DNA of 64,000 nucleotides from an uncultured Oscillospiraceae bacterium (GCA_934646115.1 CAKUEM010000004.1:9891-73890); one strand, 5' to 3'. Counted from the stretch's first letter, positions 1 to 64,000 are shown. Numbers and translations are program-made. Notes: generated by a model not told the origin, from the sequence alone.

Positions 1-459
1 GCCTCCGCCAATGATGGACGGACCGTCAAGGAAAATGCCCTTGATCGGCAGCTCGAGCATCTCGCGCAGACGATCGAAGAAATAATCGCGCCAGGGCGAA
101 TTCATGCAAATCATGATCTCGTTGGTATAGCCGGGCGCGGCATTGCCGTCCGCCGTACGCTGCGCCCAGTTGTCGTGCGCGGCAAATGTTTCTTTCGATA
201 CGATGTGTGCATTGGCGTAAAGAATAATGTTCCGGTCGGGCGACATGCTGATATAGCGGCGCACGCGCTCTTCGTCGCGCTCTTTGATGTAAAGCCCGAT
301 GACCTCCTTGCCAAATACATGCAATAGCTGCTCGGTATCGAATTTCGCGCGGTCTAAGATCGGGGGAGCAAGGAACGACTCGTCATGCTCCTGCTCAAAC
401 TGGATCGCGGCGATCAGAAGCGGGTCTTGATACCACTTTCTTGCGTTTTTCGTTGTCAT
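1..459 (-). CDS. hypothetical protein, N-terminal 153 codons only (gene runs off the left edge); weak resemblance to glycoside-hydrolase-like TIM-barrel proteins
   Basis: Minus-strand frame is open from ATG (459-457) to the window edge, with RBS aaaggag 7 nt upstream. Translation is MTTKNARKWYQDPLLIAAIQFEQEHDES...ICMNSPWRDYFFDRLREMLELPIKGIFLDGP. It is absent from the ORF track because no stop lies in the window. The track ORF 111..320 is a different frame. Confidence 0.55.
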   Translation of the reverse strand, partial: MTTKNARKWYQDPLLIAAIQFEQEHDESFLAPPILDRAKFDTEQLLHVFGKEVIGLYIKERDEERVRRYISMSPDRNIILYANAHIVSKETFAAHDNWAQRTADGNAAPGYTNEIMICMNSPWRDYFFDRLREMLELPIKGIFLDGPSIIGGG

Positions 460-576
460 GTTGCTAACTCCTTTATTTGCAAATGAAGTGCGTTTCTCTC
501 TCAAAATGCTCTGAAAAGAGCAGAAACGATGTCAATGCGCGTGATGAATACAAGAAGCGCAAGGCTTGATATCTTG

Positions 577-605
577 ATTCTAAAGCGTGAGGCGCGCATT
601 GTCAA
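577..605 (-). promoter_or_regulatory. candidate sigma-A promoter for the left-edge gene (TTGACA-17-TAGAAT on the minus strand)
   Basis: Plus strand shows attcta at 577-582 and tgtcaa at 600-605 with a 17-nt spacer. The 13-bp palindrome gcattgtcaatgc (596-608) overlaps the -35. Confidence 0.45.
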
Positions 606-719
606 TGCACTTATGTTTGAATTCAAAATAAAAACATTGTCTAATGTTATATTTTCAAGGGAATCTGTCTCTAAGCCGCGAAAAGGGGAAACTACAGGGA
701 AAAGATTGCAGATTCGCGC

Positions 720-757
720 AAGAAAACGGCGCACACTATCTCAAATAGCGCGCGCCG
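720..757 (-). terminator. rho-independent terminator downstream of upp
   Basis: Minus-strand RNA CGGCGCGCGCUAU-uugag-AUAGUGUGCGCCG forms a 13-bp stem (with G-U pairs) followed by UUUUCUU. It lies 10 nt after the upp stop. Confidence 0.7.
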
Positions 758-766
758 CAAAAGTGT

Positions 767-1396
767 TTACAGCGTTCCAAACAGGCGGTCGCCGGCGTCG
801 CCAAGACCCGGAACGATATACCCGTTTTCGTTTAAATGATCGTCCACCATGCCGCAGAAGATCTCAATATCCGGATGCGCTTCGCTGAGCGCGCGGATGC
901 CCTCCGGCGATGCGATGATGCACATCAGCTTGATTTTCTTCACGCCGCGCCGCTTTAAGCATTCCACCGCGGCGATCGCGCTGCCGCCCGTGGCGAGCAT
1001 CGGATCGGTCACGATGACCTGCCGCTCGGCGATATCCGGCGGGAACTTGCAGTAATATTCCACGGGCTTTAGCGTGTCATGGTCGCGATAAAGACCAATG
1101 TGACCGACCTTTGAGGCCGGGATCAGACTCATGAGCGAATCGACCATGCCCAGCCCTGCGCGCAGGATCGGAACGATCGTGACCTGCTTTTCCACCACCT
1201 GACCGCGCGTTTTGGCGACCGGTGTTTCCACGTCGATCTCGGTCAGCGCGAGATCACGCGTCGCCTCATAGCCCATCAGGAGGGCGATTTCGCCCGCCAG
1301 ATTACGGAAGTCCTGAACCGAAGTATTTTTGTCGCGCAGAATGGTAATTTTATGATGGATCAACGGATGGTCCATGATATGCAGCTTGGAATTCAT
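767..1396 (-). CDS. upp: uracil phosphoribosyltransferase
   Basis: 209 aa, [26 protein letters not shown]...[12 protein letters not shown]...[16 protein letters not shown]. Full-length match to the Upp family, including the PRPP-binding loop. Confidence 0.95.
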
Positions 1397-1425
1397 AAGA
1401 CAGATCCTTTCTTTCTTTCAATTAC

Positions 1426-2694
1426 TTATACATCCTTTGGGAGAATCAGGTTCAGCAGAACGCCAACGATCGTTGCGATAAAGAGACCGGAAAGGTTCAG
1501 CGACACAGCGCCGATCGTAAGCGGAATGCCGCCGATTGCGCCGAAGCCGAGGCCGGTTGTTAAAATCAGCGCAACGATCACGAGGTTGCGCGAGTGCGTG
1601 AAATCAAGCTTTGCTTCTACCAGCGTGCGGATACCGATGCTCGCGATCATGCCGAAGAGCATGATCTCAACGCCGCCCTTGACCGGACCCGGAATCGTTT
1701 GCAAAAAAGCGCCGAGGTAGCCGATAAAGCCGAAGATGATCGCGAAAATTGCGGTTATGCGCAGAAGGCGCGGGTTATAGTTCTTTGTTGTGGCGAGAAC
1801 GCCGGTGTTTTCAGAATATGTGGTGTTTGCAGGACCGCCGAAGAAGCCTGCCACGCAGGTTGCAAGCCCGTCGCCCAGCAGCGTGCGATGCAGACCCGGG
1901 TCTGCAAAGAAGTTTTTGCCGACTACAGCGCCGTTGGTTGTGATATCGCCAATATGCTCCATAAACGTGACGAGCGCGACCGGCGCGATCGACAGGACCG
2001 CAGCCCAGCTGAATTTCGGAAGGGTAAAGAAATTTTCGGTAACATACGGGATATTAAAGAACGTTGCGGTTTCAAACGCGGTATAATCCATCGCAAATAC
2101 GCCGCCCAGATCAAGACAGACGCACAGCAGATAGCCGGACGCCATGCCGATCAGAATCGGAACGAGCTTAAAGAAGCCCTTGGCAAAAATCGTGCAGATA
2201 ATGACTACTGCGAGCGTGAAAGCTGCGATGCCGAGCGCGACCCACGCATCCGGCGTCATGCCGGCGGAGATATCCGCGCCGCCCAGCGCGTCCGTGATCG
2301 CCGTGCCGGCAAGACCGATACCGATGACCACGATGATCGGACCGGTCACGACCGGCGGGAAGATATTTTTGATATGATCCGCGCCGACGAGATAGACGAT
2401 CAGCGCAAAGAGCAGGTAAACAAGACCCGCGGCGATAATACCGCCCTGCGCATAGGGGATGCCCATTTCATTTACGATCATGGAGATCGGCGCGATAAAC
2501 GCAAACGATGAACCGAGGAAAACCGGAACTTCAAATTTTGTGCACAGGTGGAAAATCAGCGTGCCGATACCGGCGGTCACCAATGCGGTCGCCGGGCTTA
2601 AGCCGGTCAGCAGCGGGACGAGAATGGTTGCGCCGAACATGGCGAAGAGATGCTGAACACTCAGTGCGAGATCTTTTCCTGTGAGTCTTTGCAT
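1426..2694 (-). CDS. uracil/xanthine permease (NCS2 family, UraA/PyrP type)
   Basis: Multi-TM protein with NCS2 signatures (LSVQHLFAMFGATILVPLLTG, ENTGVLATTK). Start moved to ATG 2694 (MQRLTGKDL...), which is preceded by GGGAGGG. The track's upstream extension is encoded by a terminator-like hairpin. Located 30 nt upstream of upp on the same strand. Confidence 0.88.
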   Translation of the reverse strand: MQRLTGKDLALSVQHLFAMFGATILVPLLTGLSPATALVTAGIGTLIFHLCTKFEVPVFLGSSFAFIAPISMIVNEMGIPYAQGGIIAAGLVYLLFALIVYLVGADHIKNIFPPVVTGPIIVVIGIGLAGTAITDALGGADISAGMTPDAWVALGIAAFTLAVVIICTIFAKGFFKLVPILIGMASGYLLCVCLDLGGVFAMDYTAFETATFFNIPYVTENFFTLPKFSWAAVLSIAPVALVTFMEHIGDITTNGAVVGKNFFADPGLHRTLLGDGLATCVAGFFGGPANTTYSENTGVLATTKNYNPRLLRITAIFAIIFGFIGYLGAFLQTIPGPVKGGVEIMLFGMIASIGIRTLVEAKLDFTHSRNLVIVALILTTGLGFGAIGGIPLTIGAVSLNLSGLFIATIVGVLLNLILPKDV

Positions 2695-2749
2695 ATGTAG
2701 ACACCCTCCCATTTGTAATTGCCACGCGCAGCGCAAAACCCGTCCTCGC

Positions 2750-2778
2750 AAAAACAGCGCCGCAAAGAGGCGCGGCGC
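2750..2778 (-). promoter_or_regulatory. terminator-like hairpin inside the 5-prime leader of the permease-upp operon (candidate attenuator)
   Basis: Minus-strand RNA GCGCCGC-gccucuuu-GCGGCGC followed by UGUUUUUG, 56 nt upstream of the start codon. It is preceded by a second hairpin, CCAUGC-16 nt-GCAUGG (2781-2808). Confidence 0.5.
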
Positions 2779-2955
2779 GACCATGCAGGGACCGTTTGAC
2801 CGGCATGGAATATAACCTTAAAAATTATACACTATAAAAATCGATTTGAACAGTCTTTTCGCGAAATTTGTAAAATCTGTGCAAAAAGCACGATGAATAT
2901 TGGTAAAGTTGCGAAAAATCTGTCGCGCCGAATTGGCGCTTTGCACAAGGGGCGC

Positions 2956-2994
2956 AAGAAAAGGGACTTGCCCAAAAGACAAGTCCCTTTTGTT
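2956..2994 (-). terminator. rho-independent terminator downstream of the malic enzyme gene
   Basis: GGGACUUG-loop-CAAGUCCC hairpin flanked by U/A runs on both sides, 8 nt after the stop at 3002. Confidence 0.7.
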
Positions 2995-3001
2995 ACACAA
3001 A

Positions 3002-4180
3002 CTAGATGCGAGCCACGCCGCTCTTGCGCGCAGCGTCTGCCACCGCAGCGGCAACCGCCTTGGCAACACGCGGATCAAACGGAGCCGGAATGATGTAATC
3101 CGGGGTAAGATCCTTCTCGTCGATCAGGTTCGCAATCGCGTATGCGGCAGCGACCTTCATCTCATCATTGATATCGGAAGCACGCACGTCAAGCGCACCG
3201 CGGAACACGCCCGGGAACGCAAGCACGTTGTTGATCTGGTTCGGGAAGTCGGAACGACCGGTACCGATAACCGCGGCGCCCGCAGCCTTCGCCTCGTCCG
3301 GCATGATCTCCGGAACCGGGTTACTCATAACAAAGAGCATCGGATCCTTGTTCATGCTCTTAACCATATCCTGCGTGATGATGCCCGGGCCGGAAAGGCC
3401 AAAGACGACGTCAGCGCCAACGAGCATCTCGGCAAGCGTGCCGGCCTTCTTCTCGCGGTTTGTGATTTTCGCCATCTCTTCTTTTGCGGCGTTAAGACCT
3501 TCGCGGCCTTCGTAGATCGCGCCCTTGCGGTCGCAGAGGATCACTTCCTTCAGACCGAGCGCCATGAGCAGGCGGGTCACAGCGATAGCCGCAGCGCCTG
3601 CGCCGGAAACGACCGCCTTCAGATCGCCGATGTTCTTCTTGGTCAGGCGGCAAGCGCCGATCATCGCAGCGGCGGAAACGATCGCCGTACCATGCTGGTC
3701 ATCGTGGAAGATCGGAATATCGGAAACCTCTTTCAGCTTGCGCTCGATCTCGAAGCAGCGCGGCGCGGAGATATCCTCAAGATTCACGCCGCCGAAGCTG
3801 CCGAGCAGCATCTTCACGGTGTTGACGATCTCATCCACATCGTGCGAGCGGATGCAGAGCGGGAACGCATCGACATCAGCGAATTCCTTAAACAGAACGC
3901 ACTTGCCTTCCATAACCGGCATACCGGCCTCCGGACCGATGTCGCCCAGACCGAGAACCGCCGTACCGTCGGTAATAACAGCAACCAGGTTGCTGCGGCG
4001 GGTGTACTTATAGCTTAAATCTACGTCTTTGCTGATCTCAAGGCACGGCTCGGCAACGCCCGGCGTATACGCAACGGACAGCTCGTCCTTATTCGTGACC
4101 TTGCAGCGGCTGATGACTTCGATTTTGCCATGCCATTTTTCATGGTCAATGATCGCTTGCTTTTTGTAATCCATTTTCAT
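3002..4180 (-). CDS. NAD(P)-dependent malic enzyme (short, YtsJ/MaeB-N type)
   Basis: 392 aa, MKMDYKKQAIIDHEKWHGKIEV...AYTPGVAEPC...VITDGTAVLGLGDIG...GAGAAAIA...FPNQINNVLAFPG. These are typical malic enzyme motifs. Confidence 0.9.
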   Translation of the reverse strand: MKMDYKKQAIIDHEKWHGKIEVISRCKVTNKDELSVAYTPGVAEPCLEISKDVDLSYKYTRRSNLVAVITDGTAVLGLGDIGPEAGMPVMEGKCVLFKEFADVDAFPLCIRSHDVDEIVNTVKMLLGSFGGVNLEDISAPRCFEIERKLKEVSDIPIFHDDQHGTAIVSAAAMIGACRLTKKNIGDLKAVVSGAGAAAIAVTRLLMALGLKEVILCDRKGAIYEGREGLNAAKEEMAKITNREKKAGTLAEMLVGADVVFGLSGPGIITQDMVKSMNKDPMLFVMSNPVPEIMPDEAKAAGAAVIGTGRSDFPNQINNVLAFPGVFRGALDVRASDINDEMKVAAAYAIANLIDEKDLTPDYIIPAPFDPRVAKAVAAAVADAARKSGVARI

Positions 4181-4276
4181 TTACCTCCAACAAGAATATT
4201 TGCCAATATGCACTCTAATAAAACCATTGTACCATTTTGCGAAAAAATTATCAATCATTTTGCGCAGTAAAATGTG

Positions 4277-5200
4277 TTATATTTTTTCCAGAATTGCGGT
4301 TAAATTTTGATTATTATCACAAGATAGGCAGGAAATCTCCGGCGCAATGCGGCGCGCAAGCCCGGAGAGGACCTTGCCCGGACCATGCTCGATCGCCTGC
4401 GTGATCCCGGCGCTTGCAAGGTTTTGCACGGTATCGACCCAGCGCACCGGGCTGGTCATCTGCCGCGCGAGATAGGCGGGCAGATCGGAAAAATCATCGA
4501 TGGGACGCCCGGTTGTGTTTGAATACACCGGGATGCTCGGCGCGGAAAACGAAATTCCGGCGATGCGCGCGGAAAATTCCTCCGCCGCGTCCTGCATCAT
4601 CGCGCTGTGAAATGCGGCGTTTACGGCAAGACGCACCGCGCGCTTTGCGCCCGCATCCAGGCAGCGCTGCGCCGCCTCCGCAACGGCGGCTTCCTCCCCG
4701 GCGATCACGGTCTGCACCGGGGAATTGTAGTTGACCGGCAGCACATAGCCCGGCGTTTCGTCTGCAATCTGCGCGATTTTTTCGGCGCTTAAGCCGAGAA
4801 CTGCGACCATCGCGCCGCCGCTTTGCTCCGCGGCCTTTTGCATACAGTCGCCGCGCGCGCGGATAATTTGGAACCCATCCTCCAAACTGACCGCGCCCGC
4901 CTGCGTGAGCGCCGAGATCTCGCCCAGCGAAAATCCGGCCACAGCGTCCGGCTGCATGCCATGCTCCGCAAGCACCGCGCACGATGCGAGCGACATAGTA
5001 AAAATTGCGGGCTGGGTGTTCTTGGTCAGCGACAGTTCTTCAGTGCTTGCCGTGAAGCACAGCTTCATCAAATCAAGCCCCAGCGTGTCAGACCCCAGCT
5101 CAAACACGCGCCGCGCCGCTGCGTGATTTTCATAGAGATCACGCCCCATACCGGACACGGCAGCGCCCTGTCCGGCAAAGAAATAAGCCAAATTCGACAT
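4277..5200 (-). CDS. fabD: ACP S-malonyltransferase
   Basis: MSNLAYFFAGQGAAVSGMGRDLYE..., active-site GFSLGE, and AFHS near the C-terminus. Start moved to ATG 5200 behind GGGAGTG. Divergent from fabH. Confidence 0.9.
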   Translation of the reverse strand: MSNLAYFFAGQGAAVSGMGRDLYENHAAARRVFELGSDTLGLDLMKLCFTASTEELSLTKNTQPAIFTMSLASCAVLAEHGMQPDAVAGFSLGEISALTQAGAVSLEDGFQIIRARGDCMQKAAEQSGGAMVAVLGLSAEKIAQIADETPGYVLPVNYNSPVQTVIAGEEAAVAEAAQRCLDAGAKRAVRLAVNAAFHSAMMQDAAEEFSARIAGISFSAPSIPVYSNTTGRPIDDFSDLPAYLARQMTSPVRWVDTVQNLASAGITQAIEHGPGKVLSGLARRIAPEISCLSCDNNQNLTAILEKI

Positions 5201-5252
5201 GGTTTTTATCACTCCCATATGTTTTAATAACATTTTAATTCGTTCTGTATGA

Positions 5253-5281
5253 TTGACAAAGCATACGCTACGAAATATAAT
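5253..5281 (+). promoter_or_regulatory. exact-consensus sigma-A promoter upstream of fabH (TTGACA-17-TATAAT)
   Basis: TTGACA at 5253-5258, a 17-nt spacer, TATAAT at 5276-5281. It leaves a leader of roughly 115 nt before the fabH start. Confidence 0.6.
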
Positions 5282-5402
5282 GACATAGTAGTATGCCTGC
5301 GCAGCAAGTAAATTTTGGGATATCCTGCGCCTGCACTATGGATAGTATACCACGGCGAGCGCGTCTCGTCCAATAAAGAGCATATATAAGGAAGGGATCG
5401 CA

Positions 5403-6377
5403 TTGAAAAACGCCAAAATCGTAGGCACAGGGCGGTATTTACCGCCGTATCGTCTGACAAATGATGCGCTTTCCCGCATGGTTGACACCTCGGACGAATG
5501 GATCGTTTCGCATACGGGAATTCGCGAGCGGCGCATAGCGCAGGGCGAAACCACGGCGGAAATGGGCTATTATGCGGCACAGCAGGCGCTGGAAAACGCG
5601 AAAATCGCGCCGGAAGAGATCGATTTGATCATCGGCAGTACGGTCACGCAGGACTCTACCTGCCCATCCATGAGCTGCATGATCCAGGGGCAGCTTGGCG
5701 CGAAAAACGCGTTCTGCTTTGATCAGGTCGCGGCGTGCAGCGGCTTTGTGTTTGCGCTCGAAACCGCGCGGCAGTATATCGCGACCGGGCGGGTGAATAC
5801 TGTTTTGATCGTTGCAAGCGAGATGCTTTCTAAAATTACGGATTATACCGACCGGGCGACCTGCGTGCTGTTTGGCGACGGCGCGGGCGCGGCGGTCTTG
5901 CGCGCGGCGGATTGCGGCGGCGTGCTCGCAAGCTACATGATGTCTGATGGGGCGCGCGGCGATGTGTTGTCTTATCGCGCATTTGAAAATAAAAGTCCGT
6001 TTGCCGTGCCGCGTGAGGATACGCTGAGCGAGCATCTTTTTATGAATGGGCACGAGGTGTATAAGTTCGCGGTGCGCGCGATGCGGCAGGGGATGGAGGC
6101 AATTTTAAACGAGGCGGGGATCTCGGCGTCTGATCTTGCGTATATGATCCCGCATCAGGCGAATATCCGCATCATTGCGTCTATGGTCGATAAGTTTGGC
6201 ATTCCGATGGAAAAAGTATATATCAATTTAGAACAATATGGAAACATGTCCTCTGCGTGCATTCCGGTCGCGCTTGATGAGCTCAACCGTGCAGGGAAGC
6301 TGAGCCGGGGCGATAAGCTCGCGCTTGTCGGCTTCGGCGGCGGCTTGACCTGCGGCGCGGCGCTGCTTGAGTGGTAG
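5403..6377 (+). CDS. fabH: 3-oxoacyl-ACP synthase III
   Basis: 324 aa with a TTG start behind aaggaaggga. Cys-His-Asn triad contexts are AACSGF, PHQANIRI and GNMSSACIP. Confidence 0.93.
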   Translation: MKNAKIVGTGRYLPPYRLTNDALSRMVDTSDEWIVSHTGIRERRIAQGETTAEMGYYAAQQALENAKIAPEEIDLIIGSTVTQDSTCPSMSCMIQGQLGAKNAFCFDQVAACSGFVFALETARQYIATGRVNTVLIVASEMLSKITDYTDRATCVLFGDGAGAAVLRAADCGGVLASYMMSDGARGDVLSYRAFENKSPFAVPREDTLSEHLFMNGHEVYKFAVRAMRQGMEAILNEAGISASDLAYMIPHQANIRIIASMVDKFGIPMEKVYINLEQYGNMSSACIPVALDELNRAGKLSRGDKLALVGFGGGLTCGAALLEW

Positions 6378-6444
6378 CGGAGGGAAGATTACGAAGAAAG
6401 GAGATGTCATTGCGGAACGAAATCTGCAATGATACGTGGAAAGC

Positions 6445-7179
6445 ATGAGTAAAACAGCGTTAATTACCGGCGCGTCCCGCGGGATCGGGGCGGCCATCGC
6501 AAAGCGCCTTGCAAAGGACGGCTTTAACATCGTGATCAATTACAGAAACAGCATCGAGGAAGCGATGCGGCTGGAAAATGTTCTGGCGGGCTACGGCGTG
6601 AAAACGCTGACTTGGAAAGCGGATGTTGCGGATTATACCCAGTGTCAGGTCATGGTGAACGCCGCAGCGGAGGAGTTCGGCGGAATTGACGTGTTGGTCA
6701 ATAACGCCGGGATCACGCGCGACGGGCTGCTCGTCCGCATGAGCGAGGAGCAGTTTGATCAGGTGATCGCGGGCAACCTGAAAAGCGCATGGAATCTGAT
6801 GCGTCTGACGGGCGAGAAGATGCTGCGCGCAAAGCACGGCAAGATCATCAACGTCAGCTCGATCGTGGGCATCGAGGGCAACGCGGGTCAGGCAAATTAC
6901 GCCGCGGCAAAGGCGGGCATCATCGGCATGACAAAGGCGGCGGCGCGTGAGCTTGGCTCTCGCGGCATTACGGTCAACGCGGTCGCGCCCGGCTATATCG
7001 AAACGGATATGACGGCGGCGCTCCCTGCGGCGGCGCGCGATGCGATGAAAGAGAAAATCACGTTAAAACGTGCGGGGACGCCGGAGGATGTGGCTGGCGC
7101 GGTCGCATTTCTTGCGTCGGAGGACGCGGATTATATCACGGGGCAGGTTCTCGTAGTAGATGGCGGGATGGCGTTTTAG
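6445..7179 (+). CDS. fabG: 3-oxoacyl-ACP reductase
   Basis: MSKTALITGASRGIG..., NNAGI, SSIVG, YAAAKAG. An SDR of FabG length. The ATG at 6445 is preferred over the GTG at 6436. Confidence 0.92.
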   Translation: MSKTALITGASRGIGAAIAKRLAKDGFNIVINYRNSIEEAMRLENVLAGYGVKTLTWKADVADYTQCQVMVNAAAEEFGGIDVLVNNAGITRDGLLVRMSEEQFDQVIAGNLKSAWNLMRLTGEKMLRAKHGKIINVSSIVGIEGNAGQANYAAAKAGIIGMTKAAARELGSRGITVNAVAPGYIETDMTAALPAAARDAMKEKITLKRAGTPEDVAGAVAFLASEDADYITGQVLVVDGGMAF

Positions 7180-7196
7180 AAATGGATGGTGAACGT

Positions 7197-8432
7197 ATGA
7201 ATCGAGTGGTTGTGACCGGGATGGGCATCATTTCGCCGATCGGCAATGATCTTGACGCGGTGTGTCAGGCACTGCATACCGGGAAAAACGGGATCGGCGT
7301 GCTGGACGCTGCGGATACGACCGGCTATAAAACAAAGCTTGCCGCGCAGGTGCGCGATTTCCAGGTGGAAGACTGGATCGATAAGCGCAAGGCGCGGCGG
7401 ATGGACCGGTTTTGCCAGTTCTCCGTGGCGGCGGCTACGCGTGCGTATGAAGACGCGGGGCTTGCAGACGCAGAGTTTGACCCGTATCGTGCCGGCGTGA
7501 TCACAGGCTCCGGGATCGGCGGGATCCACACGTTTGAGGTGGAGCATACGAAGTATATGGAAAAGGGGATGCGCGGGATCTCGCCGCTGTTTATCCCCAT
7601 GATGATCCCCAATATCGCGGCGGGCATGATCGCAATGGAATTTGGGCTTCACGGCGCATCATACTGCACGGTGACCGCTTGCGCCTCCGGGTCGCACGCG
7701 ATCGGCGAGGCGTTCCGCGCGATCAAGCATGGGTATCTGGACCTTGCGATTACGGGCGGCGCCGACGCGGTGATCACGCCGATGGCGATCGGCGGTTTTG
7801 CGAACATGACGGCAACGACCGGCGCGGAAGATCCGAACGAGGCAAGTCTTCCGTTTGATGCGCGGCGCGGCGGCTTCGTGATCGGCGAGGGCGCGGGAAT
7901 GCTGGTTTTAGAAAGTCTTTCACACGCGAGAGCGCGCGGCGCGAAAATTTATGGCGAGATCACGGGCTATGGCGCCACGTCAGACGCATATCACATCACA
8001 GCGCCAGATCCGGAAGGGAAGAGCGCGGCGGTTGCAATGCAGCTTGCTCTGCGTGAGGCGGGGCTTGCGCCGCAGGATGTGTCATACATCAATGCGCACG
8101 GCACAGGAACGCCCGCGAATGACCAGATGGAAACGCGCGCGATCAAGCTTGCGTTTGACGATGCGGCAAAGCATGTTGCGATGAGCTCAACAAAATCGAT
8201 GACCGGGCATCTGCTCGGCGCGGCGGGCGCGGCGGAGGCGATCTTCTGCCTGCTCGCGATGCGCGATGGATTTGTTCCGCCAACGATCAATTATAAAGAA
8301 AAAGATCCGGAATGCGATCTGGATTGCACGCCCAACAAGGCGCGGGAAATGCCGATTTCAAGCGCGCTTTCAAACTCGCTGGGCTTTGGCGGGCATAATG
8401 CGAGTTTGCTGTTTCAGAAAGTGGAGGACTAG
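7197..8432 (+). CDS. fabF: 3-oxoacyl-ACP synthase II
   Basis: MNRVVVTGMG..., TACASG, NAHGTGT, GHLLGAAG, GFGGHNASLLF. The ATG at 7197 gives the canonical N-terminus. Confidence 0.94.
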   Translation: MNRVVVTGMGIISPIGNDLDAVCQALHTGKNGIGVLDAADTTGYKTKLAAQVRDFQVEDWIDKRKARRMDRFCQFSVAAATRAYEDAGLADAEFDPYRAGVITGSGIGGIHTFEVEHTKYMEKGMRGISPLFIPMMIPNIAAGMIAMEFGLHGASYCTVTACASGSHAIGEAFRAIKHGYLDLAITGGADAVITPMAIGGFANMTATTGAEDPNEASLPFDARRGGFVIGEGAGMLVLESLSHARARGAKIYGEITGYGATSDAYHITAPDPEGKSAAVAMQLALREAGLAPQDVSYINAHGTGTPANDQMETRAIKLAFDDAAKHVAMSSTKSMTGHLLGAAGAAEAIFCLLAMRDGFVPPTINYKEKDPECDLDCTPNKAREMPISSALSNSLGFGGHNASLLFQKVED

Positions 8433-8437
8433 TTGCG

Positions 8438-8884
8438 ATGGACGAAAAGAAGATCCAGGCGATCAAAAAGCTTGCGTTTGACATGGCGGATAAGCTGAAA
8501 AAGAACGAGCTGACCGCGTTTGATCTGGAATATGATGATTTAAAAATCTCCGTTCGGCGCGAGGGGATAGTCAGCGCTCCTCCGCCTGTTGCCGCCGCGC
8601 CGCGCGCGGAAGCGCCTGCCCAGCCCGAGCACGCGGAGGAGCGCCCTGCGGGCAACGTAGTCAAAAGCCCGATCGTCGGCACGTTTTATCAGGCGGCGGC
8701 GCCCGGGGGCGAGCCGTTTGTCAAGGCGGGCGCGAAGGTGCAGCGCGGCGACGTGCTCTGCATCATCGAGGCGATGAAAATGCTCAATGAGATCGAAAGC
8801 GAATTTGAGGGCGAGGTCACGCAGATCCTCGTTGCGGACGGCGAGCTGGTTGAATTCGGCCAGCCGCTGATGGTGATTGAATAA
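8438..8884 (+). CDS. accB: acetyl-CoA carboxylase biotin carboxyl carrier protein
   Basis: 148 aa with a Pro/Ala linker and the biotinylation motif EAMKM. Confidence 0.93.
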   Translation: MDEKKIQAIKKLAFDMADKLKKNELTAFDLEYDDLKISVRREGIVSAPPPVAAAPRAEAPAQPEHAEERPAGNVVKSPIVGTFYQAAAPGGEPFVKAGAKVQRGDVLCIIEAMKMLNEIESEFEGEVTQILVADGELVEFGQPLMVIE

Positions 8885-8892
8885 GAGGGATC

Positions 8893-9330
8893 ATGATGTT
8901 GGATAAAAAGCAGATTCAGGAGATCATTCCGCATCGCGGCGAGATGCTTTTGCTTGACCGGGTGCTTGAGCTTGTGCCGGGCGAGCGCTGCGTTGCAGAA
9001 AAAACGCTGACGGGAGACGAATGGTTTTTCAAAGGGCATTTCCCCGGCATGCCGGTCATGCCCGGCGTTCTGACGATGGAAGCGCTCGCGCAGGCGGGCG
9101 CGGTTGCGGTGCTTTCCATGCCGGAGTTTGCGGGGAAGATCGGGCTGTTTGCGGGCATTGACAAGGCGCGGTTTAAGCGCAAGATCACGCCCGGAGACAC
9201 GATTCGGCTGGAGGTCGAGCTGATTCGTCTGCGCGGTCCGATCGGGGTCGGCAAGGCGGTTGCGTTTGTAGACGGCGAAAAAGCTGCGTATGGCGAGCTG
9301 ACCTTTGCAATCGGCAACGCGACAGAGTAA
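8893..9330 (+). CDS. fabZ: 3-hydroxyacyl-ACP dehydratase
   Basis: 145 aa, IPHRGEMLLLDRV...FFKGHFPGMPVMPGVL..EALAQ. Hotdog fold with FabZ His/Glu contexts. Confidence 0.93.
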   Translation: MMLDKKQIQEIIPHRGEMLLLDRVLELVPGERCVAEKTLTGDEWFFKGHFPGMPVMPGVLTMEALAQAGAVAVLSMPEFAGKIGLFAGIDKARFKRKITPGDTIRLEVELIRLRGPIGVGKAVAFVDGEKAAYGELTFAIGNATE

Positions 9331-9336
9331 GGCGGG

Positions 9337-10689
9337 ATGGCTATGACAATCAAAAAAGTGTTGATCGCAAACCGCTCGGAAATTGCCGTGCGGATCATTC
9401 GCGCATGCCGCGATATGGGGATCATCTCGGTTGCGGTGTATTCCACCGCGGATGCAGACGCGCTGCATACGCAGATCGCGGACGAGGCAATTTGCATCGG
9501 TCCGCCGCGTCCGGCGGACAGTTATTTGAATAAAGAGCGAATCATCAGCGCGGCGCTTGCCATCGGCGCGGATGCGATCCACCCGGGGTTTGGATTCCTA
9601 TCTGAAAATGCGGAGTTCGCGCGCCTGTGCGAGCAGCATGGCATTTGTTTTATCGGTCCTCCGGCTGATGCAATCGCCCGCATGGGCGATAAGATCGAGG
9701 CGCGGCGCACCGTGCAGGAGGCGGGCGTTCCGGTTATTCCCGGGTCAGACGGGGCGGTCGATTCGTACAAGCAGGCGGAGACGATCGCGGTGCGCATCGG
9801 CTTTCCGCTGATGATCAAGGCGTGCGCAGGAGGAGGAGGCCGCGGGATCCGTCAGGTGGATTCTATGGAGGAGCTGCGCCGTCAATATGACGCGGCGCGC
9901 GCCGAGGCGAAGGTCTCGTTTGGCGACGATCGCGTGTATATAGAAAAATGCATTCTTTCGCCGCGCCATGTGGAGTTTCAGATCCTTGCGGATGCGCATG
10001 GCAACGCGGTGCATCTGTTTGAGCGCGACTGCTCTGTGCAGCGCAAGCATCAAAAGCTGGTGGAAGAGTCGCCTTCCACGTTTATCGATGACGAAATGCG
10101 CCGCGAAATGGGCGAAAAGGCGGTGCGCGCGGCGCGCGCGGCGGGTTATGTCGGCGCGGGAACGATAGAGTATCTCATCGATGAAGACCGGAAATTTTAT
10201 TTTATGGAAATGAACACGCGCATTCAGGTTGAGCATCCGGTCACGGAGATGGTGACCGGGGTGGATATCGTACGTGAGCAGATCCGCATTGCGGCGGGCG
10301 AGCCGTTGGGCTATACGCAGGCGGATATCCGCCTGGACGGGCATGCGATCGAATGCCGCATCAATGCGGAGGACCCGGAGCGGAATTTTGCCCCCTGCCC
10401 GGGAACGATCCATGCGCTGCATATGCCGGGCGGACCGGGCGTGCGCATTGACAGCGCAGTGTATCAGGGGTATACGATCCCGCCGTTTTATGATTCGATG
10501 ATCGTGAAGCTGATCGTTCACGGAAAAGACCGCAAAACGGCGATCGAGCGTATGCGCCGCGCCTTGGCGGAATGCCTGGTCGACGGGGTCACGATCAATG
10601 CAGATTACCAGATGGCGATCGTGAGCCACCCGGACTTTATTTCGGGAGAGTATGGAACGGATTTCATCGAGCGGGACCTGCAGCTCTGA
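9337..10689 (+). CDS. accC: acetyl-CoA carboxylase biotin carboxylase subunit
   Basis: 450 aa with an ATP-grasp domain (MIKACAGGGGRGIR, EMNTRIQVEHPVTE). Confidence 0.95.
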   Translation: MAMTIKKVLIANRSEIAVRIIRACRDMGIISVAVYSTADADALHTQIADEAICIGPPRPADSYLNKERIISAALAIGADAIHPGFGFLSENAEFARLCEQHGICFIGPPADAIARMGDKIEARRTVQEAGVPVIPGSDGAVDSYKQAETIAVRIGFPLMIKACAGGGGRGIRQVDSMEELRRQYDAARAEAKVSFGDDRVYIEKCILSPRHVEFQILADAHGNAVHLFERDCSVQRKHQKLVEESPSTFIDDEMRREMGEKAVRAARAAGYVGAGTIEYLIDEDRKFYFMEMNTRIQVEHPVTEMVTGVDIVREQIRIAAGEPLGYTQADIRLDGHAIECRINAEDPERNFAPCPGTIHALHMPGGPGVRIDSAVYQGYTIPPFYDSMIVKLIVHGKDRKTAIERMRRALAECLVDGVTINADYQMAIVSHPDFISGEYGTDFIERDLQL

Positions 10690-10706
10690 TAAAGGAGTGA
10701 GCGAAG

Positions 10707-11564
10707 CTGTTACAGGATTTATTTAAGAAAACACGATATGCCACGGTGTCGCCACCGCGGAAAACAGAACAAACGCCGCCGGAAAGTGGCGTAAAATGCC
10801 CGAAATGCGGGAAAATATACACGGAAGAGGAATATGCGCGTGCGCATGCCGTGTGCCGCGTGTGCGGGCATCATGGGCGCATTGGCGCACAGGAGCGAAT
10901 CGCGCTGCTTGCCGATGCGGAAACTTTTGTGGAATATGACGAGGGATTATTCACGGAAAACCCCTTGAAATTTGAGGGATATGAGGGTAAAATAAATGAG
11001 CTTCATACTCGTACCGGGCTGCGCGAGGCGGTCGTTTGCGGTGAATGCGAAATTGGCGGCGCGCGCTGCATGCTCGGCGTGATGGATGCGCGCTTTCTGA
11101 TGGCGTCCATGGGCAGTGTGGTCGGCGAGAAGCTCACAAGGCTGTTTGAACGGGCGACCGAGCGGCGGCTTCCGGTCGTGCTGTGCTGCGCGTCCGGCGG
11201 CGCGCGGATGCATGAGGGGATCTATTCGCTCATGCAGATGGCGAAGGTCTCGGGCGCTGTGCGGCGGCATAGCGACGCGGGTCAGCTTTACATTACGGTG
11301 CTGACCGATCCGACTACGGGCGGCGTGACGGCGAGCTTTGCGATGCTGGGCGATGTGATTTTATCTGAGCCGGGCGCATTGATCGGCTTTGCCGGGCGGC
11401 GCGTGATCGAGGGTACGATCGGTGAAAAGCTGCCGGAGGATTTCCAAAGTGCGGAGTTTAATTTGGAAAACGGCTTTGTGGATGCGATCGTGCCGCGCGA
11501 GAAGCTGCGCGATACGCTCAATCTGCTTTTAAACCTGCATAAGGAGGTTGAGCGCGTTGAGTAA
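10707..11564 (+). CDS. accD: acetyl-CoA carboxylase carboxyltransferase beta subunit; start proposed at CTG 10707 (the alternative is GTG 10746)
   Basis: Zn-ribbon CPKCGK...CRVCGHH and a carboxyltransferase core. The in-frame peptide (L)LQDLFKKTRYATV upstream of GTG 10746 matches the conserved AccD N-terminus. An in-frame TGA lies at 10698. The RBS aaaggag (10691-10697) sits 9 nt before the CTG. Confidence 0.88.
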   Translation: MLQDLFKKTRYATVSPPRKTEQTPPESGVKCPKCGKIYTEEEYARAHAVCRVCGHHGRIGAQERIALLADAETFVEYDEGLFTENPLKFEGYEGKINELHTRTGLREAVVCGECEIGGARCMLGVMDARFLMASMGSVVGEKLTRLFERATERRLPVVLCCASGGARMHEGIYSLMQMAKVSGAVRRHSDAGQLYITVLTDPTTGGVTASFAMLGDVILSEPGALIGFAGRRVIEGTIGEKLPEDFQSAEFNLENGFVDAIVPREKLRDTLNLLLNLHKEVERVE

Positions 11565-12387
11565 AAAGCAAAGATCGGTTGCCGAGCGGATCGAGATCGG
11601 GCGGCATAAGGATCGACCAAATATTACAGATTACATTTCTCTTATTTTCGAGGATTTTATTGAGCTGCATGGCGATCGCGCCTTTGGCGACGATTCGGCA
11701 ATATGCGGCGGAATCGCCCGGTTTCAGGGCGCGCCGGTCACTGTGATCGGTCACAAAAAGGGCAAGAATACTACAGAAAATATCAAAATGAATTTCGGTA
11801 TGCCATATCCGGAGGGATATCGCAAAGCGCTGCGGCTGATGCGGCAGGCGGAGAAATTCCATCGCCCGATCCTTTGCTTTGTGGATACGCCGGGCGCGCA
11901 TTGCGGCGTCGGCGCGGAGCAGCGCGGGCAGGGCGAGGCGATCGCGCGAAATCTATATGAAATGATGGGGCTGCGCGTTCCGATCATTTCCGTGATCACC
12001 GGGGAGGGCGGAAGCGGCGGCGCGCTGGCGCTTGCTGTGGCCAATGAGGTGTACATGCTTGAAAACGCGGTGTATTCCATCAGTTCGCCGGAAGGGTTTG
12101 CCAGTATTTTATGGAAAGACCCGACGCGTGAGCTGGAAGCGGCGGAACAGCTGCGCATGACGGCGCCCGATTTATTAGAGTTTGGCGTGATCGAAAAAGT
12201 CATTGCAGAGCCGCGCGGCGGCGCGCATGAGGACGCAAACGCGGTTGCGAAAAACTTAAAAAAAGCGTTCGCAGAGGCGCTTGCGCGTATGGCAGATATG
12301 TCGGGCGAGCAGCTTGTAAACGAGCGGTATCAAAAATTCCGTAATATCGGCGTGTTTGGCGAGGAAACAATTACTGAAAAGGCATAA
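11548..12387 (+). CDS. accA: acetyl-CoA carboxylase carboxyltransferase alpha subunit
   Basis: 279 aa, ...RHKDRPNITDYI...FVDTPGAHCGVGAEQRGQGEAIA.... The start is TTG at 11548 or 11557, right after aaggagg. It overlaps the accD stop. Confidence 0.92.
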   Translation: MSALSKKQRSVAERIEIGRHKDRPNITDYISLIFEDFIELHGDRAFGDDSAICGGIARFQGAPVTVIGHKKGKNTTENIKMNFGMPYPEGYRKALRLMRQAEKFHRPILCFVDTPGAHCGVGAEQRGQGEAIARNLYEMMGLRVPIISVITGEGGSGGALALAVANEVYMLENAVYSISSPEGFASILWKDPTRELEAAEQLRMTAPDLLEFGVIEKVIAEPRGGAHEDANAVAKNLKKAFAEALARMADMSGEQLVNERYQKFRNIGVFGEETITEKA

Positions 12388-12506
12388 AATGTGCGGCTTT
12401 CGGGGGAATTGCCCGGGCAGAGCCATGCTTTGGAATTGGCGCTGTGTTTTGCAGCGTGTATTCGGCCCGCATTGGTATATAAAATATCTTTATGGAGGAA
12501 TGATTC

Positions 12507-12734
12507 ATGGTAATCAATAAGGTGAAAAAGATTCTGGCGGCTCAGCTCGATATCGACGTGAACAAGATCACGGAATCAACGGATATCGCCGAGGATCTGG
12601 GCGCGGATTCGCTCGATGTGGTGGAGCTCATGATGTCGATCGAAGAGGAATTCGGCATTGAGATTTCCGATGAAGAGGCGCGCAACTTTAAAACGGTTGG
12701 CGATGTCGTTTCTTATATCGAGTCTAAGGCGTAA
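12507..12734 (+). CDS. acpP: acyl carrier protein
   Basis: 75 aa with the phosphopantetheine site LGADSLDVVELMM and RBS ggagg upstream. Confidence 0.93.
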   Translation: MVINKVKKILAAQLDIDVNKITESTDIAEDLGADSLDVVELMMSIEEEFGIEISDEEARNFKTVGDVVSYIESKA

Positions 12735-12747
12735 ATTTTGCCATCAA

Positions 12748-12790
12748 GACGGGCAGGAAATGCGAGTAAGCATTTCCTGCCCGTCTTTTT
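12748..12790 (+). terminator. rho-independent terminator of the fab/acc operon
   Basis: A 16-bp perfect stem gacgggcaggaaatgc / gcatttcctgcccgtc followed by TTTTT. Confidence 0.85.
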
Positions 12791-12812
12791 ATAGCAGCGC
12801 GATATGGGGATA

Positions 12813-12846
12813 ATAAAAACGGGGGAATGCAGCTAGCATTCCCCCG
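12813..12846 (-). terminator. rho-independent terminator of the oxidoreductase operon
   Basis: Minus-strand hairpin cgggggaaugc-loop-gcauucccccg followed by UUUUUAUUAU, 27 nt after the stop at 12873. Confidence 0.8.
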
Positions 12847-12872
12847 TGATATGAGGCGTTATTATTCGGGAA

Positions 12873-13409
12873 TTAGCCCTCGTAATGATATCCGAGCTCT
12901 ACCGCTTTGATGTTTTTATCGATCAGCGCCGCCTTGCGCGCCGGAACGACCTTGCGGATCGCCGCCGTGATCGATTCTAAGTTGCAATCCGGCAGCTCGC
13001 GCACGACCTTACCCAGCATGATCATATTCGCCATGCCGCTCAGATCATTGTCATTTGCCATCTGCGTAGACGGGATGTAGAAGCACTTCACATCCGGGCG
13101 GTTGACCTTGCGCGTGATAAGCGTACTGTCGATAAACGCGATGCCATTTTCTAAAATTGCATTTTCGAATTTATCCAGCGAAGGCAGGTTCATCGCAATT
13201 AAGATCTGCGGATCGTTGACGATCGGAGAGCCGATCGGCGTGTCGCTGATGATCACGCTGCAATTCGCCGTGCCGCCGCGCATTTCGGGGCCGTAGGACG
13301 GAAGCCAGCTCACCTCATGCCCGTCCATCATGCCGGCATACACCAAAACCTTGCCGGAGAACAGGATGCCCTGTCCGCCGAAGCCTGCGATTACGATCTC
13401 GTTTTTCAT
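12873..13409 (-). CDS. 2-oxoacid:ferredoxin oxidoreductase gamma subunit (KorC type)
   Basis: 178 aa, [22 protein letters not shown]...LPSYGPEMRGGTANCSVIIS. Substrate (2-oxoglutarate or another 2-oxoacid) cannot be told from the sequence by eye. Confidence 0.88.
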   Translation of the reverse strand: MKNEIVIAGFGGQGILFSGKVLVYAGMMDGHEVSWLPSYGPEMRGGTANCSVIISDTPIGSPIVNDPQILIAMNLPSLDKFENAILENGIAFIDSTLITRKVNRPDVKCFYIPSTQMANDNDLSGMANMIMLGKVVRELPDCNLESITAAIRKVVPARKAALIDKNIKAVELGYHYEG

Positions 13410-14161
13410 TATGCCTTCGCCTCCTCTCCGATGTCCTTAAACACGCCGAGCGGATAGTAGGGAAGCATGTTCTCTTCCAGCCACTCAAGCGCTTTGACCG
13501 GGCTGAGACCCCAGTTCGTCGGACAGCTGGAGACGACCTCTACGATCGAGAAGCCTTTGCCCTCAAGCTGATATTGAAATGCCTTTTTGATCGCGCGCTT
13601 TGCGTTGTTGACGTTTTTTATGTTGTTTACCGTCACGCGCTCTGCATAGGCGGTACCGCTCAGCGTGGCGAGCATCTCGCAAACGCGAACCGGATAACCG
13701 TCAAGCTTGACGTCACGGCCATACGGCGTGGTCTGCGTGATCTGCTCAGGCAGCGTGGTCGGCGCCATCTGACCGCCGGTCATGCCGTAAATCGCGTTGT
13801 TTACGAAAATGACCGTGATGTTCTCGCCGCGCGTTGCGGCATGCACGGTTTCCGCCGTGCCGATTGCGGCGAGGTCGCCATCGCCCTGATAGGTAAAGAT
13901 CACGTTATCCGGCAGCGCGCGGCGCAGACCGGTCGCCACGGCGGGCGCGCGTCCGTGTGGCGCTTCCACCATGTCGCATTCAAAATAATTATAAGCAAGC
14001 ACGCTGCATCCGACCGGCGCCACGCCGACCGTGCGCTCCGTGATTGCAAGCTCGTCCATCGTTTCAGCCACCAGGCGGTGGATGATCCCGTGGGTACATC
14101 CCGGACAGTAATGCGTCGGGACATTGGATAAGGATTTCGGTCTTTCAAATACCACAGCCAT
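13409..14161 (-). CDS. 2-oxoacid:ferredoxin oxidoreductase beta subunit (TPP-binding, KorB type)
   Basis: Start trimmed to ATG 14161 ([25 protein letters not shown]...[11 protein letters not shown]). Start and stop overlap the neighbouring genes by 1 nt each (TAATG junctions). Confidence 0.88.
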
Positions 14162-15225
14162 TATTTCAGCCCTCCCGCAATTTCTTTGATTTTCGCAAGC
14201 ACCTCGTCCGGCTTCATGACCATGCCGCCGGTGCGGTTGCAGAGATAAACCGGGCGCGAGCAATCGATCGCAAGCTTCACGTCCTCGATCATCTGACCCA
14301 TGGACAGCTCCACGCTTAAAAACGCCTTCGCCGTGGCAGAAACCTTCTTCAACGTATCCTCCGGGAACGGCCAAAGCGTGATCGGGCGGACAATGCCTAC
14401 ACGAATGCCCTGCTCACGCGCCGCAAGGACCGCGTTTTTCGCAACGCGCGCCGCCGCGCCGTATGCAACGATCACGATATCCGCGTCGTCCGTCATGAAG
14501 CACTCTGCCTTCTGCTCGGTCGCTTTGATTTTTGCATAACGCTCAAAACGCTCAAAATTCGTGCGCTCCAGTTCATCCGGCGCGAGATAGAGCGAGTTTA
14601 CGATGTTTTTCTTGCGTTTGCCATGCGTGCCGTTGGTCGCCCAATCCTTCGGCGGGAGCTTGCGGCTGCTCTCGGTCGGGAATTCCGCCGGCTCCATCAT
14701 CTGACCGAGAATACCGTCGCCCAGGATCATGACCGGCATCCGATACAGATCCGCCATATCAAACGCATCGTAAGTCAGGTTGACCATCTCCTGCACCGTG
14801 CTCGGCGCAACAACGATCACATGGAAGTCGCCATGGCCGAGGCCGCGCGTCGCCTGAAAATAGTCAGACTGCGACGGCTGAATGCCGCCGAGACCCGGAC
14901 CGCCGCGCTGGATATTGATAATGACCGCCGGCAGGTCGCTGCCCGCGAGGTAAGAGATGCCCTCGCCCTTCAGGGAAATTCCGGGGCTGGAGCTGGAGGT
15001 AAGCACGCGCATGCCCGCGCTGGACGCGCCAAGCACCATATTGATCGCGGCGATCTCGCTCTCCGCCTGGAGATATGTACCGCCATTTTTGCGCATATGC
15101 TTTGCCATATACGCCGCAACCTCTGTCTGCGGGGTGATCGGGTATCCGAAGAAGAACCGGCAGCCGGCGCGCATCGCCGCTTCTGCAAGCGCTTCGTTCC
15201 CTTTCATTAATACTTTTTCTGACAT
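14161..15225 (-). CDS. 2-oxoacid:ferredoxin oxidoreductase alpha subunit (KorA type)
   Basis: 354 aa, [36 protein letters not shown]... Confidence 0.9.
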
Positions 15226-15234
15226 GAGACCGCC

Positions 15235-15441
15235 CTACCTTTCTACTGTAATTACCACGTCGGGACACATGGTTGCGCACATAGCGCAGCCGATGCATGC
15301 GCCCTGATCGATGATCTGCGCGGGGTTATAGCCCTTTTTGTTGATTTTATCCTGCGCCATTACCAGGATCTTTTTGGGGCAGGCATTGACGCAAAGCCCA
15401 CAACCCTTACATTCATCTTCGCGGAATGTAACCTTAGCCAT
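15235..15441 (-). CDS. 4Fe-4S dicluster ferredoxin-type delta subunit (KorD type)
   Basis: 68 aa with two CxxCxxCxxxCP motifs (CKGCGLCVNACP, CIGCAMCATMCP). Confidence 0.88.
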   Translation of the reverse strand: MAKVTFREDECKGCGLCVNACPKKILVMAQDKINKKGYNPAQIIDQGACIGCAMCATMCPDVVITVER

Positions 15442-15525
15442 AACAAAAACCTCCTTTTATCCTATCCGAAAGGCAATGCCTTTGCTCGAACGAGCCCGCG
15501 AGATCGCGGCGGGAGTTTACAAAAA

Positions 15526-16188
15526 TCAAAGCTGCCAAACGTCTTTTTCCATCACATCGATCGCAAACGGATGCGGAAGCCGCGGCGGCTCAAGCTTGTG
15601 ACTATAGCTTGTCATCACAAGCGGAAGCCCGGTCAGCTCGCTCACATGCTGCGCGAAAGCCCCGGTCTCTTCCACCGTGGCGCGCGTGGTCTCGCGCCCT
15701 AGATTGCTGTTGTTCACCAGCCCGGTAAAGCGGACATGGCAGGCGTCCTCGATCTCGCGGCGGATTTCCAGAACCTGCTCCGGCGTGCGTGTATCCGGCC
15801 GATATTGGTTTAAAACCATAAGCATATCATATTCCGCCGGGTCAGAAAGAAATTCCGCAAAACGCCCGAGCGCATAGGCGCCGCGGTCGTCCCCGCCCAG
15901 GTCGATGACCGAATAGGCAGGCGAGTGCGCGAACACGGAATAGGCCTCTGCCGGGATCGATGGCAGATCCACATTTGAGTTCGCAAACGGTGAGGAAATA
16001 AAGCGAATGCCCGCGGCTTCAAGCGCCGCCTGGCTGTCTTTCGACCGGAAATAGGGATTTACGATATCCAGGTCGCAGATCGAGCAATCGCGCCCCTGCT
16101 TTTTGTGATAGAAGGCGAGGTTGACCGCAAGGTTCGTTTTTCCGCTGCCGTAATGCCCTGCGAAAATCGTGATTTTTTTAAACTGCAA
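15526..16188 (-). CDS. P-loop NTPase of the MinD/ParA/CooC (SIMIBI) class, function unknown
   Basis: 220 aa with a TTG start behind aggagg. Walker A is GHYGSGKT and Walker B-like is VIDLGGDD. Located 84 nt upstream of the delta-subunit gene on the same strand. Confidence 0.7.
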   Translation of the reverse strand: MQFKKITIFAGHYGSGKTNLAVNLAFYHKKQGRDCSICDLDIVNPYFRSKDSQAALEAAGIRFISSPFANSNVDLPSIPAEAYSVFAHSPAYSVIDLGGDDRGAYALGRFAEFLSDPAEYDMLMVLNQYRPDTRTPEQVLEIRREIEDACHVRFTGLVNNSNLGRETTRATVEETGAFAQHVSELTGLPLVMTSYSHKLEPPRLPHPFAIDVMEKDVWQL

Positions 16189-16224
16189 GTCACGCCGCCT
16201 CCTTATAATTTGGGATTATACATT

Positions 16225-16253
16225 ATCATATCACCGAAGCGAGCGTATTGCAA
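16225..16253 (-). promoter_or_regulatory. candidate sigma-A promoter of the NTPase-oxidoreductase operon (TTGCAA-17-TATGAT)
   Basis: Plus strand shows atcata at 16225-16230 and ttgcaa at 16248-16253 with a 17-nt spacer. Confidence 0.45.
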
Positions 16254-16371
16254 GGGCAATAATCTACTTGAAACAACAAAATTCGCGCAATATTTTGTGA
16301 AAAACGTCATGACGCGCGGTCAAAAAAGAGAAAAGAGGGAAAGTTTGGCATGACGCGCGCAAAATGCGCGC

Positions 16372-16411
16372 AAAAAAACCAGAGCCGAAGCACACGTCAT
16401 CAGCTCTGGTT
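16372..16411 (-). terminator. rho-independent terminator downstream of spo0A
   Basis: Minus-strand aaccagagc-loop-gcucugguu followed by UUUUUUUG. It begins about 40 nt after the stop at 16453. Confidence 0.7.
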
Positions 16412-16452
16412 TTAAAATGCTTGAAGCATGCAGATACTAACGGCGGAGCGGC

Positions 16453-17232
16453 TTAGCCCGCCACGCGCTGCTTATACTGCAAATGCAGCTTATCGGCGAT
16501 CATCGCGATGAATTCAGAATTCGTCGGCTTGCCCTTGGTGTTTGAGACCGTGTAGCCGAAGAAGCTGTTGAGCGTGTCGATGTCGCCGCGATTCCACGCG
16601 GTTTCGATCGCATGGCGAATGGCGCGCTCCACGCGCGAGCTGGTCGTTCCGAATTTTTTCGCAACGGAGGGATAGAGAACCTTTGTGATCGCGTTGATCA
16701 CTTCCATATCTTCCACAGCCATCATGATCGCTTCGCGGACATAATGATAGCCTTTGATATGCGCAGGAACACCCACTTCGTGAATAATATTTGTTACAGC
16801 GAGCTTAAGCGCGGCGCGCTGCTCATCTGCAAATTTTTCCTGCGGGGTAAAACGTTCGCTGTAAAACGTGCGGATCCGGTGGATCAGCGCGTCTAACGAA
16901 AACGGCTTGATCAAAAAATAAGTCACGCCAAGCGTGTTCGCCTCTGCGATCAGCGACTCATTGGCAAACGAAGAGATCATGAAAAACAACGGTCGCTTCG
17001 GAAGCTCCATCGCATTGACCGCCTGCATGACGCCAAGCCCGTCTAACTGCGGCAGAATGTTGTTTAAGATCACAACGTCCGGCGTGTCAGAGGCGATACG
17101 CTCTACCAGCTCGTTGCCGTCAGAAACCGTGGCGGTCACTTCAAAGTCCGCCTCCTCAAGCAAACGGTCAGAAATCAATGTGCGAAAATCAAGGTTATCA
17201 TCGGCTACAATGGTTCTGATTAAAGTGTTCAT
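16453..17232 (-). CDS. spo0A: sporulation master regulator Spo0A (receiver plus Spo0A_C DNA-binding domain); phospho-acceptor position reads Asn
   Basis: [13 protein letters not shown]...[14 protein letters not shown]...MISSFA...LIKPF...[24 protein letters not shown]...[15 protein letters not shown]...[15 protein letters not shown]. The C-terminal domain is unmistakably Spo0A. Start taken at ATG 17232. Confidence 0.93.
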
Positions 17233-17520
17233 ATGTCCCTCCAAAAATATAACTGTAAAAATATGGGTAATCTCGATGTGATTAATTTACCATAAAATCT
17301 CAGAAAATGCAACAACTTTTTGGAAAATATTTCAAATAATTTACAAAGGGATTGCGCGCCGAAAAAAATATTTGAAAAAGCATGCGAAAAAACAGGAGAT
17401 CCGCCGAATGCTGTCACACCCGGCGGATACGAAAAAATCACAGCGCTGCACACAGGAAACCGGCGCAGACGGGGAATGCCGGGGCTACGGCGAAGCCATT
17501 ATCACGAACATATGATTATA

Positions 17521-18567
17521 TTATGCCACACTTTTATATATTTTGTCAAATGCTGTCGAAATCATATGGTCGATAAAGATGCCGTAGCCCTTCTGCGGGT
17601 CGTTGACCAGAACGTGCGTCACCGCGCCGACAAGCTTTCCGTTTTGAAGGATCGGCGAGCCGCTCATGCCCTGCACGATGCCGCCCGTTTTTGCGATCAG
17701 GCGCTCATCGGTGACGCGGATGAGCATATTTTTGGTTTCGCCAGACTCTTCTGGATAAATTTTTGTAATTTCAATTTGATATTCTTCCACATGGTCGCCC
17801 TCGATATTGGACAAAATAACGGCAGGACCGGTCTTTATTTCATTTCGCGCGGCGATCGGAACGGCGCTTTTTTCAAACTGCGGAAGCGCCGCCTCTGTTT
17901 GACCAAAAATTCCGCTTTCCGTGTTGGCGGAAAGCGTGCCGTAGTCCTCGCGCAGGTTATAATCGCCCACCAGCTCGCCCGGTGCGCCCGCCGCGCCCTT
18001 CTTCACATCCGTCACGCGCGATTCCATCACAGACCCATGCCCGAACGGGATGAGCAGGTTGGAATCCGTATCGCACACGCCGTGCCCCAGCGCGCCGAAA
18101 ATGTGATGCTCCGGGTCATAGAACGTGATTGTTCCGATGCCGGCCATGCTGTCGCGGATCCAAAGCCCGAGCTTGCAGTCGCCCTGCGTATCACGCACCG
18201 GGGAAACCGTAACGCTGCGTTCCTTCTGCTCGTGCAGCACGGTGAGAACAAGCGGCTTTTCGCCGTTTTTGAGCAGGCATTCGCGAAAATTTTCGTTGCT
18301 TTGCACCGGGGTATCATTGATTTTTGTAATCACGTCGCCCGGCGCAATGCCGGCGTCGGCAGCGGGGCTTTTCTGCCCTTGCCCGGTCTCGATCGGCGTG
18401 ACTCCCGCCACGACAACGCCGGAGGAATAAAGCTTGATCCCGGTCGTGTGACCGATCGGAACGACCTGCTTGATGTCAGAGGCTTGCAGCGCAAGTGCAG
18501 GCGTGCTGACGCCTGCGAAAAAAAGAATTGCGAGAAAAAGGGAGATTCCTTTGTTTCTTTTTAGCAT
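17521..18567 (-). CDS. spoIVB: stage IV sporulation protein B, SpoIVB peptidase (S55) with PDZ domain
   Basis: Signal/anchor MLKRNKGISLFLAILFFAGV, PDZ segment GIAPGDVITKIND, catalytic contexts GALGHGV and GMSGSPI. Start at ATG 18567 behind aaggagtg. It lies directly upstream of spo0A, as in Bacillus. Confidence 0.9.
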   Translation of the reverse strand: MLKRNKGISLFLAILFFAGVSTPALALQASDIKQVVPIGHTTGIKLYSSGVVVAGVTPIETGQGQKSPAADAGIAPGDVITKINDTPVQSNENFRECLLKNGEKPLVLTVLHEQKERSVTVSPVRDTQGDCKLGLWIRDSMAGIGTITFYDPEHHIFGALGHGVCDTDSNLLIPFGHGSVMESRVTDVKKGAAGAPGELVGDYNLREDYGTLSANTESGIFGQTEAALPQFEKSAVPIAARNEIKTGPAVILSNIEGDHVEEYQIEITKIYPEESGETKNMLIRVTDERLIAKTGGIVQGMSGSPILQNGKLVGAVTHVLVNDPQKGYGIFIDHMISTAFDKIYKSVA

Positions 18568-18794
18568 GCGATCACTCCTTTCTGAATCGCCCGCTTTTAC
18601 TATGCGCAATGCGCGGCGAATTAGTGACGCCCGGATGTGACAAATGCTGACTTCGCTTCCTATGCAAGCAGTATAGCGCCGCGCCGGCGCTGGCTGCGAA
18701 GTTTATACATGAGATTTTTGCGCCGCATGCCGCAGATTTCCAATTTTTAGAGGGGGTTTCAGGAAACGCTTTTGCGCGCATCGCGGCAAATAAA

Positions 18795-18829
18795 GCAAAA
18801 AGCGGAGAGGGGAAATTTCCCTCTCCGCT
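18795..18829 (-). terminator. rho-independent terminator downstream of the rubredoxin gene
   Basis: An 11-bp stem agcggagaggg / cccucuccgcu followed by UUUUGCUUUAUUU on the minus strand. Confidence 0.8.
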
Positions 18830-18841
18830 TTGGCTTCAAAG

Positions 18842-19000
18842 CTATGATTCTGCGGGATAAAACGCATCCTTGCCCAGGCCGCAGGTCGGGCAGAGCCAAT
18901 CCTCGGGCACATCCTCCCAGGCTGTACCGGGCGCAACGCCGTTTTCCGGATCGCCCAGAGCGGGGTCATACACATAGCCGCAGGGGCATTCATATTTCAT
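18842..19000 (-). CDS. rubredoxin (52 aa; not in the supplied ORF track)
   Basis: Minus-strand translation from ATG 19000: [52 protein letters not shown], stop TAG at 18842-18844, RBS gaggtg upstream. The track ORF 18703..18993 is the wrong frame. Confidence 0.85.
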
Positions 19001-19016
19001 CAGTCACACCTCTTTC

Positions 19017-19565
19017 TTATTTGCCGAAATAGCGCGCAAGCAGCCCTTCAAAGCCGCGACCGTGGCGCGCCTCGTCCTTTGCCATTTCATGCACGGTATC
19101 ATGGATCGCGTCTAAATTCAGCGCCTTGGCGCGCTTTGCGAGCTGAAGCTTGCCATCGCATGCGCCGTTCTCCGCCGCCGCGCGCAGCTCCAGATTTTTT
19201 TTGGTCGAATCGGTCACGACCTCGCCCAAAAGCTCTGCAAATTTCGCGGCATGCTCTGCCTCCTCAAATGCATAGCGCTTATACGCCTCGGCGATCTCCG
19301 GATAGCCCTCGCGGTCCGCAACGCGGCTCATCGCAAGATACATGCCGACTTCGGTGCACTCGCCGTTAAAGTTCATGCGCAGACCCTCGAGGATCTCCTC
19401 GTCAACGCCCTGCGCAACGCCTACGCGATGCTCATCGGCATACACGGTCGCGCCTGCCGCCTGCTCCACGAATTTGGAAGCCGGCGCGTTGCACAGCGGG
19501 CAGGAAGCGGGCGGCTCGTTGCCCTCATGGACATAACCACATACGGAACATACAAACTTTTTCAT
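19017..19565 (-). CDS. reverse rubrerythrin (N-terminal rubredoxin-like domain, C-terminal ferritin-like diiron domain)
   Basis: 182 aa, [23 protein letters not shown] followed by ExxH diiron motifs ([20 protein letters not shown]). Confidence 0.88.
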
Positions 19566-19585
19566 AATAAATTTCCTCCTAAAAA

Positions 19586-19981
19586 TTATTTTTTATCCTT
19601 ACAGTTCGCGCAGCGCCCCCAAAAGGTGATGTCATAATGCTCGGCCGATACGCTGTACTGCTCGTTAACTTCCTGACACATCGTGCCGCCCGCCGCGGCC
19701 ACATCGACGTCGATCACCGCGTGACACACGCGGCATACAAAATGCGGGTGCGGGGCAACCGTCCCGTCTAACCGCTCATGCCCATCCACCACGCCGACGG
19801 AGATGGCAAGTCCGTCCTCCTTGAGCTGCGCAAGGTTTCGATAAACCGTTGCCAGGCTCAGGTTCGGATAGGTCTCCCGCGCCTTTTCGCACACCCACTC
19901 GGCGGTCGGGTGCGTTTTGGTGGAGCGAAGCGCCTGTAAAATCGCCTCGCGTTTACAGCTGAAATTTCGTTTTGTAATCAT
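19586..19981 (-). CDS. perR: Fur-family peroxide-stress regulator (PerR-like)
   Basis: 131 aa with a winged helix ([10 protein letters not shown]), HPHF, and two CxxC pairs ([15 protein letters not shown]). First gene of an operon with the rubrerythrin and rubredoxin genes. Confidence 0.8.
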
Positions 19982-19996
19982 GTGCTTTCTCCAAAA

Positions 19997-20011
19997 ATAG
20001 TAATCATTCCT
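19997..20011. promoter_or_regulatory. candidate PerR/Fur box overlapping the perR promoter
   Basis: atagtaatcattcct is an imperfect 7-1-7 inverted repeat resembling TTATAATnATTATAA. It lies between a CATAAT -10 (20021-20026, minus strand) and the perR start. Confidence 0.35.
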
Positions 20012-20254
20012 GATTTCGAGATTATGATACCACCGTTCCGCCGCGCTGTCAAGTGTTTTTTTTAAAAAATTTTTTTGGCGCGCCGAAAGTGCGGAAAAAA
20101 CGCAAGAAAAGTATGGGAATCGCGGCGCGGTTGTGTTATAATAAATTAAAAAGAATGTGCTGCTGATAAAAAATGCCCGCAGGGCGGGATATCACATAGA
20201 ACAAAGCGGAACCAATGCCGTGGTGTGCCGCGGTGTAGAGGACGGTGGGGACAG

Positions 20255-22393
20255 ATGTCAAAAAAGAAAAAACCATGGAATCACGAGGATTTGATTTCTC
20301 AGGACATGGAGGAGGACCTTCAGCTGGAGGATTTTACGCTGGAGGACGTGCTGGCTGAGTTTGGCGAAAAGCGCAAGCCGCTGCAGGCGATCGCCGCGGA
20401 GGAGTTTGACCTCGGCGCGTTTGAGACGCTTTATGAGGAAAGGAATGCGGAAGCGCCAAAGGCGACCGCGAAGCCTGCGGAAGAAAAGAAGAGGGCCCCG
20501 GCGCAAAAAAGCGAGCAGGCGCCGCCCAAAGCGTCCGTCAGGCAGGAGGAGGCTGCGCGCCCCGCGCCGAAGCCTGCAATAGCAAAGCAGGACGAGGAAA
20601 CGCCGCGGACCGTGCACGCAGTGTCCGCCAAACAGCAGGAGAATGCGCCGCACCATACCGCGCGCTTAGACGAGACGTTGCGCCTCAATGAGTTTTTTGA
20701 GAGCGAGGAGGATTATGACGAGCCGATCGAGGAAGAGGAATATGAGCCGGAGCAGCCGGGCGCCTATGTCAAGCGAAACGCGCTGCATGTGCGAAATATG
20801 GCGATCCGCTCTGTGTTTGCGTTTCTGCTCTGCCTGCCTGCCTGCTATTTGACATTTGCGCAGAATCTCGGAATCCCCGTTCCGGGCTTTATTTCCTGGG
20901 CGGAGCATCCGTTTCGCTTTTTGCTGCTTCTTGCTGGGCTGCAGCTGATCGCGGTTGCGCTGCATCTGCGCATGATCGCGCGCGGGCTGAAAAATCTGTT
21001 TTGCTTCCGCGCGGATCTGTTTTCTGTGCTCAGCGCCTCCACAGTCGCCACGCTGCTGCACGCGGGCTATATGATGCTTGTGCGTGATGCGCGGCACACG
21101 CCGCCGTATTGCGCGGTCAATATCGTGCTGCTGTTTTTCGCGGGGCTTGGGCTGTATCTGCGCGATTCCGCGCGCCTGCGCGCCTGCAAAACGGCAAGCA
21201 GCTCGAAAGAGCCGCTCGGCGTGTTCATCTCTGAGTGTGACACGCGGATCAATTTGATCAAGCACCCGGTCAGCGAGACCGAGCCGTTTACAAAATACGT
21301 GCAAATGCCGGACGGCGCCGAGCGGTTTTGGAGCTATCTTGCGCCCATCCTTCTGATCGGCGCGCTGGTTTTTGCGGGCATCTCGTCCTTCGGGCGGCAC
21401 GATGCGGGGCGCTTTTTCTGGGCATTTTCTGCGATTTTATCCGTGTCTGCGCCGTTTTTCCTGCTGCTTTGCTATCCGCTTCCGTTTTCAAAAATCACGC
21501 GGCGGCTCTCACAGCTGGGCGCGGCGCTTGCCGGGTGGTATGCGGCGTTCTCGCTCTCCGGCGAGCGGAATTTGATCATCCGCGATGTGGATCTGTTCCC
21601 GAAGGGGAGCATTACGCTGCACGGGCTGAAGGTGTTTAATAATCATTCTCTGGAAAAGTCGGTCAGCTATACGACCAGTATTTTAAATGAGTCGAAAAGC
21701 GGGCTTGCCCCGGTGTTTGCCGAGCTTTTGAAAAGCCAATACGGTAAGTGCGAGCGCGTGTATCACCTGCTGCATCACGAGTCCGGCGGGATGGAGGCGG
21801 ACGTCTGCGGCGACCATGTTCTGCTTGGCACGGCGGCATTTCTGCTGCGCATGGGCGTGCGTATTCCCGAGCAGGCAAACGCGAAAAGCGCGATGTATCT
21901 CGCGGTGAACGGCTCGCTTGCGGCGCTGTTTAATTTGCAGTATAAATTACCGAATGACGTGCGGCTCAGCCTGGAAAACGTGGTGCGCAGCCGGGTGAAA
22001 CCGGTCATGGCGACGATCGATTGCAACCAGAACCCGATCATGATCGAGCATGCGCTGCGCGTGCGTGCCGGCGCGATCGAATATCCGCATATCGAAGAGC
22101 GGCTGGCGCTCGCTGCGGACGATCAGTTTTTGGAATATGACCCGAGCGCGATGATCGCGCGCGCAGGGCTTACCCCGTTTGCAAGCGCGGTGCTCGGTGC
22201 GCGCCGCCTGCGCCGGGTCACGATCCGCAACGTGGTGCTGTCCACGGTATGCGCGGTGATCGGGATGCTTTTGATGTTTTATATCACGTTCGCCGGAAGC
22301 TATGAATCGGGCGCGGCGTATAATGTGCTGCTTTACCAGCTGCTGTGGACGCTTCCGGTCTGGCTGCTGTCCATGCGCAGCGGCGCAAATTAA
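20255..22393 (+). CDS. multi-pass membrane protein with a P-type-ATPase-like layout, degenerate catalytic motifs and a ~190-aa charged low-complexity N-terminus
   Basis: 712 aa from ATG 20255. Acidic/Lys/Pro-rich N-terminus, about 6-8 TM segments, CYPLP where CPC is expected (21470-21484), RDVDLFPKGSITLHG where DKTGT is expected (21581-21622), TIDCN where TGD is expected. No GDGxND. Confidence 0.6.
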   Translation: MSKKKKPWNHEDLISQDMEEDLQLEDFTLEDVLAEFGEKRKPLQAIAAEEFDLGAFETLYEERNAEAPKATAKPAEEKKRAPAQKSEQAPPKASVRQEEAARPAPKPAIAKQDEETPRTVHAVSAKQQENAPHHTARLDETLRLNEFFESEEDYDEPIEEEEYEPEQPGAYVKRNALHVRNMAIRSVFAFLLCLPACYLTFAQNLGIPVPGFISWAEHPFRFLLLLAGLQLIAVALHLRMIARGLKNLFCFRADLFSVLSASTVATLLHAGYMMLVRDARHTPPYCAVNIVLLFFAGLGLYLRDSARLRACKTASSSKEPLGVFISECDTRINLIKHPVSETEPFTKYVQMPDGAERFWSYLAPILLIGALVFAGISSFGRHDAGRFFWAFSAILSVSAPFFLLLCYPLPFSKITRRLSQLGAALAGWYAAFSLSGERNLIIRDVDLFPKGSITLHGLKVFNNHSLEKSVSYTTSILNESKSGLAPVFAELLKSQYGKCERVYHLLHHESGGMEADVCGDHVLLGTAAFLLRMGVRIPEQANAKSAMYLAVNGSLAALFNLQYKLPNDVRLSLENVVRSRVKPVMATIDCNQNPIMIEHALRVRAGAIEYPHIEERLALAADDQFLEYDPSAMIARAGLTPFASAVLGARRLRRVTIRNVVLSTVCAVIGMLLMFYITFAGSYESGAAYNVLLYQLLWTLPVWLLSMRSGAN

Positions 22394-22410
22394 GAAAGGA
22401 ACTTTTGCGG

Positions 22411-23298
22411 ATGAATATTAAAAAATCCGGCATGGTCGCGATCGTAGGGCGGCCGAATGTGGGAAAATCTACGCTGATCAACGCGCTTGCGGGCGAGAAG
22501 GTCGCGATCGTTTCCAATAAGCCGCAGACCACGCGCAACCGCATCTGCGGCGTGGTCAACCGCGATGACACGCAGTTTGTATTTATGGATACGCCGGGGC
22601 TGCATAAGCCGAAGAGCCAGCTCGGCGAATTTATGGTGCGCGTTGTGCGCGAATCGGTCGCGGATGTGGACGCGGCGCTTATGCTGGTCGCCCCGGTCGC
22701 AAAGCTCGGCGCGCCGGAGGAGGCGCTGCTCGCGCGCTTGGCGCAGGCGAAGATCCCGGTCGTGCTTGTGATCAATAAGATCGACACGGTCGCGCCGGAG
22801 GCGATTTTCCCCGTGATCGAGCTGTATCGCAGCCGCTTTTCGTTTCAGGCGATCATTCCGGTCTCGGCAAAAACCGGCGACGGAGTTTCGCTGATTTTAG
22901 ATGAGCTGTCGCCGCTGATCCCGGAGGGACCGCAGCTGTTTCCGGAGGACATGGTCTCTGACCAGCCGGAGCGGCAGATGATCGCAGAGATCATCCGCGA
23001 GAAGATGCTGCTTCTGCTTGACCGCGAGGTGCCGCATGGCGTTGCGGTTGAGATCACGCAGTTTTCCGAGCGGGAGAATGGGATCATCGACGTGGGCGCA
23101 ACGATTTTTTGCGAAAAAGAGAGCCATAAGGGCATTATTATCGGAAAGCGCGGCGCGATGCTGAAAAAGATCGGCGCGTCGGCGCGCGAGGAGATCGAGC
23201 GCTTTATGGGGACGCGCGTCTATCTGGAGACCTGGGTCAAGGTCAAAGAAAACTGGCGCGATAACAATGCGATGATCCGCAATTTCGGCTATGAATAA
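22411..23298 (+). CDS. era: GTPase Era
   Basis: MNIKKSGMVAIVGRPNVGKSTL..DTPG..NKID.. plus a KH domain (KGIIIGKRGAMLKKIG). ATG 22411. Confidence 0.95.
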   Translation: MNIKKSGMVAIVGRPNVGKSTLINALAGEKVAIVSNKPQTTRNRICGVVNRDDTQFVFMDTPGLHKPKSQLGEFMVRVVRESVADVDAALMLVAPVAKLGAPEEALLARLAQAKIPVVLVINKIDTVAPEAIFPVIELYRSRFSFQAIIPVSAKTGDGVSLILDELSPLIPEGPQLFPEDMVSDQPERQMIAEIIREKMLLLLDREVPHGVAVEITQFSERENGIIDVGATIFCEKESHKGIIIGKRGAMLKKIGASAREEIERFMGTRVYLETWVKVKENWRDNNAMIRNFGYE

Positions 23299-23309
23299 GG
23301 TGTGAGACG

Positions 23310-24047
23310 ATGCATCGTGTGGAAAAGGGGCTCGTTTTGCGCGTTGCGCCCTATCGCGACGCGGACGAGATGCTCACGATATTGACAGAATGCGATGGAA
23401 AAATCACGGCTGCGGCGCGCGGAGTCCGGCGCAAGAGCAGCCGTATTTCCGCTGCGGTGCAAAGCCTTGCGTATTCCGAATTTACGCTGTATGAAGCGGG
23501 CGGGCGCTTTACCGTGAACGAGGCGGAGGCGCTGGAGCTGTTTTTTTCCTTGCGGGGCGACCTGGTGCGGCTCGCCTGCGCGAATTATTTTGCCGAGGTG
23601 CTTGACCAGGCGGCGGACGAGGAGGTCGCCAATCCGGAGCTGCTGCGCCTGGGGCTCAACGCGCTGTACGCGCTGTCGCGCGGGGTGGGCGAGCTTTTGG
23701 CGATCAAGGCGGCGTTTGAGCTGAAAATCGCGGCGTTTTCGGGCTATATGCCCAATCTTGCAAGCTGTGCGCAGTGCGGCGCGCCGCTGCAGGAGGGCGT
23801 GTTTGACCCACGGCTTGGTCTTTGCTTTTGCAGGGCTTGCGCGCATGGCGGCGTGCCGGTCACGCCGGGCGTGCTGCAGGCGATGCAGTTTATTTTAAAA
23901 AGCGATGTGCGCCGCATGTTTGCGTTCCGCCTGGGCAAGGAGGGGCTGCGCGCGCTCGCCGACATTTGCGAAATGTATCTTGCGCAGCAATTTGACAGGG
24001 AATTTAAAACACTGACGTTTTATCATAGTATTGAGGGACTGATATGA
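23310..24047 (+). CDS. recO: DNA repair protein RecO
   Basis: 245 aa with an OB-fold N-terminus (GLVLRVAPYRDADEMLTILT) and a Zn-finger (CAQCG...CFCRAC). Classical era-recO order. Confidence 0.9.
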   Translation: MHRVEKGLVLRVAPYRDADEMLTILTECDGKITAAARGVRRKSSRISAAVQSLAYSEFTLYEAGGRFTVNEAEALELFFSLRGDLVRLACANYFAEVLDQAADEEVANPELLRLGLNALYALSRGVGELLAIKAAFELKIAAFSGYMPNLASCAQCGAPLQEGVFDPRLGLCFCRACAHGGVPVTPGVLQAMQFILKSDVRRMFAFRLGKEGLRALADICEMYLAQQFDREFKTLTFYHSIEGLI

Positions 24048-26437
24048 AAGATTTTGATCAAAAATCATTGCAGATATTAGAGCTGCCGCTTGTGTTAGAG
24101 CAGCTGGCGAAATGCGCGGTGTCTGAGGCGGCGAAACTGCGCGCCCGCGCGCTCACGCCGTTTACGCATGAGGAGGATGTGCGGCGCGCCCTGCGCGAGA
24201 CCAGCGACGCCAAGGCGCTTTCCGGTCTGCGCGGCGCGCCGCCGTTTGCGGGCATTCGCGATGTTTCAGCGTCGCTCACGCGCGCGGGGCGCGGCGGAAG
24301 CTTAAATTGCAAAGAGCTTTTGGATGTCGCCATGCTGCTGAAAACCGCGCGGATGGTGCGCGGATATCGCGGCGACGATGCACAGCAGAAAACCAGCTTA
24401 GACGGGCTGTTTTCCGCGCTCAGCGCCAATAAATTTTTAGAGGATGCGATCACGGGCGCGATCCTCAGCGAGGAGGAGATCGCAGACGGCGCGTCGCCCG
24501 CGCTGTCAGATATTCGCCGGAAAATGCGCGCCGCCAACGCGAAAATTCGCGACGTGCTGCAGCGCATGATCTCAAGCCCCACGCAGTCGAAGCTGCTGCA
24601 GGAGCCGATCATTACGCAGCGCGGCGGGCGCTATGTCGTGCCGGTAAAAAGCGAGCATAAGGCCGATGTCGGCGGGCTGGTGCATGACATTTCCTCCTCG
24701 GGGGCAACGCTGTTTATCGAGCCGATGCCGGTCGTTGCGCTCAATAATGACCTGCGCGAGCTGGAGGCGAAGGAGAAAAAGGAGATCGAGCGGATCTTGA
24801 TGGAGCTGTCCGCCTCGGTCGCCGATTTTACCGAGACGATCGCGCGTGATTATGACCTTCTGGTCAATCTGGACTTTATTTTTGCAAAGGCAAAGCTTTC
24901 CTATGACTGGAATGCGGACGCGCCGGAGGTCAATACCTGCGGGCAGGTGTCGCTGCGCCGCGCGCGCCATCCGCTATTGGATGCGAAAAAGACCGTGCCG
25001 GTCAGCATCCGGCTCGGGCTTGATTTTGATACGCTGATCATCACCGGCCCGAACACGGGCGGCAAAACCGTTGCGCTGAAAACGATCGGGCTGCTCAATA
25101 TCATGGCGCAGTGCGGGCTGCATATCCCGTGCGATTCCGGCAGCTGCGTGTCGGTATTTGGGCATGTGTTTGCGGATATTGGCGATGAGCAGAGCATTGA
25201 GCAGTCGCTCTCTACATTTTCGTCGCACATGACAAATATCGTGGGCATTTTGCAGCAGGCGGACGATGCGTCGCTCATTTTGTTTGACGAGCTTGGCGCG
25301 GGGACGGATCCGGTCGAGGGCGCGGCGCTTGCGGTCTCGATCATTCAGTATGCGCGCGCGCTCGGCGCGAAGGTCGCCGCGACCACGCATTATACTGAGC
25401 TGAAGACCTTTGCGCTGACGACAAATCGCGTGGAAAACGCGAGCTGTGAATTTGATGTGGAAACGCTGCGCCCAACGTATAAGCTGCTGATCGGCGTGCC
25501 GGGAAAGAGCAACGCGTTTGCGATCTCCAAGCGTCTGGGTCTGCCGGAGCATATTATCGACGATGCGCGCGGGCTGATCGATAGTGAGGATCAGCGCTTT
25601 GATGAGATCCTCGCAAAGCTTGAGGAGAAAAACACCCGCCTGGAGGAAGAACTGCGCGGGGCAGAGCGCGCCCGCCGCGAGGCGGAGGAGCTGCGCCGCC
25701 GTGCGGAGGAATTTGACGCCACGATCGAGAAGGACCGCGACCGCGCACTGGAGCGCGCAAAGGCAGAGGCGGAGCGGCTGATCGCCTCCGCGCGCGACAC
25801 GGCGGACCAGGTGTTTGAAGAGCTGGATTCGATCCGCAAAAAGCGCCGCCGCGAGGAGAATTATCAGCAGGTCAACGATGCGCGCGCCGCACTGCGCCGC
25901 AGCCTGAACGAGGCGGAAGGGAAGCTCGATGCGATCGGGAAGAAAAAGCAGAAGCCCAAGGCAGAGCCGATGAAGCGTCCGCTGAAAATCGGCGATACGG
26001 TGGAGCTTATTTCGCTGGGCACGCGCGCGACCGTGCTCACCCTGCCGGATAAAAACGGCAATTTGCAGGTGCAGGCGGGGATCATGAAAGTAAATGTCAA
26101 GCTGCGCGAGCTGCGCCTTGTGGAGGAGAGCGGCGATAAAACCGTGCGCGATTTCGTGGCGAAAAAGCAGGCGGAGCTGCGCAATATTCAGGTCAGCCCG
26201 GAGATCGACCTGCGCGGCATGATGCCCGAGGAGGCGGAGAGCGTGCTTGAGCGCTATATCGACACGGCGTTTCTCGCGAAGCTCAACACGGTCACGGTGA
26301 TCCACGGCAAGGGCACGGGCGTTTTGCGCCGCACCGTGCAGGAGCATTTAAAGCATAACCGGCAGGTAAAAAGCTTCCGGCTCGGCGTGTATGGCGAGGG
26401 CGAAAACGGCGTGACTGTGGTGGAATTGCGGCAATAG
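24044..26437 (+). CDS. mutS2: endonuclease MutS2 (MutS domain V ATPase plus C-terminal Smr)
   Basis: 797 aa, GPNTGGKT, DELGAGTDP, a charged coiled coil, and an Smr tail (IDLRGM...VIHGKGTGVLR). The ATGA junction overlaps the recO stop. Confidence 0.94.
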   Translation: MKDFDQKSLQILELPLVLEQLAKCAVSEAAKLRARALTPFTHEEDVRRALRETSDAKALSGLRGAPPFAGIRDVSASLTRAGRGGSLNCKELLDVAMLLKTARMVRGYRGDDAQQKTSLDGLFSALSANKFLEDAITGAILSEEEIADGASPALSDIRRKMRAANAKIRDVLQRMISSPTQSKLLQEPIITQRGGRYVVPVKSEHKADVGGLVHDISSSGATLFIEPMPVVALNNDLRELEAKEKKEIERILMELSASVADFTETIARDYDLLVNLDFIFAKAKLSYDWNADAPEVNTCGQVSLRRARHPLLDAKKTVPVSIRLGLDFDTLIITGPNTGGKTVALKTIGLLNIMAQCGLHIPCDSGSCVSVFGHVFADIGDEQSIEQSLSTFSSHMTNIVGILQQADDASLILFDELGAGTDPVEGAALAVSIIQYARALGAKVAATTHYTELKTFALTTNRVENASCEFDVETLRPTYKLLIGVPGKSNAFAISKRLGLPEHIIDDARGLIDSEDQRFDEILAKLEEKNTRLEEELRGAERARREAEELRRRAEEFDATIEKDRDRALERAKAEAERLIASARDTADQVFEELDSIRKKRRREENYQQVNDARAALRRSLNEAEGKLDAIGKKKQKPKAEPMKRPLKIGDTVELISLGTRATVLTLPDKNGNLQVQAGIMKVNVKLRELRLVEESGDKTVRDFVAKKQAELRNIQVSPEIDLRGMMPEEAESVLERYIDTAFLAKLNTVTVIHGKGTGVLRRTVQEHLKHNRQVKSFRLGVYGEGENGVTVVELRQ

Positions 26438-26507
26438 GCGCAAAATGTTCTTTTAAAATCGCGCGCAATGTGTTAAAATGTGTTTACTTATATAATACGA
26501 GGAAGGA

Positions 26508-27590
26508 TTGGTTCATGCTATGCTGGAAAAGCTGGCTTTATTGGAGGAGAAATTTCATGCGCTTGAGCAGCAGCTTGCTGACCCTGCGCTGTATAACGAC
26601 CCGCAGGCGGCGGCGAAGCTGCTCAAAGAGCAGAAGGAGCTTTCGCCGATTGTAGACGCGTATCGTGCCTACCGCCGGGCGGAGGAGGATATGAACGCCG
26701 CGCGCGAGATGTTAGACGGCAAGCTCGATCCGGAGATGCGCGAGTTTGCGCAGGAGGAGTTTTCCGCCGCGAAGGATACGCTGGCGCAGCTTGAGCAGGA
26801 GCTGAAGATCCTTCTGCTGCCGACAGACCCGAACGATGATAAAAACGTCATTGTTGAGATCCGCGGCGGCGCGGGCGGCGAGGAGGCGGCGCTGTTTGCG
26901 CATTCGCTCTATCGCATGTACAGCATGTATGCCGAGGCGCGCCGCTGGAAGACCGAGATCGTGAATTTAAACGAGACCGAGCTTGGCGGCGTGAAGGAGA
27001 TCAGCTTTGTCATCGAGGGCGCGGGCGCATATTCGCGTCTGAAATTTGAAAGCGGCGTGCATCGCGTGCAGCGCGTGCCGGATACGGAATCATCCGGGAG
27101 AATTCATACCTCAACGGTCACGGTCGCGGTCCTGCCGGAGGCTGAGGATGTTGAGGTGGATTTCAATATGACAGATGTTGATGTGGATACGTTCCGCGCT
27201 TCCGGCGCGGGCGGGCAGCACGTCAATAAAACGGAAAGCGCGATCCGCCTGACCCACCGCCCGACCGGGATCGTTGTGGAATGCCAGGACGAGCGCAGCC
27301 AGCATAAAAATAAGGACCGCGCGATCAAAATTTTAAAATCCAAGCTGTATGATATTCAGATGCAGGAGCAGATGTCGCAAATCGCGGCGGAGCGCAAAAG
27401 CCAGGTGGGAACGGGCGACCGCAGCGAGCGGATCAGGACGTATAATTATCCCCAGGGCCGCGTGACCGATCACCGCATCGGGCTGACGCTTTATAAATTA
27501 GAACAGTTTTTAAACGGAGATCTAGACGAGATGATCGACGCGATCATCACGGCGGATCAGGCGGAGAAGCTGCGGGCAAGCGAGGAATAG
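26508..27590 (+). CDS. prfA: peptide chain release factor 1
   Basis: GGQ motif [14 protein letters not shown] and the RF1-type recognition loop [10 protein letters not shown]. The start is either TTG 26508 or ATG 26520. Confidence 0.94.
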
Positions 27591-27629
27591 ACGCGCGCCG
27601 GCTGCATAAAATAGAACGAGGCGAAGCGA

Positions 27630-28676
27630 TTGAACACAGAGATACTCCATGTGGAGAATATTTTAAAAGACGGCGCGGGGCTTCTGCGCGCGGCAAAGCT
27701 TCTGCGCGCGGGCGAGGTGGTCGCGATCCCGACCGAGACGGTATATGGGCTTGCGGCGAACGCGCTGGATGCGCGCGCGGTCGCAAAAATTTTTGAGGCG
27801 AAGGGCCGCCCGCAGGATAATCCGCTGATCGTGCATATTGCCGAGCTTTCGGCGCTGTATGCGATCGCGGCGGAGGTGCCCGCGTGGGCGGAGGCGCTCG
27901 CGGCGGAGTTTTGGCCCGGTCCGCTTACGATGATTTTAAAAAAGCGCGACTGCATTCCCGATGCGGTCAGCGCAGGGCTTTCCACGGTCGGCGTGCGTTT
28001 TCCGGCGCATCGCGTGGCGCGCGCGGTGATCGATTCCGCGGGCGTGCCGCTTGCCGCGCCTTCGGCGAATACGTCCGGGCGTCCCAGCCCGACGACGGCG
28101 GAGCATGTGTATGAGGACCTTTGCGGAAAGATCCCGATGATCGTGGACGGCGGTCCGTGCCGCGTGGGCGTGGAGTCGACCGTGGTCGACCTGACCGGGG
28201 AGAAGCCGCGGCTTCTGCGTCCGGGCGGGATCACCCCGGCGCAGCTGCGCCGGGCGCTTGGCGATTTAGAGATCGACCCGGCGGTCACGCGCGAGATCGC
28301 AAATGATGCGATAGTGCGCGCGCCGGGCATGAAATACCGGCATTATGCGCCCAAAGCGCCGGTCGTGATTTTAGACGGGGATGCTGCGGCGGCGCGCGAA
28401 TATATTCTTGCACATAGCGAAAACGAGCGCGTGGCGGTACTTTGTTTTTCTGAGGAACGGGCGATGTTTGAAGGCGTGTGTGAGTACGTGTTTGCTTATG
28501 GAAGCGAGACGCAGCCGGATGAGCTGGCGCATGGATTGTTTGACGCGCTGCGCCGGTTTGACGCGCTTTCGGTTACAAAAATTTATGCGCGTGAGCCAAA
28601 AATGGGTGATGGAATGGAGCTTGCGGTGATCAATCGGCTGCAAAAAGCGGCAGGGTTCACGCGAGTCACGGTTTGA
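27630..28676 (+). CDS. L-threonylcarbamoyladenylate synthase (Sua5/YwlC type, with Sua5 C-terminal domain)
   Basis: 348 aa, GEVVAIPTETVYGLAANA...KGRPQDNPLIVH...SANTSGRPSPT. Confidence 0.9.
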   Translation: MNTEILHVENILKDGAGLLRAAKLLRAGEVVAIPTETVYGLAANALDARAVAKIFEAKGRPQDNPLIVHIAELSALYAIAAEVPAWAEALAAEFWPGPLTMILKKRDCIPDAVSAGLSTVGVRFPAHRVARAVIDSAGVPLAAPSANTSGRPSPTTAEHVYEDLCGKIPMIVDGGPCRVGVESTVVDLTGEKPRLLRPGGITPAQLRRALGDLEIDPAVTREIANDAIVRAPGMKYRHYAPKAPVVILDGDAAAAREYILAHSENERVAVLCFSEERAMFEGVCEYVFAYGSETQPDELAHGLFDALRRFDALSVTKIYAREPKMGDGMELAVINRLQKAAGFTRVTV

Positions 28677-28689
28677 TCGGGGTGAGTGT

Positions 28690-29286
28690 GTGATAATCAT
28701 CGGCATGACCGGCGGCAGCGGCAGCGGCAAGTCTTATATCGCGGCGCGCATGGTAGAGCGCGGGGCGAAATGGGTCGATGCAGACGCGGTGTATCACAAG
28801 CTGCTTGCGGAAAGCCGCGCTTTGCGCAATGCGATCCTTGCGCAATTCCCCGCGGCGAATGATGGCAGCGGGCATATCAACCGGAAGAAGCTGGCAGCGA
28901 TCGTTTTTACAAACGATAAGGCGCTGATGGAGCTGAATGCGATCACGCATCCGTTCGTTATCCGCGCGATCGAGGAGGAGATCGGCGAATATTATCGCTG
29001 CAATCAGGCGTTTGCGGTGATCGATGCGGTCGCGCTGTTTGAAAGCGGACTTCATCAGATGTGCGACGCGACAATCGGCGTGTTGGCCGATGCGCCAACG
29101 CGCGTGCGCCGGATCATGGCGCGCGACGGGCTGGATGAAACGCGCGCCCGCGCGCGGATCGCGGCGCAGCAGAAGGATGAGTTTTACCGCAAAAAATGCG
29201 ATTATATCATTGAAAATAGCGACGATTCTGTGCTGGATGCGCAGATCGGGCAGGTGTTGGAAAAAATTCTGGAAGAAACGGAGTGA
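28690..29286 (+). CDS. coaE: dephospho-CoA kinase
   Basis: 198 aa with a GTG start, and P-loop GMTGGSGSGKS followed by VDADAV. Confidence 0.9.
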   Translation: MIIIGMTGGSGSGKSYIAARMVERGAKWVDADAVYHKLLAESRALRNAILAQFPAANDGSGHINRKKLAAIVFTNDKALMELNAITHPFVIRAIEEEIGEYYRCNQAFAVIDAVALFESGLHQMCDATIGVLADAPTRVRRIMARDGLDETRARARIAAQQKDEFYRKKCDYIIENSDDSVLDAQIGQVLEKILEETE

Positions 29287-29292
29287 GCCGGA

Positions 29293-30699
29293 ATGAGCGA
29301 GAAGAACACGGCGGAGCAGCTGCGCGAGGCGCTCTGCTATCAAAGAAAAAACGGATATCATGGGCTGGATGCGGCGGCGCGCGCGGAGATGGAGCGGTTC
29401 TCCAAGGGCTATCGCGAATTTTTAACGCGCGGCAAAACCGAGCGCGCGTGCGTGGCGCAGATGATCAAAGAGGCGGAGCAGCGCGGATTTCATGCGTTTT
29501 CCCGCGGGGAGAAGCTTGCACCGGGCGACAAAATTTATGCCTGCAACCGCGGCAAGGCGCTCATCCTCGCCGTAATCGGCACAGAGCCGCTTGAGCGCGG
29601 CGTGCATATTGCGGCGGCGCATATCGACGCGCCCTGCATCCATTTAAAGCAGAACCCGCTGTACGAGCAGAACGGACTGTGCCTGTTTAAAACGCATTAT
29701 TATGGCGGAATTAAAAAATATCAGTGGCCGGCGATCCCGCTGGAGCTGCGCGGCGTGGTCGCGCTGAAGGACGGGCGCACGGTTGAGATCGAGATCGGCG
29801 CCGCGCCGGACGATCCGATTTTCACGATCACGGATCTGCTTCCGCATCTGGGCAAGGATCAGATGCAGAAAACCATGCTGGAGGGCGTTCCGGGCGAGAG
29901 CCTAAATATCCTGGTGGGCAGCGAGCCGCTGGCGGGCGACGAGAGCGAAAAGGACCTGATCAAGCTCAATATCCTGCGGATTTTGCACGATGCGTATGGG
30001 ATATTAGAAGAAGATTTCCTCTCGGCAGAGCTTGCCGCGGTCCCGGCGTTTAACGCGCGCGATCTGGGGTTTGACCGGTCGCTCATCGGCGCGTATGGGC
30101 ATGACGACCGCGTGTGTGCCTATCCGGCGGCGCAGGCGCTTTTGCAATGCGAACACCCTGCGCGCACGGCGGTATGCGTGCTGGCGGATAAGGAAGAGAT
30201 CGGCTCTGAGGGCGTGAGCGGGATGCAGAGCGCGCATTTTGACACGTTTATGGAGGATCTGTGCGAGGCGCTCGGCGGGCGCGCGCGCGTCTGCTATGAA
30301 AATTCCTGCTGCTTATCGACCGATGTGGTCGCGGGGTATGACCCCACGTTTCCGGACGTGCTGGATCAGCGCAACGCCGCATTTATCAACCACGGCATCA
30401 CGCTTTGTAAATACACAGGCTCGCGCGGAAAATCCGGCGCGTCTGACGCGTCGGCCGAGCTGGTCGCGCGCATGCGGCGCATTTTTGATCAGGCACAGGT
30501 CGCCTGGCAGATGGGCGCGCTGGGCAAGGTCGATCAGGGCGGCGGCGGCACGGTCGCGATGTATATGGCAAAACGCAATATCGACACGATCGATGCGGGC
30601 GTTCCGGTGCTCAGCATGCACGCGCCGTTTGAAGTGATCGCTAAGCTGGACCTTTTCATGACGTTCCGCGGCATCTGCGCTTTTTTTAACGAAAAGTAA
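29293..30699 (+). CDS. M18-family aminopeptidase
   Basis: 468 aa, AAHIDAPCIHLK, GHDDRVC, EEIGSEG, SMHAPFE. These metal-ligand contexts are typical of M18 aminopeptidases. Confidence 0.8.
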   Translation: MSEKNTAEQLREALCYQRKNGYHGLDAAARAEMERFSKGYREFLTRGKTERACVAQMIKEAEQRGFHAFSRGEKLAPGDKIYACNRGKALILAVIGTEPLERGVHIAAAHIDAPCIHLKQNPLYEQNGLCLFKTHYYGGIKKYQWPAIPLELRGVVALKDGRTVEIEIGAAPDDPIFTITDLLPHLGKDQMQKTMLEGVPGESLNILVGSEPLAGDESEKDLIKLNILRILHDAYGILEEDFLSAELAAVPAFNARDLGFDRSLIGAYGHDDRVCAYPAAQALLQCEHPARTAVCVLADKEEIGSEGVSGMQSAHFDTFMEDLCEALGGRARVCYENSCCLSTDVVAGYDPTFPDVLDQRNAAFINHGITLCKYTGSRGKSGASDASAELVARMRRIFDQAQVAWQMGALGKVDQGGGGTVAMYMAKRNIDTIDAGVPVLSMHAPFEVIAKLDLFMTFRGICAFFNEK

Positions 30700-30805
30700 A
30701 CCCATTATGAGCGCCGGGGGCGGCTGTCCCGGGCGCTCTTTTGCGCAAAAGGCGCGAATGTTTTCGCCCTGCGCGGGCATACTACCCGTAAAGGGGGCAG
30801 ATGCG

Positions 30806-31504
30806 ATGAGCAGCGAAAAGAAAGATACCGGCGTGCGCAGCGAGGACCGTGAGGATATTATAGAAACCGGGTCGATCACCGCGCATTCAAAAAAAGGGAA
30901 TATCCATTGCATTACGATCGCGGGGCAGATCGAGGGGCATATGGTGCTTCCGCCGGAAAATAAAACGACGAAATATGAGCATGTCTGCCCGCAGCTCGCC
31001 GCCATTGAGGAGAGCGACGAGATCGATGGGCTTTTGATCCTGCTCAATACCGTGGGCGGCGATATCGAGGCGGGGCTTGCGATTGCCGAGCTGATCTCGA
31101 GCATGAAAACGCCCACCGTTTCGCTGATTTTGGGCGGCGGGCATTCGATCGGGCTGCCGCTTGCGGTGGCGGCGCAGCGTTCGATGATCGCGCCGAGCGC
31201 CGCGGTTACGATCCATCCGGTGCGCATGAACGGCGTAATCGTCGGCACGCCGCAAACCTATAATTATTTTGAGCGCGTGCAGGAGCGCATCGTTCGCTTC
31301 GTCTCCAAAAACTCGGATATCTCCGAGGATCTGTTCCGTAGCTACATGCTGCGCGTGGGCGAGCTGGCAAGTGATATCGGCAGCGTGATCTACGGCGAGG
31401 AAGCGGTAAAGGTCGGGCTGATCGACCAGCTGGGCGGGCTGTCTGATGCGCTCAGCTACCTGCATGCGCGCATCAAGAAGCGCCGCGATGCGAAAAATAA
31501 ATGA
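30806..31504 (+). CDS. ClpP-family serine protease homologue (TepA-like)
   Basis: Start trimmed to ATG 30806 (MSSEKKDTG...). ClpP/crotonase-fold segment ILLNTVGGDIEAGLAIAELI...GGGHSIGLPLAVAA...IHPVRM. Confidence 0.75.
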   Translation: MSSEKKDTGVRSEDREDIIETGSITAHSKKGNIHCITIAGQIEGHMVLPPENKTTKYEHVCPQLAAIEESDEIDGLLILLNTVGGDIEAGLAIAELISSMKTPTVSLILGGGHSIGLPLAVAAQRSMIAPSAAVTIHPVRMNGVIVGTPQTYNYFERVQERIVRFVSKNSDISEDLFRSYMLRVGELASDIGSVIYGEEAVKVGLIDQLGGLSDALSYLHARIKKRRDAKNK

Positions 31505-31512
31505 AAAATGTA

Positions 31513-31540
31513 TTGAAATTTACGCTTTTTACTGTATAAT
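31513..31540 (+). promoter_or_regulatory. candidate sigma-A promoter (TTGAAA-16-TATAAT)
   Basis: TTGAAA at 31513-31518 and TATAAT at 31535-31540, about 60 nt upstream of the DUF1858 gene start. Confidence 0.5.
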
Positions 31541-31600
31541 AATAGTAACAGGGCTTGCAAAACGCGCGCCCGTTTGAGAATGATAACGGAGGTTTTATAC

Positions 31601-31801
31601 ATGACACAGGTCACGAAAGATACCATCATTGGCGATGTGTTGGATGCAGATCCGAGCACTGCGGCATATTTTTTGCAGATCGGAATGCATTGCCTGGGCT
31701 GCCCGGCTTCCCGCGGGGAGACGATCGAGCAGGCGTGCGCGGTACACGGCGTGGATATGAATGCGCTGATCGAGAAGATCAACGCGCATTTGGCTGAGTA
31801 A
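31601..31801 (+). CDS. DUF1858 / hybrid-cluster-protein-associated redox disulfide domain protein
   Basis: 66 aa from ATG 31601 behind ggagg. MTQVTKDTIIGDVLDADPSTAAYFLQIGMHCLGCPASRGETIEQAC... Confidence 0.75.
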   Translation: MTQVTKDTIIGDVLDADPSTAAYFLQIGMHCLGCPASRGETIEQACAVHGVDMNALIEKINAHLAE

Positions 31802-31822
31802 GCGTTTACGAAGCGGAGTGTC

Positions 31823-31865
31823 CCCCTGCTTTTTCTCTTTGCGGAAAAGGCAGGGGATTTTCGTG
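31823..31865 (+). terminator. rho-independent terminator
   Basis: ccccugcuuuuc / gaaaag(g)cagggg stem with one bulge, followed by AUUUUCG. Confidence 0.65.
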
Positions 31866-32092
31866 CCTTAGGCAGAGAATATGTCCTGAAAGCGCGACGA
31901 AAAAGCAGATTTTTCGGATGTCATCATGATGGCGCAAGGCAAGCGCGCTTTTTTTGCCGGCGCAAAACGGATCCATGCGTCATTTGAAAATACATATGGA
32001 TAAACGCTCTTATCGTCTCTTTGCCTTACGGATAAGAGAAGAGATTTTTAATTCATTTGATGCTGGCGTAGGGCAGCGGAACGGAGAGTTTT

Positions 32093-33370
32093 ATGATAAA
32101 AGGCTGCTGCGCGCGTTTGAAAACGCTGTTTCGCTTAGATCAGCTGTCGCCCGAATTTTTGACCTTTATCAATGCGTATTTCTGCTTTTCTACCGCTGTG
32201 AATTTGTCTAATATTTTTATCAGCACATTTTTATTCTCGGCGGGCGGCGAGATGTCGACCATCGCGATGTATCATATTTTCTTTTATTTTTGTGAGATGC
32301 TCGGTACTTATCTTGCTGTACGTTTTTCGCATAGGATCAGCAGTATTGCTTTCTCGGTCGCCGGGATCGCTTTGCATCTGGCGGCATATCTTGTCCTGCT
32401 GATCGCGCAGGAGAGAACGATACATATTTATCCGGTGATCGGTATCGTTTCCGGTATCGGCAGCGGGTTTTACTGGATCGCCTATTTCACGCTGATTCAG
32501 TTTTATACAACCGAGCAGAACCGTCAGTACGGGATGTCCTATTCCGGTCTGATCGGAAACCTGATTATTTTAATTGCGCCGAGCTTTTCCGGCATTGTGC
32601 TGGTATGTATTCCGGGGCATTGGGGATATATGACGGTGTTTGGCATTGCGTTTTTGTTTTTCGCGTGGTCGGTTTGGATCATTCGCAGGCTGAAATCTGC
32701 GGGGAAAAGTGAAAAAAGGCGCGTTTTATTTCCAATCATCCGTGAGTTTTGGCGTGAAAGAGTTCTGAATGACTCGATCTTATGCGAGTTTATCCGCGGG
32801 CTGCGAAGCGGATTGTATGTGTATTATTTCAATATTTTAATTTTTTCAATGACGTCGAATGAATTTGTACTCGGCCTAACCAGCACGATCAAAGGCGCGG
32901 CAGCCATGCTGATTTTTTACCTGTTGGGGCGGCGCCCGATCAGGCGAAAGAGCCGCTTTGCGCTCTTTTTCGTTGCGAGCATTCTTGGCATCTGCGTGAC
33001 CTCGTCGCTCTTTTTCTGGTATACTGCGGTGGCGGTGGTGACCTATTCTGTATTGGACAACTCGACTAATGTGATTATTGACAATTATTCGGTATTCACA
33101 GGATACCAAATTACGGAATATATATCCAGAAAGCGCGATCTGCGCATGGAAAATGCTGCGATTCGTTTGATTGCGCTTGAATGCGGGCGTATTACCGGCA
33201 TCGTGATTTCTTTGCTTGTGCCGACGTCCGGAAAAGGCATCATTGTATTTTTCCTTGTGCTCGGCTTCCTCAACCTGCCGGTTTGGTGGCTGTATCGCCG
33301 CGCATCAAAAATCTGTGAGGAGGGACACTATGGGAACGGCAATGACGCCGCGACTCCGTGCAATTGTTGA
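32093..33370 (+). CDS. MFS-type transporter (about 12 TM), substrate unknown; compositionally AT-rich relative to its neighbours
   Basis: 425 aa, hydrophobic throughout. Hand-counted 60-nt lines inside the gene give 28-48% GC, against about 60% just downstream. The 3-prime end overlaps the trmK start by 41 nt. Confidence 0.7.
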   Translation: MIKGCCARLKTLFRLDQLSPEFLTFINAYFCFSTAVNLSNIFISTFLFSAGGEMSTIAMYHIFFYFCEMLGTYLAVRFSHRISSIAFSVAGIALHLAAYLVLLIAQERTIHIYPVIGIVSGIGSGFYWIAYFTLIQFYTTEQNRQYGMSYSGLIGNLIILIAPSFSGIVLVCIPGHWGYMTVFGIAFLFFAWSVWIIRRLKSAGKSEKRRVLFPIIREFWRERVLNDSILCEFIRGLRSGLYVYYFNILIFSMTSNEFVLGLTSTIKGAAAMLIFYLLGRRPIRRKSRFALFFVASILGICVTSSLFFWYTAVAVVTYSVLDNSTNVIIDNYSVFTGYQITEYISRKRDLRMENAAIRLIALECGRITGIVISLLVPTSGKGIIVFFLVLGFLNLPVWWLYRRASKICEEGHYGNGNDAATPCNC

Positions 33371-34046
33371 GCAGGTGCAGCCGGTCGAATCGGCGATCGA
33401 CGTCGGCTGCGACCATGCGCAGGTTGGAATTTGGCTTGCGCGCCACGGAGTGGTGCGGCATATGACGGTGAGCGACGTCAATGAAGGTCCGCTGCGCCGC
33501 GCGGCAGAGGCGGTTCACGCGGCGGGACTTTCGGATCAGATCCGGTGCGTGCGCTGCGACGGGCTGGACGGCATCCCCCCGCAGGACGCGGTGATCATCG
33601 CGGGCATGGGCGGCGAGCTGATCGCCGAAATTTTGCGCCGCGCGCCGTGGACAAAGCGCGCACGCCGCCTTGTGCTGCAGCCGATGACCGCGCGCGAGGA
33701 GCTGCGCCATTTCCTGCTTACCAATGGATATTGCATCAAAAAGGAGGCGCTCGCGCAAGAGCGCGATAAGCTGTATGCGGTGTTGTGCGTCGAGGGGGGC
33801 GAGCCTGCGCCGTTTGACGAGGCGGATCTTGTGCTGTCTGACCTGCGCGACCCCCTGGCGGCGCAATACCTTGCGGCGCAGATCGCGCGGCTTGAGCGCA
33901 CGGTGCGCGGCATGCGCGCGGCGGAAACGCCGGATACCGGGAAGATCGAGCGTGCGGCGGCGCTGTGCGCGGCGCTGCGTGCCCGGCAGGCAGACATTTT
34001 AAGGAAAGGGACGGAGAAACATGGCGAAGGTTGCGGAAATTCTTGA
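33330..34046 (+). CDS. trmK: tRNA (adenine22-N1)-methyltransferase TrmK
   Basis: MGTAMTPRLRAIVEQV...AIDVGCDHAQVGIWL...IAGMGGELIAEIL. RBS gaggaggga precedes ATG 33330. Confidence 0.85.
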   Translation: MGTAMTPRLRAIVEQVQPVESAIDVGCDHAQVGIWLARHGVVRHMTVSDVNEGPLRRAAEAVHAAGLSDQIRCVRCDGLDGIPPQDAVIIAGMGGELIAEILRRAPWTKRARRLVLQPMTAREELRHFLLTNGYCIKKEALAQERDKLYAVLCVEGGEPAPFDEADLVLSDLRDPLAAQYLAAQIARLERTVRGMRAAETPDTGKIERAAALCAALRARQADILRKGTEKHGEGCGNS

Positions 34047-34827
34047 ATTTTTAGATCAGCGCGCACCGATGCGCACGGCGCTGAGCTTCGATAACGTGGG
34101 TCTTTTGGTAGGCGATCCGGCGGCGCAGGTCGGGCGCGTTCTGGTTGCGCTTGACATTACGACGCCGGTCGTGGAAGAGGCGCGCGCGTGGGGCGCGGAG
34201 CTGATCGTTGCGCACCACCCCGTGATTTTTGACGCGTTAAAGCGCGTTGTTGCGGGCGACCCGGCGGCGGAGCGCGTGATCGCGCTGGTGCGCGGCGGGA
34301 TCTCGGCGATCTGCATGCATACAAATTTAGATGCGGCGCAGGGCGGCGTGAATGATGCGCTCGCCGCCGCGCTTCATGTGCAGCGTGAAACGTGGCTTGA
34401 TCCGATCGCGGACGATGCGGGCATCGGCTGGGTGGGCGCGCTGTCCGCGCCCATGCCGTTTGCGCAATTTTTAGAGCATACGGCGCGCGCATTGCAGGTG
34501 TCCGGGCTGCGATATCAACAGTCCGGCGCGCAGGTGCGGCGCGTTGCGGTGGGCGGCGGTTCGTGCGGCAGCAGGCTTGCGCAGGCGGCGGCGCTCGGCT
34601 GCGATACGTTTGTCACGGCGGATGTCAAGCATTCGCAGTGGCTGGACGCGGCGGAATATCGCATCAATTTGATCGATGCAGGTCATTTTGCAACCGAAAA
34701 TGTGGTCGTTGCGCCGCTGGCAGAGCAACTTGCACAAGCGTTTCCGGCGCTTTGCGTGCGCGTGTCGCAAGAGCAGCGTGACCCGGTTTCTTATTTTACA
34801 ACAGAGGAGGCGCACCATGGCGCTTGA
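34021..34827 (+). CDS. Nif3-like dinuclear metal centre protein (YqfO family)
   Basis: 268 aa, MAKVAEILEFLDQRAP...FDNVGLLVGD...VAHHPVIF...HTNLD. Overlaps the trmK end by 26 nt. Confidence 0.88.
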   Translation: MAKVAEILEFLDQRAPMRTALSFDNVGLLVGDPAAQVGRVLVALDITTPVVEEARAWGAELIVAHHPVIFDALKRVVAGDPAAERVIALVRGGISAICMHTNLDAAQGGVNDALAAALHVQRETWLDPIADDAGIGWVGALSAPMPFAQFLEHTARALQVSGLRYQQSGAQVRRVAVGGGSCGSRLAQAAALGCDTFVTADVKHSQWLDAAEYRINLIDAGHFATENVVVAPLAEQLAQAFPALCVRVSQEQRDPVSYFTTEEAHHGA

Positions 34828-36556
34828 CGCACTGTTTCTTTCACATCTTGCGCGCGAGCTGAACAATACGATCGCGGGCGCGCGCATCGATAAGATCCAC
34901 CAGCCGGAGCGGGATGAGATCGTGCTCAATCTGCGTGCGGCATCCGGAAATAAGCGGCTTTTGCTGTCGGCGGGCGGAAATTATCCGCGCATTCATTTAA
35001 CGGAAAGTTTGCGCGAGAACCCGCAGACGCCGCCGATGTTCTGCATGCTGCTGCGCAAATATTTTGCGGGCGGGCGCATTCTTTCCGTGTCGCAGCCGCG
35101 GCTTGAGCGCATTGTAGACATTACCGTTGAGGGCAAGGATGAGATGGGCGTCGCCACGCAAAAGGTGATCACGATCGAGCTGATGGGGCGCTATTCCAAC
35201 CTGATTTTGCGCGACCAGGCGGGGCGTGTGCTCGATTGTCTCAAGCGCGTGGATCTGGCGACCAATGAGAAGCGGCAGGTGCTGCCCGGATTGTTTTATG
35301 AGCTGCCACCCGCGCAGGATAAGCTGGATGCGCGCAAGCTCACCCGCGCGCAGCTGCTTGATATGATTTTGGAGGATGCGTCCGGCGCGGCGGATCAGTG
35401 GGTGCTGCATCACTTTTTGGGGTTTTCGCCGCTTTTGTGCCGCGAGGCGGTCTATCGCGCGAGCGGCGCGTGCGACACGGCGATCGAAGCGCTTTCCGGT
35501 GCGCAGAAGGAGCGGCTTGCCGCCGCGATTTTGCAGCTTGCGAACGGGGATGCGGCGCCGACGCTGCTGCTTGATGGCGAGCTGCCGGTCGATTTTTCCT
35601 TCTGCGAGATCACGCAGTATGAGGGGCATTACCGGGCGGTGCGCGCCGAGAGTCTGTCCCGGCTGCTGGACTTATTTTATGGAAAGCGCGATTTTGAAGA
35701 GCGTATGCGCGCGCGGTCGCAGGCGATGGTCAAAACGGTGCGCAATGCGCATGCGCGCGCGGTGCGCAAGCTCGCCGCGCAGAAGCAGGAGCTTTTAAAC
35801 GCGCAAAACCGCGAACGGCTGCGCGAGCTGGGCGATCTGGTCACGGCGAATTTATACCGGATGCAGCGCGGCGACAGCACGCTGCGCGCGCAGGATTTTT
35901 TTGACCCCGCCGGGCGCGAGGTCGAGATCCCGCTGGATATTCGCTTAACACCGCAGCAGAACGCGGCGAAGCTTTATAAAGATTACACGCGCATGAAGCA
36001 CGCAGAAGAAAACTTGCGCGGGCAAATGGAAAAGGGCGAGGGCGAGATCGAGTATTTAGAGAGCGTGCTTGAGATGATCGCCTGCGCGGAGGGCGAACAG
36101 GATCTGGCTGAGATCCGCGAGGAGCTGAGCGAGCTTGGCATCCTGCATGCGCCGCGCGCGAAGAAAAAACCGCGCGCGCTTGCCCCGCGCGAGTTTGTTT
36201 CAAGCGATGGATTTCGCATTTATGCCGGGCGCAATAACCGGCAGAACGATCTGCTCACGCTGAAAAGCGCGCTCAAGGGCGATGTTTGGATGCACACACA
36301 GAAAATCCCCGGTACGCATGTGATCATCGAATGCGCCGGGCGCGACGTGCCGGACCGGACGTTGACCGAGGCGGCATGCATCGCGGCGTATTATTCGCGC
36401 GCGCGCGATTCGCAGAATGTGCCGGTGGATTACACGCAGGTGCGCAACGTGAAAAAACCGCCGGGCGCGCGGCCGGGCAAGGTGATCTACAGTCGGTTCC
36501 AAACTGCGTTCGTTTCGCCGGATGCTGCGCAGATCGAACGAATGATGAAAGGGTAA
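34817..36556 (+). CDS. rqcH: ribosome quality control factor RqcH (NFACT / FbpA family)
   Basis: Start trimmed to ATG 34817 (MALDALFLSHLARELNNTIAGARIDKIHQPERDEIVLNLR). Middle coiled coil and C-terminal NFACT-R (WMHTQKIPGTHVII). Overlaps the nif3-like stop by 11 nt. Confidence 0.88.
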   Translation: MALDALFLSHLARELNNTIAGARIDKIHQPERDEIVLNLRAASGNKRLLLSAGGNYPRIHLTESLRENPQTPPMFCMLLRKYFAGGRILSVSQPRLERIVDITVEGKDEMGVATQKVITIELMGRYSNLILRDQAGRVLDCLKRVDLATNEKRQVLPGLFYELPPAQDKLDARKLTRAQLLDMILEDASGAADQWVLHHFLGFSPLLCREAVYRASGACDTAIEALSGAQKERLAAAILQLANGDAAPTLLLDGELPVDFSFCEITQYEGHYRAVRAESLSRLLDLFYGKRDFEERMRARSQAMVKTVRNAHARAVRKLAAQKQELLNAQNRERLRELGDLVTANLYRMQRGDSTLRAQDFFDPAGREVEIPLDIRLTPQQNAAKLYKDYTRMKHAEENLRGQMEKGEGEIEYLESVLEMIACAEGEQDLAEIREELSELGILHAPRAKKKPRALAPREFVSSDGFRIYAGRNNRQNDLLTLKSALKGDVWMHTQKIPGTHVIIECAGRDVPDRTLTEAACIAAYYSRARDSQNVPVDYTQVRNVKKPPGARPGKVIYSRFQTAFVSPDAAQIERMMKG

Positions 36557-36562
36557 TATGCT

Positions 36563-36970
36563 ATGATAGAGATTGAAAAGCTTCGCGAATTTTTTAAAAA
36601 AGACCGCTTCGCCATGGGGATCGGCACGGTGATCGAAGAGGTTGCGCCGGGGCGCGCCGTCTGCTCGCTCACGCCGACCGAGCAGCATTTAAACGCGGGC
36701 GATGCGGTGCAGGGCGGCGTGATCTTCACGCTGGCGGATTTTGCGTTTGCACTCGCGTCAAATTGCGAGGGAGAGATGATCGTGTCGCTCGAAAACAGCA
36801 TCTCGTTTATCGCGCCGCCAAAAGGGAAAATCACCGCGACGGCGACGGTGTATAAAAAGACCGGAAAAATTGCGTTTTGCGATGTTGTTGTGCATGACGA
36901 GCGGGAACAGCTTGTTGCTAAAATGAGCGTTTGCGGCTATCGGAAGGGCATAAACCTGCCGATCGAGTGA
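36563..36970 (+). CDS. PaaI-family hotdog thioesterase
   Basis: 135 aa, ...HLNAGDAVQGGVIFTLADFAFALA... Confidence 0.8.
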   Translation: MIEIEKLREFFKKDRFAMGIGTVIEEVAPGRAVCSLTPTEQHLNAGDAVQGGVIFTLADFAFALASNCEGEMIVSLENSISFIAPPKGKITATATVYKKTGKIAFCDVVVHDEREQLVAKMSVCGYRKGINLPIE

Positions 36971-37033
36971 TGAAATCGGGGCTTTGCACCAAAGGTGCGG
37001 GGTCCCGCGCTGTTTTTTCGGCAAAATTTTGGC

Positions 37034-37062
37034 TTGTCAATGCGCAAAGTTCGTGATATGAT
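37034..37062 (+). promoter_or_regulatory. candidate sigma-A promoter (TTGTCA-17-TATGAT)
   Basis: TTGTCA at 37034-37039 and TATGAT at 37057-37062. It lies inside the N-terminal extension of track ORF 36995..37312, which argues for a downstream start. Confidence 0.5.
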
Positions 37063-37090
37063 AATGAGAAACAAAAGTAGGAATAAGGCG

Positions 37091-37312
37091 GTGATCGGGT
37101 TGCAGAATATAACCGAAATTCGCGTGGGTGATCTGCTCGAAATGCGCAAGCCGCACCCTTGCGGCTGCAAGGTTTGGGAGGTTTTGCGCGTCGGGATGGA
37201 TTTTCGGCTGCGCTGCACCGAATGCCGACGTGAGCTGATGCTGCCGCGCGTCCGCGCGCTCAAGGCGGCACGGCGTGTGATTCGGGGCGATCAGATCATC
37301 GCATTGTCTTAA
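37091..37312 (+). CDS. DUF951 family small protein (YyzM-like)
   Basis: 73 aa from GTG 37091. ...VGDLLEMRKPHPCGCKVWEVLRVGMDFRLRCTECRRELMLPR.... The core motif and size fit DUF951. The exact start is uncertain. Confidence 0.7.
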   Translation: MIGLQNITEIRVGDLLEMRKPHPCGCKVWEVLRVGMDFRLRCTECRRELMLPRVRALKAARRVIRGDQIIALS

Positions 37313-37343
37313 TGAGAAAAGATGTTTGAAAGGAGTGTCTTTT

Positions 37344-37895
37344 ATGATGCAAAATCCAGCGGACGTAGCTGCGCGCCTGCGTGAGCTGCGCGAGGTTTGC
37401 GGTTATTCGGTCGAGCAGCTCGCAAGCGAGCTTTCTATTGACCCAGAGATCTATGCGGGCTATGAAACGGATGGCCGCGATATCCCAATCAGCGTGATTT
37501 TTGAGGTCGCGAACCTGTTCCGCGTTGATTTTAACGAAATTTTAACCGGCATGGGCGGGAAACTGGATACTTATCATGTTGTCCGCGCGGGCGAAGGTCG
37601 CCCGACAGATCGACTGCCCGGCTATCGCTTTTCTGACCTCGCGTTTCGGTATGGACATAAGGTCATGCAGCCACTCCTGGTCACGCTTGACCCGTCGGAC
37701 GAGATGCCGAAGCTGGTCACGCACAAGGGGCAGGAATTTAACTTTGTGCTTTCCGGCGCGATCACAGTCGTGTTTGGCGACCGCGAGATCACGCTGCATG
37801 CCGGCGATTCGATTTATTTTAACCCCGCACTTCCACATGGTCAGAAATGCGCGAGTGACGTTCCTTCGAGCTTTCTTACCGTGATTGCTGAATAA
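37344..37895 (+). CDS. XRE-family HTH regulator with C-terminal cupin domain
   Basis: ATG 37344 behind aaaggagtg. HTH segment LRELREVCGYSVEQLASEL and cupin segment HKGQEFNFVLSG...GDSIYFNPALPHG. Confidence 0.8.
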   Translation: MMQNPADVAARLRELREVCGYSVEQLASELSIDPEIYAGYETDGRDIPISVIFEVANLFRVDFNEILTGMGGKLDTYHVVRAGEGRPTDRLPGYRFSDLAFRYGHKVMQPLLVTLDPSDEMPKLVTHKGQEFNFVLSGAITVVFGDREITLHAGDSIYFNPALPHGQKCASDVPSSFLTVIAE

Positions 37896-37912
37896 AAGAA
37901 GGAGAATGCTTC

Positions 37913-39577
37913 ATGTTACTCGACCGCTATTTACCCCGCATGGAATTTGAGTCCTATGAGGATTTTAAGGAAAATTATAAAGTGAATGTTCCGGAGGATT
38001 TTAACTTCGGCTACGATGTGGTAGACGCTTGGGCGCAGCAGGAGCCGGAGAAGCGCGCGCTCGTCTGGTGTGACGATCACGGTCATGAAAAGGTGTTCAC
38101 CTTTACAGATATTTCGCGCCTTTCCAACCAGGCGGCGAACTTTTTCCGCTCGATCGGCGTGAAGCAGGGCGATGTGGTCATGCTGATCCTGCGCCGCCGC
38201 TGGGAATACTGGATCTGCGCCACGGCGCTGCATAAGCTGGGCGCAATTTTGATCCCGGGCACGCTGCAGCTGACGAAAAAGGACATCGTATATCGCGCGG
38301 ACGCGGCGGGGATCTCCACAATCGTTTGCGTGAATGATCCGTTTGTCATCGAGCAGGTCGAGCAGACCATGCAGGAGACGAAAACGCTGAAAAACCGTAT
38401 CCTTGTGGAGGACCACCGCGAGGGCTGGCTGAATTTCGGCGATGAGATCGCCCGCCAGCCGGACACATGGGAGCGCGTGCAAACCCATGTGAAGGACACG
38501 ATGCTTGTGTATTTCACTTCCGGTACGACAGGGATGCCGAAGATGGTCGCGCATAATTTTTCTTACCCGCTTGGGCATATCGTTACCGCGAAATACTGGC
38601 AGCAGGTGCAGGAAAATAAGTTACATATGAGCGTGTCAGACTCGGGCTGGGCGAAGTTCGGCTGGGGCAAGATCTACGGTCAGTGGCTGTGCGGCGCGGT
38701 GATTTTTGCCTATGATATGGACAAGTTTGTGCCGCTGCATCTGCTTGAAAAAATTACAAAATATCAGGTCACAACATTCTGTGCGCCGCCCACGATGTTC
38801 CGCTTCATGCTGCAGGAGGATCTTTCGCAGTTTGATTTAAGCTGCGTCAAGCACTGCTGCATCGCGGGCGAGCCGCTCAACCCGGAGGTATTCAACCGCT
38901 GGTATGAGCGCACGGGTCTGAAGCTTTATGAGGGATTCGGGCAGAGCGAATCTTCCGTCATGCTGGCGAATTTCCAGTGGTTTGAGCCGATTCCCGGCTC
39001 GACGGGGAAGCCGTCGCCGTTATATGACATTCACCTGATCGATGCGGACGGCAATGATTGTCCGGACGGCGAGGAAGGCTCGATCGTCGTGATGGACGTG
39101 AAGAATCATCCGCCCACAGGGCTGTTTGTCGGCTATTACGGCGACGATGCATTAACCGAAACGAATTTGCATGGGAAGTATTACGATACCGGCGACATGG
39201 CATGGCGCGATTCCAACGGCTATTATTGGTTTATCGGCCGCAACGACGATGTGATCAAGTGCTCCGGTTATCGAATCGGTCCGTTTGAGGTGGAGAGCGC
39301 GCTGCTCACGCACCCGGCGGTGGTCGAATGTGCGATCACGGCGGCACCGGATCCGATTCGCGGTCAGGTCGTGAAGGCGACCTGCGTGCTTGCCGCGGGG
39401 TGGGCCCCGTCGGACGAGCTGGTGCGCGAGCTGCAAAATCACGTGAAGCATACGACTGCGCCGTATAAATATCCGCGCGTGGTCGAATTTGTGGAGGAAC
39501 TGCCAAAAACATTGGGCGGCAAGATCAAGCGCGCGCAGATCCGTCATGAAAACCACGAAAAGGCGAAGCAACAGTAA
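37913..39577 (+). CDS. AMP-forming acyl-CoA synthetase (ANL superfamily, medium-chain type)
   Basis: 554 aa, YFTSGTTGMPK, YYDTGDMAWRD, GYRIGPFEVE, LGGKIKR. Confidence 0.88.
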   Translation: MLLDRYLPRMEFESYEDFKENYKVNVPEDFNFGYDVVDAWAQQEPEKRALVWCDDHGHEKVFTFTDISRLSNQAANFFRSIGVKQGDVVMLILRRRWEYWICATALHKLGAILIPGTLQLTKKDIVYRADAAGISTIVCVNDPFVIEQVEQTMQETKTLKNRILVEDHREGWLNFGDEIARQPDTWERVQTHVKDTMLVYFTSGTTGMPKMVAHNFSYPLGHIVTAKYWQQVQENKLHMSVSDSGWAKFGWGKIYGQWLCGAVIFAYDMDKFVPLHLLEKITKYQVTTFCAPPTMFRFMLQEDLSQFDLSCVKHCCIAGEPLNPEVFNRWYERTGLKLYEGFGQSESSVMLANFQWFEPIPGSTGKPSPLYDIHLIDADGNDCPDGEEGSIVVMDVKNHPPTGLFVGYYGDDALTETNLHGKYYDTGDMAWRDSNGYYWFIGRNDDVIKCSGYRIGPFEVESALLTHPAVVECAITAAPDPIRGQVVKATCVLAAGWAPSDELVRELQNHVKHTTAPYKYPRVVEFVEELPKTLGGKIKRAQIRHENHEKAKQQ

Positions 39578-39586
39578 TGATTGAGC

Positions 39587-39625
39587 GAAAAAGCGCTCGG
39601 GTCACATGACCCGGGCGCTTTTTGT
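39587..39625. terminator. bidirectional rho-independent terminator between convergent genes
   Basis: aaaaagcgcucgggucA / Ugacccgggcgcuuuuu, a 17-bp stem including one G-U pair, with A-run and U-run flanks. It serves the acyl-CoA synthetase gene (+) and the rubrerythrin gene (-). Confidence 0.8.
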
Positions 39626-39641
39626 GTGTAAAAAACAGGTG

Positions 39642-40226
39642 TTACGGCGCGAGCGGCGTGGTGAAAAATCCGGTCGGGCGGTGGCAGACCGGGCACTGCG
39701 CGGGGACGTTGCTGCCGGTAAACGTATGCCCGCAGTTTTCGCATTTCCAGGTGATCGGGTTCGGCTTTGCATAGAGCGTGTTGCCGGAAAGCTGCTCGCG
39801 CATGGTCGTGAAGATCTGATTATGCGAGGCTTCGATGCGGGCAATTTGCTCGAATGAAGCGGCGATCTCCGAAAAGTTTTCGCTCCGCGCGATCTCCGCA
39901 AATTTCGGGTAGATCTCGGTCGCCTCCTGCGCCTCGCCATGCGCCGCGCTTTGCAGGTTTGCCAGACTGTCGCCGCCGGAAAACGGATAGCCCGCGTCAA
40001 ACGCGATGTTTGGAAATCCGCCCGGCGTGCCCTGCACCAGATAGTCCCAAAAAATGCGCGCGTGCGCATGCTCATTGCGCGAAATTTCAGAGATCACGCG
40101 GTATAGATACTCCTGCCCTTCTTTTCGCAGCTGCTCCGCCGTGAAGTCATAGCGGTTGCGCGCCTGGCTTTCCCCTGCAAATGCGCGCGCCAGATTTTTT
40201 TGTGTTTCCGTTCCTTCCAAATGCAT
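39642..40226 (-). CDS. rubrerythrin (classical order: diiron domain, then C-terminal rubredoxin-like domain)
   Basis: MHLEGTETQKNLARAFAGESQARNRY... and the C-terminal WKCENCGH...CPVCHRP. ATG 40226 behind aaggagc. Confidence 0.88.
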   Translation of the reverse strand: MHLEGTETQKNLARAFAGESQARNRYDFTAEQLRKEGQEYLYRVISEISRNEHAHARIFWDYLVQGTPGGFPNIAFDAGYPFSGGDSLANLQSAAHGEAQEATEIYPKFAEIARSENFSEIAASFEQIARIEASHNQIFTTMREQLSGNTLYAKPNPITWKCENCGHTFTGSNVPAQCPVCHRPTGFFTTPLAP

Positions 40227-40492
40227 CGTGATCGCTCCTTTCAAAGCAGAGTTTTTCCGGTTTGGAAGAAATTATACAAAAAAAGGAGACGAGCCTGTTG
40301 CGTTCAAGCTCGCCTCTAAAAAAGGGGGGGTATGTAAATTGGGACCTTGCTCAATCCCAATTTGCAAGTTCATTATAGCATTGCATGCTGCGAAATGTGT
40401 GAATAATTTGTGAATAAAAAAAGAATGTTTTGCAACGAATATTTTTCCGCCTGCGGCAAAAAATGAAGAAAAAGCATGCAGGAGGGGAGCGC

Positions 40493-41971
40493 ATGACATT
40501 TTGCGGAGATCTCAAGAAGGACATGGCGGCGCTGCGCGAGCGGCTGAAGGACGATGATACGATCGTGTTCCGCACGTTTGAAAATAAAACATCGATGCAG
40601 CTGCGCGGCTGTGTTGTGTATACCGAGGTGCTGGTCAGCACGCCGGTGATCGATCATTATATCGTTGCGCCGCTGATCAATACAGACATGAAAGCCCTGC
40701 GCCCCAAGCCGTATCTGGTCGATACCGTGATGGAAAAGGTACTGGAAGCAAACGAGGTGAAGGCGCATTCCACGCTGGAGGATGCGATCAGCGCGCTGCT
40801 GATCGGCGACACACTCATCCTGTTAGACGGCGCGCCATGCGTGATCGCGGCGAACTCAAAAAGCTATCCCGCGCGCGGTGTGGGCGCGCCGGAAACGGAG
40901 ACCACGGTCGCAGGACCGAAGGAAGCGTTTACTGAGGTTTTGGTGTTTAACATGGGACTTTTGCGCCGCAAGATGAAAAATCCCAAGCTCAAGCTCAAGA
41001 CAATGGAGGTTGGAAAAATCACAAAAACGCGCATTTGCTTAAGCTATGTGGAGGGATTGGTCGAGCCGATGCTGCTGGAGGAGCTGACCGCGCGGCTGCA
41101 ACACTTTGAGATCGACGCGGCGCTGGATTCGAACTATCTTGCCGAGCTGTGCCGCGACGATCGCGCCTCTCCGTTTAAAACGGTCGGAACGACGGAGCGC
41201 CCGGACGTGGTTGCGGGCAAGCTGCTTGAGGGGCGCGTTGCGATCCTGTGCGACGGCAGCCCATTCGCGCTGACCGTGCCGTTTCTGTTTTTAGAGAATT
41301 TTCAATCCAACGAGGATTATTATAATCATTTTTATTTTGCAACGTTTACGCGCATCATGCGCTATTTTTCGTTTTTTTTAACGATCAGCTTGCCCGGACT
41401 GTATGTTGCGCTCATCGCGTATCATAAAGAGATGATCCCGCTCAATCTCCTGCTCAGCATTGTGAATTCGCGCGATGCCGTGCCGTTTCCGGCGGTCGTT
41501 GAGATGGTGATCCTGCTGGTACTGTTCGATCTGCTGCGTGAGGCGGGGCTGCGCCTGCCCGCGCCGATCGGCGGAACGATCGGGACGGTGGGCGGCATTG
41601 TGCTGGGGCAGAGCATCGTGACCGCGCGCCTTGTTTCCGCCGAAATGATCATCATCGTTGCGGTTTGCGCGATCACGTCGTTTTTAACGCCGAAGCTCGA
41701 TATTGAGCTGATTTTATGCCGGATGCTGATTTTATTTTTCGCCGCAACACTTGGCATCTATGGCTATGCGATCGGGATCATCGCGATCCTTGTGCATCTT
41801 GCGAGCCTGCGCTCCTTCGGCGTGGAGTATTTGAGCTATCTGTCCGCGACCAGCGCGCAGACCGCGAAGGACGTCTATGTGCGCGCGCCGTGGTGGATGA
41901 TGCGGCGGCGCCCCGCGGCGATCCAGCGGCGGAACCTGACGCGTCTGCGGCACAAGGGGGCAAAACGATGA
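40493..41971 (+). CDS. spore germinant receptor A subunit (GerAA/GerKA family)
   Basis: ...LIGDTLILLDGAPCVIAANSKSYPARGV..PETETTVAGPKEAFTE... followed by TM segments. ATG 40493 behind aggagggg; alternative ATG at 40463. Confidence 0.88.
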   Translation: MTFCGDLKKDMAALRERLKDDDTIVFRTFENKTSMQLRGCVVYTEVLVSTPVIDHYIVAPLINTDMKALRPKPYLVDTVMEKVLEANEVKAHSTLEDAISALLIGDTLILLDGAPCVIAANSKSYPARGVGAPETETTVAGPKEAFTEVLVFNMGLLRRKMKNPKLKLKTMEVGKITKTRICLSYVEGLVEPMLLEELTARLQHFEIDAALDSNYLAELCRDDRASPFKTVGTTERPDVVAGKLLEGRVAILCDGSPFALTVPFLFLENFQSNEDYYNHFYFATFTRIMRYFSFFLTISLPGLYVALIAYHKEMIPLNLLLSIVNSRDAVPFPAVVEMVILLVLFDLLREAGLRLPAPIGGTIGTVGGIVLGQSIVTARLVSAEMIIIVAVCAITSFLTPKLDIELILCRMLILFFAATLGIYGYAIGIIAILVHLASLRSFGVEYLSYLSATSAQTAKDVYVRAPWWMMRRRPAAIQRRNLTRLRHKGAKR

Positions 41972-42960
41972 AACGGCGGCTTTTTGCGGCGCTTTTGCCG
42001 CTTTTTCTGCTCACCGGCTGCTGGGATTACAACGAGCCGAATATGCAGAGCTATGTGCTGGGTATGAGCGTGGATTTTATAGAAAATCAATACCTTGTCT
42101 GCATTGAAACGGTGAAGATCACGGGCGAGCCGGAATCACTAAGCTCCAGCGGCGGCGTGATGCTGGAGGCGCGCGGTTTAACGATGTTTGATGCGGTGCG
42201 CGATGCGATCATGTCCGCCGGGAAGAAGCTGTATTGGGGCCACGCAGAGCTTGTGATTTTGGGCGAGCAGGTCGCGCGCGAGCAGCTGGTCGCCGTGACG
42301 GACGTGCTGTCCCGCGCGCAGGATGTGTATTCCAACGTAAGCCTTGCGGTGGCGAGCGATGGCTGCACAGCGAAGCAGGTGCTCAGCGCCAAGTCGCCGC
42401 GCGGCACGATCGCGAGCGAGCATATCTCGCATGTGCTGCAAAACGAGGAGGCGTCGCGCCGGTTTGTCGATACCGAGCTATGGCAGCTTCAGCGCGGGTT
42501 TTCCTATACGCTGCTGCCCGCTGTTCATCTGGATCACGGGCAGCGGTATCCGGTCGTTGAGGGCTGCGCTGTGATTCAGAATAAAGCGCTCGTCGGCTAT
42601 CTGAGCGGCGAGGAGGTGCAGGCATATTCGCTGGTCGATTCCGCGTGCGCAGGCGGCTATTTGCCCGCGATCACGCTGGATTCCGGGGCGGTCGTGTCGC
42701 TTGAGGTCCTGCGCGCCGTGCCGACGCGGCTGAAAGACCAAACGCGCCTGGATGTGATCGTCTCGCTCTCCAGCGTGGATGGCGTTTGCGATATCATGGA
42801 TTCCGCGCTGCGGCATGAAATCTGCGAAAAGGCGAGCGCGCTGCTTTCGCGCCAGCTGGGCGGACTGGTCGCAAAGCCGTTTGGCAATCCGCTGCCGGAT
42901 TCGCGCTTTGACGTGCATGTCAGCCTGCACAGCGCCGGGCTGCTGCGCCGCAGCACCTAA
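41968..42960 (+). CDS. spore germinant receptor C subunit lipoprotein (Ger(x)C family)
   Basis: MKRRLFAALLPLFLLTGCWDY... has a lipobox LLTGC. The ATGA junction overlaps the A-subunit stop. The track extension to 41716 is rejected. Confidence 0.85.
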   Translation: MKRRLFAALLPLFLLTGCWDYNEPNMQSYVLGMSVDFIENQYLVCIETVKITGEPESLSSSGGVMLEARGLTMFDAVRDAIMSAGKKLYWGHAELVILGEQVAREQLVAVTDVLSRAQDVYSNVSLAVASDGCTAKQVLSAKSPRGTIASEHISHVLQNEEASRRFVDTELWQLQRGFSYTLLPAVHLDHGQRYPVVEGCAVIQNKALVGYLSGEEVQAYSLVDSACAGGYLPAITLDSGAVVSLEVLRAVPTRLKDQTRLDVIVSLSSVDGVCDIMDSALRHEICEKASALLSRQLGGLVAKPFGNPLPDSRFDVHVSLHSAGLLRRST

Positions 42961-42964
42961 GGGG

Positions 42965-43189
42965 GTGAGTGGCTTGGGCTTGATCATTGTTCCGGCGCTA
43001 TATGGTGCGATTTTATGGCTCGATCACCGTCTGTGCGCAGGCGCTGAACCGGAGGGACGCGCGGCGCGCACGCTGTATCGCGTTCTGGCCGTGCTGGCGC
43101 TGGTTTTCGCGCTGCCCACTTCGTTTGCGCTTCGGCTGGATCATGTGGGCGCGTCGCTTTCCGGGCTGGTTTCCATGTTTGCGCGGTAA
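42965..43189 (+). CDS. small two-TM membrane protein inside the ger operon (possible D-type receptor subunit)
   Basis: About 72-74 aa from GTG 42965 or TTG 42974. VSGLGLIIVPALYGAILWL...LYRVLAVLALVFALPTSFAL...LSGLVSMFAR. It fills the whole gap between the C and B genes on the same strand. Confidence 0.5.
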   Translation: MSGLGLIIVPALYGAILWLDHRLCAGAEPEGRAARTLYRVLAVLALVFALPTSFALRLDHVGASLSGLVSMFAR

Positions 43190-43201
43190 GAGGAGAGAAC
43201 T

Positions 43202-44287
43202 ATGACAAAAGAGATCATTACAAATCGGCAGGGGTTTACGCTGCTTGTGATTTTTACGATGTGCAACGCGTATTCGCTGCTGTTCGGCGCGGATTGCGGG
43301 CGCGATATCTGGATCGCGTATCTGCTCGCCGCGGCGCTTGCGGTTTTGCTTTGGGCGCTGCTGACGCGCAGCTTCGAGCGGCGGCCGTATGGCTCGCTGT
43401 TTGAGATGCTTTCCGCCGCGTTCGGAAATGTGGGCGGGCGCGTGGTCACGGCGCTGCTCTGCGTTTACGCGGCGCTGTCATGCACCACGTCGCTCGCGCT
43501 GTTCGGGCGCTTTACGCAGATGACCGCGCTTTCCAAAACGCCGCAGCTTCTGCTGCCGCTGCTTCTGCTTCTGCTTGCGGCATGGGGCTTAAAATCCGGG
43601 CTGGAGGTCGTTGCACGCGGCGCGAGCATGCTGTTTTATTTTGTGATTATCACGTTTTTATATTTCGTCATATTCGGCGTGCCGCTGCTTGACGCGCGCA
43701 ATATCACGCCGGTTCTTGCGGACGGGATCCTCCGCCCGGCGCGCAGCGCGCTTTCGATTTTTACGAACCAGTTTGGCGATACGCTGCTGCTGTTTGCCGT
43801 GTATCCAAGTATCCGGCGCGCGCCGAACCGGCGGCGGACGATGATCTGCGCAATGCTCAGTGCGGGCATTTTTGCCGCCGTGATCGCGCTGATCACGGTG
43901 CTCACGATCGGCGGAAATCAGACCGGGGCGGAATTCTTCCCGGTATTTACGATTTTATCGATCCGCAATATCGGCGGATATATCCGGCACATGGAAATTC
44001 TGACCTCGATCGCGATGACATTTTTCGTGTTCATCCGCGCGACGTTATGCCTTTATTTTATCGCAAACGCCTGCTCGCACCTGTTCTCCGCGCGCGGCTA
44101 TCAGCGAATTTTAACCCCGATCGCGCTGCTGATCGCGAGCGGAACGCAGCTTTTATATTGGGATATGATGAGCCTGCGCGCCCGCATCGAGAGCAACTGG
44201 AACCTGTATATCCTCATTCCGTTGCAGCTCATTTTGCCGGTCGTGACCGTGCTGTTGCTGCGGCGCTATCCGCCGCGCAGGGAATGA
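43202..44287 (+). CDS. spore germinant receptor B subunit (GerAB family, APC-type permease fold)
   Basis: 361 aa, MTKEIITNRQGFTLLVIFTMCNAYSLLFG..., 10 TM-like segments, RBS gaggag. Confidence 0.85.
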   Translation: MTKEIITNRQGFTLLVIFTMCNAYSLLFGADCGRDIWIAYLLAAALAVLLWALLTRSFERRPYGSLFEMLSAAFGNVGGRVVTALLCVYAALSCTTSLALFGRFTQMTALSKTPQLLLPLLLLLLAAWGLKSGLEVVARGASMLFYFVIITFLYFVIFGVPLLDARNITPVLADGILRPARSALSIFTNQFGDTLLLFAVYPSIRRAPNRRRTMICAMLSAGIFAAVIALITVLTIGGNQTGAEFFPVFTILSIRNIGGYIRHMEILTSIAMTFFVFIRATLCLYFIANACSHLFSARGYQRILTPIALLIASGTQLLYWDMMSLRARIESNWNLYILIPLQLILPVVTVLLLRRYPPRRE

Positions 44288-44291
44288 GCGC

Positions 44292-44615
44292 TTATGCAAA
44301 AAACTGCGCGAGAAATGCCGGGTCGGAAAGGCGCGCCTGCACGCGAAGCTTCCAGACCGCTTTATCGAGCGGCGAGGGCAGCGGGGCGCCCAGAATTGCT
44401 TCAACCTGCGCGCGGGAAAAGGAATATGCGCCGTCCTCCCATTCCAGCGTGAGCGCGGAGAGATTCTGAATCGAGGCAAACGCCGCGGTGTCATGCGTCA
44501 GCGCGTCCTGCTGCCGCGCATGCGTTTCCACCGGCGCGCGCTCCCGCTGGGGCATGAACCAGAACCGGATCAGGCAAAACAGCGCGATCAGGGCAAGGGG
44601 TAAATTATTTTTCAT
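44292..44615 (-). CDS. hypothetical membrane-anchored protein
   Basis: 107 aa from ATG 44615 behind aaagaggt. MKNNLPLALIALFCLIRFWFMPQ.... No recognisable domain. Confidence 0.5.
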   Translation of the reverse strand: MKNNLPLALIALFCLIRFWFMPQRERAPVETHARQQDALTHDTAAFASIQNLSALTLEWEDGAYSFSRAQVEAILGAPLPSPLDKAVWKLRVQARLSDPAFLAQFFA

Positions 44616-44730
44616 TTTGATTACCTCTTTGTGAATAAGATCACAACACATAGTACTATGTGTGTCAAGGTAATTTTGCGAAAAAGAAATGGCAGGGCGC
44701 GCACCCTGCCAAAGCATTAGCATAAAAGAG

Positions 44731-45204
44731 TTAGCGGATCAGGTCGCACACCGTTCCGCCGACGTAGGCGACCAGCGCATCCGTCCCCACCACGACCTGA
44801 CAGCCGCGCGCGCCCGCGCTGACGCTGATCCGGTCGCACAGCGTGCACATGCTGTCAAAATAAGTCGGGAACGATTTTTTCATGCCGACCGGGGAGCAGC
44901 CGCCGCGGATATATCCGGTCAGCCCCAGCAGGTCGCGCACATGCACCATCTCCACCTTTTTGTTGCCGGAGGCGCTTGCAGCGCGCTTGAGATCGAGCTC
45001 CTCCGCGACCGGGATAACAAACACGCAGGGACCGGATTTGTCGCCCCGCGCAACCAGCGTTTTAAATACCATTTCCGGCGCAAACCCCAGCGCCTCCGCC
45101 GCGTGAACGCCGGACAGATCGCTCTCCTCATAGGCGTATTCCTTGTATTCATACGGGATCTTCGCCTGATCGAGCAGGCGCATCACATTTGTTTTTTTCA
45201 TCAC
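44731..45204 (-). CDS. ybaK: Cys-tRNA(Pro)/Cys-tRNA(Cys) deacylase YbaK
   Basis: 157 aa, MMKKTNVMRLLDQAKIPYEYKEY...VFKTLVARGDKSG...IRGGCSPVGMKK. Confidence 0.88.
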   Translation of the reverse strand: MMKKTNVMRLLDQAKIPYEYKEYAYEESDLSGVHAAEALGFAPEMVFKTLVARGDKSGPCVFVIPVAEELDLKRAASASGNKKVEMVHVRDLLGLTGYIRGGCSPVGMKKSFPTYFDSMCTLCDRISVSAGARGCQVVVGTDALVAYVGGTVCDLIR

Positions 45205-45255
45205 TGCCTCCGAAATGCAAAAAACCCCTAAACAAGCGTTTAAAGGTTTTTAAAC

Positions 45256-45621
45256 TATGAGCAAGTCTATAAGCCGAGTTCTGTATTTGACAGTCATCTA
45301 TCTAAGCCGTGCGTTGCCGCATGGCTTCAGCCACCTCTGAAAAACGACCGGGCAAGTCTTTCCCGGGGGCATGCGCCCCCTCGGCTTTTCGTCACGGTGT
45401 TGCTCCGGATAGAGTTTACATGACCGGACAGTCTCCAGCCGGCCGGTGAGCTCTTACCTCACCTTTCCACCCTTACCGCATCGCTGCGGCGGTATCTCTC
45501 TGTTGCACTTTTCCTGAAGTCGCCTTCGGCGGGCGTTACCCGTTATCCCTGCCCTATGGAGCTCGGACTTTCCTCGTGTGCGGGCTTTCGCCCTGCACCC
45601 GCGACTGTCTGGCTTACTCAC
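45256..45621 (-). ncRNA. rnpB: RNase P RNA (ribozyme subunit)
   Basis: The minus-strand RNA contains the universal GAGGAAAGUCCGAGCUCCAUAGGGCAGGG...GGGUAACGCCCG core and ACAGAACUCGGCUUAUAG near the 3-prime end. P1 can form between 5-prime GAGUAAG and 3-prime CUUGCUC. Length is about 365 nt; ends are accurate to about 5 nt. Confidence 0.9.
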
Positions 45622-45627
45622 GAATTT

Positions 45628-45656
45628 ATTATAGCGGGTGCGCGGCGCGTTGTCAA
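45628..45656 (-). promoter_or_regulatory. exact-consensus sigma-A promoter of rnpB (TTGACA-17-TATAAT)
   Basis: Plus strand shows attata at 45628-45633 and tgtcaa at 45651-45656 with a 17-nt spacer. The -10 ends 7 nt before the inferred RNA 5-prime end. Confidence 0.7.
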
Positions 45657-45772
45657 CCGTTGGAATTATGACGGGAAAGCGCAAAAATATGCGAAAAAGA
45701 TTGTCAAATTGCGCCGTTGACTTCCGCCGCGCGGTGTAATAAAATATTCCCGGTATTGAAGGAGGAAGTTTC

Positions 45773-46399
45773 ATGCTGTATATTATGAGTAAGGAGATCG
45801 ACGTGGAGAAGTCTGAAATTCTCTATGCGCCGGTCTTTGACGAAGAAACGCTGAAAAACGACTGGGAGATCTCCGGCGGAGATTGGTCTGTGAAAGACGG
45901 ATGGGTCACCGGAACATACCGCGAGAATGCGGGCGGGCTGATCTACACCTGGCGCGAGTTCCCGGGCGATATCATGCTGGATTTCAAGGCGAAATCCATC
46001 CCGCCCTGCAATAATGACTTAAACTTTTCCTGGAAAACCACCGGGTGGGACTATGAGAAAAATGACGCGGCGGAGGGCTATATCGCGGGGCTCAACGGCT
46101 GGTGGGAGAACAAGGCGGGCATCGAGCGGTATCCGACCTGTATCCCGAACTGCGCAACGCCGCTGTTTGATATGAAGCCGGGGCAGCTTTATCACCTGCA
46201 GGCGGGCAGCATCGGCGGGCATTGCTTCATCTGTGTGGATGGCAAGCTGGTCATCGAAATGACCGATCCGGACCCGGATTCGCTGCCGGGGCATCGCGTC
46301 GGTCTGGGCACATATTGCAGCCAGATCTCGTTTACTGACTTTAAAGTGCGCAAAATTGCGTGGAAACCGCGCGTTTTGGAGTATACGCCGAACTTTTAG
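45773..46399 (+). CDS. hypothetical protein, probably a concanavalin-A-like/jelly-roll fold (DUF1961-like)
   Basis: 208 aa behind aaggagg. ...NDWEISGGDWSVKDGWVTG...GHRVGLGTYCSQISFTDFKV.... The resemblance to YesU-type proteins is judged by eye only. Confidence 0.5.
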   Translation: MLYIMSKEIDVEKSEILYAPVFDEETLKNDWEISGGDWSVKDGWVTGTYRENAGGLIYTWREFPGDIMLDFKAKSIPPCNNDLNFSWKTTGWDYEKNDAAEGYIAGLNGWWENKAGIERYPTCIPNCATPLFDMKPGQLYHLQAGSIGGHCFICVDGKLVIEMTDPDPDSLPGHRVGLGTYCSQISFTDFKVRKIAWKPRVLEYTPNF

Positions 46400-46401
46400 T
46401 A

Positions 46402-46445
46402 AAAAAGCATCCCGAAATGATTTCGGGATGCTTTCGCTTTTTAAA
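46402..46445. terminator. bidirectional rho-independent terminator
   Basis: aaagcaucccgaaa / uuucgggaugcuuu, a 14-bp stem with A-run and U-run flanks, between convergent genes. Confidence 0.8.
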
Positions 46446-46458
46446 ATCATGCTTTGCG

Positions 46459-46683
46459 CTAGCGTTCCTCCGCATTCAGCGAAAAATCCTTCGCAGAAAA
46501 CTGCCCGGCGGGAAGCTCCTCCGGCTCGGGCGGGACGCGGCGCGTCGGATCATAAGTATAGTGTCGGCAACGGTAAGTTTGATGCACAACGCCGTGCTTT
46601 TTGCAGATCGCCTCGTTCTCGTTGATCGGGCTTGCATACAGGCAGTAGGCGCAGCGCGCGGGGATTTCTTTGTTAAACAGCAC
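46459..46683 (-). CDS. small Cys-containing hypothetical protein (74 aa)
   Basis: MLFNKEIPARCAYCLYASPINENEAICKKHGVVHQTYRCRHYTYDP.... Four Cys (CxxC...C...C). Located 33 nt downstream of ylbJ on the same strand. Confidence 0.5.
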   Translation of the reverse strand: MLFNKEIPARCAYCLYASPINENEAICKKHGVVHQTYRCRHYTYDPTRRVPPEPEELPAGQFSAKDFSLNAEER

Positions 46684-46716
46684 AGGTCATGCCTCCTTTT
46701 CTTTTATCATACACCA

Positions 46717-47814
46717 TTATCGCCGCATTTTCCAGTGTTTTTTTATCGGAATCGCAAGAAAAAGCGCGAACCATGCAAACAGCCAGTACGCAGAGCCGAT
46801 CATATGCGGCGCGTTTGGCGCAAACGCGGTGACCGCTTGCGGAAAAAGCGCCGGAATCTGCGTGATGCAAAGCGCAAACAGCGCGGAGAGCGCCGTATGG
46901 AGCAGCTTTCCGCAAAAATAGGGCGCAGCGGAGAGCGCGTCCTTCGGGAGCAGCGAAAGCACCTGGCAATGGACAGACAGCCCCGAAAAACCAAGCAGCG
47001 CCGCCGCTAGGATAAAGCACGGCGCAAGCGTTTCCGGGGTGGGCGAAAGCGCGCACAGCCCGGTTGTCACCTCAAGACAGCCGGTTACGGCGCATTGCGC
47101 AAGCGCCCCGCCGCCCAACAGGCGCGAAAGCGCCGGAATCACGTGAAATTCGGTCAATATTCGCAGAAGCACCGAGAAAAACAGGACGAATGCGCACACA
47201 TTGAGCGTGGAAAACAGCGCGTTTTTCACCGCCTGCGGAAACACTGCGGAAAACGGCTGTGCCGGCGCATAGGCTGCGCCGCAATGCCCGGGCGGCTCGC
47301 GGCGACGATAAAAGCGAAAGAGGATGCCGGTGCAGATCGCGGCGGAAACATGCACCGCATAAAGCAAAAGCCCGATCCGCATGCTGTGAAAGACGCCTGC
47401 GCCGACCGCGCCAAACAAAAACGCCGGACCGGAATTATTGCAAAAGGCGAGCAGCCGCTCGGTCTCGGCTTTGCTGCATAGCCCGCGGCGATTCAGCTCG
47501 ACCGCGCACGCCGCGCCGACCGGAAATCCGCCGATCAGACCGAGAAACAGCGTAGAGCTGCCCGCGCCGCACACGCGAAATAACGGGCGCATCAGCCCCT
47601 CGCCCAGCCGCCCGAGCCGCGCCGCCAGCCCGGACTCCATCACAAGCCCGGACAGGACGAAAAACGGGAACAGCGACGGGATCAACACGTTGCCGCACAG
47701 GGCGAGCGCATCGCGCGCCGCGGTCGCTGCATGCGTGGGATAAAGAAGCAGCCCCGCCGCGATCACCAAAACGGCGAGCAGCGTAAACATAAGCGAAATG
47801 CGTGTGCGAGACAT
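46717..47814 (-). CDS. ylbJ: sporulation integral membrane protein YlbJ
   Basis: 365 aa, ...ALCGNVLIPSLFPFFVLSGLV...LIGGFPVGA...FCNNSGPAFLFG.... Nucleoside-recognition-type membrane protein typical of YlbJ. Confidence 0.8.
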   Translation of the reverse strand: MSRTRISLMFTLLAVLVIAAGLLLYPTHAATAARDALALCGNVLIPSLFPFFVLSGLVMESGLAARLGRLGEGLMRPLFRVCGAGSSTLFLGLIGGFPVGAACAVELNRRGLCSKAETERLLAFCNNSGPAFLFGAVGAGVFHSMRIGLLLYAVHVSAAICTGILFRFYRRREPPGHCGAAYAPAQPFSAVFPQAVKNALFSTLNVCAFVLFFSVLLRILTEFHVIPALSRLLGGGALAQCAVTGCLEVTTGLCALSPTPETLAPCFILAAALLGFSGLSVHCQVLSLLPKDALSAAPYFCGKLLHTALSALFALCITQIPALFPQAVTAFAPNAPHMIGSAYWLFAWFALFLAIPIKKHWKMRR

Positions 47815-47978
47815 AAAACCCCCTCCTTGTGCATTCTATCCTATTCGCAGCATAGGCGGAAATATGAAAAAATACTCGCGCCGTGCGCGGTTTTGTGATA
47901 TACTATCTGCATGAGAATACGATTTTTCGTAAAAATCGGCGCGGACCGCCGGCAATTTGACAGACATGGAGCAGACTT

Positions 47979-48755
47979 ATGAAACAAGAGCAATTTGAGC
48001 AGAATTCGGCAGAGGGCATGATCGAGGGGCGCAACGCGGTGCATGAGGCGCTGCGCGCCGGGCGCACGATCAATAAAGTATTTTACGCGAAGGGCGAGCG
48101 CGACGGGATGCTCGCGCATCTTGCCATGCAGGCGAAGGAGAAGGGCGCGGTCGTTGTCGCGTGTGACCGGCGCAAGCTGGATATGATGAGCCAAACACGC
48201 GCGCACCAGGGCATTATTGCGTTTGCCGCCGCGCATGAGTATGCAACGATCGGCGATATTCTCGCATGCGCAGAGGCGTCCGGACGTCCGCCGCTCGTCG
48301 TCGTGTGCGACGAGATCTCAGACCCGCATAATCTGGGCGCGATCATCCGCTCGGCAGAGGCGGCGGGCGCGCATGGCGTGATTATTCCCAAACGCCGCAG
48401 CGCGGGGCTGACCGCAGTGGTCGAGAAGGCGAGCGCGGGCGCGGCGGAGTATCTCCCGGTCGCGCGCGTGCCGAATATCACGGCGGCGCTGCGTGAATTG
48501 AAAGAGGCGGGGCTTTGGATCTTCGGCACAGCGGTCGAGGAAAACAGCGTCAGCCTGTATCAGGCGGATCTGACCGGCGCGGTCGCGCTGGTGATCGGCT
48601 CGGAGGGCGACGGAATGAGCCGTCTTGTCCGCGAGACCTGCGATTTTACCGTCAAGATCCCGATGCTGGGCAGGATCGAATCGTTAAATGCATCGGCGGC
48701 CGCGGCGGTGGTCTTATTTGAAACGCTGCGGCAGCGCAGCGCGCAAAACGCATAA
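47979..48755 (+). CDS. rlmB: SpoU/TrmH-family 23S rRNA (guanosine-2-prime-O)-methyltransferase (RlmB-like)
   Basis: 258 aa, IEGRNAVHEAL..., DEISDPHNLGAIIRSAEAAG, LVIGSEGDGMS, ESLNASAAAAVVLFE. Confidence 0.85.
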   Translation: MKQEQFEQNSAEGMIEGRNAVHEALRAGRTINKVFYAKGERDGMLAHLAMQAKEKGAVVVACDRRKLDMMSQTRAHQGIIAFAAAHEYATIGDILACAEASGRPPLVVVCDEISDPHNLGAIIRSAEAAGAHGVIIPKRRSAGLTAVVEKASAGAAEYLPVARVPNITAALRELKEAGLWIFGTAVEENSVSLYQADLTGAVALVIGSEGDGMSRLVRETCDFTVKIPMLGRIESLNASAAAAVVLFETLRQRSAQNA

Positions 48756-48776
48756 CAGTTCCGGGAGGGGAGCGGC

Positions 48777-50366
48777 ATGATCCGCATTACAAATCTCAAT
48801 ATGCCGCTTTCTGTGACGGAGGAGGAGCTGCACCGCGCGGCGGCCCGGCGGCTGGGGATTCCCAAAACGTCGATCCGGGCGCTGCACATCGCGCGCCGGT
48901 CGGTGGACGCGCGAGAAAAAACGGATGTGCATTTTGTCTTTTCGCTCGACGTTGCGGCGGAGGACGAGGCGCGCATTTTAAAGAAAAATCACGATAAACA
49001 TGTTGCGGCATGCCCGGAAGCGGCGCCGCCGCCCGCGCTGCGGCGCGATTTTGCGCATCCGCCGATCGTGGTGGGCAGCGGCCCGGCGGGGCTTTTTGCC
49101 GCGCTCACGCTCGCCGAGGCGGGCGCGCGCCCGATCGTGCTCGAGCGGGGCGACGATGTGGACGCGCGCTTTATGAAAATTGCGCGGTTTTGGAAGACCG
49201 GGGTGCTGGATGCAGAGTCTAACGTGCAGTTTGGCGAAGGCGGCGCAGGCACGTTTTCTGACGGGAAGCTCAATACCGGCACGCGTGACGCGCGTCAGGC
49301 GCGGGTGCTTGCCGCGTTTGTCAAGGCGGGCGCGCCGCATGAGATCCTGTATCTGGCGAAGCCGCATATCGGAACAGACCATTTGCGCCGTGTGGTGCGC
49401 AATCTCAGAAAACGCATTCAGGCGCTGGGCGGGCAGGTGCTGTTTCGGCATCGGCTGACCGGGCTTGTGAAACAGGGCGCGGCGCTTGCGGGCGTGCGCG
49501 TTGCCGCGCCGGGCGGCGAGGAGATCACGCTCCCCTGCGAGGCGCTCGTGCTCGCGATCGGACACAGCGCGCGCGATACGTTTTCCATGCTGCATGAGAG
49601 CGGCGTTTTGATGGAGCAAAAGGCGTTTTCGGTCGGCGTGCGCATCGAGCATCCGCAATGCCTGATCGATGAGGCGCAATACGGAAAATTTGCGGGTCAT
49701 CCCGCATTGGGCGCGGCGGACTATAAGCTGGCGGCGCATTTGCCGTCCGGGCGCTCGGTGTATACGTTCTGCATGTGTCCGGGCGGGCAGGTTGTTGCCG
49801 CGGCGTCTGAGCCGGGCGGCGTTTGCACCAATGGCATGAGCTATTTTGCGCGCGATAAGAAAAACGCAAACAGCGCGCTGCTTGTGGGCGTCATGCCGGC
49901 GGATTTCCCGGATGCGCATCCGCTTGCGGGCGTTGCGTTTCAGCGCGCGCTTGAGCGGGCGGCATTTGCCGCGGGCGGCGGGAATTATCATGCGCCGGCG
50001 CAGCGCGTGGGCGATTTTTTGGAAGGGCGCGCCTCGCAGGCGTTTGGCACGGTTGCGCCCAGCTATCTGCCGGGCGCTGTGCCCTGCGACTTGGCGCCGC
50101 TGTTTGCGCCGGATATTACAGATGCGCTGCGTGCGGGCATTTGTGAATTTGACCGGAAGCTGCATGGCTTTGCCATGCCGGACGCGGTGCTGACCGGGGT
50201 GGAGGCGCGCTCGTCCTCGCCGGTGCGCATCCTGCGCGATGCGTCGCTGCAATCCGCGCTCGCGGGGTTGTACCCCTGCGGCGAGGGCGCGGGCTACGCG
50301 GGCGGAATTTTATCCGCTGCGGTCGATGGAATCCGCGTGGCGGAGGCAATATTGCGCGCGCAATAA
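48777..50366 (+). CDS. FAD-dependent oxidoreductase of unknown function (COG2509-like)
   Basis: 529 aa with the dinucleotide fold VVGSGPAGLFAAL...ERG and a C-terminal GEGAGYAGGI. Confidence 0.7.
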   Translation: MIRITNLNMPLSVTEEELHRAAARRLGIPKTSIRALHIARRSVDAREKTDVHFVFSLDVAAEDEARILKKNHDKHVAACPEAAPPPALRRDFAHPPIVVGSGPAGLFAALTLAEAGARPIVLERGDDVDARFMKIARFWKTGVLDAESNVQFGEGGAGTFSDGKLNTGTRDARQARVLAAFVKAGAPHEILYLAKPHIGTDHLRRVVRNLRKRIQALGGQVLFRHRLTGLVKQGAALAGVRVAAPGGEEITLPCEALVLAIGHSARDTFSMLHESGVLMEQKAFSVGVRIEHPQCLIDEAQYGKFAGHPALGAADYKLAAHLPSGRSVYTFCMCPGGQVVAAASEPGGVCTNGMSYFARDKKNANSALLVGVMPADFPDAHPLAGVAFQRALERAAFAAGGGNYHAPAQRVGDFLEGRASQAFGTVAPSYLPGAVPCDLAPLFAPDITDALRAGICEFDRKLHGFAMPDAVLTGVEARSSSPVRILRDASLQSALAGLYPCGEGAGYAGGILSAAVDGIRVAEAILRAQ

Positions 50367-50399
50367 GAATATCATGGAGAAAGAGGCAAACAATTTTTT

Positions 50400-51962
50400 A
50401 TGGAACAAAGCATATTTTCAGAATTTTCCCTATCGCCGGAGGTGCTCCGCGCGATCGAATCCGTTGGATATACAGAGCCGACCGAGATCCAGATGCGCTG
50501 TATCGAGCCGCTGCTTGCGGGGCATGACCTGATCGGGCAGTCGCAGACCGGGTCGGGCAAGACCGCGGCGTTTGGGCTTCCGGCGGTAGAGCGCGCGTCG
50601 CTGCGTCGCCGCTGTGTGCAAACGCTGATCCTTTGCCCCACGCGCGAGCTTGCGATGCAGGCGGCGGAGGAGATCCGCAAATTCGGGCGCTTTCGGCGCG
50701 GGCTGCGCTGCGCCGCGGTGTATGGCGGCGCGTCGATGGATAGTCAGATCCGCGCGCTGCGTCAGGCGCATATCGTGGTGGGCACGCCGGGGCGCATTAT
50801 GGACCATATGCGCCGCAAAACGCTGGATCTCAGCCAACTGCAAACCATCGTGCTTGACGAGGCGGACGAGATGCTCAACATGGGCTTTATCGACGATATT
50901 GAAACGATCCTCAAGGCGCTGCCGGAGCAGCGTCAGACCGCGCTGTTTTCCGCCACGATGCCGCCTGAAATTTTGCGCATCGCGAAGCGCTATTTGAATG
51001 ATCCGGTACATGTAAAAATTGCGAAAAAGCAGCTGACGGTGGAAGGGATCGAGCAGGTGTATTATGAGATCCCCGCCGCGCGCAAGCTGGATGCGCTTTG
51101 CGCGCTGATCGACCTGCATGCAACGGTGCGCGCCATTATTTTTTGCAACACGAAACGGCAGGTGGATGATCTGGTCGGGCTGCTCATGATGCGCGGCTAT
51201 CGCGCGGATGGGCTGCACGGCGACATGAAGCAAACGCAGCGCAGCCGGGTCATGAGCTTATTTAAAAACGGCAGAACGCGCCTGCTTGTTGCGACCGATG
51301 TTGCCGCGCGCGGGATCGACGTGGATGACATCGAAACGGTATTTAATTTTGATCTGCCGCAGGACCAGGAATTTTATGTGCATCGCGTTGGGCGCACGGG
51401 GCGCGCTGGGAAAAGCGGTCTTGCGATCACGCTGATCTGCGATCGGCGCGAGCTGAGCGATCTTCGCAACATTGAGCGCTATACAAAAAGCCGGATCCGC
51501 CGCCGCGCGCTGCCCTCGGCAGAGGTGATCGAGGAGGCGCGGCAGAGCGCGTGGATCTCCGGCATGAAGGAGGCGCTCTCCGGCGAAATTTCAGAGCGGT
51601 ATGCCCCGGTGCTGACGGAGCTGATGGATGAAACCGGCTGCACCGCGCGCGATGTGGCGCTTGCGCTTCTCGCGCGGGCGCTTGACCGTCCGCGCAGCGC
51701 GGAGGATGAGGCGCGCGACCGGATGACGAAGCTTTGTATCCGCGCCGGGCGCACGAGGAATCTTTGCCCGGGCGATATTGTGGGCGCGCTGACCGCGCAG
51801 ACGGATGTGACCGGCGATGATATCGGCGCGATCGCGATCCATGACGATCACAGCACGGTGGAGATCGCGAAGGAGCATTGCGCGCATGTGCTTGAGGTTA
51901 TGAATCAAAAAACCGGGCGTATCAAAGGGTTTCATGTCCCGTTTGAGCTTGCGGCGCAGTAG
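50400..51962 (+). CDS. DEAD-box ATP-dependent RNA helicase with DbpA-type C-terminal RNA-binding domain
   Basis: Q-motif, GQSQTGSGKT, DEAD, SAT, HRVGRTGRAG, and a C-terminal DbpA-like beta-rich tail. Confidence 0.9.
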   Translation: MEQSIFSEFSLSPEVLRAIESVGYTEPTEIQMRCIEPLLAGHDLIGQSQTGSGKTAAFGLPAVERASLRRRCVQTLILCPTRELAMQAAEEIRKFGRFRRGLRCAAVYGGASMDSQIRALRQAHIVVGTPGRIMDHMRRKTLDLSQLQTIVLDEADEMLNMGFIDDIETILKALPEQRQTALFSATMPPEILRIAKRYLNDPVHVKIAKKQLTVEGIEQVYYEIPAARKLDALCALIDLHATVRAIIFCNTKRQVDDLVGLLMMRGYRADGLHGDMKQTQRSRVMSLFKNGRTRLLVATDVAARGIDVDDIETVFNFDLPQDQEFYVHRVGRTGRAGKSGLAITLICDRRELSDLRNIERYTKSRIRRRALPSAEVIEEARQSAWISGMKEALSGEISERYAPVLTELMDETGCTARDVALALLARALDRPRSAEDEARDRMTKLCIRAGRTRNLCPGDIVGALTAQTDVTGDDIGAIAIHDDHSTVEIAKEHCAHVLEVMNQKTGRIKGFHVPFELAAQ

Positions 51963-51969
51963 GGGAGGA

Positions 51970-52554
51970 ATGAAAATGAAGCGGGCGGCAATTGTGTTTC
52001 ACAGCGTGTGCGGCAATACATGGCTGCTTGCGCGCGAGTATCAGCGGGCGCTGGAGCAGCTTGGCGTATCCTGCGCGATGTTCCGCGTGCCAGACCCGAA
52101 TTTTGAGCGGCTTGCGCCGCAATTTCAGGCGGCGCGCGAGTGCGCGGAGGGTATCCGCGCGGTGCCTGTGATCGAAGATCCGGCGCAGCTGCTTGCGTAT
52201 GACGCGCTGTTTTTCGGCTCACCCACTTATTTTGGAAATGTTTCCGCCGCAATGAAGGCGTTTATGGACGCGTGCGGCGTGTTTTGGACGGAGGCTGCGC
52301 TTGCGGGCAAGCGGTTCGGCGCGTTTTCCAGCGCAGGCACGCCGCAGGGCGCGGGCGATGTATGTCTGCTTGCGTTCAACGTGTTTGCGCAGCATATGGG
52401 CATGCTGCCGCTGCCGGTTCCTGCGAATATCGCCGGGCGGGCGCAGCCGGCCTATGGCGTGCTGCACTTTGCGGGCGAGCTGGCGCTGGAGCGCCCGGAT
52501 GAGGAGACGCGTGCGGCGATTTTTGATTATCTCTCGCGCGCGGTGGCGCTATGA
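51970..52554 (+). CDS. flavodoxin-like fold protein (WrbA/NAD(P)H-quinone oxidoreductase-like)
   Basis: MKMKRAAIVFHSVCGNTWLLA...FGSPTYFGNVSAAMKAFMD.... Start trimmed to ATG 51970 behind ggggagg. Confidence 0.75.
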   Translation: MKMKRAAIVFHSVCGNTWLLAREYQRALEQLGVSCAMFRVPDPNFERLAPQFQAARECAEGIRAVPVIEDPAQLLAYDALFFGSPTYFGNVSAAMKAFMDACGVFWTEAALAGKRFGAFSSAGTPQGAGDVCLLAFNVFAQHMGMLPLPVPANIAGRAQPAYGVLHFAGELALERPDEETRAAIFDYLSRAVAL

Positions 52555-52823
52555 TGTGGCCGCTGTATTTTCTCCTGGTAATGAGCGCGGTCGCATGCTG
52601 CGCGTTCGGCGTCGATAAGCTTTGCGCATGCTGCGGCTGGCGGCGCATTCCGGAGAGCGGGCTGCTTGCGCTGTGCCTGCTCGGCGGCGCGCCGGGCGCG
52701 GCGGTCGGGATGCTCCTATTTCATCACAAGGTTTCAAAGGCAAAATTCCGCTATGTGGTGCCGCTGCTTGCGATCTGCACGGTCGCCGCCGGGTTTATCA
52801 TTTTTAAGGAGGCTCTTGTATGA
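52551..52823 (+). CDS. DUF1294 membrane protein
   Basis: 90 aa, ...DKLCACCGWRRIPESGLLALCLLGGAPGAAVGMLLFHHKVSKAKF.... ATGA overlap with the upstream stop. Confidence 0.75.
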   Translation: MMWPLYFLLVMSAVACCAFGVDKLCACCGWRRIPESGLLALCLLGGAPGAAVGMLLFHHKVSKAKFRYVVPLLAICTVAAGFIIFKEALV

Positions 52824-53491
52824 GAAACAAAATATCCACAATTCTGCTCGGCGCGGTATTGATCGCGCTTGGGGTCGGCGTGCTGGGAAATGTGTTTTCG
52901 CTGTGGCAGTTCCATTTGTTTTTTGACGGCTGGTGGTCGCTTTTCATCATCATTCCGTGCGTATACAGCATCATTTCAAGCGGCTTCGATTTCGGCAATG
53001 TGTTTGGGCTTGCGCTCGGCGTGTTGCTGCTGCTCGCCGCGCAGGATGTGATTACGTTTGATATGATTAGGAAAATTGCGCTGCCTGTCGCGCTGATTTT
53101 GATTGGAATTTATGTGATCGTGGCGCAGCTGCGGGGAAAGAAAGCGCATCCGACCGTGACCGTGAAGGCGCAGCAGGGCTATCATGCCTGCTTCGGCGGA
53201 AACGATGTGATCTATCCGCATGAGCCGTTTCGCGGCGCGTGCTGCAGCGCGGTGTTCGGCGGCGTGAAGCTCGATCTGCGCAATGCGGTGATCGATTCTG
53301 ACCAGGTCATTACATGCAGCGCGATCTTTGGCGGGATCGACATTCTGCTCCCGCCGGAGCTGCGGATCGTTGTGGATTCCATGCCGATGTTTGGCGGCGT
53401 GGAAAACAAGTATTTCCAGCATGGCGGCGAGGACGCGAAAACCATTTATGTGAAGGCGACGTGCGTGTTTGGCGGCGTGAACATCAAATAA
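52820..53491 (+). CDS. LiaF-like / DUF2154 membrane protein (cell-envelope stress module type)
   Basis: 223 aa, four N-terminal TM segments, then a beta-rich C-terminal domain with repeated FGG(V/I) motifs. ATGA overlap with the upstream stop. Confidence 0.6.
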   Translation: MRNKISTILLGAVLIALGVGVLGNVFSLWQFHLFFDGWWSLFIIIPCVYSIISSGFDFGNVFGLALGVLLLLAAQDVITFDMIRKIALPVALILIGIYVIVAQLRGKKAHPTVTVKAQQGYHACFGGNDVIYPHEPFRGACCSAVFGGVKLDLRNAVIDSDQVITCSAIFGGIDILLPPELRIVVDSMPMFGGVENKYFQHGGEDAKTIYVKATCVFGGVNIK

Positions 53492-53492
53492 G

Positions 53493-53526
53493 AAATGGGT
53501 TTCAGGCATGCCTGAAACCCATTTTC
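53493..53526 (+). terminator. hairpin terminator
   Basis: aaauggguuucagg-caug-ccugaaacccauuu, a 14-bp stem. The U-tract is weak (UUUC). Confidence 0.6.
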
Positions 53527-53539
53527 AAGTAGGGGGATC

Positions 53540-53986
53540 ATGATGAAGCTTTGCATCGATGCAGACGGCTGCCCGGTCGCGGCGCTCGCGGCGGCGCTTG
53601 CGCGCGAGCACGGCATTCCGTGCGTGCTGTTTTGCGATACCGCGCATCAAATAGAATATCCCGGCGCGCAGACGATCACGGTCTCCAAAGGGCGCGACAG
53701 CGCGGATTTTGCGCTGGTCAACGCGATCGCAAAGGGGGATCTGGTCGTCACGCAGGATTACGGTCTTGCGGCGATGAGCCTTGCGCGCGGGGCGCGGGTG
53801 CTGCATCAGGACGGGAAGGAATATACGGCGGAGAACATCGAAGGGCTGCTCTTCTCGCGCCATGCGGCGCAAAAGGCGCGGCGCGCCGGGCAGCGTTTGC
53901 GCGGGGCAAAAAAGCGCGAGCCTGCGCAGGATGAAGCATTTTCCCGCGCGCTCGCGCAAATTCTCGCCGAATGCCGGGGCGATTAA
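53540..53986 (+). CDS. YaiI/YqxD family protein (UPF0178/DUF188)
   Basis: 148 aa, MMKLCIDADGCPV...VSKGRDSADFALVN...DLVVTQDYGLAA. Confidence 0.8.
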   Translation: MMKLCIDADGCPVAALAAALAREHGIPCVLFCDTAHQIEYPGAQTITVSKGRDSADFALVNAIAKGDLVVTQDYGLAAMSLARGARVLHQDGKEYTAENIEGLLFSRHAAQKARRAGQRLRGAKKREPAQDEAFSRALAQILAECRGD

Positions 53987-54777
53987 AGCCCCAGATGCAG
54001 CAGCTCGCTTAAATTTTTATAAAAGATTTTTTGCATAGTGCGCTCGGATAAGCCGAGCCGCAGGATGTTTTCTACCTCCGCGCCCGGATTCCACATCGGA
54101 TAATCTGAGCCGAAGAGCACGCGATCCTCGCCAAATGCGGCGATCAGCTCGCGCGCTTTCGCGGGAGAGAGCGCATACAGGCTGCTCGACGTGTCGATCC
54201 AGACGTTCTGACCTGCAAGCACGCGCTCGGCCTCGTTCCATTGCGACCAGCCGCCGAAATGCGCGCAGATCATTTGCAGCTTCGGGAAATCGCGCAGGAC
54301 CTGCGGAACACGCTTCGGGTCTGAGAACGGATACCGGCTGTCTCCCGTGTGGATGAGCAGCGGCAGCTCGCCCTCGATCGCTTCATAGATCGGGTATGCG
54401 GCGCGGTCGTTAATATGAAATTTCTGAAAATCCGGATGAAGCTTCACGCCACGCAGACCGAGCGCCTTGATGCGCGCGACCTCCGCCGGGATGTCCTCCA
54501 TGCCGGGGTGCAGCGTGGCAAAGCCGATAAACCGGTCGGCATGCTGCGAAACCGATTGCGCAATAAAATCGTTGATATGCGCCACTTTTTGCGGCGCGGT
54601 CGCAACGGATTGCACGAGAAACATCGAAATACCGTACTGATCGCCCAGCTCGAGCAGGCGATCCACCGTGCCGTCATAGCTCATGGCAATATTATAAAAT
54701 TCGCCGATACTTTCCGCCGCGCGCAGCGCAATCTTATCGGGATAGATATGTGCATGCGCATCAATAATGAAAGCCAT
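53983..54777 (-). CDS. amidohydrolase-superfamily metal-dependent hydrolase (TIM barrel)
   Basis: Start trimmed to ATG 54777 (MAFIIDAHAHIYPD...). Also HTGD and FGSDYPMW. Confidence 0.75.
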   Translation of the reverse strand: MAFIIDAHAHIYPDKIALRAAESIGEFYNIAMSYDGTVDRLLELGDQYGISMFLVQSVATAPQKVAHINDFIAQSVSQHADRFIGFATLHPGMEDIPAEVARIKALGLRGVKLHPDFQKFHINDRAAYPIYEAIEGELPLLIHTGDSRYPFSDPKRVPQVLRDFPKLQMICAHFGGWSQWNEAERVLAGQNVWIDTSSSLYALSPAKARELIAAFGEDRVLFGSDYPMWNPGAEVENILRLGLSERTMQKIFYKNLSELLHLGL

Positions 54778-55006
54778 AGGGTATGCTCCTTTCCTTTGTT
54801 TTATTATACGCCGAAACGCGGCGAAAAACCAGACGGCACAGTGCATGAAAAGCGCGCCGAAATGCGGCGAAACTTACAGCAGAATTCCGGAAATGCAGCA
54901 AGAAAAGCGTGCGAAACATAGGCGGGTTTGCTTGCGTTTTCCGAAAACTTGTGTAAAACGGCAACTTCTGGGCAGGAAAACGCGCAAGAGGTAGTCACAA
55001 TGGATA

Positions 55007-55035
55007 TTGATTTTTTCAAAAAAATCCTTTATGAT
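55007..55035 (+). promoter_or_regulatory. candidate sigma-A promoter (TTGATT-17-TATGAT)
   Basis: TTGATT at 55007-55012 and TATGAT at 55030-55035, about 60 nt upstream of the Ldh2-family gene. Confidence 0.45.
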
Positions 55036-55093
55036 AATTAAAGTTGTGAGTTTATGCCAAAACGGCACAGATACATATAAGGAGGAAGTTAAA

Positions 55094-56176
55094 ATGGGTT
55101 ACATCAAATTGCCTTACGAAGGGCTCAAGGCATACTGCACCGATGTGTTTAAGGGCTACGGCTTTACACAGCAGGAGAGCGAGGAGATCGTTGACGTTCT
55201 GCTTCGCGCAGACCTGTATGGGATCGAGTCGCACGGTGTGCAGCGCCTGATCCGTTATCATAAGGCGGTCACCGGCGGCGATATCGACCCGAAGGTGAAG
55301 CCGGAGATCATTCATGAGACCCCGATCTCTGCCATCATTGATTCCAAGGGCGGCGTGGGTCAGACCATTGCGATGAAGGCGATGCGCATGGCGATCGAGA
55401 AGGCGAAGAACATCGGCGCGGGCTTTGTGATGGTAAAAAACGCAAACCACTTCGGTATCGCGTCTTATTATGCGGATATGGCGGCGGATGCGGATATGAT
55501 CGGTCTTTCGTTTACGAACTCTGAGGCGATCATGGTTCCGACTTACGGTCGTCGCGCAATGATCGGCAGCAACCCGATCGCGCTTGCAATGCCGGCTGAT
55601 CCGATCAAGTTCTCGTTTGACGCGGCGACCACGGTCGTGCCGCGCGGCAAGCTTGAGGTGTATAACAAGAAAGAGCAGCCGCTCCCGCATGGCTGGGCGG
55701 TCGACGCGAACGGTAAGGAGACCGCGAATGCGTCTGAGGTGCTCTATAACATCATCCACAAGGTCGGCGGCGGCATCCTTCCGCTCGGCGGCTCGCAGCC
55801 GATCAACGGCTCGCACAAGGGTTATGGCTTTGGCATGATGTGCGAGATCTTCACCTCGATCCTCGCGGGCGGCGCAACCTCGAACCACTGCTGCAACGGC
55901 GGCAACGCAGAGACCTCGCAGGGCTTCATCGCGATCGATTACGGCATGTTTGGCGACAAGAAGGAGATCCGCGCGCGCATGTCCACCTTCCTGCAGGAGC
56001 TTCGCGATTCCGATAAGGCGGAGGGGCAGGATCGCATCTACACCCACGGCGAGAAAGAGGTCGAGTCGACGAAGGAGAAGCTCGCAAACGGCGTTCCGGT
56101 CAACGAAAAGACCGACGCGGAGATGCGCATGATCGCCGAGACGTTAAACCTCGATTACAGCAAGTATTTTAAATAA
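55094..56176 (+). CDS. Ldh2-family (malate/L-lactate dehydrogenase type 2) oxidoreductase
   Basis: MGYIKLPYEGLKAYC...LYGIESHGVQRL...GSNPIALAMPA...GGSHKGYGFGMM. ATG 55094 behind aaggagg. Confidence 0.8.
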   Translation: MGYIKLPYEGLKAYCTDVFKGYGFTQQESEEIVDVLLRADLYGIESHGVQRLIRYHKAVTGGDIDPKVKPEIIHETPISAIIDSKGGVGQTIAMKAMRMAIEKAKNIGAGFVMVKNANHFGIASYYADMAADADMIGLSFTNSEAIMVPTYGRRAMIGSNPIALAMPADPIKFSFDAATTVVPRGKLEVYNKKEQPLPHGWAVDANGKETANASEVLYNIIHKVGGGILPLGGSQPINGSHKGYGFGMMCEIFTSILAGGATSNHCCNGGNAETSQGFIAIDYGMFGDKKEIRARMSTFLQELRDSDKAEGQDRIYTHGEKEVESTKEKLANGVPVNEKTDAEMRMIAETLNLDYSKYFK

Positions 56177-56198
56177 AATCCGGCGCAATCGCTGAATA

Positions 56199-56229
56199 GA
56201 AAACCCCCGGGACTTCCCGGGGGTTTTTG
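56199..56229 (+). terminator. rho-independent terminator
   Basis: aaacccccggga-cu-ucccggggguuu followed by UU. Confidence 0.75.
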
Positions 56230-56246
56230 AAACGGAGGGATCAAAC

Positions 56247-57596
56247 ATGGAGCTGCCGCAGGCATTTCTTGCGCGCATGAGGGCGCTTTTGGGCGCGGAG
56301 TATGACGCGTGGCTTGCAAGCTTTTCCGCGCGGCGGGCGCTTGGTCTGCGCGCGAATATAGGGAAAATCGCGCCGGATGCGTTGGCGCAGCTGCTGGATA
56401 TGGAGCTTTCTCCTGTCTCCTGGTGCGCGGGCGGGTTTTATTATCCGCCTGCGGCGCGCCCGGGCAAGTCGCCGTTTCATGACGCCGGGCTGTTTTACAT
56501 GCAGGAGCCGAGCGCGATGCTCCCCGCCGCGCTGCTCGCGCCGAAGCCCGGAATGCGCGTGCTTGATCTCTGCGCCGCGCCGGGCGGAAAAAGCACGCAG
56601 CTTGCGGATCAGCTCGGCGGTGAGGGTCTTTTGCTTTCTAACGAGCCGTATCCCGCGCGCGCCCGCGTTCTTGCGCAGAATATCGAGCGGATGGGGATCC
56701 GCAATGCGGCGGTCGTTTGCGCCATGCCGGATCAGCTTTCCGCGCGCTTTCCGGAATATTTTGACCGCGTGATGGTCGATGCGCCCTGCTCCGGCGAGGG
56801 CATGTTCCGCAAGGACGATGCGACGCGCGGCGAGTGGAGCGAGGCGGCGGTCGCGCATTGCGCCGCAAGACAGTGGGACATTCTGCGCCATGCGGCCGCC
56901 ATGCTGCGTCCCGGCGGGCGGCTGGTATATTCGACCTGCACATTTGCGCCGGAGGAGGATGAACGCATCGCCGCGCGCGCGGTTAGCGAGCTGGGGTTGC
57001 GCATTCTTCCTGCTGTGCTGCCGGATGTTTCGCCCGGGCGACCGGATTGGGCCGATGGAAGCGAAGCGCTGCGCGGCGCATGCCGCATCTGGCCGCATAA
57101 GGCGCGCGGCGAGGGGCATTTCGCCGTGCTGTTTGAAAAACCGGGCATTTCGCCGTGCGAGTGGGAGCAGCCGGACGGCGCGCCCGCGCCCGATGAATTT
57201 TTGACGTTTTGGGACGACACATTTCTTGCGCCGCCGCCGGAAAATTTGTTTCTGCATCGCGACCAGCTGTATGCGGTATCGATTGCGCCGCAAATGCTTT
57301 CCGGGTTGCGCGTTGTCTGTCCGGGGCTGCCGCTCGGCATATGCAGGAAGGGGCGGTTTGAGCCGGCGCATGCGCTTGCCATGGCGAGCCGCGCCGGGGA
57401 TGCGAGGCGAGTGGCGCCGCTCAGCCGCGCCGAGGCGATGCGCTATCTGCACGGCGAAACGATCGCCGTTGAAACCGCGCCGGGTTGGGCGCTGGCAACG
57501 CTGGATTCTTATCCGCTCGGCTGGGGGAAAATAAGCGGGGGGATTTTAAAAAATCATTATCCAAAGGGTCTGCGCCGCATGGGAAATGAGGAATGA
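56247..57596 (+). CDS. RsmB/RsmF-family rRNA cytosine-C5 methyltransferase
   Basis: 449 aa, DLCAAPGGKSTQ, DAPCSGEGMFRK, YSTCTFAPEEDE, plus a C-terminal PUA-like extension. Confidence 0.85.
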   Translation: MELPQAFLARMRALLGAEYDAWLASFSARRALGLRANIGKIAPDALAQLLDMELSPVSWCAGGFYYPPAARPGKSPFHDAGLFYMQEPSAMLPAALLAPKPGMRVLDLCAAPGGKSTQLADQLGGEGLLLSNEPYPARARVLAQNIERMGIRNAAVVCAMPDQLSARFPEYFDRVMVDAPCSGEGMFRKDDATRGEWSEAAVAHCAARQWDILRHAAAMLRPGGRLVYSTCTFAPEEDERIAARAVSELGLRILPAVLPDVSPGRPDWADGSEALRGACRIWPHKARGEGHFAVLFEKPGISPCEWEQPDGAPAPDEFLTFWDDTFLAPPPENLFLHRDQLYAVSIAPQMLSGLRVVCPGLPLGICRKGRFEPAHALAMASRAGDARRVAPLSRAEAMRYLHGETIAVETAPGWALATLDSYPLGWGKISGGILKNHYPKGLRRMGNEE

Positions 57597-58462
57597 GCAT
57601 GAAGAAAAACACGGTGCTTGCCGTATCGCGCGAGCAGGAATTATTGCCGTTTTTGCAGCAGGAGCTGCGCGGGCAGTCGCGCAACAATATCAAATCGCTG
57701 CTGACCTGGCGGCAGGTGCATGTTGATGGAAAGCCGGTCGGGCAGCATGATTTTGCGCTGCGCCCGGGGATGGTCGTTGAAATTTTATGGAATCAGCCGC
57801 GCGGCGCGCAGCCGGACGAGCTGCCGATTTTATTTGAAGATGAAAACATGATCGCGATCGATAAGCCGGCGGGGCTGCTCACCATCGCGACCGAGCGTGA
57901 GCGCGAGCGGACGGCGTATCGCATGCTGACGGAGTATGTGCGGCGGGGTGACCCGAACGCGCGGATCTTCGTGGTGCATCGGCTGGACCGCGATACGTCG
58001 GGCGTTTGGATCGTTGCAAAATCCGAGCAGGCAAAACGCGCGCTTCAGGATGCATGGAACGACCGGGTGCTGCGGCGCGAATATCTTGCGGTCGTTGAGG
58101 GCTGCCCGGAGGAGGCGCGGGGGACGATTCGCTCGCGCCTGCGCGAGACGAAAACACACCTGGTTTATTCGGCAGAGCGCGGCGTTTCCGCGGTGACGAA
58201 TTACGAGCTGCTGCGGCGCGGAACACAATACAGCCTGCTGCGCGTGGCGATCGAGACCGGGCGCAAAAACCAGATTCGCGTTCATATGCACGACCTGGGG
58301 CATCCGATCGCGGGCGACCGGAAATACGGCGCGGCGTCCAGCCCGATCGGGCGGCTTGCGCTGCATGCGAGTACGCTTGCGCTGAAAAGTCCGTTTTCCG
58401 GCGAGATTTTAACGTTAACGGCGCGCATGCCGAAGGCGTTTGAGCGGCTGCTGCGCCTGTGA
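57593..58462 (+). CDS. RluA-family pseudouridine synthase with S4-like N-terminus
   Basis: 289 aa, HRLDRDTSGVWIVAK and GRKNQIRVHM. ATGA overlap with the upstream stop. Confidence 0.88.
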   Translation: MSMKKNTVLAVSREQELLPFLQQELRGQSRNNIKSLLTWRQVHVDGKPVGQHDFALRPGMVVEILWNQPRGAQPDELPILFEDENMIAIDKPAGLLTIATERERERTAYRMLTEYVRRGDPNARIFVVHRLDRDTSGVWIVAKSEQAKRALQDAWNDRVLRREYLAVVEGCPEEARGTIRSRLRETKTHLVYSAERGVSAVTNYELLRRGTQYSLLRVAIETGRKNQIRVHMHDLGHPIAGDRKYGAASSPIGRLALHASTLALKSPFSGEILTLTARMPKAFERLLRL

Positions 58463-58517
58463 TGGCTTGCGCCGCGCCGCGATTTCCTGTACAATAAAAC
58501 ACGGAGGGTGATGCAAG

Positions 58518-59603
58518 ATGAAGAGCAGCAATGTGTATTGGACCGACCTGCGCACGAGCGCGCATGAAAATTTGCCGCAAAAGCTTGTGCGGCTCATCCG
58601 CGCGGCAGGTATGGAAACCATTGATTTTAACGGAAAATTTGCCGCGATCAAGCTGCATTTCGGCGAGCCGGGGAATCTTGCCTTTTTGCGGCCAAATTAT
58701 GCCAAGGTGGTGGCAGACGTGGTGCGAGCCTGCGGCGGAACGCCGTTTTTGACCGATTGCAACACGCTGTATGTTGGGCGGCGCAAAAACGCGATCGACC
58801 ATTTAAATGCCGCGTATGAAAACGGATTTTCGCCGTTTTCTACCGGCTGCCATGTGATCATCGGCGATGGGCTGAAGGGGACGGACGAGGTGTCGGTTCC
58901 GGTCGCGGGCGGGCAGTATGTCCGCGAGGCGAAGATCGGCCGCGCCATCATGGATGCGGATGTGATCATCTCGCTCAACCATTTTAAGGGGCATGAATGC
59001 ACCGGATTTGGCGGCGCACTGAAGAATCTGGGTATGGGCTGCGGCTCGCGTGCGGGCAAGATGGAGATGCATTCCGCGGGCAAGCCCTATGTAAACGAAG
59101 CGGTCTGCGTTGCTTGCGGCGAATGCCGGCGCAACTGCGCGCACGGCGCGATCACGATCGATACCGCGGCGCATATTGACCACGCGAAATGCGTCGGCTG
59201 CGGGCGCTGTCTGGGCGCATGTCCGACCAATGCGGTGTGCCCCGCGTCGGACGAATCAAACGATATTTTAAATTGTAAAATTGCAGAATACACCAAGGCG
59301 GTCATTGCCGGGCGTCCGTCGTTTCATATCAGCCTGGTGATCGATGTTTCGCCAAATTGCGACTGCCGTGCGGAGAATGACACGCCGTTTGTGCCGGATA
59401 TCGGCATGTTCGCATCGTTTGACCCGGTCGCGCTGGATGCGGCGTGCGCGGATGCGGTCAATCGCGCGCCGATGCTTGCGCACGGTCCGGCGGAGGGCGA
59501 CCATTTTGACGCGGTGCATCCGACCACGAATTGGCGCGTTGCCCTAGAGCATGCGGAGCGGCTCGGGATCGGGCGGCGGGCATATACGCTTTGCCGCGTG
59601 TAA
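58518..59603 (+). CDS. DUF362 domain protein with inserted 2x[4Fe-4S] ferredoxin domain
   Basis: 361 aa, ...IKLHFGEPGN...FLTDCNTLY...CVACGECRRNCAHGA...CVGCGRCLGACP. Confidence 0.8.
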   Translation: MKSSNVYWTDLRTSAHENLPQKLVRLIRAAGMETIDFNGKFAAIKLHFGEPGNLAFLRPNYAKVVADVVRACGGTPFLTDCNTLYVGRRKNAIDHLNAAYENGFSPFSTGCHVIIGDGLKGTDEVSVPVAGGQYVREAKIGRAIMDADVIISLNHFKGHECTGFGGALKNLGMGCGSRAGKMEMHSAGKPYVNEAVCVACGECRRNCAHGAITIDTAAHIDHAKCVGCGRCLGACPTNAVCPASDESNDILNCKIAEYTKAVIAGRPSFHISLVIDVSPNCDCRAENDTPFVPDIGMFASFDPVALDAACADAVNRAPMLAHGPAEGDHFDAVHPTTNWRVALEHAERLGIGRRAYTLCRV

Positions 59604-59613
59604 AAATAATATA

Positions 59614-59650
59614 AAAGAGCGCTGACCGTTTTATCGGTCAGCGCTCTTGC
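59614..59650. terminator. bidirectional rho-independent terminator
   Basis: aagagcgcugaccg-uuuua-cggucagcgcucuu, a 14-bp stem between convergent genes. Confidence 0.8.
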
Positions 59651-59652
59651 TG

Positions 59653-60783
59653 TTATGCCTCAAGTGCGTGGAGAAACGCCGCTTCCAAATTGCAGCACGG
59701 CGGCTTGCCCAGCGCGGTCAGCGCATCGTGCAGCGCGCGCATGGTCAGGCGCATATCTTCGATATTTGCGTTTTCGCCCATATGTCCGATGCGGATCACG
59801 CGTCCGGCAAGCGTATCAAAGCAACCTGCAAGCATCACACCCTGCTCTGCAACTTTTTGCAGGATCGCGGTATCAGTCAGCCCTGCCGGCACGTCAAAAA
59901 CCGTCACCGTGGGCGAGAAACCCGCGCGCAGATACAGCGAAAGCCCGCCCTGCGTGAGCGCTTCTCGACAGGCGCGCGCAATGCGCGCGTGCCGCGCAAA
60001 AATTTCCGGATCGTCCAGCACATTTTGCAGCGCGGCGCGAAATCCGTAAATATCGCTGATCGGCATGGAGTAGGGGAACCATTTTTTTGCGTAATAATCG
60101 CGATAGCTTAAAATGCTGAGATAAAAAGATGCGATCGGCGTGCGCCGCGCATCCATGCGCGCAAATGCGTCTGCACTTACGCCCAGAAACGTCAGCCCGA
60201 TCGGCGCGGAAAGCGCCTTCTGCGAGCCGCCGCACAGAATATCGATCTGCGCGCGCGACACGTCAAGCGGCGTGCCGAATGACGCAGACACTGAGTCGAC
60301 GATCGTGAGAATTCCGTAGCGCTTGAGCAGCGGGGAAAGCGTTTCCACGTCGTTGAGCATACCGCTCGGCGTGTCGCAATGCACCAGCGTCGCCGCGCGA
60401 AATGCATGGTCACGCTCTAAAAAGGCGGCCAAAGCGTCCGGATCGACCGGGTTTTGCGGGTCAACGGAGTATAATACCGGATCGCCGCCATAGATTTTTA
60501 CGAAATCGGCGAAGCCGCGCCCGAAAATGCCGTTATCGATCACAAGAACGCGATCACCCGGCTCGATCAAAGAAGCGCATGCCGCTTCCAGCCCGAGGAT
60601 TCCCTCGCCGCTGAGCAGAAAAAACTCATTTTCTGTATGGAAAAACTGCGCAAGGTCGCGGCAAACATCGCGATATTCGTCATAAAATGACAGATCCAAA
60701 TCAGGATTCGTTGTGGGCAGCGCCCGGGCGGCGCGCACATTCTCGCGCACCTGGGTGGGACCCGGTGTCATGACCTTCAGCAT
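59653..60783 (-). CDS. class V (AGXT/serine-pyruvate type) PLP-dependent aminotransferase
   Basis: Start trimmed to ATG 60783 (MLKVMTPGPTQVRENV...). The PLP-Lys context GGSQKALSAP is intact. RBS aaaggagg. Confidence 0.85.
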   Translation of the reverse strand: MLKVMTPGPTQVRENVRAARALPTTNPDLDLSFYDEYRDVCRDLAQFFHTENEFFLLSGEGILGLEAACASLIEPGDRVLVIDNGIFGRGFADFVKIYGGDPVLYSVDPQNPVDPDALAAFLERDHAFRAATLVHCDTPSGMLNDVETLSPLLKRYGILTIVDSVSASFGTPLDVSRAQIDILCGGSQKALSAPIGLTFLGVSADAFARMDARRTPIASFYLSILSYRDYYAKKWFPYSMPISDIYGFRAALQNVLDDPEIFARHARIARACREALTQGGLSLYLRAGFSPTVTVFDVPAGLTDTAILQKVAEQGVMLAGCFDTLAGRVIRIGHMGENANIEDMRLTMRALHDALTALGKPPCCNLEAAFLHALEA

Positions 60784-60785
60784 AC

Positions 60786-61325
60786 TCACGCCTCCTTTTT
60801 CGGGAAGAGCTTGCGCATGACAAGCACGAGCGGGAAGCTGATGATCGCGGCGGTGCCGACCTGCACCACATTGCCCGGAATCGAGGTGAGCGGCGCGACC
60901 CAGTTGCCGTAAATGATCGCTTCTGCCACGTAATAGCCGCCGATTTTCAGCGCGAGCGCCGCCAGCATGGCAACAATATACCAAAGCACAAAGTGGTCAT
61001 GCTTTTTCTCAAAAATCAGACCGACCACAAAGCCCATCGCACCGACGATTACAAATGTGAACGGCGCCCAAAGCGTCCAACCGGAGAGCAGGTCAAACAG
61101 TCCCATACCGATCGCGCCGGCGAGTGCGCCGCTGCGCTTGCCGAAAATGACCGCCGCGATGAAAAGCGGAACGTTTCCCAGATGCACAAGCCCGCCGTTT
61201 GCCGCGATGGGCAGGCGAATGTTGATAAAAAATGTGGCGAGCAGGGTCAGGGCGATGAGAAGTGCGTCGATCGTCATGCTTTTGATCCGCTCAGACGTCA
61301 TAGTTTTTGTTGTTGTGTTGCTCAT
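60786..61325 (-). CDS. ECF-transporter substrate-capture (S) component, substrate unknown (possibly B6-related)
   Basis: 179 aa from ATG 61325, six hydrophobic helices (...GGLVHLGNVPLFIAAVIFG...). Its stop lies 2 nt before the aminotransferase start codon. No ECF A/T genes are adjacent. Confidence 0.65.
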   Translation of the reverse strand: MSNTTTKTMTSERIKSMTIDALLIALTLLATFFINIRLPIAANGGLVHLGNVPLFIAAVIFGKRSGALAGAIGMGLFDLLSGWTLWAPFTFVIVGAMGFVVGLIFEKKHDHFVLWYIVAMLAALALKIGGYYVAEAIIYGNWVAPLTSIPGNVVQVGTAAIISFPLVLVMRKLFPKKEA

Positions 61326-61356
61326 TGAAAAAACCTCGCTTTTTGTCTCATTTTGC

Positions 61357-61385
61357 TTGACGTCGAAAACGTCTGGCATTATAAT
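61357..61385 (+). promoter_or_regulatory. candidate sigma-A promoter of the MocR regulator gene (TTGACG-17-TATAAT)
   Basis: TTGACG at 61357-61362 and TATAAT at 61380-61385. The sequence cattataatagc also reads TATAAT on the opposite strand. Confidence 0.55.
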
Positions 61386-61455
61386 AGCACTAAACTGGCT
61401 ATATTAAAAATACCAGATTGCAATTATTTTTTAAGGTCAGATTGGGGTGGCGGGC

Positions 61456-62841
61456 ATGCAAAATTATGAAGAAACGCGGCGCGAGCCGCTGTATCGCGCG
61501 CTTTATACAAAGCTGCGGCAGGACATAGAGAGCGGGCGTTTGCCGGCGAATGCAAAGCTTTTATCCAAGCGGAAAATGGCAGAGCGAGAGGGCGTGAGCG
61601 TCAGCACGGTGGAGGGCGCGTATGCGCAGCTGCTTTGCGAGGGGTTTATCATCTCGCGCCCGAAAAGCGGTTTTTTTGTCTGTGAGTTAGAGACGCTTTA
61701 TCCCGCGGCACAGCGCGCGCCGGAGCGCGCCGCACGGCAGCCGGAGCATGCGCGTTGTGATGTGGATTTCGCGATCACAGGTGTGGACCGCGCGGGGTTT
61801 CCGTATAGTACGTGGCGGCGGCTGATGAAAAACGCGTTTGATGAATACGACGAAAATCTGCTCGCGCGTTCGCCGGTGCAGGGCGAGCTTGCGCTGCGCC
61901 GCGAGCTTGTGAATTATCTTTATATGTCGCGCGGGGTGCATTGTACGGAGGAGCAGATTGTGGTTGGCGCGGGGACGGATAATCTGCTGCAGATCCTCAG
62001 TTACATCTTAGACGACCGCTGCAAGATCGCGATGGAGGACCCGGTCTATCACGAGTCGTATTTATTTTTCAGGCGCATGGGGCATGAGGTGCTCATGATC
62101 CCGATCGATCGGCAGGGCATGCCGGTCGAGCCGCTGTGCGCGTATGAAAATCTGGCGGCGTATATCACGCCGGCGCATCAGTTTCCGCTGGGCGTCACGA
62201 TGCCGATCTCGCGGCGCATCGGACTGATCAACTGGGCGAACGGCGCGCCGGGGCGCTATTTGATCGAGGACGATTATGACAGTGAATTTCGCTATAATGC
62301 AAAGCCGTATCCGGCGCTCAAGAGCATTGACCAAAACGGCCGCGTGATCTATTTGGGCAGCTTTTCGCGCGCGATCTCGCCCGCGCTGCGTATCAGCTAT
62401 ATGGTGCTGCCGCGCGAGCTGATGGCGCGCTATCGCGAGAGCTGCAGCGCGTTTGGAAGCAGCGTGTCGAAGCTGGATCAGCTTGTGCTGGCGCAGTTTT
62501 TAAATCGTCGGCATTTTGAAACGCACCTCAATAAAATGCGCAAGGTGTATCGCCAGAAGCGCGCGGCGCTGGATGCGGCGCTTTGCGAGGCGTTCGGCGA
62601 AAAGGTTGAGATCCATGGCGAAAATGCGGGGCAGCATTTGCTCGTTCGGCATTGCGGCGGCATGAGCGAGGCGGAAATGTGCGCTGCGGCAGAGCGCTGC
62701 GGCGTGCGCGTTTATCCGATCTCGCCATATTTTGTCGGCAGGATGCCGGCGCGCTATCAAAGTACGGTGCTGCTCGGCTACGCAACGCTTGAAATTGCGC
62801 AGATCCGCGAGGGGATCGCGCGGCTGCGCACCGTTTGGTAA
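61456..62841 (+). CDS. MocR/GabR-type GntR-family regulator (wHTH plus aminotransferase-like domain) with Arg at the PLP-lysine position
   Basis: N-terminal GntR HTH (LLSKRKMAEREGVSVSTVEGAYAQL) and a fold-type-I aminotransferase domain. The conserved SFSK motif reads SFSR (CGC at 62368-62370). Confidence 0.85.
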   Translation: MQNYEETRREPLYRALYTKLRQDIESGRLPANAKLLSKRKMAEREGVSVSTVEGAYAQLLCEGFIISRPKSGFFVCELETLYPAAQRAPERAARQPEHARCDVDFAITGVDRAGFPYSTWRRLMKNAFDEYDENLLARSPVQGELALRRELVNYLYMSRGVHCTEEQIVVGAGTDNLLQILSYILDDRCKIAMEDPVYHESYLFFRRMGHEVLMIPIDRQGMPVEPLCAYENLAAYITPAHQFPLGVTMPISRRIGLINWANGAPGRYLIEDDYDSEFRYNAKPYPALKSIDQNGRVIYLGSFSRAISPALRISYMVLPRELMARYRESCSAFGSSVSKLDQLVLAQFLNRRHFETHLNKMRKVYRQKRAALDAALCEAFGEKVEIHGENAGQHLLVRHCGGMSEAEMCAAAERCGVRVYPISPYFVGRMPARYQSTVLLGYATLEIAQIREGIARLRTVW

Positions 62842-62908
62842 AAAATTTCGGGCGCGGTGTAGCATTTCGCGCCGCTGCGCGGTATTCCTTATGGAGAGGA
62901 GGGATCGC

Positions 62909-63397
62909 ATGACCGAACAGGCGGAGGACATGATCCGGCGGCATGCGGACATGGTGTTTCGGCTTGCCGTTGCGCGCTGCGGAAATCGAAGCGACGCAGA
63001 CGATATTTTTCAGGATGTATTTACCCGATATTTGAGCCGCCGCCCGGCGTTTGAAAGCGAGGAGCATGCGCGCGCATGGTTCATCCGCGTGACGATCAAC
63101 TGCTCGAAAAGCTTGTGCCACAGCGCATGGCGGCGACACACGCAGCCGCTTGAGGAGCTAAACGCCGCCGCCACGCCGCCAGAACGGGAGCTGTTTTACG
63201 CATTGCAGGCGCTGCCTGTGCGTGACCGCACGCTGCTGCACCTTTTTTATTATGAACAGCTGGAGACAGAGCAGATCGGTGCGCTGCTTCACACCAAGCC
63301 GGCGACCGTGCGGACGCAGCTGGTGCGTGCGCGCCGCAAGCTAAAGGCGATATTGGAGGAGGAAGATGATGAAAAATGCCTATCAAACGCTTTATGA
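62909..63397 (+). CDS. ECF-type sigma-70 family RNA polymerase sigma factor
   Basis: MTEQAEDMIRRHADMVFRLAV...DADDIFQDVF (region 2) and LPVRDRTLLHLFYYEQLETEQIGALL...TVRTQLVRARRKL (region 4). ATG 62909 behind ggagaggaggg; alternative start at 62891. Confidence 0.85.
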   Translation: MTEQAEDMIRRHADMVFRLAVARCGNRSDADDIFQDVFTRYLSRRPAFESEEHARAWFIRVTINCSKSLCHSAWRRHTQPLEELNAAATPPERELFYALQALPVRDRTLLHLFYYEQLETEQIGALLHTKPATVRTQLVRARRKLKAILEEEDDEKCLSNAL

Positions 63398-64000
63398 TCC
63401 CATCAAGCCCGACCCGGCGCTTTTGCAGCGGGTTCTGCAGGAGAAACGCCGCGCGCGTCCACGGCTGCGGCGCATGGCGGTTGCGGCTGCCATGGTCGCA
63501 GCGCTTGCTGTTTTGATCCCAACGCTGGCGGTCGCCACGCCGCAGATCGCGGCGCTGATGCGTCATGTTGCGCCCGGGATCGCGCAGCGGTTCACGCCGG
63601 TTTGCATGTCCTGCGAGGATCAGGGCGTGCGGATGGAGGTGGTCTCCGCGGCGATCCATGGCAATGTTGCCGAAGTTTATATTACGATGACGGATCTGAC
63701 CGGCGACCGCATCGATGAAACCGTGGATCTGTATGACAGCTACACGATCGAGCGCGGGTTTGACAGCTCGGCGACCTGCCAGCTCCTGCATGTGGACCGC
63801 GAGACGAAAACCGCGACGTTTTTGCTCACGATCTCGCAGTGGGGCGCGCGTGACGTTGCGGGGGATAAGATCACGTTTTCCGTCCGCAAATTTTTGAGCA
63901 AAAAAAAGACGTGGCGCGATGTGGAGATCCCGCTTGCGCTCGCGGAGGTTGCGCCGGGCGCGGCGCGCAGCGATGCACAGATCACGGGCTGGGGCGGCGC
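63366..64000 (+). CDS. putative anti-sigma factor with one TM segment and a DUF4179-like extracytoplasmic domain (partial; continues past the window end)
   Basis: ATG ATG at 63366. MMKNAYQTLYDPIKPDPALLQRVLQEKRRARPRLRRMAVAAAMVAALAVLIPTLAV..., open to the window edge. It overlaps the sigma gene end by 32 nt. Absent from the track because there is no stop in the window. Confidence 0.65.
   Translation, partial: MMKNAYQTLYDPIKPDPALLQRVLQEKRRARPRLRRMAVAAAMVAALAVLIPTLAVATPQIAALMRHVAPGIAQRFTPVCMSCEDQGVRMEVVSAAIHGNVAEVYITMTDLTGDRIDETVDLYDSYTIERGFDSSATCQLLHVDRETKTATFLLTISQWGARDVAGDKITFSVRKFLSKKKTWRDVEIPLALAEVAPGAARSDAQITGWGG

Follow-up and report, generated by a model that had tools for sequence, protein, structure and literature searches.

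Can Spo0A still govern sporulation in an organism whose copy of the protein has lost the aspartate that is normally phosphorylated? In bacilli and clostridia alike, phosphorylation of a conserved Asp in Spo0A is the sporulation switch (PMC3533761, PMC11210211), and the accounts that we consulted treat Asp phosphorylation in this way and mention no exceptions (PMC3533761, PMC6136694, PMC11210211, bioRxiv 10.1101/2022.02.25.481979). The question is raised by a spo0A gene in a 64-kb stretch of DNA from an uncultured Oscillospiraceae bacterium (we call the whole stretch that was analysed, 64,000 nucleotides, the window), where asparagine occupies the acceptor position. Our preferred reading is that the gene encodes an orthologous Spo0A with an aspartate-less receiver, that this protein works without His-Asp phosphotransfer, and that the lineage has probably kept the ability to sporulate. 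From comparison of sequences and predicted structure we would put the probability of this reading at roughly 0.6.

The gene, its parts and its upstream neighbour are located as follows.

16453..17232, minus strand: spo0A coding sequence, 259 amino acids plus stop (TIGR02875 and Pfam)
17237..17242, minus strand: Shine-Dalgarno sequence GGAGGG, 4 nt 5' of the spo0A ATG (sequence)
16870..17211, minus strand: receiver (REC) domain, residues 8-121 (PF00072, AlphaFold2, Foldseek)
16486..16797, minus strand: Spo0A_C DNA-binding/transactivation domain, residues 146-249 (PF08769)
17062..17064, minus strand: codon 57, AAC, Asn57 at the phospho-acceptor Asp position (sequence, alignment, AlphaFold2)
17059..17061, minus strand: codon 58, AAC, Asn58 at position D+1 (sequence)
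17521..18609, minus strand: spoIVB, the canonical upstream neighbour of spo0A (TIGR02860, 362 bits against a cutoff of 305)

Translation of spo0A starts at the ATG at 17232-17230 on the minus strand. The product scores 293.4 bits against the Spo0A equivalog model TIGR02875 (cutoff 200), with residues 5-254 of 259 covered, and it has the domain order of the family, an N-terminal receiver (PF00072 Response_reg, 61 bits, cutoff 30.2) and, after it, the C-terminal DNA-binding domain peculiar to Spo0A (PF08769 Spo0A_C, 157 bits, with the profile covered in full, 1-104). The output is not of the OmpR/PhoB winged-helix type, as the Pfam search of the protein returned no Trans_reg_C match. The C-terminal domain finds matches in 1fc3 and in 1lq1, a structure of Spo0A-C on DNA whose chains are 64-68% identical to it; the top-ranked Foldseek match for this domain, 1lq1_C, has 68% identity and an RMSD of 1.6 A. 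Directly upstream lies spoIVB, and the spoIVB-spo0A order recurs on eight of the ten listed contigs that carry the same protein, these eight being all of those that reach far enough upstream. The start codon of spoIVB is uncertain, related contigs having a call of 348 amino acids. Taken together, the equivalog score, the adjoining spoIVB, the domain architecture and the matches to solved Spo0A domains identify the gene as a true orthologous Spo0A, which belongs to the family by every test applied except the acceptor residue. The identity given in the preliminary description, which had been made from the sequence alone, is thereby borne out.

The same description had claimed two Asn codons at the acceptor site within an otherwise intact receiver, and here too we agree. 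Codons 57 and 58 both read AAC, and in a gap-free HMMER alignment Asn57 stands opposite the phospho-acceptor Asp in Geobacillus stearothermophilus Spo0A-N (structures 1dz3 and 1qmp, 'pdilllDiimphldgl'). In the AlphaFold2 model, built with 113 homologues, the receiver has pLDDT values of 91-98 and the (beta-alpha)5 topology, with five strands and five helices, and Asn57 is the last residue of beta3 (strand 53-57). The phospho-acceptor Asp is expected at just this end of beta3 (Asp56 in B. subtilis). According to Foldseek, the modelled receiver superimposes on the phosphorylated Spo0A-N chain 1qmp_B with an RMSD of 0.9 A over 121 columns and a TM-score, normalised to 1qmp_B, of 0.93. The other active-site residues are all present, namely D11-D12 (17202-17197), S87 (16974-16972) and K109 (16908-16906), so that the canonical set of five (DD, D, T/S, K) is broken only by N57 in place of D. 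With a PF00072 match and Asn at the D site, the protein is by definition a member of the aspartate-less receiver (ALR) class. An ALR is a computationally recognised receiver without the Asp phosphorylation site, and ALRs form a subset of the pseudo-receivers (PMC12632262).

We considered whether a different Asp has moved into the acceptor pocket and rejected this idea. The site aligns without gaps, and neither D52 nor D64 varies in any Spo0A, with or without the acceptor Asp. The preliminary description had named such a displaced Asp as one outcome that would overturn its claim; it is not the case here.

Could the Asn codons simply be wrong, as a sequencing or assembly artefact, or else private to a single strain? 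A change from GAC to AAC does need only one transition. We nevertheless find this explanation hardly credible. The identical protein is found on at least 20 independently assembled contigs, the ten listed coming from ten different ENA or Logan samples, and AAC AAC is present in all ten of these metagenome contigs, which diverge elsewhere from the window by about 1-2% at the nucleotide level. The remaining differences among the ten contigs within the coding sequence fall exclusively at third codon positions, a pattern that is partly an artefact, since the contigs were retrieved by their identical protein. Within the 90%-identity cluster the only protein changes are A47V, T33S, I159L and F224Y, and homologues that are just 60-84% identical also have Asn. 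An assembly error, one of the four explanations offered at the outset, is thus excluded, and the GAC or GAT at 17062-17064 that would have undone the original observation is seen in none of the ten contigs compared. The Asn at the acceptor site is fixed in the species, and replacement of the Asp, by N, S or G, is shared by its clade.

How far does the Asp-less state extend beyond this species? Among the 120 best homologues, Asn is found in the nearest (60-84% identity) and Ser or Gly in a further group (53-62%), with Asp and, now and then, Glu in those more distant. We aligned 208 Spo0A sequences, comprising homologues, 80 loci from species-representative genomes and the B. subtilis protein. 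A neighbour-joining tree of this set contains one clade of 80 sequences (bootstrap 80/100) in which the acceptor is N, S or G in 79; the single member with Asp is P0022, and only one N-type sequence of the 208 falls outside the clade. Within it, the subclade of the query (n=30) has 27 N, two S and one D, and its sister group has 39 S, eight G and three N. The acceptor codons AAC, AGC and GGA are compatible with a single-transition path from GAC. Over the whole tree the acceptor column has changed at least 21 times, against only two changes for K109. Alignment of orthologues, which had been proposed as a check on whether Asn is lineage-wide or strain-specific, thus gives a clear answer: the Asp-less state is lineage-wide.

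The clade is bounded. A profile made from the S/G group recovers the same sequences, and its next-best matches are all Asp-type; as this search falls straight to Asp-type proteins, we estimate the clade at about 75-85 clusters at 90% identity. Set against at least 8000 Spo0A clusters at the same identity, this is a share of about 1%. A survey of the 122 nearest full-length representatives in a 50%-identity library gave 99 with Asp, 11 with Glu and 12 others, these last being N, S or G plus three that are odd or misaligned. A homologue search with the receiver only, using a word index, returned just seven candidates and told us little. The query Spo0A falls inside the Spo0A diversity of the Oscillospiraceae in the NCBI sense, and the species is known only from metagenomes. 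The closest Spo0A from a species-representative genome among the matches listed is 65% identical to the query. The source labels of the clade are all of MAG or metagenome origin ('Clostridia', 'Eubacteriales' or 'Oscillospiraceae bacterium'), and no cultured member was found among them.

Sequence divergence across the Asp-less clade is about 45%, and the tree indicates that the Asp was replaced in the ancestor of this deep clade, whose members today have N, S or G. The earlier remark that one transition turns GAC into AAC hinted, wrongly, at a recent event; the loss is ancient and clade-wide. Neither this lineage-wide spread nor the coordinated remodelling of the active site described below had been foreseen in the preliminary description.

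Judged by its conservation, this receiver is not decaying: residues of the fold are invariant across the clade (G39, D52, L60, D64, G65, P81, P110 and F111), K109 is Lys in 79 of the 80 members, and the ratio of REC to DNA-binding-domain divergence, at 4.2-6.3, compares with 2.0-5.4 in the Asp-containing clusters. Besides these, G102 and R119 are 99% conserved. Mean pairwise receiver identity is 0.50-0.55 in the clade and 0.46-0.65 in the Asp-containing clusters. The acidic pair is retained (EE in 36 members, DD in 26, DE in 12) and is kept more strictly than in the Asp-type Spo0A of the Oscillospiraceae. A point against our reading is that the keeping of four of the five catalytic residues would also be expected if the pocket still served some phosphoryl chemistry.

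Around the lost acceptor, several positions have changed throughout the clade. At position 58 (D+1), 77 of the 80 members have S, N, T or D, where 120 of the 127 other Spo0A have V, L, I, A or M. At position 88 (T+1) the clade often has L, P or I in place of A, S or G, at position 112 (K+3) it has S or T in place of D or E, and the T position itself is Ala in 12 of the 80. Such coordinated remodelling is the pattern that would be expected if phosphoryl chemistry had been dropped while the domain kept a structural or regulatory job.

Phosphorylation control could, on the other hand, have been kept by another route. Asn57 might be deamidated to Asp, spontaneously or by an enzyme, or a nearby residue might take the phosphoryl group, such as Ser or Thr at 57 or 58 in the S-type proteins or Asp58 in the variants that read 'ND'. 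The retention of D11-D12, S87 and K109, which bind Mg2+ and the phosphoryl group, would suit such a route, as would the persistence of Asn in 27 of the 30 members of the query subclade despite about 50% receiver divergence. It is also on record that an Asn at the acceptor of a receiver can revert rapidly to Asp, and that Ser or Thr substitutions could be targets of Ser/Thr kinases (Maule et al., PMC4395418). Several features of the clade speak against this explanation, and we regard it as improbable. The Ser or Gly of the sister lineages cannot yield Asp, and positions 57 and 58 share no residue type, the pairs observed being SS, NN, GS, ND, NT, NS, ST, SN, SA and GC. The Asn-Gly context is absent. 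Deamidation is not favoured at an Asn-Asn pair that closes a beta-strand, and hydrolysis of the succinimide gives mostly isoAsp. Lastly, the often bulky residue at T+1 (L, P or I) and the Ala at the T position in 12 of 80 members suggest that access for a phosphodonor is no longer selected.

The output end of the protein has been conserved even more closely. The DNA-binding domain shares about 72% identity with its B. subtilis counterpart, and its recognition block, T196-I209, is invariant across 113 homologues except at S198 and A204. This identity and the near-invariant recognition block make it very likely that binding to 0A boxes has been retained. The DNA-binding domains of the clade are, if anything, more conserved than those of the Asp-type clusters.

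This last point bears on another explanation, that the query gene is a paralogue and that a canonical, Asp-containing Spo0A elsewhere in the genome starts sporulation. Our view of the genome is 64 kb wide, and the acceptor column is unusually labile in the surrounding Spo0A tree, with its minimum of 21 changes, both of which leave some room for the idea. We think it very unlikely. Against a hidden canonical paralogue, the gene adjoins spoIVB in the canonical arrangement and scores above the Spo0A equivalog cutoff. The window contains no second Spo0A-like match, and of the 80 species-representative loci only one (L076) has a second match, which is a short C-terminal fragment. A redundant copy would also sit uneasily with the conservation of the DNA-binding domains in the clade.

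If the protein is a working regulator, what does it regulate? The preliminary description had listed spoIVB, a complete ger operon and ylbJ as intact in the same window. All are present. SpoIVB scores above its cutoff, as given above, and the ylbJ-like gene falls below its own.

40430..44287, plus strand: gerA-type germinant-receptor operon, A, C and B subunits (profile matches)
46717..47814, minus strand: ylbJ-like gene for a sporulation integral membrane protein (TIGR02871, 219 bits, below the cutoff of 304.65)

The subunits of the ger operon score 280 bits (GerXA-like), 135 bits (Ger(x)C) and 149 bits against a cutoff of 139.55 (germination permease, TIGR00912). In GerC the N-terminal domain, Spore_GerAC_N, was detected, and the C-terminal domain was not.

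The selection acting on spoIVB can be estimated within the species. Across seven strains and the window, its polymorphic codons comprise 20 synonymous and six non-synonymous cases, with a pN/pS of about 0.09. The neighbouring genes compared have values of 0.01-0.10, similar to that of spoIVB. By this measure, spoIVB is under purifying selection within the species. Relatives of the G type (L091, L092) and of the S type (L095) likewise have a full-length spoIVB close to spo0A. Since the loss of Asp predates the split of the N-, S- and G-type lineages, SpoIVB, a sporulation-specific protease, has been maintained long after that loss. The late sporulation and germination genes being intact and constrained, the organism most likely still sporulates.

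An alternative deserves a careful hearing here, namely that the lineage does not sporulate or is losing the ability. Spo0A would then have been turned into a general regulator that needs no phosphorylation and acts, say, on stationary-phase or metabolic genes, with the other sporulation genes left as relics or put to other uses. We consider this doubtful, but it has points in its favour. The source labels yielded no cultured spore-former with an N-, S- or G-type Spo0A, asporogeny is described for Oscillibacter (PMC3533761), and Glu is found at the acceptor in a genome that bears the label O. valericigenes An907 (L027). The sub-cutoff score of YlbJ and the missing C-terminal domain match of GerC point in the same direction. 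Set against these are the age of the Asp loss, with the clade about 45% diverged and yet spoIVB full-length in N-, S- and G-type lineages, the purifying pN/pS of spoIVB, which is like that of its neighbours, and the intact three-gene germinant-receptor operon. Gut bacteria that were once spore-formers usually lose spo0A itself, and among human gut Firmicutes spo0A goes together with a high sporulation-gene score in 98.9% of genomes (PMC8340488). The narrower suggestion of a recently asporogenous strain, made at the outset, is excluded, as the whole species carries the substitution, the acceptor is N, S or G across a deep clade of about 80 clusters, and spoIVB is under purifying selection. Of the four explanations first proposed, the best supported is a phosphorelay-independent Spo0A or an unconventional activation route.

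We return, then, to an orthologous Spo0A that works without His-Asp phosphotransfer, and ask how it might do so. Asn57 cannot form an acyl phosphate, and neither a histidine kinase nor a phosphorelay would therefore be able to phosphorylate the protein at the canonical site. Purifying selection has meanwhile kept the entire DNA-binding domain and, in the receiver, the fold, the acidic pair, the Lys-Pro-Phe motif and the switch pair of Ser and an aromatic residue, and the keeping of these features suggests a still working 0A-box-binding regulator in which the receiver matters. The activity of Spo0A would have to be set by something besides His-Asp phosphotransfer. We see three candidates: the amount of Spo0A, with autoregulation; a protein or ligand partner that acts on the remodelled pocket; or a different modification of Spo0A. 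A scan of a subset of the ORFs in the 64-kb window found no histidine kinase.

The surroundings of spo0A bear on the first of these candidates, and three further features are needed to describe them.

16369..16413, minus strand: intrinsic-terminator-like hairpin, 14-bp stem and U-run, 3' of spo0A (RNA fold)
17386..17428, minus strand: terminator-like hairpin, 13 bp and T-run, between spoIVB and spo0A (fold)
17520..17560, minus strand: consensus 0A box and sigma70-like promoter, overlapping the 3' end of spoIVB (motif search)

The downstream hairpin lies in an 88-nt region with a predicted folding energy of -29.7 kcal/mol (z = -2.1). Flanked by two terminator-like hairpins, spo0A is probably transcribed alone, and the hairpin that separates it from spoIVB implies that it has a promoter of its own within 17233-17385. 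A strong predicted sigma70-like promoter (TTGACA, an 18-nt spacer and CATAAT, with TG) lies about 290 nt upstream of spo0A, and it is abutted by a 0A box, TTCGACA on the minus strand, at 17554-17560. Exact 0A boxes number three in the 64-kb window against 7.4 expected, so there is no enrichment; with only three in the window, to find one of them no more than about 330 nt upstream of spo0A is a mild surprise. The only Rfam match was RNase P RNA; upstream of spo0A the scan recognised neither a leader nor a riboswitch of known type. With spo0A monocistronic and a 0A box at the upstream promoter, control by dosage is a reasonable first hypothesis. The P-loop ATPase gene downstream was looked at as a possible conserved partner of spo0A and rejected; it seems to open an operon for a ferredoxin/2-oxoacid oxidoreductase.

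Comparison with known systems shows what is shared and what is new. With the canonical Spo0A of B. subtilis, G. stearothermophilus, C. difficile and C. botulinum, the query shares the REC and Spo0A_C domains, the adjacency to spoIVB, the fold and the recognition block. It differs in having Asn rather than Asp at the acceptor, a polar rather than a hydrophobic residue at D+1 and Ser rather than Asp at K+3. The nearest laboratory parallel is the B. subtilis Spo0A D56N mutant, which carries the same Asp to Asn substitution. On its own this mutation reportedly makes B. subtilis sporulation-negative, activity being restored only by further changes in the receiver domain. Phosphorylation-independent alleles of Spo0A, such as sad67, do exist in B. 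subtilis. Unlike the laboratory mutant, the query has an Asn that is natural and fixed and that is accompanied by the clade-wide changes at D+1, T+1 and K+3, which might serve as a bypass already built in.

Natural counterparts are found among the ALR regulators, such as RitR of Streptococcus pneumoniae (Asn53), HP1043 and ChxR, in which, as in the query, a receiver is recognised and the D site is missing. Asn is the second commonest substitution in ALRs, and the Lys and an acidic residue are usually kept for structural salt bridges (PMC4395418). The query departs from these regulators in its output domain, which is Spo0A_C and not of the OmpR/PhoB type, and in the process concerned, endospore formation. 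RitR, moreover, also lacks an acidic residue and the Thr (PMC4395418), whereas the query keeps four of the five active-site residues. Closer at hand, the Glu-type Spo0A of other Oscillospiraceae likewise lack the acceptor Asp, come from the same broad region of the tree and often adjoin spoIVB. They have separate origins, however, being scattered among Asp-type clusters, and are without the signature at D+1, T+1 and K+3. With Glu the site stays negatively charged, and in some regulators this residue imitates the active state (PMC4395418).

In the full-text literature we found no paper on a natural Asp-less Spo0A. The sole trace is a count of seven ALRs among 391 proteins of the architecture Response_reg~Spo0A_C in Pfam 26, given in a supplementary table of 2015 without comment (S6 Table, PMC4395418). 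Apart from that table entry, the aspartate-less Spo0A is apparently undescribed.

The wider claim is that a deep clade of endospore-forming, gut-type Clostridia starts sporulation without His-Asp phosphotransfer to Spo0A, its receiver having been rewired into a phosphorylation-independent switch under the control of dosage, a partner, a ligand or another modification. On the present evidence we hold the odds for and against this claim to be about even. If it is true, the position of Spo0A~P as the universal trigger of endospore formation is overturned. From a natural and conserved Spo0A that is non-phosphorylatable at the acceptor, in organisms that have kept sporulation and germination genes, it would follow that evolution can replace the trigger itself.

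There are practical consequences as well. Surveys of sporulation in gut MAGs score the presence of spo0A and ignore the acceptor residue (PMC11536998, PMC8340488); such presence-based surveys are affected, with about 1% of Spo0A clusters in the Asp-less clade and further lineages with Glu. The Asp-less Spo0A is also a ready-made system for finding the alternative input, and it bears on how clostridial Spo0A is activated without a phosphorelay. With it, the universality of Spo0A phosphorylation becomes directly testable.

Two elements lie upstream of spo0A in the window:

17520-17560, minus strand: a consensus 0A box (TTCGACA) lying 4 nt upstream of a promoter
17386-17428, minus strand: a strong terminator-like hairpin, about 90-120 nt past that promoter

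The promoter is of the sigma70 type and near consensus (TTGACA, an 18-nt spacer and CATAAT, with a TG), and it overlaps the stop codon of spoIVB. Read along the minus strand, the order is 0A box, promoter, hairpin and spo0A. Such an arrangement could mark a small transcript or a leader or attenuator for spo0A, or it could simply be the terminator of spoIVB.

Beyond this region, four further features of the window deserve mention:

15526-16188, minus strand: MinD/ParA-like P-loop ATPase gene (weak CbiA match), directly downstream of spo0A
20225-22393, plus strand: 722-aa ORF, immediately followed by era and recO
41716-42960, plus strand: GerC-type germination lipoprotein, matched by family models in its N-terminal part only
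45254-45620, minus strand: bacterial RNase P RNA class A (Rfam, 258 bits)

The ATPase gene is the first of a cluster encoding ferredoxin and a 2-oxoacid:ferredoxin oxidoreductase. In L096, the locus of a relative with Ser at the acceptor column, a different ParA/MipZ-like gene (9037-9795) adjoins spo0A, and the presence of ParA-like genes beside spo0A in both places is probably a coincidence. The 722-aa ORF has no match whatever in Pfam or NCBIfam, and the Rfam scan of the window returned no family besides the RNase P RNA. For the lipoprotein, the family-model match covers profile positions 1-258 of 371 and Spore_GerAC_N is detected; its C-terminal domain is divergent or goes unrecognised by the models.

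Several Spo0A homologues carry more than one Spo0A_C-like stretch. Two to four Spo0A_C-like stretches are found in each of P0002, P0135, P0137, P0138 and P0154, the last four being 394-454 aa long; P0002 (376 aa, from a contig of 1662 nt) has about 115 residues exactly duplicated. These proteins could be assembly artefacts or genuine tandem duplications. In a Clostridia MAG (locus L076), a second, short Spo0A_C-like fragment (8287-8472) lies about 1.5 kb downstream of an intact spo0A, with 71% identity to residues 193-254 of the window's Spo0A.

The tree of 208 Spo0A sequences shows no fewer than 21 changes in the acceptor column. A number of separate lineages within the Oscillospiraceae have Glu in place of Asp there (loci L005, L006, L008, L027, L032 and L036, with L027 from a genome labelled Oscillibacter valericigenes An907, and cluster representatives including P0156, P0162 and P0171); spoIVB adjoins spo0A in several of these lineages. 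Variation extends to the acidic pair of Spo0A that have the acceptor Asp. Many such Oscillospiraceae-type proteins (e.g. P0071, P0078 and P0288-P0332, with motifs ADCN, ADAN and ADNT) carry C, A, S, G, N or T at the second position of the 'DD' pair, and both acidic residues are present in only 65 of 127. Under a strict five-residue definition, Asp-type proteins with an altered pair are also pseudo-receivers.
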